Part shown: positions 1 through 64,000 of the stretch, in pieces | Layout: each line of letters begins with the position of its first letter | How positions within the stretch are numbered: the stretch's first letter is position 1 | NCBI GenBank assembly: GCA_951406725.2 | Contig: OX597822.1 | Span: 53,940,001-54,004,000, forward strand | Origin: Octopus vulgaris | Taxonomy: Eukaryota | Length of the DNA: 64,000 nt | Reading direction: 5' to 3' | Notes under the pieces: model-generated | Told to the model about the DNA's origin: nothing | What the model saw: only the letters and a program-made list of their open reading frames with translations | Databases searched by the model: none | Position numbers and translations under genes: made by a program

Positions 1-702
1 TCCTTTCAAGATTGATAAAATAAGCACAAGTTGAACACTGAGTTCAATGTAATTGACCTACTCCTTTCCTCCAAATTGCTGGCCTTGTGCCAAAATTTGA
101 AACCAATATTTTCCATGACTGATGACTGGAAACAAATGATGTCACTTTTATGGTGATAGCTGTTTACAATTACTAAGCCATGTCAAGATAAAGAAACACA
201 AACAAGTGTACACACACGACCCCCACTCCTCAGAATTTTGCCTCCCAGTCACATAGTTCTGAGTTCAGTCTTACTGTGTGACACCTTGGCCAGGTGTCTT
301 CTGCTGTAGCCATGGGCCAACCAAAGCTTTGTAAGTGGATTTGAGAGACTGAAAGAAGCCTGCCATATATATGTATATACATTTGTGTATGTGTGTGTGT
401 ATTATTGTCTCCTTGGTTTGTCATCGTGTGATAGTTGTAAATGAGCGTCACTGTCACGTAAGTGGCGTCCTTCATATCCAATCTTTCATGAGAAACATGC
501 TTGCTTCAGAGAAATATTACATTACATGGAAACACGCAATGGTTAGTGACAGGAAGGGTGTCTGGCTGTAGAATATCCACCTCAACAAATTCTATGAACA
601 TGGAAAAAGTGACTGTGAGATGATGATGATGATGATATGTATATATAAATATGTGTAGATGCATACATACATAAATATATAATATGTAATATATAATATG
701 TA

Positions 703-738
<36 letters not shown>

Positions 739-761
739 ATACACACATATATATATATATA

Positions 762-1163
762 TTTGAGTAGAAAAATGAAATATCTTTTTATGGATAATTC
801 GTTTAACCGATACCTGGGTAGCAAATTCACATAAAAAATAACACGGTTGAAGTTACGTGCCTAGGGCAGAGACTACGTGTTTTCGTGTGGAAATTTGTGT
901 GTATTTTTATAAAATTTATGAATAAATGAAAGAATGGAGTTGAACGACAAATTAACAAATTTCCTTTATTTTCGACATATGTTTCGAAGGCTGCATATTC
1001 CTAATTGTGAAGGAATAAGGAGTACATTATGCCGCTTTCTCATCAGGAAAAAGAAGGAATTTATGTCAACATCAAGATTCACAAAAAACTTTTAGATGAC
1101 GGCTTTCACGGACCGCATAGCAATAATTCAACTCCATTCTTTCATTTATTCATAAATTTTATA

Positions 1164-1169
<6 letters not shown>
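762..1169 (-). mobile_element. Penelope-like pLTR remnant with a perfect 43-bp inverted repeat
   Basis: 902-944 is the exact reverse complement of 1127-1169. The repeat encloses the hammerhead, and (TA)n tracts flank the element. Confidence 0.65.
969..1051 (-). ncRNA. Type I hammerhead ribozyme, Penelope-type, canonical core
   Basis: Minus strand reads TTTTC-CTGATGA-GAAAGCGGCATA...TATGCAGCCTTC-GAAA-CATATG-TC-GAAAA. Stem I is 5 bp, stem II pairs 10/12, stem III is the palindrome ACATATGT. GUC cleavage triplet, cut between 974 and 973. Confidence 0.85.
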
Positions 1170-1231
<62 letters not shown>

Positions 1232-1235
<4 letters not shown>

Positions 1236-1426
1236 ATCCAAACATGAAAACACAAAGAGAAAACACAACAACGTGAGGACGTGGAACAAATATAGTATTG
1301 TTGGACACTCAGGAAGGAAGATTTAACGTTTCGAGCGGAGCTCTTCGTCAGAAACATAGGAAAAGGAAAGATCCAGAGAAAGAAAGACGGAGGAAAAAAA
1401 TCGCCAACGGTACACACGCGGTCACA
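1232..1426 (-). mobile_element. ~195-bp hammerhead-bearing element in (TA)n
   Basis: Minus 1355-1321 reads GTTT-CTGACGA-AGAGC-TCC-GCTC-GAAA-CGTT-AAAT. Related to the elements at 22335, 55006 and 56164. Confidence 0.7.
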
Positions 1427-1905
1427 ATATATATATATATTATGTTACTTGGAAACACGTAATTATATTATTATTATATTATTATTATAATATTATTATA
1501 TTATTGTATGTACATATGCATATATTTATATATTATTTATATTATTATATAAACCCGGAATCAGCCACATGGTTCCAGGTTCAGTCCCACTACATGAAAC
1601 CTTGGCCAAGTTTTGCCTACTATATCCTTGGGCTGACCAAAGCTTTGTGAGTGGATTTGGTAGAAACTGAAAGAAGCCCGTCTCTCTCACACACACACAT
1701 ATGTGTATGTGTCTTTGTATCTGTGTTTGTCCCTCACCACTGCTTGACAACTGGTGTAGTTCAGCAAAAGAGATTTACATGATAAGAACCAGGCTGAATA
1801 AAACAAAATTATTTGGGTCAATTCATTCTACTAAAGATTCTCCAAGGCAGTGCCCTAGCAGCCTATTGACTGAAACAAGTAGAAGATAAAAGTTGTATAT
1901 GTATA

Positions 1906-2426
1906 CCGTAAATCCTCGAGTATAGTTCGCCCTTGAGTATAATACGCAGGGGATTTTTAGGGGGCTGTACTTTTGAAAAACCTAAACCTTGTGTATAATA
2001 AGCACCCCTTCTCTAACTTGAGTCAAGGAGGTCTATATAATGTCCCTGGTTTGTAAAAATGTATACGGTAACGTCCTTTATTATTATTGTATATATTACA
2101 TAATGCAAATGTGTAGCTTTTTTGTGCATTTTATTTGCAGAAAATAAAGAAATAAGAGACATAACAGTAATAATGTTTAATAAATGTTGCTTACTGCAAG
2201 TTATGGATGATCCTTTTATGACTTCATTGCTTTCAGGTTTAGCTTAAGGTATTTTCGTGCCCGTCATCACAAAATGCGTCTGAATAAACATTGCTGGACA
2301 CCAAATAGAGACTCGGACATTGCTTAGAAAATAATTTTAATTTTTAACCTCGTATATAGTACGCACTTGTGATTTTGACCTTTAAATTTTTGGAAAAAAA
2401 TGTGGATTATACTCGAGGATTTACGG
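1906..2426. mobile_element. Tc1/mariner-superfamily MITE (Tc2/pogo-like termini)
   Basis: Perfect 19-bp TIR CCGTAAATCCTCGAGTATA / TATACTCGAGGATTTACGG, TA on both sides, no ORF. Confidence 0.85.
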
Positions 2427-2437
2427 TATATATAAAG

Positions 2438-2779
2438 GCTAAAGATCCCCTCCAGTCATGAATGATGATGAGATTGAACCAAGAAGGTTACTCTCCGAGG
2501 CACAAGTCTGGGCAAGTTTGTTTATAGAAGGCTAGCAATTGCCCATGCATATCAGCCTCCCGTCTCCACACCACCGATGTTATCCAAGGGAAAGGCAAAG
2601 GCTGATATAGTCCAGCACAGGCTGATATAGTCACAACTTACTTCTACAGCTGAGTGAACTGGAGCAACATGAAATAAAGTGTCTTGCTCAAGAACACAGC
2701 ACACAACCCGGTTTGAGAATTGAACTCACAACCTCATGATTGTGAGCTCGATGCTCTAACCACTGAGCCATGTGCTTTC

Positions 2780-2781
<2 letters not shown>
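2438..2781 (-). mobile_element. tRNA-derived SINE
   Basis: Minus strand begins ...ATGGCTCAGTGGTTAGAGCATCGAGCTCACAATCATGAGGTTGTGAGTTCAATTCTC, with Pol III A and B boxes, followed by a non-tRNA body. Confidence 0.75.
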
Positions 2782-2812
<31 letters not shown>

Positions 2813-2964
2813 ATGTAGAAGGTAGTAATACCCCCAATACCCACAGTTTATACATACACAGCTAGATTTGTTAGTAGGCTGTTATATAGGCGAATATATA
2901 TATATACGTAGGTAGGTAAACAGACAGATATGTAGATAGATATATAGGTAATACAGATAGACAA

Positions 2965-3011
<47 letters not shown>

Positions 3012-3792
3012 AAAGGAGATAGAAACACATGACCACACACACACACACAAGCATATCTGGAGACAGACATCCATACATACCAGACACATACATAGTCACA
3101 CAAATCCATACACAGACACACTCAAACGCGTACACACAAGGAGACAGAGGTACATACACAGACATGAACACACAAACACATGAATTTGCAGAATACATAC
3201 ATACAAATGTACACACACGCATACCTATATATATGCATACATGCACACACATATACATACATACACACATACATACATGCATACATACAATCATACATAC
3301 ATACATACATATGTGTATACACATGCACATTGATGCACACACTTGCACACAAACAAACAAATTAAAAGAACGCAGGTCCAATAATGGACAGAGTCAACAA
3401 CTACTGAAGAGGTTGCAAGAAGCAATGAAAATTTTTGGAAAAAAAAAAGTAAATGAGTGGAAATTGAATTGGTGAGTGTGTTAATTAATAAGGCATTAAA
3501 ACAGAATGACTCTCTCCAGACACAACAGAAGGGGCACGTGTCTCTAAGGCCCTCCCTTGGATCTGTCCCTGTGTGTGCCCGATTTCAGTTCTTCGGTTTT
3601 TACTGTAGCGAGTAAATTATATGTGGAAATTGACGATTTAATAGTCTGTTATCAGCATATTGGCATTGAAATAATTTTCTTTAGCCCTTACTTATATGTT
3701 TATAATTTTAACAGTAAAAGTATTTTAATATGCTGCCACATTTTTTGATGGAATTTTTTTTCTGTAGAAAAAAACTTCATCCTATATTAGTA

Positions 3793-3847
<55 letters not shown>

Positions 3848-3857
3848 CACAAAAGAT

Positions 3858-4089
3858 TCGAGCGAGGTCATTGCTAGGACTGTCTGACTGGCCCCTGTGC
3901 TGGTGGCACATAAAAAGCACCCACTACACTCTCGGAGTGGTTGGCGTTAGGAAGGGCATCCAGCTGTAGAAACTCTGCCAGATCAAGATTGGAGCCTGGT
4001 GCAACCATCAGGTTCGCCAGCCCTCAGTCAAAATCGTCCAACTCATGCTAGCATGGAAAGCGGAAATTAAATGATGATGATGATGATGA
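3858..4089 (+). mobile_element. SINE/LINE 3' segment with (TGA)n tail
   Basis: Motif ggcgttaggaagggcatccagctgtagaa, then a (tga)n tail. A decayed relative is at about 530-635. Confidence 0.55.
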
Positions 4090-4102
4090 CACGCACACAC
4101 AT

Positions 4103-4161
<59 letters not shown>

Positions 4162-4962
4162 CACACACACATACATACACACAATGGTCATCCTTCAATG
4201 AAATCCAGTCACCAGGCTTTGTTTGACATGAAGCTATAGTAGAAACTTACTCTACGTATCACAGAGTGGGACTGAACTGGAGTCGAAGTGAGTCAAGTGT
4301 TGATGTTATTGGACACTGATCCCTTGAGAAACCTAACTGGGAATCACCTTCTTTTGTTGGGAGAGAATGTTAGTCTCTCTGTCTTTCCCCCTCTCTTGCA
4401 ATCATGTCACTGTATTTGTTGATAAATAGTAAAAACACAAGGAAACAAGCTAGGTTGAGTTGACTTGTGATGAAAGATGATTCAGCTATGATCATTGTGT
4501 CTCTTTTCTTGATAATGTGTAATTGGGATTGCATTATCTAATGTGTCTGTTTTTTTTTCATTATGAGATGATATAATTTGTGTGAGACTTGACTGCTATT
4601 TCTAGTAGGTCAAGTGACCTCATAGAAGCTCCTTTGTTGGCTTGCACGTAAACAAGTGATTTGTAGAATTGTAATTATGTAAATAAGAAACAATGTAATT
4701 GTAATGATTCCATGTAGATTAATTATTTCATTTAGATAATGTGGTGATGTAATATGAATACATGAATAACTTATCTTTTGTGTCTTTATTACATGAAGGT
4801 GGGAAACCAGCCCTATGAGACCTGACCTCTAACATTAAACAGAATGAAGTACTAACTGGGACAGCATCATGGTTAATAAAATGAACAGACCTTGCAATAA
4901 AATTGAATAAACAATATGTTAGAAAACTAAGGAAATTACATTAATGAGGTGTATATGTGAAG

Positions 4963-5600
4963 GTGGTAGGCTGGCAGAATTGATAACATGTTGAACAAAA
5001 TGCTTAGCAGTATTTCTTATTTCTTTATTGCCCACAAGGGGCTAAACATAGAGAGGACAAACGAGGACAGACAAAGGGATTAAGTCAATTACACCAATCC
5101 CAGTGCGTAACTGGTACTTAATTTATCGACCCCGAAAGGATGAAAGGCAAATTCTGACCTCGGCGGAATTTGAACTCAGAACGTAAAGACAGACGAAATA
5201 CTTATTTCTTTACTACCCACAAGGGGCTAAACACAGAGAGGACAAACAAGGACAGACAAATGGATTAAGTCGATTATATCGACCCCAGTGCATAACTGGT
5301 ACTTAATTTATCGACCCCGAAAGGATGAAAGGCAAATTCTGACCTCGGCGGAATTTGAACTCAGAACGTAAAGACAGACGAAATACCACTAAGCATTTTG
5401 CCCGGCATGCTTACGTTTCTGCCAGCTCACCAGTTTATAGCAGTATTTCTTGTAGTCCTTTACATTCTGAGTTCAAACCCCACAGAGGTCAACATTGTCT
5501 TTCAACCTTTGGGAGTTGATAAACCAAGTATCGGTTGTGCACTGGGGCTGATGGAACCAACTAGCTCCCTCAGCCCAAATTTTAGGGGTTGAGCCTTGTA
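4963..5600. mobile_element. Nested family-B SINEs: a minus-strand dimer inserted into an older plus-strand copy
   Basis: Two tandem copies of cttatttcttta...gacgaaatac (about 5016-5430), bounded by the duplication tagcagtatttctt. Confidence 0.75.
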
Positions 5601-6510
5601 GGAAGATAAAAAAAAAAATATGCTATGTTCATATTATTTGCTATAATAATTGGTGGCAAGATGGCGGAATCATTAGTGCACTAGATGAAATGCTTAACGG
5701 CATTCCTTTCAGCTCTTTTACACCCCAAGTTCAAATTCTGCCAAGGTCAAGTTTACCTTTCGTATTTTCAGGGTTGATAAACTAAGTACCAGTTGAGCAC
5801 TGGAGTCAATGTAATTAACTAGTCCCCTCTCCCACCCCGAATTTCAGGCCTTGTGAAACTCAAGGGAATAACTCATTCCCACCTAATCAAATAAGCCAAA
5901 CTACTTATACTTGCAAGAATACAAAATTGATAAGGTTGAACATACTATCTGAAACTTAGGATGATATTGGACCCAAAATAGAACATTGAGGAAAAGCATG
6001 GAAAAGCAAAGATAGTAGAAGAATGATGGCTATTTAAAACAACTTTAATGCTACATTGATCCAGAGATACATATAAGCATTCCTTTTGTAGCAGAAAAAT
6101 TTGAACAAAATTGCAATGAAGACATCGAATATTAATAAAAGATGGAAACAGTGAATAATAAATAAATTCACTGGTATTGCGGAAACCTTGCCAAGATTGT
6201 AAAAAGCTTGGTGAATGCAATTGAAACAGCATTAAAATAACCATCTGAGTATCATACTAAATGTATATACACTATTGCAAAGCATTCACTAAGTCTTTTG
6301 CAGTCCAGAAAGCTTTCTGTGAAACTAGTGGATATTTATTCATTGTTTCTTATTTATTGTAGAATGAATTTCATCTTATGAATGGGTGCACCACATTGAC
6401 AAATCCCACATAGGGCAAAAAGCTTTATATGTGAGTGTATGTATGTATGTATGTATGCATGTATGCATGTATGTATGTATGTATGTATGTATGTACATAT
6501 ATATATTAAT

Positions 6511-6669
6511 GTAGGAGTGGATGTGTGGTAAGTAGCTTGCTTATGAACTACATGGTTCCGGGTTCAGTCCCACTGCGTGGCACCTTGGGCAAGTGTTATC
6601 TACTATAGCCTTGGGCTAACCAAAGCCTTGTGAGGGATTTGGTAGACAGAAACTGAAAGAAGCCCGTCG

Positions 6670-6724
<55 letters not shown>

Positions 6725-6830
6725 ATATATATGTATGTATGTGTGTGTATATGTTTGGGTGTCTGTGTTTGTCCCCCCAACATCGCTTGACAACCAATGC
6801 TGGTGTGTTTACACCCCAGTAACTTAGCGC
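6511..6830 (+). mobile_element. tRNA-derived SINE, family A
   Basis: ggagtggatgtgtggtaagtagcttgc...ggttcagtcccactgcgtggcaccttgggc, with an internal (TA)n/(TG)n. More than 10 copies occur in the window. Confidence 0.8.
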
Positions 6831-7735
6831 ATACAGACATACATATCCTTACTTAGTGCATACTGACATACATATCCTTACATATATATGTGCACACAAA
6901 CATACCTACATATAGGTGTGGGGTTTGAGTGTATTTATTTGTGTGTGTGCATGTGTATATGTGTGCATGTGTGTGTGTGTATGGAGATAAGTATGCATAA
7001 GTATTTACGAGAAACCACCTGTCACTAAAAGTCAACACACATTAATGGATCAAATGCCAAACCCCAAACCTCTTGAAAGAACAGAAAATAGCAACTACAA
7101 CACACACACATACATATACATACATATATCATCGTCATTATCATCGTCGTCGTCATTTTAATGTCAACTTTTTCGTGTTTGTATGAGATAAATGGGAGTT
7201 GTGGTGATAGGTTTTCTACAGGCACACACCTTTCTTGTCACCAACTTCCGCTTCTTTCAGAATAAAGTAATATTTCTCCATGGCTGGAGATAATTTCATG
7301 GAAGATTGGAGATGAAAGAAGTCACATGCTTACATTCATGTGTATATACAAAGATATATATTTAAGTGTAATGAAATGTAAAGTCTGAAGTGCAACGAAA
7401 CACAGAAGTTGTATGCACGTATAAAAAGGCATTCACTGCTATATACAAAAGAATACAGCCGTAACACCCACCTGCCCTTGATTAAGTCTTAGATAGTGAC
7501 CAAGATCTTTGGCGACTTGCCATGCTTGAGAAGGCCTGTCACACCAAGTGAAATCATAGCTGGAGCCATTGTTGGTGTCACATAACTGGCACCTGTGCTG
7601 GTTGTTTGTTCCTTCTCGAGCCATGCCTTGCTCATAAGGTCTCAGTCATTCGTCAAAAGTCTCAGTCATTCGTCATTACCTCCATGAGGCTCAATGCTTG
7701 AAAGGTGCTTTTTACTTACCACCAGCACAGCTTGT

Positions 7736-7962
7736 GGAGGCACATGGCCTAGTGGTTAGAGCAGCAGACTCGCGGTCGAGGGATTGCGGTTTCGAATCTC
7801 AGACCGGGCGATGTGTGTGTTTATGAGCAAAGCACCTAAGCTCCATGCGGCTCCAGCAGAAGGTAATGGCGAACTTCTGCTGACTTTTTCGCCACAACTT
7901 TCTCTCACTCTTTCCCCCTGCATCTTGCAGCTTGCCTGCGACGGACCGATGTCCTGTCCAGG
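7736..7962 (+). mobile_element. tRNA-derived SINE, family C
   Basis: ggaggcacatggcctagtggttagagc...ggtttcgaatctc (A/B boxes). Homologous to 9349-9650 (+) and 24731-25018 (-). Confidence 0.7.
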
Positions 7963-7974
7963 TGAGGAAAGGAC

Positions 7975-8781
7975 TCAGTCGATTACAGTGACCCCCATTT
8001 TCAACTGGTACTTAATTTATCAACCCCAAAAGAATGAAAGGCAAAATCAACCTTGGTAGAATTTGAATTCAGAATGTAAAGGCAAACCAAATGCCACTAA
8101 GTATTTTGCTTAGCATGCTGATGATTCTTATTTCTTTATTGCCCACAAGGGGCTAAACACAGAGGGGACAAACAAGGGCAGACAAAGGGATTAAGTCAAT
8201 TACATCGACTCCAGTACATAACTGGTACTTTATTTATCGACCCTAATTGGATGAAAGGCAAAGACGACCTCAGCGGAATTTGAGCTCAGAATGAAATGGC
8301 AGACGAAATACCTATTTCTTTATTGCCCACAAGGGGCTAAATACAGAGAGGACAAACAAGGACAGACAAATGGATTAAGTCGATTATATCGACCTCAGTG
8401 CATAACTGGTACTTATTTAATTGACCCGAATTGGATGAAAGGCAAAGTCGACCTCAGCGGAATTTGAACTCTGAATGTAACGGCAGATGAAATACCGCTA
8501 AGCATTTTGCCTGGGGTGCTAACATTTCTGCCAGCTTGCCACCCTTGCATGCTGATGATTTTGCTAGCTTGCCAGCTTGATGATGTACGTAAATACTGGT
8601 TTTAAATTTTGGAACAACGCTAGTGAATTCAAGGGTGGGGCTAAGTTTATTACAGCGACCCCAATACTCAAATAGTACTTATTTTATTGACCCCCAAGAG
8701 GATGAAAGGCAAAATTGACCTCAGCGGAATTTGAACTCAGGATTTGGACGGGTGTGCTAAGGATTCTACTAGCTTGCCACC
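7975..8781 (-). mobile_element. Cluster of nested family-B SINEs
   Basis: Repeated ggatgaaaggcaaagtcgacctc...gaatttgaactcag core. The inner dimer (8128-8545) is flanked by the duplication gcatgctgatgatt. Confidence 0.75.
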
Positions 8782-9348
8782 TGAATGTATGTAAATATTG
8801 ATAACAAAATGAACAAAATACTCCATCAGAACCTGAGATACCAACAGGGAGCAAGAAGCGAGTGTTAGCACAAAAGAGGTGCATATATCATCATCGATAA
8901 GATTACCAGTTTTAATGGAAGAAGTTTTACAAACCAATGAGTAAATTTCTTCATGAACTAATTATCTAATTGATTGATACTGAAGCAATATACAACTAGT
9001 TCTTATATTTTATTGGTAACACATATACGGACACACACACATATGTATATACATACATGTGTACACACATATTTATATACATACATGTGCACATGCATAT
9101 ATACATCCATGTACACACGCATACACATTTATATAGAAGTAGGTTGATAGAAGCAGCTGGATATAGAAAGTACAATTTTAATTTCATTGAAACAAATTAT
9201 ATTATTCCCTGAGAGTGCACAATAGCTCAACAAGTAGTCAGTGTGATGACTTTTGTCTCTGTGAATTGAACAAACGGAAAAAGGACTTTAAAATATACCT
9301 CACCAATAGGAAGTAGGAAATATTTTACCGGAAGTTACCTTGCAGGGT

Positions 9349-9650
9349 GGAGGTGCAATGGCTCAGCGGTTAGGGCAGTGGACTTGTGGTTGGAGGATTG
9401 TGGTTTGGATTCCAGACCAGGCGTTGTGTGTGTTTATTGAGCGTAAACACCTAAAAAGCTCCACAAGGCTCCTACAGGGGGTGGTGGCAACCCCTGTTGT
9501 ACTCTTTCGCCACTACTTTCTCTCACTCTTTCTTCCTGTTTCTTGAGTAACACTGCGATGGACTGGCGTCCCGTCCAGCTGGGGGGAACACATACACCAC
9601 AGAAACTAGGAAACCAGGCCCATGAGCCTGGCTAGGCTTGAAAAGGGCGA
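9349..9650 (+). mobile_element. tRNA-derived SINE, family C
   Basis: ggaggtgcaatggctcagcggttagggc...; body homologous to the 7736 copy. Confidence 0.7.
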
Positions 9651-9902
9651 CGTTTATGGTTTTTTTACCTTGCATCCAAGAGATTCCAGTGACTGCTTAC
9701 CACTACTGCCCTAATAACAGTTAGTCATTTAGCCACATAAGTAGCAGTTAATGACATCAGAAATGATTTATATGTAAATTGACCCTACTACATAATATCT
9801 TGGGTAAGTGTCTTTTATTATAGTTCCAGGCAGACCAATGGCTTATGAGTGGATTTGGTATACGGAAGCTTGTTGAGTGTGTGTCTATATATGAGTGGCT
9901 GA

Positions 9903-10469
9903 GTGGTAAGTAGCTATGATGAAAATCAGTTAATCAACCTGTTCAGGAGAATGTTCGGGCTGGGGTATCTGGATAACTACCAGAAATCCCTGGCTTGGCA
10001 GTGCTTCCGTGCGGCATTACCGGTTCATGACAAGCTTTCAAGGTATGGAAGTGCTGTCCCGCCGACATACCCGAGATGTAGGCAGGATAGGGAAACCGTT
10101 TTGCACGCATTCATGGAGTGTCCGGAATTATTGGGACTGATAGCTTTCGTCGAACAACTGATGTCAGTGATGGGAAGAGTACAACTATCGACTGAGTCTT
10201 TCATCAAGATCGTGCCACCTCCTTCTCTTAGCAAAGAAAGGAAGGCCTGTTTTTTCTGCATAGTAGCCATACTGAAAGAAACAGTATGGAAGACGTGTGT
10301 GAAAGGCATAGTGACAGGTACCTTTGTCTCTGGCCAGGGGTTGGTCAACTTCTTTAGTTACCACCTCAATAGTAAGATCAGGCTGGAGAAGAGGTGTCTG
10401 TCACGGGATATATTTGTTAAAAGATGGAAACCTGTGGAAAGTAAGTTGGGTGCAATTGGCACCAAGTAA
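9903..10469 (+). mobile_element. 5'-truncated L1/Tx1-clade LINE, ORF2 C-terminus (zf-RVT region)
   Basis: KSLAWQCFRAALPVHDKL...YPRCRQDRETVLHAFMECP matches the LINE CxxC...ETxxHxFxxC knuckle, with the first Cys changed to Tyr. Followed by KETVWKT and ending at a stop. Confidence 0.8.
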
Positions 10470-11816
10470 GTGCATTCAAGATGAAAAGTAAAAGTTCTAC
10501 TCAGGTTTCCCTCTACCAAATCTACACACAAGGCTTTGGTCAGCCTGAGGCTATAGTAGAAGACAGTTGTCCAAGGTCCACGCAGTGGGACTGAACCCAG
10601 AACCATGTGGCTGGTAAGCAAGCTACTTACCACACAGCCACTCCTACGCCTATACATCATATCTTCATGAATATGTGAGACAAATGAAATTTGGAGATCG
10701 TGAAAAATTATTACTGAATCTGATTTCATGCATTGACGACTGATATTTTTTAGTAAATGCAATTGTTTTCATGTTATATAAATATGTGTGGTTATATTAC
10801 ACCATGTAGCAAAATTAAAATTTTTTTTGCCTTTGGTCAGTAAGTGTTATTTCTTATTTGCTTCTATCTAGAAATCAAAGGAAATGACTACCTATTTTCT
10901 ATTACATTTCAGACAGATTCAGCACTAAGTTTCTGAAGCAGAAATATCATTATAACAAATATTCTGCTCAATACCACAGATTTGCTTCTCTGTTGCTTGA
11001 CTGTAACCACTTGAACAAGTTCCTTAGTAGCTGACAATATGTGCATCTCTGACCATGAGCAGGAGTAGTAGAAGAGCAGCATAGCTATGTATTGAGTGGG
11101 ATTCTTTGGGGTTTGAATAAATATAACAAAAGAAAAATTTGGAGGAAATATTAGCCATTTTTCATACTTTTTAAGGGTAAGCAAATAGGAAATAACAGTT
11201 GCTACTCAAGGACAAAAATCGTGTTTATACAGTGTTGTATATTATCATATTGTTGGTTGTCACATGCATTTTTTACCTGACATATCACAGTCTTTGTTTA
11301 TATATTATTGTTGCCACTTCTATTTTCTATTGCAATATACCCTAATTTTTTTTAGAACAATCTACTTTCACAGGTAGTCAGTGTTATGACTTTATGTCTA
11401 CTTGAATTAAACAAACAGGAAGAAAAGCTCTTAAATATACTGTACTTGCATATGCACATACTTACATACATACATACATACATACAGACATATGTACATA
11501 CACACACACACAACTTCCAGTTCGGATAAGCTTGGATTTTCAGAAAAAGAAATCAACAATCTTTAAGTGGAACAGTAAAACTGTGCAAGACTTTTCTCAG
11601 GTTTAAAATATGATATTGTTTTTGTTATCTACATTCCAACAATGGACCTTTGTATCTTTGTTAAAAACCAGCTCCTTCTTCAAAGGAAGAGATTAAATAG
11701 TCAGAAACATAAAAGAACATAGATACATACATACACACGCATACATACATAGACATACCTTCACATGCATAGATATATATATGTATAAATAAATATATAT
11801 ATAAATGTATATATAA

Positions 11817-12210
11817 GGTGCAGGAGTGACTGTGTGGTAGGTAGTTTGCTTACCAACCACATGGTTCTGGGTTCAGTCCCACTGCATGGCACCTTGGGCA
11901 AGTGTCTTTTACAATAGCTTCAGGCCGACCAAAGCCTTGTGAGTGGATTTGGTAGATGGAAACTGAAAGAAGCCCGTTGTATATATGTATATGTATATAT
12001 ATATATATGGGTATGTGTTTGTGTCCCCCACCCAACATCACTTGACAACCGATGGTGGTGTGTTTACGTCCCCGTAACTTAGCGGTTTGGCAAAAAAGAC
12101 CGATAGAATAAGTACTAGGCTTACAAAGAATAAGTCCTAGGGTCAATTTGTTTGTCTAAAGGTGGTGCTCCTGCATGGCCACAGTCAAATGATTGAAACA
12201 AGTAAAAAAG
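11817..12210 (+). mobile_element. Full-length family-A SINE
   Basis: Runs from the head ggtgcaggagtgactgtgtgg to the tail gattgaaacaagtaaaa. Confidence 0.8.
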
Positions 12211-15200
12211 TATGTGTCTGTACAACTATATATTTATAAATCTGTCTATCTTCCTTTGTATACAGGGTACAAAAAAAAAAAGCTCTCACTGGTGTAGTGC
12301 TAATGAAGTCTGGGAGGTGATAATGGTGTCATCTTGTTTTAATATTTTTACAGTTACCATTTCAACTTGGTCTAGTGCACATCTGCTCTGATTTCTGTAT
12401 CTGTCTGGATAAATGGGTATTTATTGATTGGTATAAAGTTTAGCTGCATGCTGTCCCATAATAAAACCAACTCTGAACATTTTTGAAACAATATTTATTT
12501 TGAAAGAAGTATATCACAGCACTTACATAGTTACATAATGGTTTGGTAGCAGTGTATTGTGGTCTGCTTGAAGTAAATGTAGTTTGTAATTGTATTACTA
12601 ACAAAAGAGAATAGCTTTATGTGTGAGGTAGGATTAATGTTCTGTCTATCCTAGTTGAAGAATCCTTTAACTTGGGATTGATCAGTAACTAAGGAAGCTT
12701 GTTTGTCTTTAAAGGGCTTGTTTCTTGTGCTTCTGAAGTGTGCTGCTCTTATGTGTTTATGATTAAGAAGTTGCTGGCTACTTACTTATGTGGTGAGAGA
12801 TGGAGATGATGTGTTCATGGTATGTGCTTGGAGAAGTGCATTGAAGATGAAGTATTTCTGTTAAGCATAGGTGGAGCGAGGTCCAAGAATCTTGTATTTG
12901 ACTGTCTTCTCTGAAATCTTCTCGAAGCTCTGCACTGATTCTGGTGTATTTTTGCTTTTATAAGCTCCATAATGCAGGAATCACATATAACATTCTACTA
13001 TATGGAATGATTTTCTAGCAAGTTGATTGGTTAATATCCAAGACACATCACTTGACTTAAATGTGGGCTGATCTTGGTTACTAAAGCTTTAATATTTCAA
13101 TTCTAGGCCTTGTTACAGTTGAAACGTTTATTAAGGAAAATACATCTGGAAAGTTTTTACTTTGCTGCACTTTGTATACGTCTTTATATCTATCTTTCTA
13201 TATATCTAAAATTCTTTTGTCTGTTAGTCTGCACACATTTACATACTCATATAGACATTCACAAATACCTTTACACTCACATGCACACACACACACGCAC
13301 ATGGGTATACACATAAACACATATGTATACATATACATATGTATACACACACATATACATATATGCACCTATATACAGATATATATATGTATAAGCAACA
13401 GGGTCCAGTGTAGGGAGGTGTGAGTGATCCTTTGATAGCATCATTTCTTACAAACACGTGAGTCAAAGTAGAAATATCTAGCGGTACTGTAGAAGAAATA
13501 GACTGGTCACAAGGAAGCATTGGTAGCAGGTCAACGAAGAATGACCTGAGTCGCGTGACGTAATGTGCGCAGTCCGAATTCGGTAAGTCGATGGGCACCA
13601 ATATTTGTCCAGGAAGTACTAAGGTGGTGCCTTACAGGAGCTTAGTGGAGCAGTAGCCTAAATCTTCCTTGACAGCTGAGTGGCACCCCAGCAAAACAAA
13701 GGGGAGAATGATGAGGATCAGGAGCTGTGCGAATGGTGGCTTTAAACTGGCAGTGGAATCATTCCACCATGCCATTCACAGTGGAATGGTAATTTGTGGT
13801 GTGGATGTACAGAACTCCAAGCAATCTCGAAAGTTCAGGCAACAGACAAGCTTCAAATTGGCGTCCACAACCAGTAGTAATTCTAGAGTGTACTCTGAAG
13901 CGAGATATCCACCCAGAGATGAGTGTTCTGGTGACTGTTTCCGCAGAAATGTCCACGAGGAGGATGGCTTCAGGCGATCTGAAAAAGTGGTCAATGCAGG
14001 TCAATATATAAATAAATCTACAACTGACTGGCCAAGGACCAACCAGGTCGATGTGTATGTGATGGAACGTGGTGTCCAGTGGCTGGAAGTGCCCAAGAGG
14101 TGCTCTCACATGATGATGCACCTTGAGACTCTGACATGGTAGACAGGTACATGACCAAGCAGTAATAGACCGATGTATATTCAGTCAGAAAAAGTGGGCT
14201 GAGATAAGCTTTACTGTAGCCGCAATGCCGGAGTGTGACAGTGAATGCAGTACTTCAAAAACAGCATGGCGGTGATGTTCAGGAACGAGGGGTCGGGGTG
14301 ACCCAGTAGAAACAACGCAGAGAATGGTTCCTTAGGAAAAAATGTAGAGGCAGGTGTTCAAACCTGCAGCATGAAAGCTGTGAAGAGACATCCAGAGAGT
14401 CCAAGGAGAGTTGGTCAGTAGCCATAGCAACCACATCAATCGAAGCAGGAGACGACAATGCACCGATAGGCAGGCGCGATAAGGCATCGGCAGGGATGTT
14501 GTCAGTGCCAGTGATGTGGTGAATGTCACTAGTGAACTGTGATATGTAGTCCAAATGCCTTGTTTCTCTAGGTGAGTACCAGTCCGTTATGGCAAATTGA
14601 GTGAATGTTAGCGGTTTGTGATCGGTGAAAATTGTGAAATCTCTACCTTCGAGAAGATGAGAGAAATGCTTCACCGCCAGGTAAATTGCTAAGAGTTCTT
14701 TATCAAACACTCTGTATCTTAATTCGGCATCTTTCAACTAGCGGGAAAAGAAGGCTGGTTGGCTTCAGCTGTTGACAGATTGCTCTAAAACTGTGGCAAT
14801 AGCGGATGATGACGCGTCGACAATGAGTGTCAATTTTGCATCTGCAATAGGATGAGCGAGGAAGGATGTGTGTGTAAGGTCAGCTTTGACAGATTCAAAA
14901 GCTTGGATGGCTGTAGGAGACAGCGTTATCAGGGAGTCTTTTTCTGTTGATCTCTCAAGAGCTGGATCAAGGGAAGCAACTTCTTCACACAGTTAGGAAT
15001 GAAACAACGATAATAATTAATTAAACCAATGAAATTTCTGAGCTGTTTTAAGGAAACAGGAGGAGACAAGCGTTTGATAGTTTGCACCTTAGAGGGAAGC
15101 AGACGAAAACCATTGGCGTCAGTGAGATACCTCAAGAATTCCAAACGAATACACACTTAACTGGATTGATCTTCACATCATAGGAACGTAGGCGCTTGAA

Positions 15201-17148
15201 CAGTTGGGCTAAGTATTGGAGGTGATGGTTTGGAGTACCACTGGCGATTAGAAGGTCATTGACGTATGTGAAGACAAAATCTAACCCATGAACGACCTTA
15301 TCAACGAATCATTGGAACGTGCTGGACGCATTGCAAAGACCAAACGGCATAGACAAAAATTTAAACGCTCAAAAAGGTGTGGTGACAGCTCTCTTTGGAA
15401 TGTCGCCGGGGTTGACAGGGATTTGGTGTTATGCGCATACCAAGTCGATTATAGATAAAATTTTGCAACTGTGCAGGGCAGGCGAAAAATCCTGCACATG
15501 TGGTATGGGATAGCGATCCGCAATAACGACAGTGTTAAGACATCTAAAATCTCCAACCGGGCGAAAATCAGCTTCATTCTTCATGGCCATGTGTAAAGGT
15601 GCTGCCCACGGGCTCGTGGAGGGACGAATAGGGCCCAGCTGGAGCATGTGCTCGAATGCAGCCCAGGCGATCCGGAGTTTCTCTGGAGACAAACGGCACG
15701 GTCGGGATAAAAAACTGGAGGTCCCTAAGTCGTGATGAAATGTCTCGTGGAATGGGCTGGATTCGACGGATGAAATGACAAATCAGTCAACTCTGGAAAT
15801 GAAGCAAGTAACTGGTGGTAGGAGTCACCTGAAGCACCAACGAAAAAAGAAGAGTTCACAACAGGAACAGAAGAATCCTTTCTGGAGACAGCAAGTGAAG
15901 TGGTGTCATCAATGAATCGGCGTCCTCTAACGTCCACAAGGGGAGAATAGTGATGTAAGAAATCAGCACCAAGGATGAGATAGGGCAGGTCCGCAATGAA
16001 GAAAATTCGCTTGAAATCCCTACGGATTAATAAATCCCGAGTAAGGGAGATTTGTCCGTAGGTTTTGATGGCGGAATGATTCACCGCAGAGAGAGAGAGA
16101 GGGAGAGAGAGAGAGAGAGAGAGAGAGTGAGTGAGTGAGAGAGAGAGTGAGAGAGAGAGAGTGAGTGAGAGAGAGAGACGTCGGAAAGACCAGGAGTGGT
16201 GGAAGTAAACCTTCGGGGTTAAATGCTTACACTGGAACCCGTGTCCATCATAAAGGACTTTGAAGAAATAGCATCTCGGATAAAAAAAAATGCACGGTAA
16301 GGTGAATCAATGGGGGAGACAACTGACGTGCCCAGCACCTCCCTGCCTAGTTTCCTGAGAAGAGTTAGAGCAGGGCTGTGTACACTTTTCGGCCCGGTCT
16401 TTGAATTTCCTATGGTACCAGCAAATTGAGGGCGCAGGAAGTGCGCGTGTGTGAAACCTAACGGGTCAGTTCTGCAATGGCCCGCAAGATTTCGGAGGAT
16501 TGTGTGTCGTCCGGAGCAGAAGAGGAGGACGAAGAAGCGAATTGAGGCAAGGGAAGAATACTTATCTTTAGACGTTAATAGTAAACGGAACACCACAAAG
16601 AACAAGATGGTTGAAAGAAACGGAAATAGCAATCGAAACACCCTAGTTGAAAGAAGACACGACGAGCAGCGAACTAGGAATTTTCTTCTTTCAGTAGCAG
16701 AGGATGAAATAGAAGTCCTTGCCAACGGATGAACAAAATATGGCCAACACGTGGGTAGGGTTGAGAGAGAGAGAAACTCATACTTAGCACGTAGGAACAA
16801 TTGTTGCCCATGTGAATTCTGGAGAAAAGTCCGGATAATTTTCTCTTCTTTTTTTTTCTTTCCATGCCAAATGAAGATTCCCCTAGGAAGCTGTGTCTTC
16901 GAAGGTCGAAATTGTAAATTCAGTTACAACACGAGGAAAAAATGATGTGCAGTTTCCCGCTTGAAAATGGCGCCAATTTTTTCTGGTGAAGAAGGCAATA
17001 TGGCGACGAGAGAGATCAGTGGTATGTTCCTATACAATGAATGGCGGTCTGGTCGCGTAGACGAAGTCGAGAAGGAGAAAAAATACATATCCACTGCTCA
17101 GAAATTCGTCTGGGGTTCACCATTTTAGAAGGAATTGTGGTCTGTGCT

Positions 17149-17162
17149 GCGTCGGGTCACCA
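17149..17162 (-). promoter_or_regulatory. Primer binding site complementary to the tRNA-Trp 3' end
   Basis: Minus strand TGGTGACCCGACG versus the expected TGGTGACCCCGACG for eukaryotic tRNA-Trp (...CGUCGGGGUCACCA). Confidence 0.7.
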
Positions 17163-17316
17163 TTTTAGATGGCTGTTTGAATAAAGGTTGTGGAGTCATC
17201 TAAAGGTTAACTCCTTCAGAAGGCTGTAATATCATTTGATAGGAACACGGTACAAAGAAATACATAGAACAAGACTGTAACTTTAAATACTATTAATGTC
17301 GGCCTCACACACACAC

Positions 17317-17348
<32 letters not shown>

Positions 17349-17578
17349 GTTGAATGATAAACGAAAGGAGTTTGATGCTTGGAGGCCATGATCTGTGCGT
17401 TACCTCCTGTCTGCTAGTCGCCACGTGTCGTAAGAGAGCCAACTAGACTATGTACTTGCTGTCCGACGTCCAAATGCCAAAAGAGGAAGAGGTGAGTGTC
17501 TGAACCTTAATGTTGCGTGTGCCCTTTATTGGCCAGCTAATTAGGCAGCCGCCGTCAGGGGAGGCAACTGTGTCTACA
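17163..17578 (-). repeat. Putative 5' LTR of the gypsy element
   Basis: Starts TGTAG at 17578 next to microsatellite DNA and ends next to a PBS. No second LTR is present to confirm the boundaries. Confidence 0.55.
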
Positions 17579-17724
17579 TACATCCATCCATCCATCCATC
17601 CATACATACATGTATTTATGCTTATTGATATATGCATATATATATGTATACATATGTATGTATGGATATATATATATATATATTGTGTGTGTATGTATAT
17701 ACATACATATACATACATATATAT

Positions 17725-17793
<69 letters not shown>

Positions 17794-17949
17794 CATATAT
17801 TAGCATTAAAGACCCATCGTTGCCGGGTCATAGTGCTAGTGCATGTATATATGTGTACATATTACATGTACATCTATATATATACATCTACACATAAAAT
17901 ACAAAATACAAAGTTATATCTTGATATTGCTAGTGATAACAATACTAAA

Positions 17950-18330
17950 AATATATAACAGACTGGAATTGTTAGCCCGTCTCTTGTAATTTCGATCAAT
18001 TGCATCTTGTCCTCCCTCTTGTATAGAAGTGTGGCTACAATCCAGCCTACCTCTACTTCTGGGGCGGGGGGCATTAAAATTTTTTTCCGGGACGTCCTAT
18101 GTCCCAGATATAAAGGTAAAATAAAATATTTCCACTTTGCAAGTTCGAGTCGAGTACTCCCTTGCACGCTCCGTTGACTCGAACCTTGCTTCTATTGTGA
18201 CGAATTTACCGCCTCTGATTAGATACCTTTCATAGTCGCACCAAGACACTTTTCGAAGGTACTTTCCTCCATGTGTTCAAATCTTTTTTCTCTACATTGT
18301 ATACTTTATAGACAATAGTCTTTTCTTTAA
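17950..18330 (-). mobile_element. Probable non-LTR retrotransposon ORF1 fragment
   Basis: Frameshifted coding-like text: EKTIVYKVYNVEKK...FEKCLG...YLIRGGKFVTIEARFESTERAREYST...ILPLYLGHRTSR...PEVEVGWIVATLL. No splice signals. Family assignment is from memory only. Confidence 0.45.
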
Positions 18331-18569
18331 TTTAATTTTTTTATTATCCATCTGGACTATTCCATTTCTGCAGGCTAATTTTATTCTTAATTTATTCCCA
18401 TTCATGTGAAAGCACTTATTCAAGTTCAAATCCTTGATGCAATTTTATACTAATTGCTATTTTTACTTTTGTTATGTTACGATTATATTATACTTTAGTT
18501 TGATTTTAATTATTACTTACTACATATAATTCAATTGTTATTATTATTTTTATTGTTAAAGTGAAAGTA

Positions 18570-18959
18570 TCTGACATAAAATAGAGAAACGTTTTTGTTT
18601 CACTTTTAACACGTAATACTGAAATAGTGGAGAAGATATGATATTGCTATGGGCTCGCTCTAGGCAAGAAGTTGAACATTTCTTTTGCCCATGAAACTAC
18701 ATGGACCCTAAGTAAGGCATGTGTAAAATTTGAATGGAATTGGTTGTGTAGTTCTCAAGTTTTAGGGAATCGTAGTGAAGAAGATATGATATTGCTGTGG
18801 GCTCACCCTAAGCAAAAAGTTAAAAAAATTTTGCCGATGACACTCCCCGGACTCTAAGTAAGGCATGTGTAAAATTTGAATGAAATTGGTTGTGTAGTTC
18901 TCAAGTTTTAGGGAAACACACAGACAGACAGACAGACACACATTCTCAATTTTATATAA

Positions 18960-18962
<3 letters not shown>
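18570..18962 (-). mobile_element. Helitron-like non-autonomous element, 5' part, with an internal ~150-bp tandem duplication
   Basis: Minus strand starts TCTTTATATAAAA. 18626-18765 is repeated at 18775-18915. A homologue lies on + at about 29035-29250. Confidence 0.55.
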
Positions 18963-19029
<67 letters not shown>

Positions 19030-19447
19030 CAAAATGGGACAAGAACGCAAAACATCCGGACAACTAGGTGATGCAAAAAGGGACAACAAAACATCCAGAT
19101 AGACGATACAAAAATACAAGGACGGGTCATTCGAAGCCTATTATCCTCAGTCAGGAGCCAGATCATCCTCGCAATTTCGGCTGATTAATCTTGAAAATTC
19201 CTATAATATATATGTGTGTGTGTGTGCTTGTCTGAGTTTGTACCTCCACCATTGCTTGACAACCGATGTTGATTTGTTTACGTTCCGATAACTAAGCGGT
19301 TCGCCAAAAGACACTGATAGAATAAGTATTAGGTTTACAAAGAATGAAGCCTGTGGTTGAGTCTTTTGACCAAAGGCGGTGCTCCAGCACAGCCGCAGTC
19401 ACAAGACTGAAGCAAGTAAAACAATAAAAGAATTATGCCATTTTAAT

Positions 19448-19475
19448 CCCGAACAAGGCCGGGTATCTCTGCTAG
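19448..19475 (+). mobile_element. Isolated Helitron-type 3' terminus
   Basis: Hairpin CCCGaacaaggcCGGG, then CTAG followed by T. Similar termini at 17812-17839 and 51116-51148. Confidence 0.5.
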
Positions 19476-20506
19476 TATATAATAAAGGGGAAAGGTATTT
19501 CACTCGAGTGTACGCTACAGATATTTAGTTTCTGTATAAGCATTCTATGTTCCTAGTTTTAACACACAAAGGTACAAAGCTGAATGTTTATTGTGTACAG
19601 AACTGTGTTTATTACAAAAGAGATCATTATCAATGAAAGTTATAATTCAATAGCTGCCGTCTAGCACATTAACTTACTGCCCCGTTTATTTCTCAACCAA
19701 CGAGGCACTGCGTCAAGCAAATACTATACAAATGTTTTTTTTGTCCCATCTTATAAATTCATGTCTAGTCATGCGAACATCCTGGTGTATACTCAGCCGT
19801 CTAAAAAATGAATGAATGCTGTGGATAATGTACTCCTGTGTATTAAATTCATTTCTTGTCTCCACTTACATATAAAATACCCAACACCTGATTAATAGAT
19901 AATACAAAACACCCACTAACAAACCAGCTGTCCCGAAGTTCGCTTAGCTGATATGTATAAAAGTAAGGTTTCCAAAATGAGGAATTCCTCCGAATGGAGC
20001 TGCGTAAGCCAATGGGCTTTGTCGGATGGAAAATTCCTCTCAAATAGCACTATTGTATTAAACACATGGCACTCTTCAGAATTACATAGACGGTCACATC
20101 AAGCAAATACTACTTCATCCTCTCTACTCTTGGACAACACGCAACTAAAAACCTTCAAAGTTAAACTCTATAATTGCTGCTGGTCTTTACTGTCTATCTA
20201 ACAGTCGTAACATAACAGAAACCATGACCCAAAGAGTAGGCGCCTTCATCCTTCATCCACGAACAACTACTGACTCTCTACAAAGCTCAATGTGGGAACA
20301 GTGACTGCTATATTCATAACAATTCAAGCTTTATGTTCAATTTAACACCGACTGATAGACAAGGACTCACTCACATACATATTCAGATTTCTAGCTCACA
20401 GATGCACTGTCTCCACATACTGTTTTTTTTCTTTCATTATTATATTGACCTCTGTTCCCGTACTACTTCCCCTTCCTGTCTTTTCTTCGGTTACTATAAT
20501 GGTCTC

Positions 20507-20797
20507 GGAGACGGTGCATGGCTTAGTAGTTAGGGTACTGTACTCACGGTGGCAAGACCAAGGTTTCAGTTCCCAAACCGAGTGGTGCGTCGTTCTTGAA
20601 CAACACACTTCATCTCATGTTGCTCTGCGATCACTTTGATACCTGACATGTAATACACAGTGCATCTGTTCGGGAAACTCCAGTTTGATGGAAGGACTGA
20701 GATAATGTACAACACAGGAATATGATCACTACAAACAAATCATTTGTGCAAGTTGTTCGCAAGAAATTGCAGAACCGTCTTTCTCGGACTACAAGAG
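20507..20797 (+). mobile_element. tRNA-derived SINE
   Basis: Head catggcttagtagttagggtactg...ggtttcagttccc. The tail is shared with the minus-strand copy at about 39750-40052. Confidence 0.6.
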
Positions 20798-21620
20798 ACT
20801 ACTATCAATCACAACGGCCTCTATTCCTGAGTACTTCCTAGTTGCATATCATCACCCAATTGCACCCAACGCATTTATCTCTTTTCTTTTCAGCACATTC
20901 TGTGTCACCCTGCTGTTCCAACTCACTTCTATTCCCAGTCATTTCCCAATGAACGTCAACCCTTTTACAGTTTCCTTCTCACCATATTATTCCTGTAGCT
21001 GTTCAAGCTAAACACCAGCCTCGTCATTTCGTCCAGTCTTGGACAACCTACAGAAATCAGACGCAATTCTATTCTCCTGACAAACACCACAAAAATATAT
21101 GTACAGTTATTTTATGTGCACTAAATCGTAATTGGATTTGGAGCCGTTATGTACGTGATTAAGTATCAAAATTATAGAAACATTAAGCTGAGATAAATAG
21201 ATTATGAAACATCTGTCACCATATGAAATATCTAGTAGCTATCAGTGTGTTTATATAAAAAAATTACATGAAGGCTTATCTTGTTTTCTTTATTTCTACT
21301 TCATTTGTCCATTTAACAAATTGCCAAACCTTGATTTATTAAATATATATGTGCATCTATCCATTTGCCATTTAAACATGCATGACTAAATTTTCGTAGG
21401 AGGCTGTCTCGATTCTGCTAATGCAACGGGAAGGCTTACAGGTGGACGATCAGTGAGTTGGAAATAGCAGAAATATCTCTTTTCAGTATGCAAGCGAGAA
21501 TATTACACTGCACTGGAACGGATGGACGATGCGAATAGAGGATAATAGTTGGCCAAAGAAGTATGTATGTATGTAATTATATATATCACACACCTTTTCA
21601 AACCTTAGTAGGCAGATACC

Positions 21621-21851
21621 TATTTCTTTACTACACACAAGAGGCTAAACACAGAGAGGACAAACAAGGACAAACAAACGGATTAAGTCGATTATATCGA
21701 ACCCAGTGCGTAACTGGTACTTATTTAATCGACCCCGAAAGGATGAAAGGCAAAGTCGACCTCGGCGGAATTTGAACTCAGAACGTAGCGGCAGACGAAA
21801 TTCTGCTAAGCATTTCGCCCGGCGTACTAACGTTTCTGCCAGCTCGCCGCC
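21621..21851 (-). mobile_element. Young family-B SINE with a 16-bp TSD
   Basis: ttagtaggcagatacc (21605-21620) and ttagtaggcaaatacc (21854-21869) flank a complete copy. Confidence 0.85.
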
Positions 21852-22334
21852 CTTTAGTAGGCAAATACCCATACACATCCTGACTCATTCTCAACCATTC
21901 CCAACATATACAATAGAGAGGAGGGAAAGAGAGAACACAAAGTCTTGTAGGCAAGAAAACTCCACCATCAACTATTCCAACAACAACACCTTAAGAAACC
22001 AGTCAAGGGACCATCACAATGATATTGAAAACAACAATAACAATTATAAGGATTTCTTTATTTGCCACAGGAACATCAGATGAGGACACTACAGGGACAG
22101 TTAGTAATTTGTGTGTGGAAGGTTTACATAAACGGTAAGGGAACGAAGGGAGAAGAAGGGGAAATGAAATAAAAATATGTGGATGTGCGGTAAGAAGCTT
22201 GCTTCCCAACCACTTAGTTCAGGGTTCAGTCCCACTGTGTGGCACTTTGGGAAAATGTCTTCTACTATAGCCTCGGGCCGAGCAAAGCTTTGTGAGTGGA
22301 TTTGGTTGACGGAAACTGAAAGAAGTCCGTCGTA

Positions 22335-22523
22335 TCGCCATGATAGATCGTTAGCCACTACACACATTGTTTTCTCTCCTTGATTTTTCTGTGTACCTTT
22401 CTGTAGAAGAGCGTAGGCTCGAAACGTAAAAGACTCTTTCTATTCCTGAGCGTTATACTCATACATCTGTTTGTTTTGTACACTACCTGTATTCGTCTTT
22501 TGTTTTTTTTCGTAAACTTTCCC
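22335..22523 (+). mobile_element. ~190-bp hammerhead-bearing element (core mutated)
   Basis: 22397-22432 reads CTTT-CTGTAGA-AGAGC-GTAG-GCTC-GAAA-CGTA-AAAG. Inserted at the TA-microsatellite position of a family-A SINE. Confidence 0.7.
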
Positions 22524-22797
22524 TATATATATATATTGTGTAAAAATAAAATATATGCATACATACATACATACATATATGTACGTACCTACATCTACAT
22601 GTATATACACATGCATATATAAATATATATATACGTGAGTACAGGACACCACAAATAGACGTAGAACTCAACGAGAAACGAAAACGTAAAAACAAACGTG
22701 GAAACGGACCTAAACGAAAAAAACAGAGTACAAGACAAACTACACAAGGAAAAATCCCCTTCATCAGCTGTCCCTAGTTCAACTCCAGCGTGTTTCG

Positions 22798-22848
<51 letters not shown>

Positions 22849-23098
22849 GTGTGTTCCTCCACCACCGCTTGACAACCGAATCTGGTGTATTTACATCTCT
22901 ATAAATTAACAGTTCGGCAAGAGAGACCTGTAGAACTTATAATAGATAAGGACTGAGGTTGATACATTCGACTAAAAATTCCCCAAGGCGGTGCCCCGAC
23001 ATGGCCACAGTCTGATGACTGAAACAAAAGATAAAATGATAATATACAAAATATGTGAGCTCATTTATGATGCATTCCTCCTGTTATAAGGAAACCTC

Positions 23099-23271
23099 GG
23101 ATCTTTTCGTAAAAATTAAACTACGTTTAAGTTACGAATAACAATTTTGTTTTCAATTTTGTTTACAATAATGTTTTCTTTTGACACATTCTAACAGTAT
23201 ACGAAGTTTCAAATTTTTTAGATAACTAGGAAAATCTGGCCTTCAAAATGAAAAGATCAATGAAAAGATCC
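23099..23271. mobile_element. MITE with GG-starting TIRs and an 8-bp TSD (Merlin-like)
   Basis: TIR GGATCTTTTC / GAAAAGATCC. TSD GAAACCTC at 23091-23098 and 23272-23279. A related, 5'-truncated longer element is at about 23701-24107. Confidence 0.7.
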
Positions 23272-23279
23272 GAAACCTC

Positions 23280-23635
23280 TCTTTTACTCTTTTACTTGTT
23301 TCAGTCATTTGACTGCGGCTATGCTGGAGCACTGCCTTTAGTCGAGCAAATCGACCCCGGGACTTATTCTTTGTAAGCTAGGTGACGGGGACATAAACAC
23401 ACCAGCATCGGTTGTCAAGCAATGCTAGGGGGACAAACACAGACACACAAACATACACACATACATATATACAACGGGCTTCTTTGAGTTTCCGTCTACC
23501 AAATCTACTCACAAGACTTTGGTCGGCCCGAGGCTTTAGAAGAAGACACTTGCCCAAGATGCCACGCAGTGGGACTGAACCCGGAACCATGTGGTTGGTA
23601 AGCAAGCTACTTACCACACAGCCACTCCTGCGCCT
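23280..23635 (-). mobile_element. Family-A SINE
   Basis: Reverse complement of the 11817 copy, with an internal deletion. Confidence 0.8.
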
Positions 23636-24730
23636 ATGGCCAGTCAAGGAACTCCACACATTCAGGGTCACACTAATGACCAAGGGTACAAGCCTTCGCC
23701 CAACGGCCGTTTTTTCTAGCGGTGTCATATGAAATTGTCACCCATAATTATGACCCTAGTATCGATCTATTGCATTTCAATCTATTTTAGATTTAGGGTT
23801 AGTTAGGGTTAGGGGTGGGGGAAGGGTATCTTTTTTTTCAAAAATGTAAATAAACCCAATCTGTTTCTTAAACGAGGGACATATTCATACGGCACAGAAT
23901 GTTGTTTACGTCAATGGACGTAATTGATTGGTTGAAATTGCTGAAATTGAAGAAAATATCTTACAAATATCTTACAAACTACAGAATTTTCTCAAGAAAG
24001 CCAAGAGAAAATGATGATAAACTCATTCTACCAGTATACAAAGTTAAAATTTTTTTAGTTACCTAGAAATTATGTTAAAAATTGCCGTTCAAACCGAAAA
24101 GATTCCCATTGTTCTCTAATCAACAGACACAAACATAGACTAGATTCATTCACCCTAATCATATTTGCCACAATCATCTACCTTTTGACAAATACACAGG
24201 GCGAGAGTACTTCCCTCTACTGTATCTTTCCCGAAGAATGGATATTCAGGTTTTGTATAAAATCGGTAACAATAGAAATGGAGCCTACCGTGAAGAGAGT
24301 GTTGTCTGATAGAAGACTTCACGAATCACAAATGATCTTCGACCGTCACCAAAGTTAAGTTTTGCGCGTGGGGCAGGAGCACGTGGAGGTCCGTTATCAC
24401 CAAGAACTGAAGGCATGATACGCGAAGATGTATATATGTACACACACACACACATCCATGTATATAGTATCCATATGCAAAGAGATGCTCCGCTATGAAC
24501 GGACACTTAGGCGGAGGTGGAAAAGAGGAGAGGGGGAACTCCCTGAATCATCATCATCATATCCTCCTCCTCACAGTGTCAAATCTTGAAAAATGCATAT
24601 TTGGCGCGGTGAGAACATCCTGGAATTTTCTGGGAATCGAAACAATGATCTCGGAATCGTGATTGCAACACCTCAACCACTACACCATGTATGTACGTAT
24701 GTTTGTATGTATGTATGTATGTATATATGT

Positions 24731-25018
24731 GACCGTGACCAACCAGGCTATCAGATGTTGTCACAATGCGCTTCGCATTGTTTTAGCCTTCAAATGACGC
24801 CACCCCGCTGGCTAAGCGAGCAGACCAACAGAAGAAAGAGTGAGAGAAAATTGTGGCGAAAGAGTACAGCAGGGATCGCCCCCACCCCCTGCCGGAGCTT
24901 CGTGGAGCTTTAGGTATTTTCGCTCAAGAAACACTCACAACGCCCGGTCTGGGAATCGAAACCGCGATCCTACAACCGCTTGTCCGCTGCCCTAACCACT
25001 GGGCCATTGCGCCTCCAC
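24731..25018 (-). mobile_element. tRNA-derived SINE, family C
   Basis: Minus head ggaggcgcaatggcccagtggttagggc...ggtttcgattccc, about 70 bp into the intron after aquaporin exon B. Confidence 0.75.
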
Positions 25019-25090
25019 ATATATGTATGTATGTATGTATAAAATATATGTATGTATGCGTTAAAAATGAGGTAATAGAGCAATACTTAC

Positions 25091-25711
25091 AGCAGCAAAT
25101 AAGTTCACTGAGACTATAAGACCAACATGTAGTGGAACAGATCCGATAGAGTCTTTACGGCCTTTATCAACGGCTGCCAAAATTCCAAAGATAAGCAAGA
25201 ATGTGATGAGCATTTCCACTAACATAGCTTGTAAATCGGAAACACCCGGACCAGGAGTAAGAACCCCTAAATTTCCATGCATATTTGACGGTGTAATAAT
25301 ACGTATGTATGCCGCTCCTGTAATAGAGCCGAGCATTTGACTCATAGAGTAGAATATGCAGCGGATCCAACTTATGTCACCAATTATCGCGAAAGCCAAA
25401 CTGACGGCAGGGTTAACGTGAGCACCACTTATATGGACCAAGCTTCCGATGATGATTGCAATAAAAAAGCCTGATGAAATACAAGCAAAAAGCAATCCAT
25501 TCGGTGGGGAATTCTCATTACTCATTCCAGAAGCAACTGCGAAACAAACAAGTAAAGCGACTCCAAGAAATTCCGCCAATACTGCTTGCCAAAATGTTGG
25601 TTGTTTTACATCTTCAAGTTCTCTCATCAGGAATACTTTCCAACGCCGAGCTATATAACTTTTTTTGTAGTCAAGAGGTTTTTGTCTGTCACTATCAAAA
25701 TTCTTATTCAT
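25091..25711 (-). CDS. Aquaporin (MIP family), first coding exon, copy B (TM1-TM5, 207 codons)
   Basis: ATG at 25711. Motifs FWQAVLAEFLG, HISGAHVNPAVS, SQMLGS, EMLITF. Ends ...NLFAA followed by a GTAAGT donor (25090-25085), the same position and phase as copy A. By hand count, 49 differences in 181 aligned residues and no indels. Confidence 0.95.
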
Positions 25712-25847
25712 TTTTGTTCTAAAGATTTGAAATCAATTACGGGCGTTTAAAAATTGAAATAAAATGTTATTAAAAGCTTGAAAGATTTTGTCTATCAAAT
25801 TGATAGTAATACAACAGATGGCGTTTTCTTCTCAAAATATTTTCCCA

Positions 25848-26098
25848 TTTCAAAAACAATGTTCACTTAAAAATTAGTGACTATGAAAAATGGAATATGT
25901 CACTTACTTTTCTCTTAATCGCAGATAAATATCAACACGTGGATATCTTGATAGTTTTTGCCGCTAACACATGGGATTTTATCGCTGCGACAACCTATTT
26001 ATTTACTGGCTATACGAGCTTTACAAAGCTTTAAACAGGTTTTCTTTCAGCTACTAAATAAATTTCACAGCGTCTGAGTCAAGTAGAGCTAATCAACG
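25848..26098 (-). promoter_or_regulatory. Putative promoter/5' UTR of aquaporin exon B
   Basis: tgttcactta...tatgaa...tcactt (25848-25910), tttatttactggc (25998-26010), agctaatcaacg (26087-26098). Same order and similar spacing as upstream of exon A. Confidence 0.5.
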
Positions 26099-27971
26099 TA
26101 ATTCTATTTATCTGTCTGTCTTTCTGTCTTCACACGCACACACGCACGCACTCACGCTTGCATGCATGCATGCATACACACATACATACGTACATACATA
26201 CATACATACATACGTACGTACGTACGTACGTACATATGTAGTGGCTATGGTTTAGTTTTACGTCGGGTTAGTGAAGCGATAAGCTGTAGCCGTCTACCAA
26301 ATGTTGAGTGCGGGATGCGGACAAAAGACCCTAAGGACAAAAGCTTCACGGACAAAACTTGTTGCAGTCATTAGACTGTGGCCATGCTGGGGCACCATCT
26401 TGAGGAATTTTTAGTCGAATGTATCAACCCCAGAATTTTTTAAAATGATTTTCAATCAGCACATGAAGTTAAGCCTAGAGGATCGCTCCACATGCTAGAA
26501 ATAACAGCCAAATCTCTTGAAATTTTTTTATAACCCCCTCGGTTATATTTTTTGGCTATTCTTCGATTTTTAAAAATTTTCTGAAAATCTTTTTACTTGT
26601 TTCAGTCATTGGACTACGGCCATGATGGGGCACCGCCTTGAAGGTCTCTCCACATGCTAGAAATAACAGTCATATTTTAACAATTTTTTGAATAATTTTA
26701 CGCAAACAAAAACAGAAATCGTGGTTGTAAAAGAAAAAAAAAAGAAAACTTTTATTTTCCAAAATTCCAATTTTTAAGTAAACAAAATATATTCAATCGA
26801 AAATAAATAAGTAGAATAGAATAAAAGAACACAAGACTCTTTCCTACTCAATGTAACTTATGATTGATTGATTGATTCTAGTTTCAGCTCACGAGCTGTG
26901 GCCATGCTGGGGCACCGCCATTTGTCTGAATTCTAACAAAAGGGAAAGCATTTACTTCAAGAAATGTGTCGAAACATAAAAAAACAATAAGAAGTACGTT
27001 TGAACGACTAGTGTTCGGCGCCAGACCTTCAACAGAAAGTTCAAAAGGTCAGCTCATTCTCATTACTCTGTAAGTGCTGAGAGAAGAAAACAAAAGACTT
27101 TAAATTTAAATTTTAAAATGCTAATTTTTCTACGACTACAAATTCTTCAAGGCGGTGCCCCAGCATGGCCGCATTCTAATAACGGCAACAAGAAAAAGGC
27201 GAAAAAAAAAAAAAAACAAAACGAAAAAAAAACAAGAAAAACCAAACAAACAAACAGAAAAAAATAACCGAAAAATATAACTGTAGGCAACGCTAATTGA
27301 AACATATACGCAAGCCCACAAAATATTCCTTGGTAGTCAACGACAGTTATCTCTCCTGATCGAACATTCTAGAATATTCCAGAAAATTGCAGGCGAACAT
27401 AATTAACTCTCCCTTTGCTAATTTACTACGCATAACATCAAAATAACATGCAGGAGGTCGCTGCAGCATTCCCGCTTAAATCGGTCTCTCTTCTCTAACT
27501 GCTTCTCTGAGAAGCGATCTAGAGAAAGCCAGGCACATGAATTCGATATATGATTTCCTACCAACAGCTCGCCATGGTATTCTACGTCTATTCCCTGTGA
27601 GAAGTAAATCACGTAACTTGATTTATTTCTATTTTCTCAGAATCACCATGGAACATGGCAAGTTGTTCAAAACCTTTCTTCTTCCCAGAAATCTTTATTG
27701 AACATTGTATACTCACTGTACGTGTTCATTTATCAGATGTCGGAATAAAATCTTGAACATGAAGCTATTCACACAGAATGAGTTTTATTGTCTTTTACTG
27801 CACAGAAGTATTTAATGTAAAGTATCATGGATAACCACATTGGGGAGGAGGTGTTACTGTAGCTTTATAGCCCCAAGAGATCTTCGTCTCTAGCTGGCTC
27901 TAGACACAATATCTGTGTCCTTGGAGTATTTGCAAAGGAGGCCATCCCTTCCTCGCAAGCCTGAGTGATAC

Positions 27972-28012
27972 GCTCGAACTAGTTTCGGGATTGTTGTCCC
28001 TCGTCAACGGGC
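27972..28012 (-). ncRNA. Minimal hammerhead motif (C3U core variant) in a probable Penelope LTR
   Basis: GCCCG-TTGACGA-GGGA-caacaa-TCCC-GAAA-CTAG-TT-CGAGC. Stem III is the palindrome ACTAGT; stem I pairs 4/5. Confidence 0.65.
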
Positions 28013-28429
28013 GGTAACCACCAGGTAGCGATGAAAGTGAAGGCTCCTTTGCAAATAGATATAAGTTTTTCTAATGGCGTCTGCCACTGATGTCGAAAAC
28101 CGAACAGTAAGCATAATTAAATCTCAGAATGAGATTGAAACAGTAATCGCTCGATAATGTAAAGTATAGAAGCCATCTTATCATGGCTAACCACGTTTGG
28201 ATTAATGATTCAGACCAGTTATTAAAGTGTTGAAGTTTTTATTACTGACTTCCCACGCCAAATAACCGAAGGGCTTTTGTTCACGTTAATACTTTAACTA
28301 TGGGGGTTTTTCCTGAGGGGCTTTTGTCCTAGGTGACTTTTGTCTTACACTAGTTCAGTGTAGATGTAACGCTTGTTGATGTGAGGTGCTCACGACGGAG
28401 ATAGCAGTGAAGAACATCGAAGAATAACA

Positions 28430-28945
28430 TCGAAAAGGAAGGAATATTACATCCTTTATTTGCTCGGTAAGAGGTTAGTAGTTAGTAAGACAGTAATAAC
28501 TATACATAGTTTACACGAAATAAGGGTTCTTTCTGTCGTGTGAAAGATGCGTTCTGTTGGTAGAGAAAGAAAGAGTAGGGAATGCACGGTACTGACAAGA
28601 GAGGAAGAAAGGATAAAGGTGGCATCGTCCCTTCTTGATTTTGGCCGAACTGCCCTTCGCATGGCGACTGAAGGACGAAGAGAAGTGCTGTTCCTGGTCA
28701 TGGCTGACAAAAAAGAGGGCGGGCGAGAAACGAAAAGGTCTCTGTTATGTCGACTATGCTAGGATGTAGGTCAAATTCTAAACAAAAGACTGAGTTTTCT
28801 GAGACAGCAAGGTCCTACGAGGACATTAATCGACCGGTGTGGAGATGTAAACACAAAAGATGACACTTGTTTGACAAACAACAAGTGTGTGGATTTGGTT
28901 TCGAATCTGAGGCAGGCAGGGTTAAACGAGGTCCTATTCATATAT
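28430..28945 (-). pseudogene. Possible highly decayed gypsy gag fragment
   Basis: Remnants resembling LPxF...PxLWFxxxExxF (STHLLFVKQVSSF) and VxDI/RDL..PP, read across frameshifts. Confidence 0.35.
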
Positions 28946-28947
28946 AA

Positions 28948-29033
<86 letters not shown>

Positions 29034-29298
29034 TCGAGAACTACCCAACCAATTTCATTCCAATTTTACACAAACACTACTTACGGTCCATGGAGTGTCA
29101 TGGGCCCCAAAATTTTCAACTTCTTGCCTAATGCGAGCCCAGTTCAATCTCTGACGGTTTCGGTATTACGGATCAAAAGTGAAAAAATAACATCTCTATT
29201 GTAATGTGAGATAATAGTTTCAGTTTTAAAAGTTTCACTATTAATAATTTTACTATGTATATAATATATACGCCATGAAAATATATAATATATACATC

Positions 29299-29363
<65 letters not shown>

Positions 29364-29445
29364 CAAGGTAAAGTTGTAAGGAACCGCACGAGTGGAAATA
29401 TATATGAAAGAAGGTTTGAATATGCACTTTTAAAGATGTTTATTC

Positions 29446-29487
29446 ACTTGACCGGTTTCACTTTTTTAGAAAAAGATTGTCAAAAGT
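29446..29487 (-). ncRNA. Degenerate hammerhead-like motif
   Basis: ACTT-TTGACAA-[U/A-rich stem]-GAAA-CCGG-TC-AAGT. Stems I and III and the GUC site are intact; the core deviates at two positions. Lies between (TA)n tracts. Confidence 0.5.
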
Positions 29488-29676
29488 AAAATGCAAAGCT
29501 TTGTATGAGCTTTGTTGTGTTAAGTACTGGTTGTCACAAAAGTATTAAAATACAGGTATACATTCTTTGATAATAATAAGAAAATGTTAAAGTCAGCTTA
29601 CAAGAAAGTATTTAAGAAAGTAATCAGAACGGGATTCCAGAAAGTAGAGTCCAATAAAAATCATGTTTGTTTGGTA

Positions 29677-29759
<83 letters not shown>

Positions 29760-30354
29760 AGGAGATATATTTAAGAATTTACAAAAAATTGCAGAAGAAT
29801 TAACTGACCTTTCTGACATTTTCACTTGTGTTTAGCTAAGGAATCTTTCCTATCTTAAGGGACAGTGTGGGAGGTTGGTTGGGGATGGGAGGAGGTAGAA
29901 CAAAAGGGATTTTTTTGTTTCTGGGCTTGTCTGTCATGGTTCAGTGGTTTTTGGGACTGGTCTTAGAGGTCAGAATGGTGTGAGTGTGTGTGTGTCTCTG
30001 CGCACGTCTCAATGTGTGTGTGTATATATACATGTGCTTGTGTTTTATATTTGGTAGGATGGTGTGAGTATATGTGTGCACGATTGTGTGTGTATGTATG
30101 TCTGTGATTAGTATTTGCCAGGGTGTTGTGTGTGTGCATGTGTGTGGATGTATTTGTTCGCATGTGTGTATTGCTTTGGTGGGGATGTTATGTGTGTGTA
30201 TGTGAGTGTGTGTACACGTGAGTGTGTGTGTACGTGAATGTGTGTGTACGTGTGTGTGTGTCTGTCTGAGTATGTATGTGTGTTGTTATAATTGTCCTGG
30301 TGGTGTGTGTGTATGTGTGTGAATAGTATTTGTCTGGGTGTTGTGTATGCGCAT

Positions 30355-30417
<63 letters not shown>

Positions 30418-30517
30418 ATTTGTGAGTGATTTGTTTTGTTTGTATTGTTAGTGCATATATTTATATTTTCGTTCGTCACTCGTTTATTACTGTTCTTATT
30501 TTAACTCATGTCCATTG

Positions 30518-30560
30518 TTTCGAAATCTTTCGACACACATCTGTGACCTCTTCAGCGACA
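30518..30560 (-). ncRNA. Degenerate hammerhead motif
   Basis: TGTCG-CTGAAGA-GGTCACA-gatg-TGTGTC-GAAA-GATTT-CGAAA. A homologous, more decayed copy is on + at 44652-44694 (CTGATGAGGCCACAGGATGTGTG). Confidence 0.5.
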
Positions 30561-30689
30561 TTTTCCGTCCTCGTGTGTGCTCCTGGTCCACTTAGTCCAC
30601 ACACGCGCACACTCACACATATACATTCATACATACATACATACATACATACATACATACATACATACATACATACATACATACATACA

Positions 30690-30718
<29 letters not shown>

Positions 30719-30720
<2 letters not shown>

Positions 30721-30980
30721 TATGGCTGCCCCCTCGTTATCGAGTATGGCCATTGCACGAAGCTTAATTGTTACTGGTGCTGTGATCGAATGTGACTTTT
30801 TAGCCCAGCTAAAGATCTACAATGTCTTGTACAAAATTGGCAACTAAAACCTTTACTGGTAATAGCCTGCTGTAGTTGTAACTGGGCTTCATGTACCTTT
30901 GCATGTCGTTTAAGTCCTCCTGCCGAATTACACTCTCTTCCACATGCCCGACAGATATGATTAGTATGGTGTGTTACACC
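30719..30980 (-). mobile_element. RTE-like LINE 3' end encoding two C2H2 zinc fingers
   Basis: CRACGRECNSAGGLKRHAKVH and CQFCTRHCRSLAGLKSHIRSQH, a stop, a short UTR with a CTCG..CGAG hairpin, then a (TATG)n tail. (TACA)n lies on both sides. Confidence 0.7.
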
Positions 30981-31031
30981 ACATACATACATACATACAT
31001 ACATACATACATACATACATACATACATACA

Positions 31032-31065
<34 letters not shown>

Positions 31066-31662
31066 CGCATGTATGTATGTGTATCTATAAATATATTCAC
31101 ATTAGTGTTCCCGTTGCGCCAAAAATAACGACAGTTTTATAAATGGTAGGAAATGTTACTTCTATTGAAAGTAGTGGGCGAATCCTTTGATAGACGTATA
31201 AATGTCTTACTCAAATACTTTTTAGCAGTGAAATGTAAGTTGTATGGTACGGTGACACAAGATCAGTTTAAGTGAATGCTATTTAAAACGTAAGACAATC
31301 GCACCTAGATTGTGTTCTCGAAATTGATCTGCAAGGTGTCGGTTTGTTTACCCAGTATAGAGTGTCACAAAGCTTGCAGATGGCTGGAACATGGGCAACA
31401 GAAGTTCTGGATAATATGATATCGTGACTTCGGCCCGGTGATGGTCGTAGTCTTGTTAATTTTTGGGGGGGAAAAGTGTTGTATCGTTGGCGAGCATACT
31501 TAAAAAAGTTTTTGGTTGTGTGGGGCTGCCGAGGCTCTCATCTTTATTGAAGGTGAGGAGAGATATTGCGGGAAAGATCGGAGTGGTAGTAGTAGGACCA
31601 GAAAGTAGAATTCGGAAGTTGTGGAGGAGTTTGTCTTTCATTGTAGCAGGACGGACGGCTGG

Positions 31663-31726
<64 letters not shown>

Positions 31727-31728
<2 letters not shown>

Positions 31729-31914
31729 CGGAAAGACCAGGAGTGGTGGAAGTAAACCTTCGGGGTTAAATGCTTACACTGGAACCCGTGTCCATCATAA
31801 AGGACTTTGAAGAAATAGCATCTCGGATAAAAAAAATGCACGGTAAGGGGGAGACAACTGACGTGCCCAGCACCTCCCTACCTAGTTTCCCTGAGAAGAG
31901 TTAGAGCAGGGCTG
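31727..31914 (-). mobile_element. Isolated copy of the gypsy gag-end/protease segment
   Basis: Nearly identical to about 16180-16378, and flanked on both sides by (GA)n. Confidence 0.9.
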
Positions 31915-31923
31915 AGAGAGAGA

Positions 31924-31982
<59 letters not shown>

Positions 31983-32293
31983 ATATATATATATATAGAG
32001 AGAAATATAGAGAGAGGGAGAGAGAGAGAGAGAAAGAGAAAAAGAGAGAGAGGGTGGTGGTGAAGAGAGAGCGTGGAATGTGGTCTGTAGGTTTGAATAA
32101 TGAGAATAGGAGAGCAGTAGCGCAGTCACTAGCCTGGGTTCGGTGGAGTGCAGGGTGCACAGCTGATCGAAGGCACCCCACTCTGGAGTCAGGAAGAAGC
32201 ATCATATTCTCTCACATAATTACTGCAGAATCAGAGGAATTAGATAGATGTTCATTGCTCTATTACACGTGTTAAATCGCTAGATAAATAAAT

Positions 32294-32327
<34 letters not shown>

Positions 32328-32644
32328 GGTGTCAAACAAACGCTACTGGCACGTGCACACATACACATATATACGAATGGTAATAGTATGTGCACATTTA
32401 CACATAAACAACTAATTATCATCTGTGTATGTGTGTGTGTGTGTGTGTGTGCGCCAATAACGTTCGTATGTGTGTATATGTGTGCACGTCTTGTAGCGTT
32501 CTTTTGAATTTCTCTATTTCTCTTTTTCTCTCTCTCTCTCTTTATCGCACACACCCTTTTACCATCACTTTTCCACAACGAAACATATTTTTTACGCCAC
32601 GAGAATCTATCGGAGGCACTTTGATATAATGGACGGATACATTA

Positions 32645-33169
32645 GGGGAAAAACCGGGGAAAGATGGACCACTGGCGTAAAACGGACCAGCCCCATTTTA
32701 GACGTCTAAATGGGACTTAACCCTCGCGAACGCTTTCTAATTCAAAGTTACCTCCCTTTGATCTCACATCCCCCCCAAAATTTCATTTTGACGGCAGTTT
32801 TCACGACACAGGAAGAAAGATACTGAAATTCAAGTCTCCATTTTAAGTATTACTTTCAAATATATTATGTTAACGAAACGAATACCAACACCTTAGGTAA
32901 GTATGGCCTATCATGTTTTTAAGCATTTTAAATGTCAATGTTTAAGCAGCAATAACCTTGATTTTTTCCTTTGGTTTGGATGCAGAGCAGACATTTTTTT
33001 GTTGTAACCTGAATGGGGCAAAACGGACCAGAGGGTGTTAGAGCAAAACGGACCAGAGGGTGTTAGAGCAAAACGGTCCACTGTCCCGTTTCCCCCCAAA
33101 TGTATGTATGTTATTTGTGCGCGTGTGTGCGTATGTGTTTGTGTTTGTGTATGTATGCACATGCGTGTG

Positions 33170-33216
<47 letters not shown>

Positions 33217-35575
33217 ATGTGTGTGTATGTGAGTTTGTTTGTATGGGTGTATGTGTATGCAAATGCGAGTATGTGCACGTGTGTTTTTGTATGTGTGTAT
33301 GCATGTGTGTGCATGTGTGTGTCTGTGTGTGTGTGCAGGGGTGTGAGCGCCGGTGTTTGTTTGGGTGTGAACGCGCATGAGTTTTATCTCACTTTTTTTC
33401 ATCCCATTTTGTTTATTATTTTCAGATGGTGAGAAATTACATTCGTAAAACTGGAAGAGGCTCTTGGACTCTAGATAACATACAGGCAGCCATGCAATCT
33501 GTCCGACAAGTAAGTCCTCTTCGCCAGGCAGCAAAGCAACATGAAGTCCCCAAGACAACCCTGAAGAGACACCTGGAAGGCAAAGTGTTTCTCCTGGCCA
33601 GATTTCTTTAGGGCATTTTTTGCCAACGCTAAAGAATTTTGAGGAGGAACTACTAGAGCACAGCGTCTACCTGAAACGAACATTTTATGGTCTCACTTCA
33701 AGAGGTTGGCGTTCCTTATCTTTTGAGGTTGTTGAGACCAACAAGGTCCCCCATAAATTCAATAAAGAAAAAGAAGCCGAAGCAGACTGGCTGGTTTGTT
33801 TTTTAAAGCGTCACCTAACACTGAACCTGCGCACAGCTCAGTGAACGAGTGTTGGTCGTGCTGCAGTATTCAACAGGGCTCAGGTTGGTAGATTTTTCGA
33901 TGTTATAAAAGAAGTCTACCAGCAACTGATCGGATTTTCAACATGGATGAAACAGGTCTGTTCTCAATGCAGAGAGTTCCAAAAGTCATCTCACTGAAGG
34001 GAACGAAGCATATTGGACGAATTGTTAGTGCTGAGAAAGGACGAACTGTGACGCCCGTATTTATCTTCAAGAGGAAGCGCATAGCCGACCTACTGCTTCA
34101 TGGAGCATCAGAAGGTTCAGTTGCTTATGGAAGCGAAAATGGATGGATTGACCAGGAAACATTTTCTAAGTGGCTACGCCATTTCATTCAACATACAAAC
34201 CCATCTGTTGAGAAAAAAGTACTCCTCCTTTTGGACAATCACATCAGCCACATTAACTTGGAAGCAATTGAGCTTGATCGCAATCATGGTGTAGTCATGG
34301 TATCAATTCCACCTCATATCAGCCACAAGCTTCATCCCTTAGACAGGACCTTTTTTGTGCCCCTCCAAATCCTTTTATCACCAGGAAGTTGACAAGTGGA
34401 TCATCAATCACACAGGTCAGCGAGAGATGACTTCAAAGTTACTGCTTTTTGTTTAGCAGGCCTTCATACGAGCTGCAACAGTTCAGAATGCTTGCAGTGG
34501 ATCTCGTTGCACTGGGATCTGGCCATACAATTCGGATGTTTGGTAATGTCGATTTCATTTCGGTAGAAGTCACTGAAATTGCTAATCCTAAAGAAGCCCA
34601 GCACCATCACAGGAACAGCCACAAGTAGATCTTGTGCCCTCCCTGTCTATCTGTCAAAGGTGCAGATGGATGCAAAAGTCAAGAAGACACTGAGGTAGTC
34701 CTATACAATTCAACACAACAAAGAATCCCCGTTGTTTCCTTGTCGCCTGTTCCATGAACTCAGGCTACAGCAAGAAAAAGAAAAGCTCAAACTTCAGAGT
34801 GCCTCACCAGTTTACCCTTTAAAGACTCTCTCTCAGCTAAAGCCATGAAAAAACCAACAACTAAACCTACAGCAAGGAGAAATGCCCTGGAAGTGTGATG
34901 AAGACACCAGCCTGCACATCAAAAACAACAAACAAGGAGTTCCATTGCATTTTCTGTGACGAACTTTATCAAGAGCCCACGACAGAATATTGGATTGAAT
35001 GCTAGCTGTGCAGAGAATGGGGACATGAAAAGTGTGCTGGGGTTGAATTTGACGACGTTACATTCATTTGTGAAATTTGTGTTCCCTAATCAGTTACCTT
35101 GTTGACCAGTCACATTGAGCACTATTTCTGTGTCTTTATAAAAACAAACAAAACCATGAATCTTCAGGGGTAGGATGGGTCTGCAAACAGAGAATAGGAA
35201 ACTATTATTTCTCATGATCATAGTTTACTTTTCATTTCTGTCATTTTCAGTTGTTTTATGAATAAAAGATGTATTCCAGTATAATACACACGAGTATGTA
35301 TTTGAATATGGCAAAATTTAATAAACATTCTTATGGGGCAAAACGGTCCAACGTGGACCTTTTTGCCCCAGTGCTGGGACAAAACGGACCTTGTCTAATA
35401 AAGATTTCTTTTGCACATATCTATGCAAGATTTTTTTTTACCAATTAATCATACTACACAGAAACATATGAATGGCTATTCTCTAATCACATAACAATTT
35501 ACATTAAGATATGTGCATTTTTGACGGAAATATCGAACTTTTCTCATAGGGGTCTGTTTTGCCCCGTCTTCAATT
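32645..35575 (+). mobile_element. pogo-like DD35D DNA transposon, full length but decayed
   Basis: TA-flanked degenerate TIRs. About 10 subterminal GGGGCAAAACGGACC-like motifs in both orientations. Internal transposase pseudogene. AATAAA at 35261. Confidence 0.85.
33426..35089 (+). pseudogene. Transposase pseudogene: psq-HTH, CENP-B HTH, DDE_1 (DD35D), C-terminal PHD finger
   Basis: MVRNYIRKT...LRQAAKQHEVPKTTL; FYGLT; WLVCFLKRH; FNMDETG; LLLDNHISH-(35 aa spacing)-HPLD; CIFC...WIEC*LCREWGHEKC...FICEIC. Several stops and frameshifts. Confidence 0.9.
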
Positions 35576-36501
35576 TACCGTGTGTATTTACCATACGCAA
35601 CTCTATAACTCATGTGCATTCTTAATGTGATCATCAGCTTTTTTGTATGGTGTGCATACATTATCGAAACAGCATTCTCCACTTGACTAACATATGTTGT
35701 AAATATGATCATCTGTATTTTGAAGAAGATAGGTATAAAATGTGCGGTATGTATCAAGTTTCAGACTACGGTATGAATCAGACTTTGCAAGTTAATTAAA
35801 CAAACATTTTTATTGCGGTCATCTGGTCTTTTTAATACGACAAATATCTAACACACATTTCACTTTGTATATGTATCAGCATAAATTAAAGATGCCTACT
35901 TGACTTATTTTCTAAGCGTAGCAGAACCATATATTAAATAAGACAGACAGAAAGTACACAATTGTAAATATGGATGCGATACCACAACTCAATCCACAAA
36001 ACTACAGCAATACGATTTTATGAATAAAATACATATATGAATGCACAGAGCGTATATACGAAGCTGATACAGACTTCAAGAAAAGGTAGATATAAAATGT
36101 ACAGTTTGAAAGCATCAGCTGCGGACATCCAATGTTTTTTTGAATAGCAATAGATATAAAATATATGCTGCGTATGTAAGTGTATGAAAGACACTTAATC
36201 ATCCATCTTGTGTGCATTCGGATTGCGCTCATCTGGTAATTTTGATAGCCGAGATATAATGGACTGTGTCTAATCCTCATTTGATAGCCTTTACTAATAT
36301 TTAATAGCCTTCACCAACTCACATTCATTCTAACAAGCGGTCTTTTGAAGAGGATAGCTATAAAATATAGTTTCTATGAATTAGCCTCAATCAGAATACC
36401 GTTCAGCTTACATTCTGCGGTCAAAGGAAATATATAAAAATTACATTGCTTAAAAATATATTGAGTGAACTATAATCTGTCATTATAGAACAGAGTAAGA
36501 A

Positions 36502-37050
36502 GGCGGCGGGCTGGCAGAAACGTTAGCACGCCGGGCGAAATGCGTAGCCGTATTTCATCTGAGTTCAAATTCCGCCGAGGTCGACTTTGCCTTTCATCCT
36601 TTCGGGGACGATAAATTAAGTACCAGTTACGCACTGGGGTCGATATAATCGACTTAAACCGTTTGTCTGTCCTTGTTTGTCCTCTCTGTGTTTAGCCCCT
36701 TTGTGGGTAGTAAAGAAATAGGTATTTCGTCTGCCGCTACGTTCTGGGTTCAAATTCCGCCGAGGTCGACTTTGTTTTTCATCCTTTCGGGGTCGATAAA
36801 TTAAGTACCAGTTGCATACTCGAGTCGATTAAACGACTGCACCCCGCTCCCCCAAAATTTCGGGCCTTGTGCTTAGAGCACAAAAGATTGTAGAACAGAG
36901 TAAGGAGGCGAGCAGGCAGAATCGTTAGCATGTCGGGTAAAATGCTAAGCGGCATTTCGTCCATCGCTATGTTCTGAGTTCAAATTCCGCTGATGTTGAC
37001 ATTACCTTTCGCGGTTGGTAAAATAAGTACCAGTTAAGTACTGAGGTCGA
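36502..37050 (+). mobile_element. Tandem/nested family-B SINEs
   Basis: Head ggcggcgggctggcagaaacgttagcacgcc, repeated core, duplicated flank tagaacagagtaag. Confidence 0.8.
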
Positions 37051-37214
37051 TATTTTGTAGCAAGTACAATACATATTTCGTCAAATGGTGAATAAAACCC
37101 GGAAAAGATAGTTTCATTTTATGTTTGTGTCAGTTTGAATTAGATTTCAACAGACAATTAATGCACCTTCTAATTGCAATCATTTGCTATTTCAAAACGG
37201 GGAGATAATATATT

Positions 37215-37611
37215 CTTTTCTACTCCGGGAACAAGGCCCGAAATTTTTGGGGAGGGGGTCAGTCGATTAGATCGATCCCAGTACGCAACGGGTACATAAT
37301 TTATCGATCCCGAAAGGGATGAAAGGCAAAGTCGTCCTCGAAGGAATTTGAACTCAAAATATAAAGACAGATGAAATACCTATTTCTTTACTACCCACAA
37401 GGGGCTAAACATAGAGGAGACAAACAAGGACAGACAGACGGATTAAGTCGATTATATCGACCCCAGTGCGTAACTGGTACTTAATTTATCGACCCAGAAA
37501 GGATGAAATGCAAAGTCGACCTCGGCGGAATTTGAACTCAGAACGTAACGGCAGACGAAATACCGCTAAGCATTACGCCCGGCGTGCTAACGTTTCTGCC
37601 AGCTCGCCGCT
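37215..37611 (-). mobile_element. Family-B SINE dimer
   Basis: Flanked by ggggagataatatatt / ggggagatgctatatt. Confidence 0.8.
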
Positions 37612-38002
37612 TTAGGGGAGATGCTATATTAAAATAGACAAATATGTCTCAGCCGGAATCAGACTTCTCTCAAATAGCATGTTATAAATTGTCATATAAT
37701 ATTTTGAATATGGCATGTATAAAAATGTGTGTATGTCTAACACTGAATATAACTAATGGGAAACAAGAGAAAATTTTTTGAACCAGGCGGTCTAACTATA
37801 CTGCCCTCTTCATTTCACGAAATTCCACGTAATATTCATCAGTAGTTTCAAGATATGCCCAAACAGTAGAATGAAACTGGAAAATCGCCCAGATATAATT
37901 GTAAGGGTTTATAATGCTTCAAGGAGAGATACGTACCTATTAGTCTAACTTTGATGTGATTGTTCAACTAACATAATTTTTAACTGCCTTCATCTGGTCT
38001 TT

Positions 38003-39009
<1,007 letters not shown>

Positions 39010-41082
39010 TGTTACTATGGAAACAAGCATGAATGTGTCTGTAGCTTACGATTGGTTAAAATTATCCAAAATTTGCAAATTTTAAAAGCTATTAACTCTT
39101 TTTTTAATTGATTTATGGCGAAAATGAATTTCATGTCAATGATTAGCATACAAAACTACATCATTACACCTAATATGAAACCAATTAGAACAGAAATTGA
39201 AGAAATTGAAAAGTAGCAAAAAAATGTGTACAATATGTAAGCATCAAGTGGAATGAGACTTTACCACACACCCCATGCAGTATTCAATTATTAAATTGCC
39301 GTTAACACGCCGTTTGAAAAGAACAGATACAAAATATGGTGTGCTGTATGTATAGTACTGAGTTAGACTTCACTATACAAGTCTGTTCATTATGACAGCT
39401 ATTAATTGAACATTTCGCACGTGTAAGCTTTATTTATAGTTAACCACTCTCGAGTTAAAAAACTCATAAACCGTCATAAACAGTCTAATTGCAGTCATCT
39501 ATTCTTTTGATTAAGGTAGGTATAAAATGATAAGCATATTTGTTAGAATGAAACTTCCATGTTCAACTAATGTACTTTCTAAACGGTCTTTTGAATGAAT
39601 ATACAATGGTTTTTTTTTCTTAACTTTCTTTTACTGTATCCGTTTTAATGGTGTTCAAAAGAAGGGCAGAGAAAGAAAGGGAGATTCTGTGATGGGTGCA
39701 TGCACGCATGTTGTTTTGAGTGTAACAGATAAATAATGTATGATGGTAAATCTCTTGTAGTCCAAGAAAGATAGTTCTGCAATTTCTTGCTGAACGACCT
39801 GCACAAATAATTTGTTTATAGTGATGATGATGATCAAATGTATGTGTTGTACATTAGCGCACTCCCTCTTTGAAATCGATATCACCTGAACAGGTGCATG
39901 GTGCTCCACACGCCAGGTGTCGAAGTAATCACAGAAAAACGTGTGATGAAGTGTTTTGCTTAAGAACTCAACGAACCACTCGGTCCAAGAATTGAAACCG
40001 CAATCTCACAATCGGGAGTGTAACACCCTAACCACCAGGCCGTGCGCCCTCACACAATAATATTGATGTAATGATAGCAGTGTCACATTAATCATGTTAT
40101 CGTAATCTCAGGTCAGAACCAGTCTATTGGGCGGTGGTTTGGCATTCACGATACAAGCAAATAGTAAGTTGGTACATATTTATTTGCAGTAGTACATTTT
40201 GATACAAATTCAACTAGGACATCACTCGTGCAATATATTATTAACTTTAGAAAGACGAACGGTTAAATTGAACTTGGAGGGATTTGAACCAAGAACAGAG
40301 ACCATGGACATCTCTGCTGCTACTGGCAATGAAAGACCTCAGAGAAGTTGTCTTTCACGAAAGTCATGTGTAGCGGCTGAGGATCGGGTGTAGGAATGGG
40401 TCAGAAGTCTTCTGGTGGTGCAGAATGTTTGAGCAGGAAGGCGGTCAAGATCTCGATAGGGTAGACGACGGTTTCGTCAGAGGTGACTACTCTGACAGCA
40501 GCCGAGACATCGCCCACGATGAGTTTGGGGGTAGATAAATAAGAATTAGCATTGAGTACTGTATAAGAAATACGCCAAAATTTTACCAGACATGAACTGC
40601 AGTCCTTACACACACGCACGCGCACTCTCACGCTTTGAAAGAGCAACCCACCGAAATATAATCAATCGTTAGTATTTTGGAGAGAAACAGACAAGAGTGA
40701 ATCTTGGAAAAAATGTTTAAATCGAGACGGTTGGAGAAAAGAAATAAAATTAAAGCAAGAACAACATAATCGACCGATATACTCAACTGTTTTTTGTAGC
40801 GGTCTTATAAGCGTTCTAATGGGGACAGTAGGTGTATGTTTGGTACAGAGAGCGGAATCTCACAGTGAACGCGGTATATATATATATATATATGTATGCG
40901 ATTTGAGGAAGCAGAAAATTTTGCAGATGAGCTGCAAAATATTAGCGTCAATATTAGCGTTAACATGCAGTTTGGGGGCTGAAAAATCACCGGACTCTAT
41001 TAACCGGAAGTGACGATAGTAACATCTTAAAATTTCACATAAGCAGATCTATGTAACATAATGAATGCATAAAACGTATATA

Positions 41083-41645
41083 TTGGGTTGCCCGGAAAGT
41101 TCTTGCCGATTTTTAAAGGAAAGGAAAAGGTCAACAAATACTTGCCATTACATTTTTAATCAACCAAATATGAACCATTTTGTTGCACAATGCATCTCCA
41201 TCTTTCCTTTAACTTGAAAATACCCTCTTCCCAGAATTGAGGTGGTTTCATGGCAAGAATTCATCAAGGTATCTTTTTACGTCATCCAAGGAATTGAAAT
41301 TTTTACCATTAAGACTTCTACAGAGACCTGAATAAGTGGAAATCCGAAGGAGCAATATCTGGTGAATATGGAGGGTAGGGTAACACATCCCAGCCGAGCT
41401 GCAGCAATTTTTGTCTGGTTCCCAAAGCATCAAGTGCAGAAATTGAACTTTCTTATCTTCCATTTTAAAGGGTTACAGAATTAACACAGGTTATAGGAAC
41501 ATAAATCTTCTTCCCCCAAAAGATAGCTTAAACTGTGCTCTAAATGGAGATGTAGTCAAATCCTATTGTATGGACTCAACCATGTTCTAAAATAAGTTGA
41601 AAGGTAAGCTACTATAAATCGGTACGAACTTTCCGGACAACCCAA
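41083..41645 (-). mobile_element. Internally deleted mariner element
   Basis: ~28-bp TIR TTGGGTTGcCCGGAAAGTTC..., TA TSD. N-terminal MEDKKVQF is fused to the C-terminal VLPYPPYSPDIAPSDFHLFRSL. Confidence 0.9.
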
Positions 41646-42439
41646 TATATTTCATATAACATGAAAACCGTACATGTATATATAAATAAATATATAAATA
41701 AGATGAAAACAATCATATCTATGTTGGGTATAGTACATTTGAACGGTGTATTTCTGCTGCTATTTCTGAAATATTTAAGATATTGGTTTCAAATTTTGGA
41801 CAAGATTAGCAATTTCAAAGGAGCGGGTAAGTCGATTACACCGCCCTTAGTGCTTAACTGGTGCTCATTTTATCGCCCTCGAAATGATGAAAGGCAAAGT
41901 CGAGCTCGGCGGAATTTGAACTTTGAATGTAAAGACGGACGAAATGCCTGTTAATATTTTAATCGGTGTGCTACACAATTTTGCCAGTTCGCCGCGTTCT
42001 GAAAGACTTAAAATTTTGTTTCAAGACCAGCAAGTTGGGTGGGTGGGTGGGGAGATAAGTCGATTCCATCAATCCCATTCTGCCAGTTCATCGCCTTGAA
42101 ATACTTAAGATATTAGAAGATATTGTAGTGAGCTCTTGGGATTCGAACTCTTTTTTTCTAAATTACCAGTTCGCTGTCATTTTCATGTGAACAACTTAAA
42201 TGTCAAACAAATCAGCTTGAAGCTATGTCGTGAATACCATCTCTCATGTTCTCGAGATTCGCGCACTTTTCTCGTATGATAAGCAATGCCCGCGAAGATC
42301 GAAGAACAAAGGTTCGAGAATACCACAGAGAACACGCATCTCACCACTTGTTATAAGCTAGACTATGCAGAGCCATCTTAAGCAGCATTATAGGCCCCTG
42401 GGTAAATCCGTGCTCTGGACTCAATGGCATTCATTTAAC

Positions 42440-42600
42440 AGGCGCATGAGTGACTGTGTAGTAAGAAGCCTGATTCCCAACCACATGGTTCTGGGTTCAG
42501 TCCCACTGCGTGGCACCTTGGGCAAGTGTCTTCGACCATAGCCTCGGGATGATCAAAGTCTTGTGACTGGATTTGGTAGAAGGAAAGTGAAAGAAGCCCG

Positions 42601-42682
<82 letters not shown>

Positions 42683-42900
42683 GTGTGTGTGTTTGTGTCT
42701 GTGCTTGTTCCTCTATCACCGTTTGACCACGAGTGTTGGTGTGTTTACGTTCCCGTAAGATAGCAGTTCGGCAAAAGAAACCAATAGAATAAGTTTCAGG
42801 CTTAAAAAAAGTACTGGTGTCGATTCATTCGACTAAAAGTTTTTCAGGGCGGTGCCCAAACATGACTGCTGTTTGATGACTGAAACATGTAAAAGAAAGT
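42440..42900 (+). mobile_element. Family-A SINE
   Basis: Complete from head to tail, with an internal (CA)n(TA)n(TG)n tract. Confidence 0.75.
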
Positions 42901-43114
42901 ATTACAAACCGCTTTTTCTTGATGTGTGCGAACATATTTGTTACATTAACAGGAAAGGTGTTCATGCAATACAACTAATGGAAACAATAAGATGAAACAG
43001 CATAATGTGACACGAAAGGAAAGCCTGTTAGCAACTTAATACGACGAATAGTTTTTTTATGTATATCAATTATCCTCGATTGGATGTTAGCTGTGAGAAC
43101 ATTTATACGGAGAG

Positions 43115-43512
43115 TGTAATGCAGCCCCGACACAAGACACTCTGAATTGCTGAGAGTGAAGAGTATCATAGCGGCTCGAATGTTTGGGCACTCTACAAAA
43201 TTTGCGGTTAATTTGACTGTATTTATAGGCCGTGTTCACGGAAGGTTCTCGTCGGATCACCGACTTATCACGTGAAAATGGCAGTTCATTGGATAAAATC
43301 TCGGCTGCGCACATATTCAAACTATGACTGAACTGTGGCTTGAGTTTCGATTGTGGCAAAACGCGGGATCGAATCCAATGCTATAACAGAAAGCCACAAA
43401 GTATATAGATCAGAATCGGACCCCTAGACAACAGGGGACCTCGGGCAGTTTTCTAGAGTGCTCATACTTTGAGACGGCGCTGAGACCATGGCAGAGATCT
43501 GATGACATTACA
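43115..43512 (-). mobile_element. Probable solo LTR
   Basis: TGTAATG at 43115 and CATTACA ending at 43512. An alternative end, ATAACA at 43388, gives a GAGAG/GAAAG near-TSD. TATAAATA on minus at about 43220. Confidence 0.45.
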
Positions 43513-43520
43513 AACATGAA

Positions 43521-43752
43521 GGTGGCGAGCTGGCAGAAACGTTAGCACGCTGGGTGAAATGCTTAGCGGTATTTCGTCTGCCGCTATGTTCTGAGTTCAA
43601 ATTCTGCCGAGGCCGACTTTGCCTTTCATCCTTTCGGGGTCGATAAATTCAGTACCAGTTACGCACTGGGGTCGATATAATCGACTTAATCCGTTTGTCT
43701 GTCCTTGTTTGTCCCCTCTGTGTTTGGCCCCTTGTGGGTAGTAAAGAAATAG
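43521..43752 (+). mobile_element. Family-B SINE
   Basis: Complete copy, near consensus. Confidence 0.8.
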
Positions 43753-44705
43753 GTATTTCAAACAAGTCATATCTCGGCTCTCGCCAATTAAAATCAAGGA
43801 AAATAACTTCAAAAAGTTTCGGCGGTTACCAATCTTTCACATAACTGAACAAGTACAGTTAAGTCGATCCCTAACTTCTAGTTTTGTTACCAGTGTGTAT
43901 TTGATAATTTATGCATGTATATATGTTTAGCATTCCCTTAAAATCTGTCGTTAAATATTCGCGAGTTTGTGTTGTAATACATAACGCAGTCAGCTTAATC
44001 TCGCACTGTGATTGAGACAAACACACCAACTCTGACAATAGTGACAACCATAACGATAATACCATCTCGCGATGACACCATACAAGTAGAGGCCTCTGGG
44101 TGCGGCATAACGAATGGGGACCTAGTTAATAAAATTAAAGGATTACCAACTCTCATTATGAAAGTATGGAACATCATTGTATTAACTTCCGGTCAATTTA
44201 CTTCAGTTTTTTTTAAAGCTATAAACTGCGTGTTAACCAATATTAGGAATACAATAGTATTTCACGGGGAAAATTAAGAGACAAACTTAACGAGTTAACG
44301 TATTTAAATGTTTCAATGGGGGTTAGAATTCAAAAGACTTCCTGAAACTTTGAGGAAAATACACTTTTTTTTTTAGACTAGTACGAAGTCGAAGTTAGTT
44401 GCACGTAAAACCTTCAAAAACTGTTGATTGTAGAAATAATCGCATGCGCAACTTAGAATACAGAGAGGCTGGCACGGGACCGCCATCGACGGAGATCAGT
44501 GGTAGACATGGTCGGATGTAGTTCATCGTCATACCCAAGACAAATGGTAAATATATTTTTAGGGTAACATCAAGAATTATGCTAGATATACAATAATTAT
44601 ATTGTATGGGGATGGAATAAGCAGAACAAAGGGAGACACGTAGGATAGAGAGTCACTGATGAGGCCACAGGATGTGTGATGAACGAGCTTAGACAAAGAC
44701 ACTAA

Positions 44706-44779
<74 letters not shown>

Positions 44780-45239
44780 TAATAATAATAAAAACTGGAG
44801 TGAAGACCAAGTGCATGTGTTTAATTGGCAAAAATATGATAATCCTCAAGAATAGCAATATCTGTTTCAATACACGATTTCACATCAGGAATCTTGCAAA
44901 ACAAATTCATAATTGAGTTTTAACTTTTATCAAATGTCTTAGTGTTTATATAAAATGATGAAATGGATACCTTAAAATAAAACTAAATGATTGACATTTT
45001 TCAGCTGTATAACTCCTCCCATTGTTACTGTTATTTACTCCTCGGCATATCCCTCTCACCGCACCTCCTCCCCTACACCTCATTTTCCTGTTCGACCTCT
45101 TTTTTCCTGATTCTCCGCCCTTGCTTCTCTCCTGCAGCCTTTTTCTCACTTCTCCTCCTTACTCCTTACCCTCTCCTATCCCCGCCTCTCCCCCTCGTCT
45201 CCTTGCCTCCCTCCCCGCTTCCTTGCAGTCAGTTAACTC

Positions 45240-46102
45240 GTCTAAATTAAGCAACAATGAAAACAACATCGACATCTCATTTTAGCAGATATATTTACTT
45301 AAATTACATAAAAATATCTTGAAATACTAATGAGTAAATTTATTCAATAAAATCGCCTATGGCTAAAACCACGGCCTCCAGACGACTTCGGAATCACCTG
45401 CAATTATTCTGGACGGATACCTTGTTTAAGTTGGTGAATGCTTCTATAATCCCTGCCTTCAGTTTATCTTTGGTGTTACAGGGAGTTTTGTTGGTCTCTC
45501 GCTCAACTGCGCCCCACATATAATAATCAAAAGGGTTGCAGTCTGGGGAGTTAGGTGGCCATATGTTAGGGGTGATGTGGTCGCGGAAATTGTTTGACAG
45601 CTACGACTGGGTTCTCCTGCTTGTGTGGCATGGTACAGAGTTCTGTTGCCAGACATAAGGTCCTCCAGCAACCACCCTCTTGACCCAGGGCAGCACTACC
45701 TCCTCCAGGCACTTGATGTTGATCTCCGTGTTGTGTCTGAGGCGGTGTGAGAAGATGAATGGAGGCATGATGTCACAATCACTAGTGATCACCCCAAAAC
45801 ACCATGATGTTGCCTGGATGTTTGATTTATATCACTCTCGGTACATGTCTTAGGTACACGGCAAGTCCTCAGATTGACACCCAAACACTCTGCAATGTTG
45901 GTATTGGAGCTTCCGGTGCGAATGCCAAGCAGGACAGCATATCATTTCCAAATTTCTGGCAGAGTGAATTACATTCATGGTGCTGTTTTTCTTACGGACG
46001 GTGATCAACTGCCCCTTCGATACTGTGTAGTCGGCAAAATCAAAAAGAAACAACGTGCACACGCGCGAAATTGAAAATATAAAATGGCGACAATTTACCC
46101 CT
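45240..46102 (-). mobile_element. Decayed, deleted maT-type (DD37D) transposon
   Basis: YVWQQ(N)SVPCH...WPPNSPDCNPFDYYMWG, with 37 residues between the second and third catalytic positions. C-terminus FRSRLEAVV...GDFIE*. Confidence 0.85.
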
Positions 46103-46271
46103 ATGTGTGTGTGTATCGGGTGCAGATTGCATCGAATGACCAGGCGTTCTCCTGTGTTAAAATGGTAGTAACGTCGTTTCCTACGGAACAACTATATTTA
46201 AGTGACGATAACCACTACTTCATAGTACTGCTTTCATCTTTTATTGAGATTTTCTAACTAGATAATTTTCT

Positions 46272-46332
<61 letters not shown>

Positions 46333-46352
46333 CATATATTCATACATACACA

Positions 46353-47519
46353 CTAACACTGCATCCTGGCGTTGCCCGGGTGTTATGAACTACAGCCATA
46401 TTGTTTTATTTGCCCCTTTCTTATGGGCAGAATCAGTACAGCTGATATATAATCAACTGGATTACTGGCATTATGGAAGTTATTGTTTGTTTAAATGTGA
46501 AGGATAGAAGGTACTGCTAGCATGGGTTTGCAAGAAAGTGCTTTCTGTTCTTAAGAAGCATCACAAAGTAAGTATTGTTTCACCGTATAAAAGAGGGTTA
46601 ATATGATTTTGCCCAGAAATTACAGCTTCAAAATTTTAGTTTCCCCCCGTCCCCACCGCAATTTCTTAATCTGTAACTTTTTACGAATTTTTTTTATCCA
46701 TGTAGAAAAATACAGAGATTATGAAATCTGGGAAATATATATTTTTAAAGATGGATTTTTCTTAAAGAAACACTCAGTACCTCTTCCCACACCTCACCCA
46801 CCCATCATCTACCCACTTTCAAAATGCTAAAAGCACCTCATGTTTCACTTTCGTCTGATGTTTCACGCATGCGTAGAATTGTACTGAAATATTAGAGCGC
46901 CACCAGAAAACCCGACATGCTAAAAACAACAGGTAAACGACATAATTTCTGAAAACACTTCCTCGCTTTCCAAAAAGCTAAAAGTGAAACATTGAGAGTT
47001 TGTAGCTTTTTAAAGTGGTGAGGTGATGGGTGGATGTTTGGGAAGGAGATTTTAGTGTTTCTTTAAGATAAAAGAATGAAGAAAATTCTTACAGATTCGT
47101 ACTCTCTGTTTTTTCTCTGTGGATTACCAAGAAAACAATTAAAAAAAGTAAAAAATGAAGTCATTGGGATGGGGAAGGAGAAAATTAGAATATTGAGAAC
47201 ATGTTTTTTTTTGAGAAATCTTAATCTCCTGTATTGAAAACATAGGAATCGGAAGAAATTTAGGAAAAAAAATCGGGGTGGGAGTACAAATGTCACCTCG
47301 GACATGCTAGAAGCAACAGGTAGAGAACAGGATTTGTGGGAGAACTTGCTTTTAAATTTATATCGAAGGTCAAATTTTTAAATACACTCATCACAAACAC
47401 GAATTACAGAATAGAAAAAGGTGATTTCAATTGGATTTGAGCTGTAATTTTGTGCATGCACATAGCAAGAAATAACATAATTCATACAGAAGTTTTACCT
47501 TGAGTGTGTGTGTGTGTGT

Positions 47520-47557
<38 letters not shown>

Positions 47558-47834
47558 TTGTGTGTATGTGTGTGTGTGTATGTGTGTGTTCGCGCGCGTG
47601 TATGTGCTAAAGGAAGTTATTTTATGGCATTCTTTCGTTTGAAGCAGAAAAGTTGTCAACTCGATTATATGGTCGATCATATGGGATCATATGATTGTTC
47701 GTTGATTTCCGTAAAATCTTTTTATTTTTTAAGCTTTGAAGAGAGCAGAAATTGAAAGAGTAGAAAGTGAAAAGGCAACATTTGCTTTGAAGCGAGAGCA
47801 GAAAGTGAAAGAAAGGAGATAGTAAAAAATGGAC

Positions 47835-47876
<42 letters not shown>

Positions 47877-48496
47877 GTGAGTGAAGTTGTGTGTTGTCAT
47901 GTATGTGTATGTGGCACTAGCTCTCTCTCTTTCTTTCTCTCTCTCTCTCATACACACATTACGTTTCATACACACGTACATAAATACATATGCATACATC
48001 TTTTGTGTATGCATGTGGGCGTGTGCATGTGAAAGAGAAAGTGAGTGACTGTATTTCCTCATAGCATATATAGAAATGGATGTCTTTTAAGATACACACT
48101 CATATAAAAAAATATGACGTGGTGGTGGTGGTAGTGGTGGTATATAATGTCGTTTAGGATAGTTGAATTATAGAAAGATTATAATGTTAAATTTTTGTAA
48201 TGCAAATATGTAAATGAAAATAAAGTTTATTTGTTAGCAGAAAGATTACTGAAACTTTGATATCCCATACGTCAAAATTGGTAACTCAGTTTTCGAATGT
48301 GTTCGACAATTTCCGTAAAATTTTAAAATATCTTTATTCTTTGAAGGGAGCAGAAATTGACAGAAAGCTGAAAGTGAAATCGCGACATTTGTCTTAAAGT
48401 GAGAGCAAAAAGTGAAAGAGAGGAGAAAGTGAAAAATGTATGTATGTGTATATGAAATGGATGTGTATGTGTTTGTGTGTGCATGTGCATGTGTGC

Positions 48497-48542
<46 letters not shown>

Positions 48543-48907
48543 CGAGCGAGTGAGTGAAGATGTGTGTTGTCATGTATGTGTAAGTGACACCCACTCGGTC
48601 TCTGTCTCTGTCTCACACACACATCTTTCATATACACATACATAAATACATATGCATACATATCTTTTGTATATATGCGTGCGCGTGCGTAGCATGTGTG
48701 TGTATGTGAGAGAGTGAGAGAGAGAGAGAGAGAGTGAGTGGCTGTATTTCGTCATAACATAGAAAATGAATGCCTTTTAAGGTACACACTCATATAGAAA
48801 ATGTGATGTCGTCGTCGTCGTCGTGGTATAGAATGTTTACAATAGTTGACGAACAGAAAAATCTAGCAATGATACCCGGCGTTGTTCAGGATTAAAATAG
48901 TATAGTT

Positions 48908-48966
<59 letters not shown>

Positions 48967-49045
48967 GTGTGTGTGTATGTGTGTGTGTGTGTGTGTATGT
49001 GTGTGCGTGTATATATATGTATATGTATATGTATATATATATATA

Positions 49046-49106
<61 letters not shown>

Positions 49107-50216
49107 TACAGTTATGTTGAAACAGAAGATTCAGGAAAGGGCAGCATTGACGATAATACATTTGTGGATTAAATGATGGTCAAATTCAACTAAGCAACAT
49201 GTAATACGTCCGTTTGGAGTATTCCAAGCCCTAACCTATCATAGAAAATTTGAGTGGATGGTATGTAATTTTTGAATCCAGCGAAAATCTGTCAGTGGAT
49301 ATACTCGCCTTTGATGCAGTCAGCGCTGCGTCTAACATGACCCATTGTATGATTGAATCAAATGAATGGGGGTGTAATGGGGATATTGTATGTAAATGTG
49401 TACATTCCGGAAATGGGCTGCAATGGGAGACGGCAAAGGGGAAGTGAACTGTTGAAATATTGCAGAAGGCGAAGGCTTGACATTGGATTGCTGGTGTGGC
49501 TGTAGAATAAGAAATATAAAGTGAGCCTATGCACTCACATGAGAATATGTAGTAATGAAAAGATATGGCATAATGGCTTCCAGCGTGGTATGTATATAGT
49601 ATGCTTATATTTTTGTATGCAGTGTAAATTAACAAAATACAAGCAAATGAACGAAATAGCACATATATGGAACTGCTAATTTAACGGTAAATGCCACAAT
49701 AATTATTACAGAGAGACAAAGAATTATAGAAAGATTATCTCAATGAAATGTTTTATTGTTTTAATCGAAATGAAACGAAATGAAAATAATCGAAAGGAAA
49801 ATAAAATTTCGTATTGAAACTGACCAACCATCAACTACATGCAGGATGTTTAATAATGTACCTAACGCAGAAAGACACACACGCACACTGTGAGACATAT
49901 ACACACTCAAACACTCACACACATACATTCACAAACAGATACACAGTCATATACAAAATGTGACGGTCGTCGTCGTTGTCGTGGTGGTTAGAATTAAAAG
50001 AGAAAGTATAAAAGTGAAACTATATCACATTACAATATAGATGTTATTGTTTCAATTTTATTCTTTGAGTTTTGACACATAATACGGAATTGCATTGTTT
50101 TAATCTAAAAAAATACATGTTGACACTCACGAGGTCTCATAGTATTACCATGTAAAATTTAATTTAATTTGGTTGAGCCGTTTAAGAATGCATTGGGAAC
50201 AGAATGAGAGCAAAGG

Positions 50217-50266
<50 letters not shown>

Positions 50267-50758
50267 TTAATATGTAAAATTTTTGTAGTGCAAATATGTA
50301 AATGAAAATAAAGTTTATTTGGTGTCTAATATTACGGAATCTTTTGATATGTCAAAATCGGAATCCCAGTTTTCTAATGTATGAGGAAGATACGCTCGAG
50401 CGCGCACACACACGAGCTCTCTTTTATATACATATGGAAGAAGCCCCTGTCTGTCGTTCTCTCTGTCTGTTTCTCACATTCCCTGTGTGTCTATCGCTTC
50501 CTGTCTCCTCCCCTTCCATGATATCAGCTACCCTCATTATGCCACATTTTCCTGAACCTAACACCTTTGCACCCCTCTCATTTTACCATGTAATAACCCA
50601 ATCCCAATAGTCGGTCCATTATCGATTTTTATTGAAATCCAATTAGACTATAATTGAACTTGATGTTCAAAATTTATAGAAAGTTTGGTGAAGATTCGTT
50701 CCCTGGTTTGGGCAGCAAGATGGTAACAAACAGACAGAAATTGCCATTTATATATAAG
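46353..50758 (-). mobile_element. Composite Helitron-like element with an internal ~600-bp tandem duplication
   Basis: Minus 3' hairpin CCCGGGCAACGCCAGG plus a degenerate CTAG at 46353. 5' CTTATATATAAA at about 50758. 47697-48300 is repeated at 48300-48862 plus 50267-50385. Confidence 0.5.
48863..50266 (-). mobile_element. Helitron-like element nested in the preceding one
   Basis: Minus strand runs from 5' TC(TA)n to CCTGAACAACGCCGGG-tatcattg-CTAG 3'. It interrupts the second repeat unit cleanly with no TSD. Confidence 0.65.
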
Positions 50759-51172
50759 TTATGTATAAGTGTATGTGTGTGTACGTGTATGTGTGTATAG
50801 ATACATATGATAAGAGCACACTAATGTGCCTGCCTGCTAGACAGATAATAATAGCAAGAATAATCTACAATAATGATACTCTTGTGCATTTCTCTGTCAT
50901 AACATCTGAATGAAAAAGGAAGGGGTGATATATGAATAAGGAAGGAAGGGTTAATGGCAAACTTGGTAGTGGGATGATGGAAATTCGAAGGCGAAAAAAT
51001 CAAACAGCGTGTCAACTCTGCGTGAGTATATGTGTGTATATGTAAAAGGGAGCCATGTGAATGTTTGTACCTGTGATTATTTTGTACCTTATTTATATAT
51101 AAAATACTACAATTAGCCGTCATTTTTGACGGCACGGGGTCAGCCAGTATCTATATAAATATTCACTCCTGA

Positions 51173-51247
51173 ATATTTCCTCCGTATATATATAGATAGA
51201 AAGATATATGTATATGTGTGTGTATATGTATGTATATATGTATACAT

Positions 51248-51338
<91 letters not shown>

Positions 51339-51582
51339 CATACATACATACATACATACATACATACATACATACAAACATACATACATACATACATACA
51401 TACGTACATACATATGTATATACATATACATATATATACATATACATATATATATATATATATATATGTATATGTATATATATGTATATGTATATACATA
51501 TGTATGTATGTACGTATGTATGTATGTATGTATGTATGTATGTATGTATGTATGTATGTATGTATGTATGTATGTAGGTATG

Positions 51583-51649
<67 letters not shown>

Positions 51650-51757
51650 ACATATATACATACATATACACACACATACATATATCTTTCTATCTATATA
51701 TATAGATAGAAAGATATATGTATGTGTGTGTGTATATGTATGTATATATGTATACAT

Positions 51758-51847
<90 letters not shown>

Positions 51848-51975
51848 ACCTACCTACATACATACATACATACATACATACATACATACATACATACATA
51901 CGTACATACATATGTATGTACATATGTATGTACGTATGTATGTATGTATGTATGTATGTATGTATGTAGGTAGGT

Positions 51976-52023
<48 letters not shown>

Positions 52024-52225
52024 ATATATATATATATGTATGTATACATATATACATACATATACACACACACATACATATATCTTTCTATCTATATATA
52101 TACGGAGAAATATATATGTATATGTATATACATATGTATGTACGTATGTATGTATGTATGTATGTATGTATGTATGTATATATGTATGTAGGTAGGTATA
52201 TATATATATATATATATATACATAT

Positions 52226-52267
<42 letters not shown>

Positions 52268-52339
52268 ACATATATACATACATATACATACATACATACA
52301 TACGTACATACATATGTATATACATATACATATATATAC

Positions 52340-52391
<52 letters not shown>

Positions 52392-52500
52392 GTATATATA
52401 TGTATATGTATATACATATGTACGTATGTATGTATGTATGTATGTATGTATGTATGTATGTATGTATGTATGTATGTATGTATGTATGTAGGTAGGTATA
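51173..52500. repeat. Compound (TA)/(TACA)/(TATG) microsatellite field with nested inverted duplications
   Basis: The unique tag tagatagaaagata occurs four times in alternating orientation (about 51193, 51685, 51703, 52082). Confidence 0.85.
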
Positions 52501-52729
52501 TACAAAGCCGTAGTTGTGTGGTGAGACGTTGTTTCCCCCAACACACAGTTCTGGAGTTCAGGTCCACCGCATGGCACCCTGTACAAGTTTTTTTCGTTAT
52601 AGCCCCGGGCTGATCAAAGCTTTATAAGTGGATCTGATAGACGGAAAATGAAAGAATCCCGTCTCACACGCGCGCGCATGCACATGCGCGCGTGCACACA
52701 CACACACACACACACTATACGTATGTATG

Positions 52730-52788
<59 letters not shown>

Positions 52789-53028
52789 GATTGTATTTAT
52801 TTATGTGTTTGCCCCTCAATTGACAACCGGTCTCAGTCCGGCTTAAGAAACCTTTATAAGGTTACCAGACTTTATACAGTTACCAGACTTTATAAGGTTA
52901 CCAGACTTTATAAGGTTACCAGACTTAAAATGTATACTGGGGTTGATTCTTTCGACTTAACCTCTTTAAGATGGTGCCTCAGCATGGCCGTATTCCAGTG
53001 ATTGAAACAAGTAAAAGATACATTTATA

Positions 53029-53582
53029 TTGGGTTGTCCGGAAAGTTCGTGCCGAGTTTTAAAGGAAAGAAAAAGGTCAATAAATACTTGCCATTACATT
53101 TTTAATCAACCAAATATGAACCATTTTGTTGTACAATGCGTCTCCATCTTTCCTTTAACTCGGAAATACCCTATTCCCAGAATTGAGGTGGTTTCATGGC
53201 AAAGAATTCATCAAGGTATCTTTTTACGTCATCCAAGGAATTGAAATTTTTACCATTAAGACTATTCTTCAGAGACCTGAATAAGTGGAAATCCAAAGGT
53301 GAATATGGAGGGTAGGGTAACACATCCCAGCCGAGCTGCAGCAAGTTTTGTCTGGTTCCCAAAGCATGAAGTGTCGAAAATGAACTTTCTTATCTTCCAT
53401 TTTAAAGGGTTACAGAATTAACACAGGTTATAGGAACATAAACCTTCTTACACGAAAAGATAGCTTAAACTGTGCTCTAAATGGAGATGTAGTCAAATCC
53501 TATTGTATGGACTCAACCATGTTCTAAAATAAGTCGAAAGTTAAGCTACTATAAATCGGCACGAACTTTACGGACAACCTAA
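53029..53582 (-). mobile_element. Internally deleted mariner, second copy
   Basis: Same TIRs, TA TSD and deletion junction (ggttcccaaagcat) as 41083-41645. Confidence 0.9.
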
Positions 53583-53644
<62 letters not shown>

Positions 53645-53962
53645 AGACAGAAATATAACATGTGACTTCATTGACCGAGGTTACCGTGGTCTTTTCCGTA
53701 GGCTTTTCTTTCCACGGGTAAACCTCACCTGTCCTCCCCTTTACACTTCATATTGACATTTCTGTGATAACGATCCCTATTGATCAATTTTTTTCCTCTC
53801 CCCCTTTTTTAACCGCCCCTTTTTTTTGTCCTCTTTCTCTCCTTTTACGATCCCTTTTGATCGAACCCCCCCTTTTTTTTTCTTTTCTACCTTCAAAAGA
53901 AAAGCTCTACCTTGTAATTTGTTCTATCTGTGTGCAGCCCTGTGTGGCTAATAAAGAAACAT
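53645..53962 (+). mobile_element. Probable LINE 3' UTR fragment inserted in (TATC)n
   Basis: Pyrimidine-rich UTR with AATAAA at about 53950 directly before (TATC)n. The same microsatellite lies on the 5' side. Confidence 0.5.
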
Positions 53963-53975
53963 ATCTATCTATCTA

Positions 53976-54069
<94 letters not shown>

Positions 54070-54337
54070 AGTATGCGTGTGTGTGTGAGTGATAGTATCT
54101 GTATACGCGTGTATTTGAGTTTGAATTTGAAGTATGTGTGTGTGTGTGTGTATGTGTGTGTGAGTGTGTGTGTGGTAGTATCTGCGTGCCTGTGTATTTG
54201 TGCTTGTGTCAGTCATCAAGTAGGTCAGTGGCAGGCGTTGGATTCAGTCGAAGGAGGTGAAAAGTGTGTTAGTGTGTGGGTGTGTATGTGCTTGGATGTG
54301 TGCGTATGACGGAGTGGGAATATATGTGTGCGTGTAG

Positions 54338-54568
54338 GGCGGTGAGCTGGCAGAAACGTTAGCACGCCGGGCGAAATGCGTAGCCGGATTTCGACTGTCG
54401 GTACGTTCTGAGTTCAAATTCCGTCGAGGTCGAATTTGTCTTTCATCCTTTCGGGGTCGATTAAATAAGTACCAGTTACGCACTGGAGTCGATATAATCG
54501 ACTTAATCCGTTTTTCTGCCCTTGTTTGTCCCCTCTGTGTTTGGCCCCTTGAGGGTAGTAAAGAAATA
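54338..54568 (+). mobile_element. Family-B SINE
   Basis: Complete copy. Confidence 0.8.
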
Positions 54569-54692
54569 AATATTGTGTATGGTTTCATCTCTTCAGGCTC
54601 TCTAAACAGCAACCGTTCTCTGCAAAGAATGTTTTAAAACACAAGAACGCCGGTGATAGTTCAAGAAATAATCCTCTTCAAAAATATGGCCG

Positions 54693-55372
<680 letters not shown>

Positions 55373-56104
55373 CACACAGCCACTTCTGCGCCTATACAGT
55401 ATATGTGTGTGGTCGCGCGCGCGTGTGTGTATGCGTATGATTATATATTATACATATATACACACACATACATACAAGCACACACAAACACACGCAAGTT
55501 CGCACGCTCGCGCGCACGCAATGGACGACAAGACACCAGTATAAGCGAAGAGTAGATGGGCAACAAATCTGTTTTCAAATCTGTTCTGATTCTTGAAAAG
55601 CCAACGTCCTAATTAGAGGGAAAATAGTCCAGTGAAATAAGCGATGTCTATGAGAAACGCAAAGGTCGACGATCGAATATTAATAGAAAAACAAAAGATA
55701 GACAAACACTTATAAATGGCTGGAAATCAGTTATGTCACATTAACAAAAATATAAGTTAGAAGAAGAGATGACAGTCCTTGGAAGTTCTTTACAGTTGTT
55801 TCAAATAACTTTGTTACTGGCTGATGCAATTATGTGCATTATGCAAACGTTTGCGCATAATGACAGAACAATGCAGAACAAGACAATTACACACACACAC
55901 ACACACACAAACATACAAAATACATACATATATAAAGATATATGTGTACATACACATACAATACACATACATATATAAACATATATAAATGCATGCACAC
56001 GCACACAAATATTCATGTCCTGATGGTATCAACAAATGTATCTATCACTTAATCTGTCTATCTATAAATGTGTGTGTATGTATGCATCTATGTATATAAG
56101 TATA

Positions 56105-56163
<59 letters not shown>

Positions 56164-56167
<4 letters not shown>

Positions 56168-56356
56168 AGAGTTTACGAAAAAAAAACCAAAAGACGAAGA
56201 CAGGTGGTGTACAAAACAAACAGAATTATTAGTATAACGCTCAGGAATAGAAAAGGTCTTTTACGTTTTGAGCCTACGCTCTTCTTCAGAAATTGACGCA
56301 GAAAAAAACAAGGAGAGAAAAAAATGTGTGTAGTGGCTAACGATCTATCATGGCGA
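56164..56356 (-). mobile_element. ~190-bp hammerhead-bearing element just inside the aquaporin intron
   Basis: Reverse-complement copy of 22335-22523. Minus strand reads TTT-CTGAAGA-AGAGCGTAGGCTC-AAAA-CGTA-AAAG, with GAAA changed to AAAA. Confidence 0.7.
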
Positions 56357-56410
56357 CATATATATGTATTTTTGTATAAAGAGATAATATAAGAATGGAA
56401 TGTTACTTAC

Positions 56411-57079
56411 AGCAGCAAACATGTTAAGTGATACTATAAGACCAATGTGCAGTGGAACAGATCCGATAGAATCTTTACGGCCTTTATCAACGGCTGCCAA
56501 AATTCCAAAGAGGAGCAAGAATGTAATCAACAGTTCCATTATCATAGCGTGTACATCACTAACTCCAGGTCCAGGGCCAACAACTCCGAAAGTTTGGTAC
56601 ATAGTAGACGGCGCTACAGTACGTATGACAGCCGCTCCTACAACGGCTCCGAGCATCTGAGCTAATGTGTAAAATATGCAACGGATCCAACTAATGTCAC
56701 CCACTATCGCGAATCCTAGACTGACAGCGGGGTTAACGTGACCTCCACTTATATGGCCCAAAGTACCGATGATAATAGTGATGAAAATGCCCGATTCAAT
56801 ACAAGGAAAAAGCAATCCATTCGGTGGAGCATTCTCATCGTTCATATTTGCACCAACTGCGAAACAGACGAGAAAAGCGGTTCCAAGAAATTCTGCTATT
56901 ACCGCTCGCCAAAATACTGGCTGTTTTATATCTTCAATTTCTTCCATCAGGAATCTTTTGCAATTCTCGGCTAGATGATTTGTATGTTTGTTCACTGCTG
57001 TCTGGAAATGAGATTGCTTGTCTTGTCTAAGGTTCTCAGAAGATTCGGGATCAGTCGAGGTAGCTTGATAATTATCCAT
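56411..57079 (-). CDS. Aquaporin (MIP family, AQP1/AQP4-like backbone), first coding exon, copy A (TM1-TM5, 223 codons)
   Basis: ATG at 57079. Motifs FWRAVIAEFLG, HISGGHVNPAVS (NPA1), YTLAQMLGA, ELLITF, DKGRKD. Ends ...NMFAA followed by a GTAAGT donor (56410-56405), phase 0. No stops or frameshifts. Confidence 0.95.
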
Positions 57080-57142
57080 TAAATCTCAGGCATTTGAAAT
57101 TTTGGTAAGAAAAACCAATTGTATATAAATAGTTGAATAATG

Positions 57143-57361
57143 TTTTCAAATGATTGTTCACTTTAAAAATATAATTAGATATGAAGCTTAAATATTTCAC
57201 TTGCGCTTCTTTTCTTTTCCTGTCATAAAATACGGGACGGCTGTCGTGGTTTTCCGACGTAACAGCTTTATTAACTGCCTGAACAAGTGTCACATATCTG
57301 AATAACGCCTGCTCTGAGCCTCTCAACTTCTGCTATGCATGTTTAGCGCAGCCAATCAACG
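57143..57361 (-). promoter_or_regulatory. Putative promoter/5' UTR of aquaporin exon A
   Basis: Collinear blocks shared with the region upstream of exon B: tgttcacttt...tatgaa...tcactt (57143-57210), tttattaactgcc (57267-57279, TATA-like on minus), agccaatcaacg (57350-57361, CCAAT box). Confidence 0.55.
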
Positions 57362-58211
57362 CACCGCGCAAAAAATATCAATGCTGATGTATATGTTTAT
57401 GTATGTATTTCCTTATCAAACTTCATTAAATTCAGGGCAGCTAATTACTCTTCTATTTCTCAAGGAATTAAAGAACAAACTAATAAAAAAGAAAAAAAAA
57501 ATTAATACAAAAACGACACTCCCTCCTCTCTCTCTCTCTCCACACATGTACACACAAACACACACACAAACAAATACACATATGTAAGTATAAATGTTTA
57601 CATACAATCATACACACATGTATAGAGATAAGTAAATGTGTGTGTATGCGTGCGTCTGAACATGTGTTACTGTGCGTTGTGTTAATACAATATATAAAAC
57701 ATTTAGAAAACAAAGCAATTTAGGGCGAAAAATACCCCGTTGAGAAGTGATATTTCACTAACCTAACTCTGGATTAAAGCACAAACAAAGCAATTTTTTT
57801 TATCAAATGTCAGGTATTTTCTTTGCTCCAATTTCAAATATCATTAAATTCTTATCAAAAGGCAAGTTTAGGGTTGCACAGGCCTTATGGGTTACAATGA
57901 AACCATGTTGTCTCTTTCTTTATAAGGTCTCTGCATAGACATGACAACTCCCTTTTGCTTTAAGTACCAATGTAGGCAGATTGACATTCTTAACCTTCAA
58001 GGATTTCTCTATTTAACCCTATAAATTACAGTGTTGGGTGGAGGGGCGGTTGAAGTTATCAGTGAAATGACATCACCATATCGCTGTTTCGTTTCCAAGA
58101 TGAAATGTTGAGCTACACTTACCACTATCACGAATACTTTTGGGAAAGAGATAAGCATCACAACTTCTAGTTTTCTCTCTTTAGAATATTCCAGGGTTTA
58201 GAATATTCTAA

Positions 58212-58444
58212 GGCGGCGAGCTGGCAGAAACGTCAGCACGCCAGGCGAAATGCTTAGCGGTATTTCGTCTGCCGTTACGTTCTGAGTTCAAATTCCGCCG
58301 AGGTCGACTTTGCCTTTCATCCTTTCGGGGTCGATTAAATAAGTACCAGTTACGCACTGGGGTCGATATAATCGACTTAATCCGTTTGTTTGTCCTTGTT
58401 TGTCCCCTCTGTGTGTAGCCCCTTGTGGGCAGTAAAGAAATAAG
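58212..58444 (+). mobile_element. Young family-B SINE with TSD
   Basis: agaatattccagggttta is duplicated on both sides. Confidence 0.85.
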
Positions 58445-58699
58445 AATATTCCAGGGTTTATATCATTTATCTTTTACTTGTTTCAGTGCTTGGACTGCGG
58501 CCATGATGGAGCACCACCTTGAAGGTCTAGTTGAACAAATCGACACCTGTAGACATTTAAAAAATATTCTGGTACTTATTCTATCGGTCTCATTTGCCAA
58601 ATTGCTAATTTACAGGGACGTAAATTAATCAACACCTGTTGTCAAATGGTGATGGAGGACAAACACAATCACAAAAACAAACTCATACACATGTACATA

Positions 58700-58759
58700 C
58701 TTGTATGTATGTATGTATGTATGTATGTATGTATGTATGTATGTATGTATGTATGTATG

Positions 58760-58793
<34 letters not shown>

Positions 58794-59342
58794 TGTATGT
58801 ATGTATGTATGTGTGTGTATGTATGTATGTATGCATATATGAATGTATGTTTGTATGTATGTATGTATGTATGTGTATGTATTTATGTTTGTATGTATGT
58901 ATGTGTATGTATGTTTGTATGTATGTGTGTGTGTATGTATGTATGTGTGAGTATGTATGTATATGTGTGTATGTATGGATGTATGTATGTATTTATGTTT
59001 GTATGTATTATGTATGTGTGTATGTGTGTATGTATGTATGTACGTATGTATGTGTCATAATTCAGTTTTATTTCAAGATTTTTTGCCAATAGAGAAAGAG
59101 CCGGTTTCTAACCTAGATCCAAGGCTCCTTCATTGGAATTTCAACATCAACAACAGAGTATTTTTGTATGTATGTATGTATGTATGTATGTATGTATGTA
59201 TGTATGTATGTATGTATGTATGTATGTATGTATGTATGTATGTATGTATGTATGTATGTATATATGTATGTATGTATGTATGTATGTTTGCATGTATGTA
59301 TGTATTTTTGTATGTATGTATGTATGTATGTATGTATGTATG

Positions 59343-59374
<32 letters not shown>

Positions 59375-59440
59375 CATGTATGTATGTATGTATGCATGTA
59401 TGTATATATGTATGTATGTATGCATGTATATATATGTGCA
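58700..59440. repeat. (TATG)n microsatellite field
   Basis: Long imperfect TATG arrays. Confidence 0.9.
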
Positions 59441-61484
59441 GATTTGTATGTTTTGTTTTATGTATGTATTCTCATGCATATATTTGCATATCTAGACATG
59501 CTCATATATATTTAAATGATAAACTTCTGGAAACTTTTACAAATTTTTACAGTTCCAGTGATGGATTGGGTCTGTAGTATTCGAATTAGCTTTCTCCTTT
59601 CTGGTTTTGAGAAGTCATGTTTCTCAAGATTGGTATTTAGGCATTGTGTTACATACCTCAGGGCTCCAATGTACGTATGTATGTTTCTTCTATTTTTTAA
59701 TTATTATAAATCTTCCAATGAGGAAGGAGCCAGTTTCCAAGAAAGATACAAGGGATGTAGTTAACACAGACAAATTTATATTTGGAATTTGAGAAAAGTC
59801 TTGCATATTTTTACTGTTTCACTCACAGATTGCACGTGTAATGTACGAATTAGCTGGTCGATTTCTCTTTCTGAAAATCCCAGTTTATCCATGTGTGTGT
59901 GTATGTGTGTGTGTGTGTGTGCGCACGCGTGTGTGTGTGTGCGTATGCGCACGCCTTTGTGTCTGTGTTTGTCCGCCCACCACTTGATAACCGGTGTTGG
60001 TGTGTTTACGTCCCTGTAAACTAGCGGCTCGGCAAAAAAAGACCGATAGAATAAGTACCAGGCTTAAAAAAATAACTACCGGTGTCGATGCATTCGACTA
60101 AAATCTCCCAAGGTGATGTCCCAGCATGGCCACAGTCAAATGACTGAAACAAGTAGAAAATAAAAGATAATGTGTAAAATGGGAAAAGGAAGTATTAAGG
60201 TGCGCCATTATAACAACGAGCTATTTCAGTGAGTTCTTCGGGAACTTGTCATGGAAATTTTCTGTGATATTTTCTCAGCATACAAAGGTATTTTTTCTCA
60301 ATGTATCTCTTTGATCAACGCTTGGGCGTAAGCAATATAGAACTATTGACTGATTCTTATTTAAACAGAATCTGTTTATTAAACATTTTTGAATACATCC
60401 TCGGCAACCGAGAAGAAAGAAAAGATTTCGCTGTAGAAGAGGTGTACCGGAGCGACGGAAAAAAAAATCACTTCACATAAGAGGTCAAATTAATTAGCAA
60501 TAACGAAAAATAGGTCAACAATTCCCATTAAATAAATGTTAAGTAATAAATTAAGAACGTTTTATGTGTCAGCTAGCATCTTGTGTTCATATTTTTTACA
60601 CTTAGAAGTTCACTTCAGACTAACAGTTGAACGAATGTGTAGAAGGGAGAAAAATTTGTGAATGAATTTGATAAATTTGATTGCTGTAATAAGCGAGAAC
60701 TTATGTTTCGGACATGTCTCTTCGTATGAGACAGACCCATTGCCAAACTTCGGTGGCTGGGGGTGCTTCAGAATATTTTTGGAGGGCACTAGTTTATATT
60801 GTGGGAAGATTTTTGTAAACTGTATTTTCTAAATCTGAGGTTGCACCATTGAATAGCGAGGGAGCAGTACCGTCCAGTGCATCTCCTTAGCGACGGGTAT
60901 GTTAGTTAGACTTCTCGGAAATATATTGCAGGAAGATTTTTGTAAACTGTATTTTCAAAATCTGAGAGTGCACAATTGAATAGTGAGGAGTTGCGGTGCC
61001 GTCCAGTGCTCCCAACGACATTGCCTGTGAGATAGGAGAAAGAAATATGTGTTACTATTTTGTGTTGTAGACAAATCAAATGCTCCAAAACGTTAGTAGA
61101 TGTAGAGAAGTAGGCAGAAGTGGCTGAGAAAGAGAGTGGGAGGGATACGAAAATGTGAAAGCAATTTGTCTGACGCGCTGACAATTCTGCTTACACGCCA
61201 TCTTAATAATAATAATGATACTTTAATTGCAATATTATAGTAATAATACTATAGTAATAATACTATAATTACAATGCCTGATATTTTTGGAGACAAGAAC
61301 TAGTCGATTACATCGACCCCAGTACTTGACTGTTACTTATTATATCGATTTGAAAAGTTGAAAGCCGAAGTCGACAGAATTTGAACTCAGAACATAAAGA
61401 CGGACAAAATGTCACTAAGTTTTTCGCCCAACGCTAACGGTTCTGCCAGCTCACCGCCTTCTTTCACCGCTTTTTATCGCTACC

Positions 61485-61537
<53 letters not shown>

Positions 61538-61725
61538 CCTGTCTGCTATAGGTACAAGAAGGCCTGAAATTTTTTGGGAGATGGGTTAGTCGATTACATT
61601 GACTCCAGTACTTGAATGGTACTTGTCTTAACGAAAGCCAAAGTCGATCACGGTAGGCTTTGAACTCAGAGAGTAAAAACGGACGAACTGCCGTTAAGCA
61701 TTTTGAAGGGTGTACTAACGATTCT

Positions 61726-61957
61726 TATTTCTTTATTGCCCACAAGGGGCTAAACATAGAGGCGACAAACAAGGACTGACAAAGGGATTAAGTCGCTTAC
61801 ATCGACCCCAGTGCGTAACTGGTGCTTAATTTATCGACCCCGAAAGGATGAAAGGCAAAGTCGACCTCGGCGGAATTTGAACTCAGAACGTAACGGCAGA
61901 CGAATTACCGCTAAGCATTTCACTCGGCGTGCTAACGTTTCTGCCAGCTCACCGCCT
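61726..61957 (-). mobile_element. Young family-B SINE inserted into an older copy
   Basis: Complete copy. The TSD ggtgt(a/g)ctaacgattct is at 61709-61725 and 62084-62100. Confidence 0.85.
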
Positions 61958-62544
61958 TATAACACAGACAAGTTTATATTTGGAATTTGAGAAATGTCTT
62001 GCATATTTTTACTGTTCCACTCACAGATTGCACGTGTAATGTACGAATTAGCCGGTCGATTTCTCTTTCTGAAAATCCCAGCAGGTGTGCTAACGATTCT
62101 ATCACCTCGTCGCCTTAATAATAATAATCCTTTCTGTTCTAGGAACAAGGTATGGCATTTTAGAGGAGGGGCTAGTCAATTACATCGACCCCAGTGCTTA
62201 ACTGGTACTGATTTCATCAACATCCGAAATGATGTAAGGCAAAGTCTATCTCTCGACGAAATTTGAACTCAGAATGTAAAGATGGATGAAATGCCCCCAA
62301 GTACTTTTTCCGTCGCGCCAGTGATTCTTCCAGCACGCCCGCCTATATTATATTAATATATTCTGTCATTTTTAGGATTGCCAGATATTTATGCTTCTTC
62401 TGTGCTTAATGATTTTATATTCTTACCATTAAATAGATCGATTCCAGTACTTTTAATAGGTCTTCTCTGCTTCATATTTACCATAGCATATTTCTCAATT
62501 CCGAACGTCATTCCAATGCGTTTCTAAATACTATTACTGTTCGT

Positions 62545-62790
62545 ACTAAGGAGTTACAGAAATGAATGAAAAACCTTAGTAAAGAATATTTTTGCAGAAT
62601 GAAGATTTGAAAATCTAAATTGAATGCAGCAAACGAGCAATCAATGCGAAGGCATAACCCCAATAAGGTATGGAGCAGGAACTTTTAAGTAGAGAAAGGA
62701 TACGCTGAAGGATATCGACAAGAAAACAAGGAAGCAGTTTCCAATGAACAGAATCATTAATCTACAATATTGTAGATACAAGAATAAAAA
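62545..62790 (+). mobile_element. Decayed R4/Dong-like LINE RT-thumb fragment
   Basis: KEYF.RMK..KSKLNAAN..AINAKA...IRYGAG...LKDIDKKTRK, matching the KSKLNxxN..AIN..A...RYGAG...IDRKTRK pattern. Confidence 0.6.
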
Positions 62791-63195
62791 TAAGTAACAC
62801 TCCTTTAAGGAGTTAATACGCGAAGGACTATTTACAGACGTTGTGCAACTCAAAAAGAGAAAACGGGAATGTGTAGAAAAGATGAAATCAAATTTTCAAG
62901 GAAAGAAGCTTTATTCATTTTTATTTTTTTAGAAAGGTCAAAGTTGGCTATGCTTAAAGAAAGAAGCGTTGAAGAAAATGACTGAGGGAATGATTTTTTG
63001 TGGGAGGAAAAAGTAGGGCTTTGGTTATGCCTTTTTCTCCTCCACTTCCGAAAACCGTATTGGAGGTGTAGGAATTTAGTGATAGACGAAAAAACACAAT
63101 CCATATAACACCAGAGAACGAGTGGGATCCTTTAAGTAGCATGACATTTTGTTCAACGCAGTAACGATTCTGTCAATCCGCTAAATATAAAAATA

Positions 63196-63968
63196 CTAGC
63201 AGTATCGCCCGGCGTTGCTCGGGTTTGTTTCGACCCTTTAGAATTGGAATTCTTGAAAAGTAAAAAAAAATTGCATTATGTAGCTTGTTATTCTCTTTAA
63301 GTGAACATTTTTCTGGTTGAAATACACCGAAAAATGGCGACACCGCAGTCAAAAAATCGTAAAAAATAGGGATTTTCATAGAAAAATAAGCACCTTTTTG
63401 ATGTATATAATTTTTGGTGTTAACATGGTCCGATTTGAATTTTTTCTTCTACGGAAGGAAGAGCAAGCCTTCTTCTATCATACATTCCATTTTGGTCAAC
63501 TTGCGCCGCAGGGTCTCGGAGGAGACAGTGTTAGTTGAAGGCTACCAAACCCGCCATACACAGACAACTTCAGCTTTATATATATAGAGATGACATTTTG
63601 TTCAACGCAGTAACGATTCTGTCAATCCGCTAGAATATAAAAATACTAGCAGTATCGCCTGGCGTTGCTCGGGTTTGTTTCGACCCTTTAGAATTGGAAT
63701 TCTTGAAAAGTAAAAAATTACACAGCAGTCAAAAAATCGTAAAAAATAGGGATTTTCATAGAAAAAAAAGCACCTTTTTGATGTATATAATTTTTGGTGT
63801 TAACATGGTCCGATTTGAATTTTTTCTTCTACGGAAGGAAGAGCAAGCCTTCTTCTATCATACATTCCATTTTGGTCAACTTGCGCCTCAGGGTCTCGGA
63901 GGAGACAGTGTTAGTTGAAGGCTACCAAACCCGCCATACACAGACAACTTCAGCTTTATATATATAGA
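63196..63968 (-). mobile_element. Two tandem non-autonomous Helitron-like elements (63196-63590 and 63646-63968)
   Basis: Each minus-strand copy begins TCTATATATATAAAGCTG and ends CCCGAGCAACGCC(G/A)GGCGATACTG-CTAG-T. The second copy has an internal deletion of about 70 bp. Confidence 0.75.
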
Positions 63969-64000
63969 TATATATATATATATACATTCCGAAGTAGAAT

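What the first reader, a model, noticed from the sequence alone, without database searches (positions are those of the whole stretch)
56411..56810. Non-canonical ar/R selectivity filter in an AQP4-like backbone
Seen by hand alignment to human AQP4: the TM2 aromatic position (F77, CFGLSIA) is Ser in both exons (ESGIFIT, SSGFFIA). The TM5 water-selectivity His (H201, GHLFA) is Met in A and Leu in B, preceded by Asn instead of Gly. A His appears about two turns earlier (PLHI/PLHV). Known: replacing this His in AQP4-related channels, as in insect entomoglyceroporins, widens the pore to glycerol and urea; AQP8 has Ile at this site. Inference: these may be broad-specificity channels (polyols, urea, ammonia, H2O2). 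Both filter positions lie in the variable exon, and A has a Glu next to the TM2 position where B has Ser, so exon choice could tune permeability.
Basis: partly seen in the sequence, partly recalled or inferred. Interest (0 to 1): 0.7.

Follow-up and report, generated by a model that had tools for sequence, protein, structure and literature searches.

The report
Octopus malacoaquaporin with two first exons
An octopus water-channel gene has two alternative first exons, both lacking the two ring-shaped residues that normally keep such pores water-only; it groups with a known mollusc family, so it likely passes water and hydrogen peroxide but little glycerol, and exon choice is predicted to change the pore only slightly.

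Summary
Exon A (57079-56411, minus) and its tandem copy B (25711-25091) each encode TM1-TM5 of an aquaporin, and both splice to shared exons 2-3 outside the window. The ar/R filter is Ser-Met-Gly-Arg in A and Ser-Leu-Gly-Arg in B. AlphaFold models superpose on human AQP4 at 1.1 A over 220 residues, which rules out the LLF Phe as the TM2 residue.

The filter is not new. The gene falls in the mollusc malacoaquaporin (Maqp) clade with mussel Aqpc3 (99/93). None of 43 clade rows has Phe or His at the two sites. Two papers report, second-hand, that tested Maqps pass water and H2O2 but not glycerol, so the entomoglyceroporin analogy is weak.

In a tetramer model the Glu and the upstream His face the neighbouring subunit, not the pore. 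The A/B pore differences are conservative (Met/Leu, Ile/Val, Val/Leu). Cephalopod-specific touches are Met at TM5 and His211; Octopus adds an NPC second motif. The duplicated first exon is already in RefSeq as isoforms X1/X2.

Verdict: new member of a known kind; interest modest.

The parts
56411..57079 (-). First exon A, coding part (223 codons: N-terminus, TM1-TM5, first NPA); GT donor at 56410; intron of 65,730 nt to shared exon 2. Exon 2 (81 nt; Gly229, NPC, Arg235; G000 C9:53,930,600-53,930,680) and exon 3 (TM6, C-terminus; C9:53,925,576-53,925,773) lie outside the window, beyond its first base
   Evidence: 100% identical to O. vulgaris CAI9727836.1; spliced to exon 2 in contigs of 3 of 4 runs laid
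56807..56809 (-). Phe91 (the F of LLF): start of TM2, at the subunit interface in the model, not the filter
56795..56797 (-). Glu95 (Ser in B): TM2 site -1, predicted to touch L218 and F221 of the neighbouring subunit
56792..56794 (-). Ser96: TM2 ar/R position (AQP4 F77)
56726..56734 (-). First NPA motif (N116-P117-A118)
56579..56581 (-). Val167 (Leu in B): loop C position aligned with the Asn of frog AQP1, the extended-filter site; neither His nor aromatic
   Evidence: alignment; site defined in PMC4814140
56447..56449 (-). His211 (PLHI): cytoplasmic half of TM5, predicted at the subunit interface; found only in cephalopod-clade rows (7 of 43)
56420..56425 (-). Asn219-Met220: TM5 ar/R position Met (AQP4 H201), preceded by the clade-wide Asn (41 of 43 rows)
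57080..57363 (-). Upstream region of exon A, weakly homologous to that of exon B; likely duplicated 5' UTR/promoter
   Evidence: local score 86.5, reached by 0 of 500 resampled sequences (best 85.5)
25091..25711 (-). First exon B, coding part (207 codons), 132 of 181 residues identical to A over A 43-223; GT donor at 25090; intron of 34,410 nt to shared exon 2; filter Ser80 (25474-72) and Leu204 (25102-00)
   Evidence: spliced to exon 2 in contigs of 2 of 4 runs laid
25712..26100 (-). 5' UTR of B, contiguous with its coding part in contigs (no upstream splice seen); the contigs end beside a repeat, so the start site is not fixed
   Evidence: contigs 25162-26100, 25162-26099, 25162-26042 in 3 of 4 runs

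Best explanation
This is an octopus aquaporin gene of the mollusc malacoaquaporin clade whose two duplicated first exons splice to the same last two exons and give filters Ser-Met-Gly-Arg and Ser-Leu-Gly-Arg, which likely pass water and hydrogen peroxide but little or no glycerol. Shown: exon structure, both splice junctions, filter residues, AQP4-type fold, clade. Inferred: Ser for Phe opens the TM2 side and bulky Met/Leu for His removes the water-binding imidazole without opening much space, while the two Asn motifs and the Arg keep cations out; ammonia and some urea are possible. Inferred: the two exons carry their own promoters and different N-termini, so exon choice mainly sets where and when the channel is made and perhaps how it assembles or traffics; the pore changes only conservatively. 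A keeps the ancestral cephalopod state (Glu-Ser, Asn-Met); B is derived.
For: Clade: 21 mollusc rows incl. octopus A/B and MtrAqpc31 form one side of a branch at 99/93 in a 37-row mixture-model tree; 95/98 in a 77-row tree. P0244 matches the supplement's MtrAqpc31 by eye, and that paper places Aqpc1/Aqpc3 in Maqp. Grouping 4 cephalopod rows with 3 vertebrate AQP0/1/4 rows is rejected, p-AU 2e-5. Filter: 0 of 43 clade rows have Phe at TM2 or His at TM5. Gene structure (long exon 1, 81-nt exon 2) is the mollusc classical-aquaporin pattern. Function of orthologs: abalone Maqp not glycerol-permeable; Helix Maqp passes H2O2, not glycerol (PMC8925068, PMC12771848). AQP1 H180I, a bulky aliphatic residue at this site, gained ammonia and lost most water flow (PMC4814140). 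Sidedness: in the tetramer model 91, 95, 99, 211, 218 and 221 are interface residues, while 92, 93, 96, 97, 100, 167, 212, 216, 219, 220, 229 and 235 are not listed; score 0.95, best control 0.00, runs agree in at least 95% of contacts, pLDDT at least 91; a pass by likeness to solved aquaporin tetramers, used only for which way residues face. Isoforms: RefSeq X1/X2 in O. sinensis and O. bimaculoides; junction contigs.
Against: No cephalopod protein has been assayed in anything I found. The Maqp assays are second-hand: the primary papers were not held, and the assayed Helix and abalone sequences are not in my trees. AQP4 F77A/H201A and F77A/H201G pass urea and glycerol (PMC6937295), and fish Aqp14, with a non-aromatic filter on an AQP4-related backbone, passes glycerol, urea, ammonia and H2O2 (PMC6906440). 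PMC6937295 also shows that filter residues predict selectivity poorly. Met at TM5 occurs only in cephalopod-clade rows (6 of 43), so snail and abalone results may not transfer. No pore radius could be computed, because model coordinates are not returned. A residue missing from the interface list is uncertain, not shown to be pore-lining. No tissue data show that A and B are expressed differently.
Confidence: 0.6

Rival explanations
1. Polytransporter: with both ring residues gone, the pore passes glycerol and urea as well as water, ammonia and H2O2, like vertebrate Aqp14.
For: AQP4 double mutants F77A/H201A and F77A/H201G pass urea and glycerol; Aqp14 passes five solutes with a non-aromatic filter; Ser96 and Gly229 are small, and the residue one turn above (P92 in A, Ala in B) is also small.
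Against: The mutants have Ala/Gly at TM5, not Met/Leu; F77A alone gave no solute passage; the natural orthologs tested are reported glycerol-impermeable; this genome has aquaglyceroporin-like exons, judged from their motifs (L008/L013, L009/L017, L015), so no gap needs filling as in insects.
Confidence: 0.22
2. Exon choice is a selectivity switch: A (Met, Glu95, Val167, Pro92) and B (Leu, Ser, Leu, Ala) have different solute profiles, and mixed tetramers could blend them.
For: Both variable filter sites and loop C are in the swapped exon; the A/B states are kept in two to three Octopus species, and B has fixed derived changes at 95 and 220; single changes at this site alter AQP4 selectivity (H201A glycerol, H201G urea); A and B both occur in runs X5 and X1.
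Against: The TM2 site is Ser in both; Gly and Arg are shared; Met/Leu, Ile/Val and Val/Leu are conservative; Glu95 faces the neighbour subunit; the largest differences are the non-homologous N-termini and loop C surface.
Confidence: 0.15
3. An AQP8/TIP-type aquaammoniaporin, suggested by the TM5 motif Asn-hydrophobic and Gly at LE1.
For: The TM5 and LE1 residues resemble TIP2;1 (Ile, Gly); some Mytilus orthologs are auto-named TIP; AtTIP2;1 scores Z 33.1.
Against: No His at TM2 and no aromatic/His in loop C, the two shared features of ammonia channels; exon structure is classical, not the 127-nt exon over the first NPA of mollusc AQP8; AQP4 scores higher by sequence (7e-29 vs 9e-19) and fold (Z 36.5). 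No AQP8 sequence was in my trees.
Confidence: 0.02
4. Alignment artefact: a Phe (91, 99 or 221) or His211 really fills the filter, and the channel is water-only.
For: The structural aligner printed no residue pairs; the models may echo AQP4 from training.
Against: The offset argument excludes F91 and H211; F99 and F221 are interface residues in the model; the ungapped distances to the NPA motifs and conserved G97/G213 fix the register.
Confidence: 0.01

Closest known systems
Malacoaquaporins (Maqp; Kosicka et al. 2016; mussel Aqpc1 T-V-G-R and Aqpc3 A-I-G-R; oyster Aqp4L1 A/I)
   Same: Same clade; Phe and His both lost; Asn before the TM5 site; Glu before the TM2 site as in mussel Aqpc1/3; long exon 1 plus 81-nt exon 2; frequent tandem duplication.
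   Different: Met/Leu rather than Ile/Val at TM5; His211; NPC second motif (NPS in Argonauta, NPI in some gastropod rows); duplication of exon 1 alone, used as alternative first exons on shared exons 2-3, whereas the mussel duplicates are described as whole genes or pseudogenes.
Human AQP4 (PDB 3GD8)
   Same: Closest solved structure: Z 36.5, rmsd 1.1 A, 220 residues, 40% identity; Arg kept.
   Different: F77 to Ser, H201 to Met/Leu, A210 to Gly; not an ortholog.
Entomoglyceroporins (Eglp) and malacoglyceroporins (Mglp)
   Same: AQP4-related backbone with the TM5 His replaced.
   Different: Eglps have small Ala/Ser/Val at TM5; Mglps keep the TM2 Phe and are reported from Euthyneura gastropods only; here TM2 is Ser and TM5 is bulky.
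Vertebrate Aqp14
   Same: Non-aromatic filter on an AQP4-related backbone.
   Different: Described as independently evolved from the mollusc forms (PMC8925068); proven polytransporter. No Aqp14 sequence was in my trees.
AQP8 / plant TIP aquaammoniaporins
   Same: Hydrophobic TM5 residue, Gly at LE1.
   Different: No TM2 His, no aromatic loop C residue, different exon structure.

Membership tests
Major intrinsic protein (aquaporin) | PF00230 domain, six TM helices plus two half helices, two NP-x motifs | tested here: met
   207 and 204 bits vs cut-off 25; helices; NPA and NPC
Malacoaquaporin (Maqp) | TM2 Phe of the ar/R filter replaced | tested here: met
   Ser in A and B
Malacoaquaporin (Maqp) | TM5 His of the ar/R filter replaced | tested here: met
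   Met in A, Leu in B
Malacoaquaporin (Maqp) | Falls in the mollusc clade holding named Maqps | tested here: met
   Clade with MtrAqpc31 and a McoAqpc3b1-like row, 99/93 with the chiton and 100/99 without; names. The founding Helix sequence was not retrieved.
Malacoaquaporin (Maqp) | Classical-aquaporin gene structure: long first exon, 81-nt exon with the second NPA | tested here: met
   669/621-nt coding first exons, 81-nt exon 2
Malacoaquaporin (Maqp) | Passes water and H2O2, not glycerol | not testable with these tools
   Needs an assay; reported for Helix and abalone orthologs, second-hand
Malacoglyceroporin / entomoglyceroporin | TM2 Phe retained | tested here: not met
   Ser96 / Ser80
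Malacoglyceroporin / entomoglyceroporin | Small uncharged residue (Ala, Ser, Val) at TM5 | tested here: not met
   Met / Leu
AQP8 / TIP aquaammoniaporin | His at TM2 | tested here: not met
   Ser
AQP8 / TIP aquaammoniaporin | His or aromatic residue at the loop C filter site | tested here: not met
   Val167 / Leu151 by sequence alignment
AQP8 / TIP aquaammoniaporin | Phylogenetic placement with AQP8 | not tested
   No named AQP8 protein was returned by the searches
Water-selective AQP4/AQP1 type | Phe-His-small-Arg filter | tested here: not met
   S-M-G-R and S-L-G-R
Vertebrate Aqp14 | Orthology and fifth constriction residue on TM1 | not tested
   No Aqp14 sequence in hand; no coordinates for pore analysis

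The most novel reading that the evidence does not exclude
Octopods switch the permeability of one aquaporin by promoter choice: swapping a duplicated first exon replaces five of six helices, the TM5 filter residue (Met/Leu), loop C and one face of the subunit interface (Glu95/Ser), giving two channels, or mixed tetramers, with different H2O2, ammonia or urea profiles from a single gene.
Probability: 0.17. Interest if true: 0.62.

Novelty: new member of a known kind. Interest (0 to 1): 0.27.

Why it matters
The filter is a described mollusc trait, so it does not change what is known about aquaporin selectivity. The value is narrower. It extends malacoaquaporins to cephalopods, for which my searches found no description. 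It supplies a natural matched pair: two isoforms with identical loop E, TM6 and C-terminus that differ at the TM5 filter residue. That pair tests why natural Phe/His-less mollusc channels reportedly exclude glycerol while AQP4 double mutants and Aqp14 pass it. If ammonia passes, the gene would be a candidate for cephalopod nitrogen excretion (ammonotely is recalled knowledge).

Tried and rejected
F91 at the TM2 site: rejected by the structural offset and the interface list.

His211 as a substitute filter His: rejected; it is 9 residues away and at the interface.

My own idea of an inter-subunit Glu95-His211 pair (pseudo-symmetric positions): not among the 25 listed contact pairs; E95 pairs with 218/221, H211 with 101/102/105/209.

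A/B differences enriched at the interface: no, 22 of 49 differences vs 73 of 180 positions, p=0.50.

Gene conversion at the 3' ends of A and B: synonymous differences in 4 of 30 codons vs 29 of 95, p=0.095, not shown.

Two complete tandem genes: no exon 2 or 3 copy in the window, and no third first exon in the window, 20 kb downstream or 40 kb upstream (tblastn; genome search).

Date of the duplication: Argonauta groups with A (96/85), but the exon-1-only tree leaves A, B and the unnamed sister group unresolved.

Absence of AQP8 in this genome: none of the 21 PF00230 matches showed a TM2 His, but the search is a lower bound, several matches are exons without TM2, and no AQP8 query was available; left open.

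Run search: no RNA holder listed on record; the runs are 'RNA?' by guess. X14 had no cover on exon B, which is no evidence.

Bacterial promoter scan: irrelevant to a eukaryote; ignored. One search had an off-by-one error, redone. Earlier scan notes: none found.

Full report
1. Locus. The window is G000 C9:53,940,001-54,004,000 of a 2.8-Gb genome. The flagged stretch is the 3' part of a 669-nt coding exon on the minus strand (57079-56411) whose product is 100% identical to Octopus vulgaris CAI9727836.1. A second copy, exon B, lies at 25711-25091 and is 132 of 181 residues identical to A over A 43-223. Each ends in GCT/GTAAGT at the end of TM5. No second-NPA exon is in the window. It lies 9.3 kb beyond the window start (81 nt, C9:53,930,600-680), followed by a last exon of 198 coding nt (C9:53,925,576-773).

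2. Both exons are used. Of 24 runs listed, 6 were laid in two calls. On exon 2 (4 runs), contigs of X1, X9 and X10 continue into the end of exon A; that of X5 stops after the 9 letters that A and B share, as expected at a branch; all four continue into exon 3. On exon B (4 runs), contigs of X5 and X12 continue into exon 2; X1 covers B without showing the junction; X14 has no cover. The runs are RNA by guess only, but joins across 34 and 66 kb imply spliced RNA. RefSeq lists A and B as isoforms X1 and X2 in O. sinensis (XP_029641698.1/699.1) and O. bimaculoides (XP_052826461.1/462.1). The upstream regions are weakly homologous (0 of 500 resamples reached the score, best 85.5 vs 86.5), and B's contigs run unspliced about 390 nt upstream, so separate promoters are likely (inference).

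3. The filter. HMMER aligns exon A to AQP4 with one 3-residue gap, in loop A, putting Ser96 on the Phe of CFGLSIA. AlphaFold models of A (P0002, pLDDT 86.5, 142-row alignment) and B (P0006 of O. sinensis, 98% identical to the window's exon B; pLDDT 87.8) both rank human AQP4 3GD8 first, tied within 1 Z unit with AQP2 and AQP5: Z 36.5/36.6, rmsd 1.1 A, 220 residues. All 220 model residues (54-273) pair with 32-254, so the offset lies between 22 and 19. With the gap in loop A the filter is S96, M220, G229, R235 in A and S, L, G, R in B. AQP4 numbers F77, H201, A210 and R216 are from PMC6937295. The models give no coordinates, so no pore radius was measured.

4. Which way the odd residues face. 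A four-copy model of A 44-280 scored 0.95 against a best control of 0.00; the runs agree in at least 95% of contacts; pLDDT at least 91; the alignment was not used. The mark was reached by 21 of 30 solved pairs and 0 of 23 single chains (eukaryotes: 17 of 29 and 0 of 30), and this job has four copies, unlike the calibration. Aquaporin tetramers are solved, so this is a pass by likeness; I use it only for sidedness. F91, E95, F99, H211, L218 and F221 are interface residues; E95 touches L218 and F221, and H211 touches 101, 102, 105 and 209 of a neighbour. S96, I100, I212, V216, N219 and M220 are not listed, which fits, but does not prove, pore-facing positions. The Glu and the His are therefore unlikely filter residues. 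By recalled AQP4 pore-lining positions, the A/B changes near the pore are M220L, I212V, G113A, V167L and P92A.

5. What it is. Homolog searches returned a mollusc-wide set with the same losses. In 43 rows chosen as clade members (near-duplicates and classical rows dropped; several are first-exon fragments, so their loop E columns are noise), TM2 is Ala 15, Ser 11, Thr 8, Val 5, Gly 2, Pro 1, His 1, Phe 0; TM5 is Ile 23, Val 10, Met 6, Ala 2, Leu 1, Thr 1, His 0; Asn precedes TM5 in 41; Glu precedes TM2 in 11. A 77-row tree (of about 249 proteins then held; bootstrap not fully settled) groups 28 rows at 95/98. A 37-row mixture-model tree groups 21 mollusc rows, from chiton to bivalves, gastropods and cephalopods, at 99/93; it has no true outgroup. 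The clade holds P0244, which matches MtrAqpc31 in the supplement of PMC12771848; that paper assigns Aqpc1 (T-V-G-R) and Aqpc3 (A-I-G-R) to the malacoaquaporins, defined by loss of the Phe and His. The long first exon and 81-nt second exon are the mollusc classical-aquaporin pattern, unlike AQP8. Forcing four cephalopod rows with vertebrate AQP0/1/4 is rejected (p-AU 2e-5, 24 rows). Met220 and His211 are confined to cephalopod-clade rows. A matches Argonauta and three unnamed sister proteins at E95 and M220, so B is derived.

6. How it likely works. Shown: two NP-x motifs, Arg kept, ring residues lost. From the literature: abalone and Helix orthologs are reported to pass water and H2O2 but not glycerol (primary papers not held). 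AQP1 H180I gains ammonia and loses most water flow. AQP4 F77A alone passes no solute; H201A passes glycerol, H201G urea, and the doubles both. Eglps have Ala/Ser/Val at TM5. Aqp14 passes five solutes. Inferred: bulky Met/Leu refills the TM5 side, leaving a less polar pore for water, H2O2 and perhaps ammonia, not polyols (0.6); a polytransporter is the main rival (0.22). Exon choice likely changes expression, the N-terminus and packing more than selectivity; a real selectivity switch gets 0.15-0.17.

7. Novelty. The filter type is known. Eight searches showed no paper on a cephalopod Maqp or on duplicated alternative first exons in an aquaporin; subscription journals (Kosicka 2016 and 2020, Colgan and Santos, Jia and Liu 2022) are not searched and may list octopus sequences. 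The isoforms are already annotated. Verdict: new member of a known kind, interest 0.27.

Papers seen. PMC8925068: passages, section 7, supplement list and file 8 (files 1-7 not opened). PMC12771848: passages, section 13, supplement part 1 and two searches in it. bioRxiv 10.1101/2022.07.25.501387: passages and section 16; its supplements are closed and may show cephalopod Maqps. PMC6796509, PMC4518291, PMC4814140, PMC6937295, PMC6906440, PMC8700629, PMC8976471: passages. PMC3930841: abstract. Kosicka 2016, Jia and Liu 2022, Beitz 2006: nothing, cited through other papers.

Noticed in passing
G000 C3:59,478,791-59,486,012 (L019, L034, L046): Exons 2 and 3 of a second Maqp-like gene (62% to P0087 in exon 3; loop E reads NPALN, Leu in place of the filter Arg). 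No first exon was found in 90 kb upstream; a 100-N assembly gap at 59,502,536 may hide it.
   Followed up: partly
G000 C9:53,930,600-53,930,680 (shared exon 2): The second NPA is NPC in three Octopus species, NPS in Argonauta, NPI or NPA in other clade rows; a Cys next to the filter Arg could be redox- or mercury-sensitive (speculation).
   Followed up: partly
G000 C1:93,828,671-93,829,198 (L004) vs C1:93,967,052-93,967,609 (L001): An inverted, 95% identical (734 of 769 columns) copy of the first exon of a classical Phe/Gln-type aquaporin, 138 kb away, with frame-disturbing gaps near its 3' end; another first-exon duplication in this family.
   Followed up: partly
P0230 / P0090: Sepia pharaonis has a long-branched Maqp (38-40% to the octopus isoforms) with the same S-M-G-R filter and His211 but Asn at the Glu95 site; no separate copy was found in G000.
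   Followed up: partly
P0166 (Candidula unifasciata): A Maqp-clade protein with His at the TM2 site and Thr at TM5 (H-T-S-R), an AQP8-like TM2 residue inside this clade.
   Followed up: no
G000, whole-genome PF00230 search: None of 21 matches looked like AQP8; if octopods lack it, Maqp could cover ammonia transport. The search is a lower bound.
   Followed up: partly
window 53171-53389 and 41248-41472, minus strand: Two decayed fragments with a PYPPYS(P) motif, recalled as mariner-type transposase; the first had no Pfam hit at E 0.01.
   Followed up: partly
window 56411-56510 vs 25091-25190: The loop D-TM5 stretch is more alike between A and B than the rest (4 of 30 vs 29 of 95 synonymous differences, p=0.095); gene conversion is possible but not shown.
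   Followed up: yes
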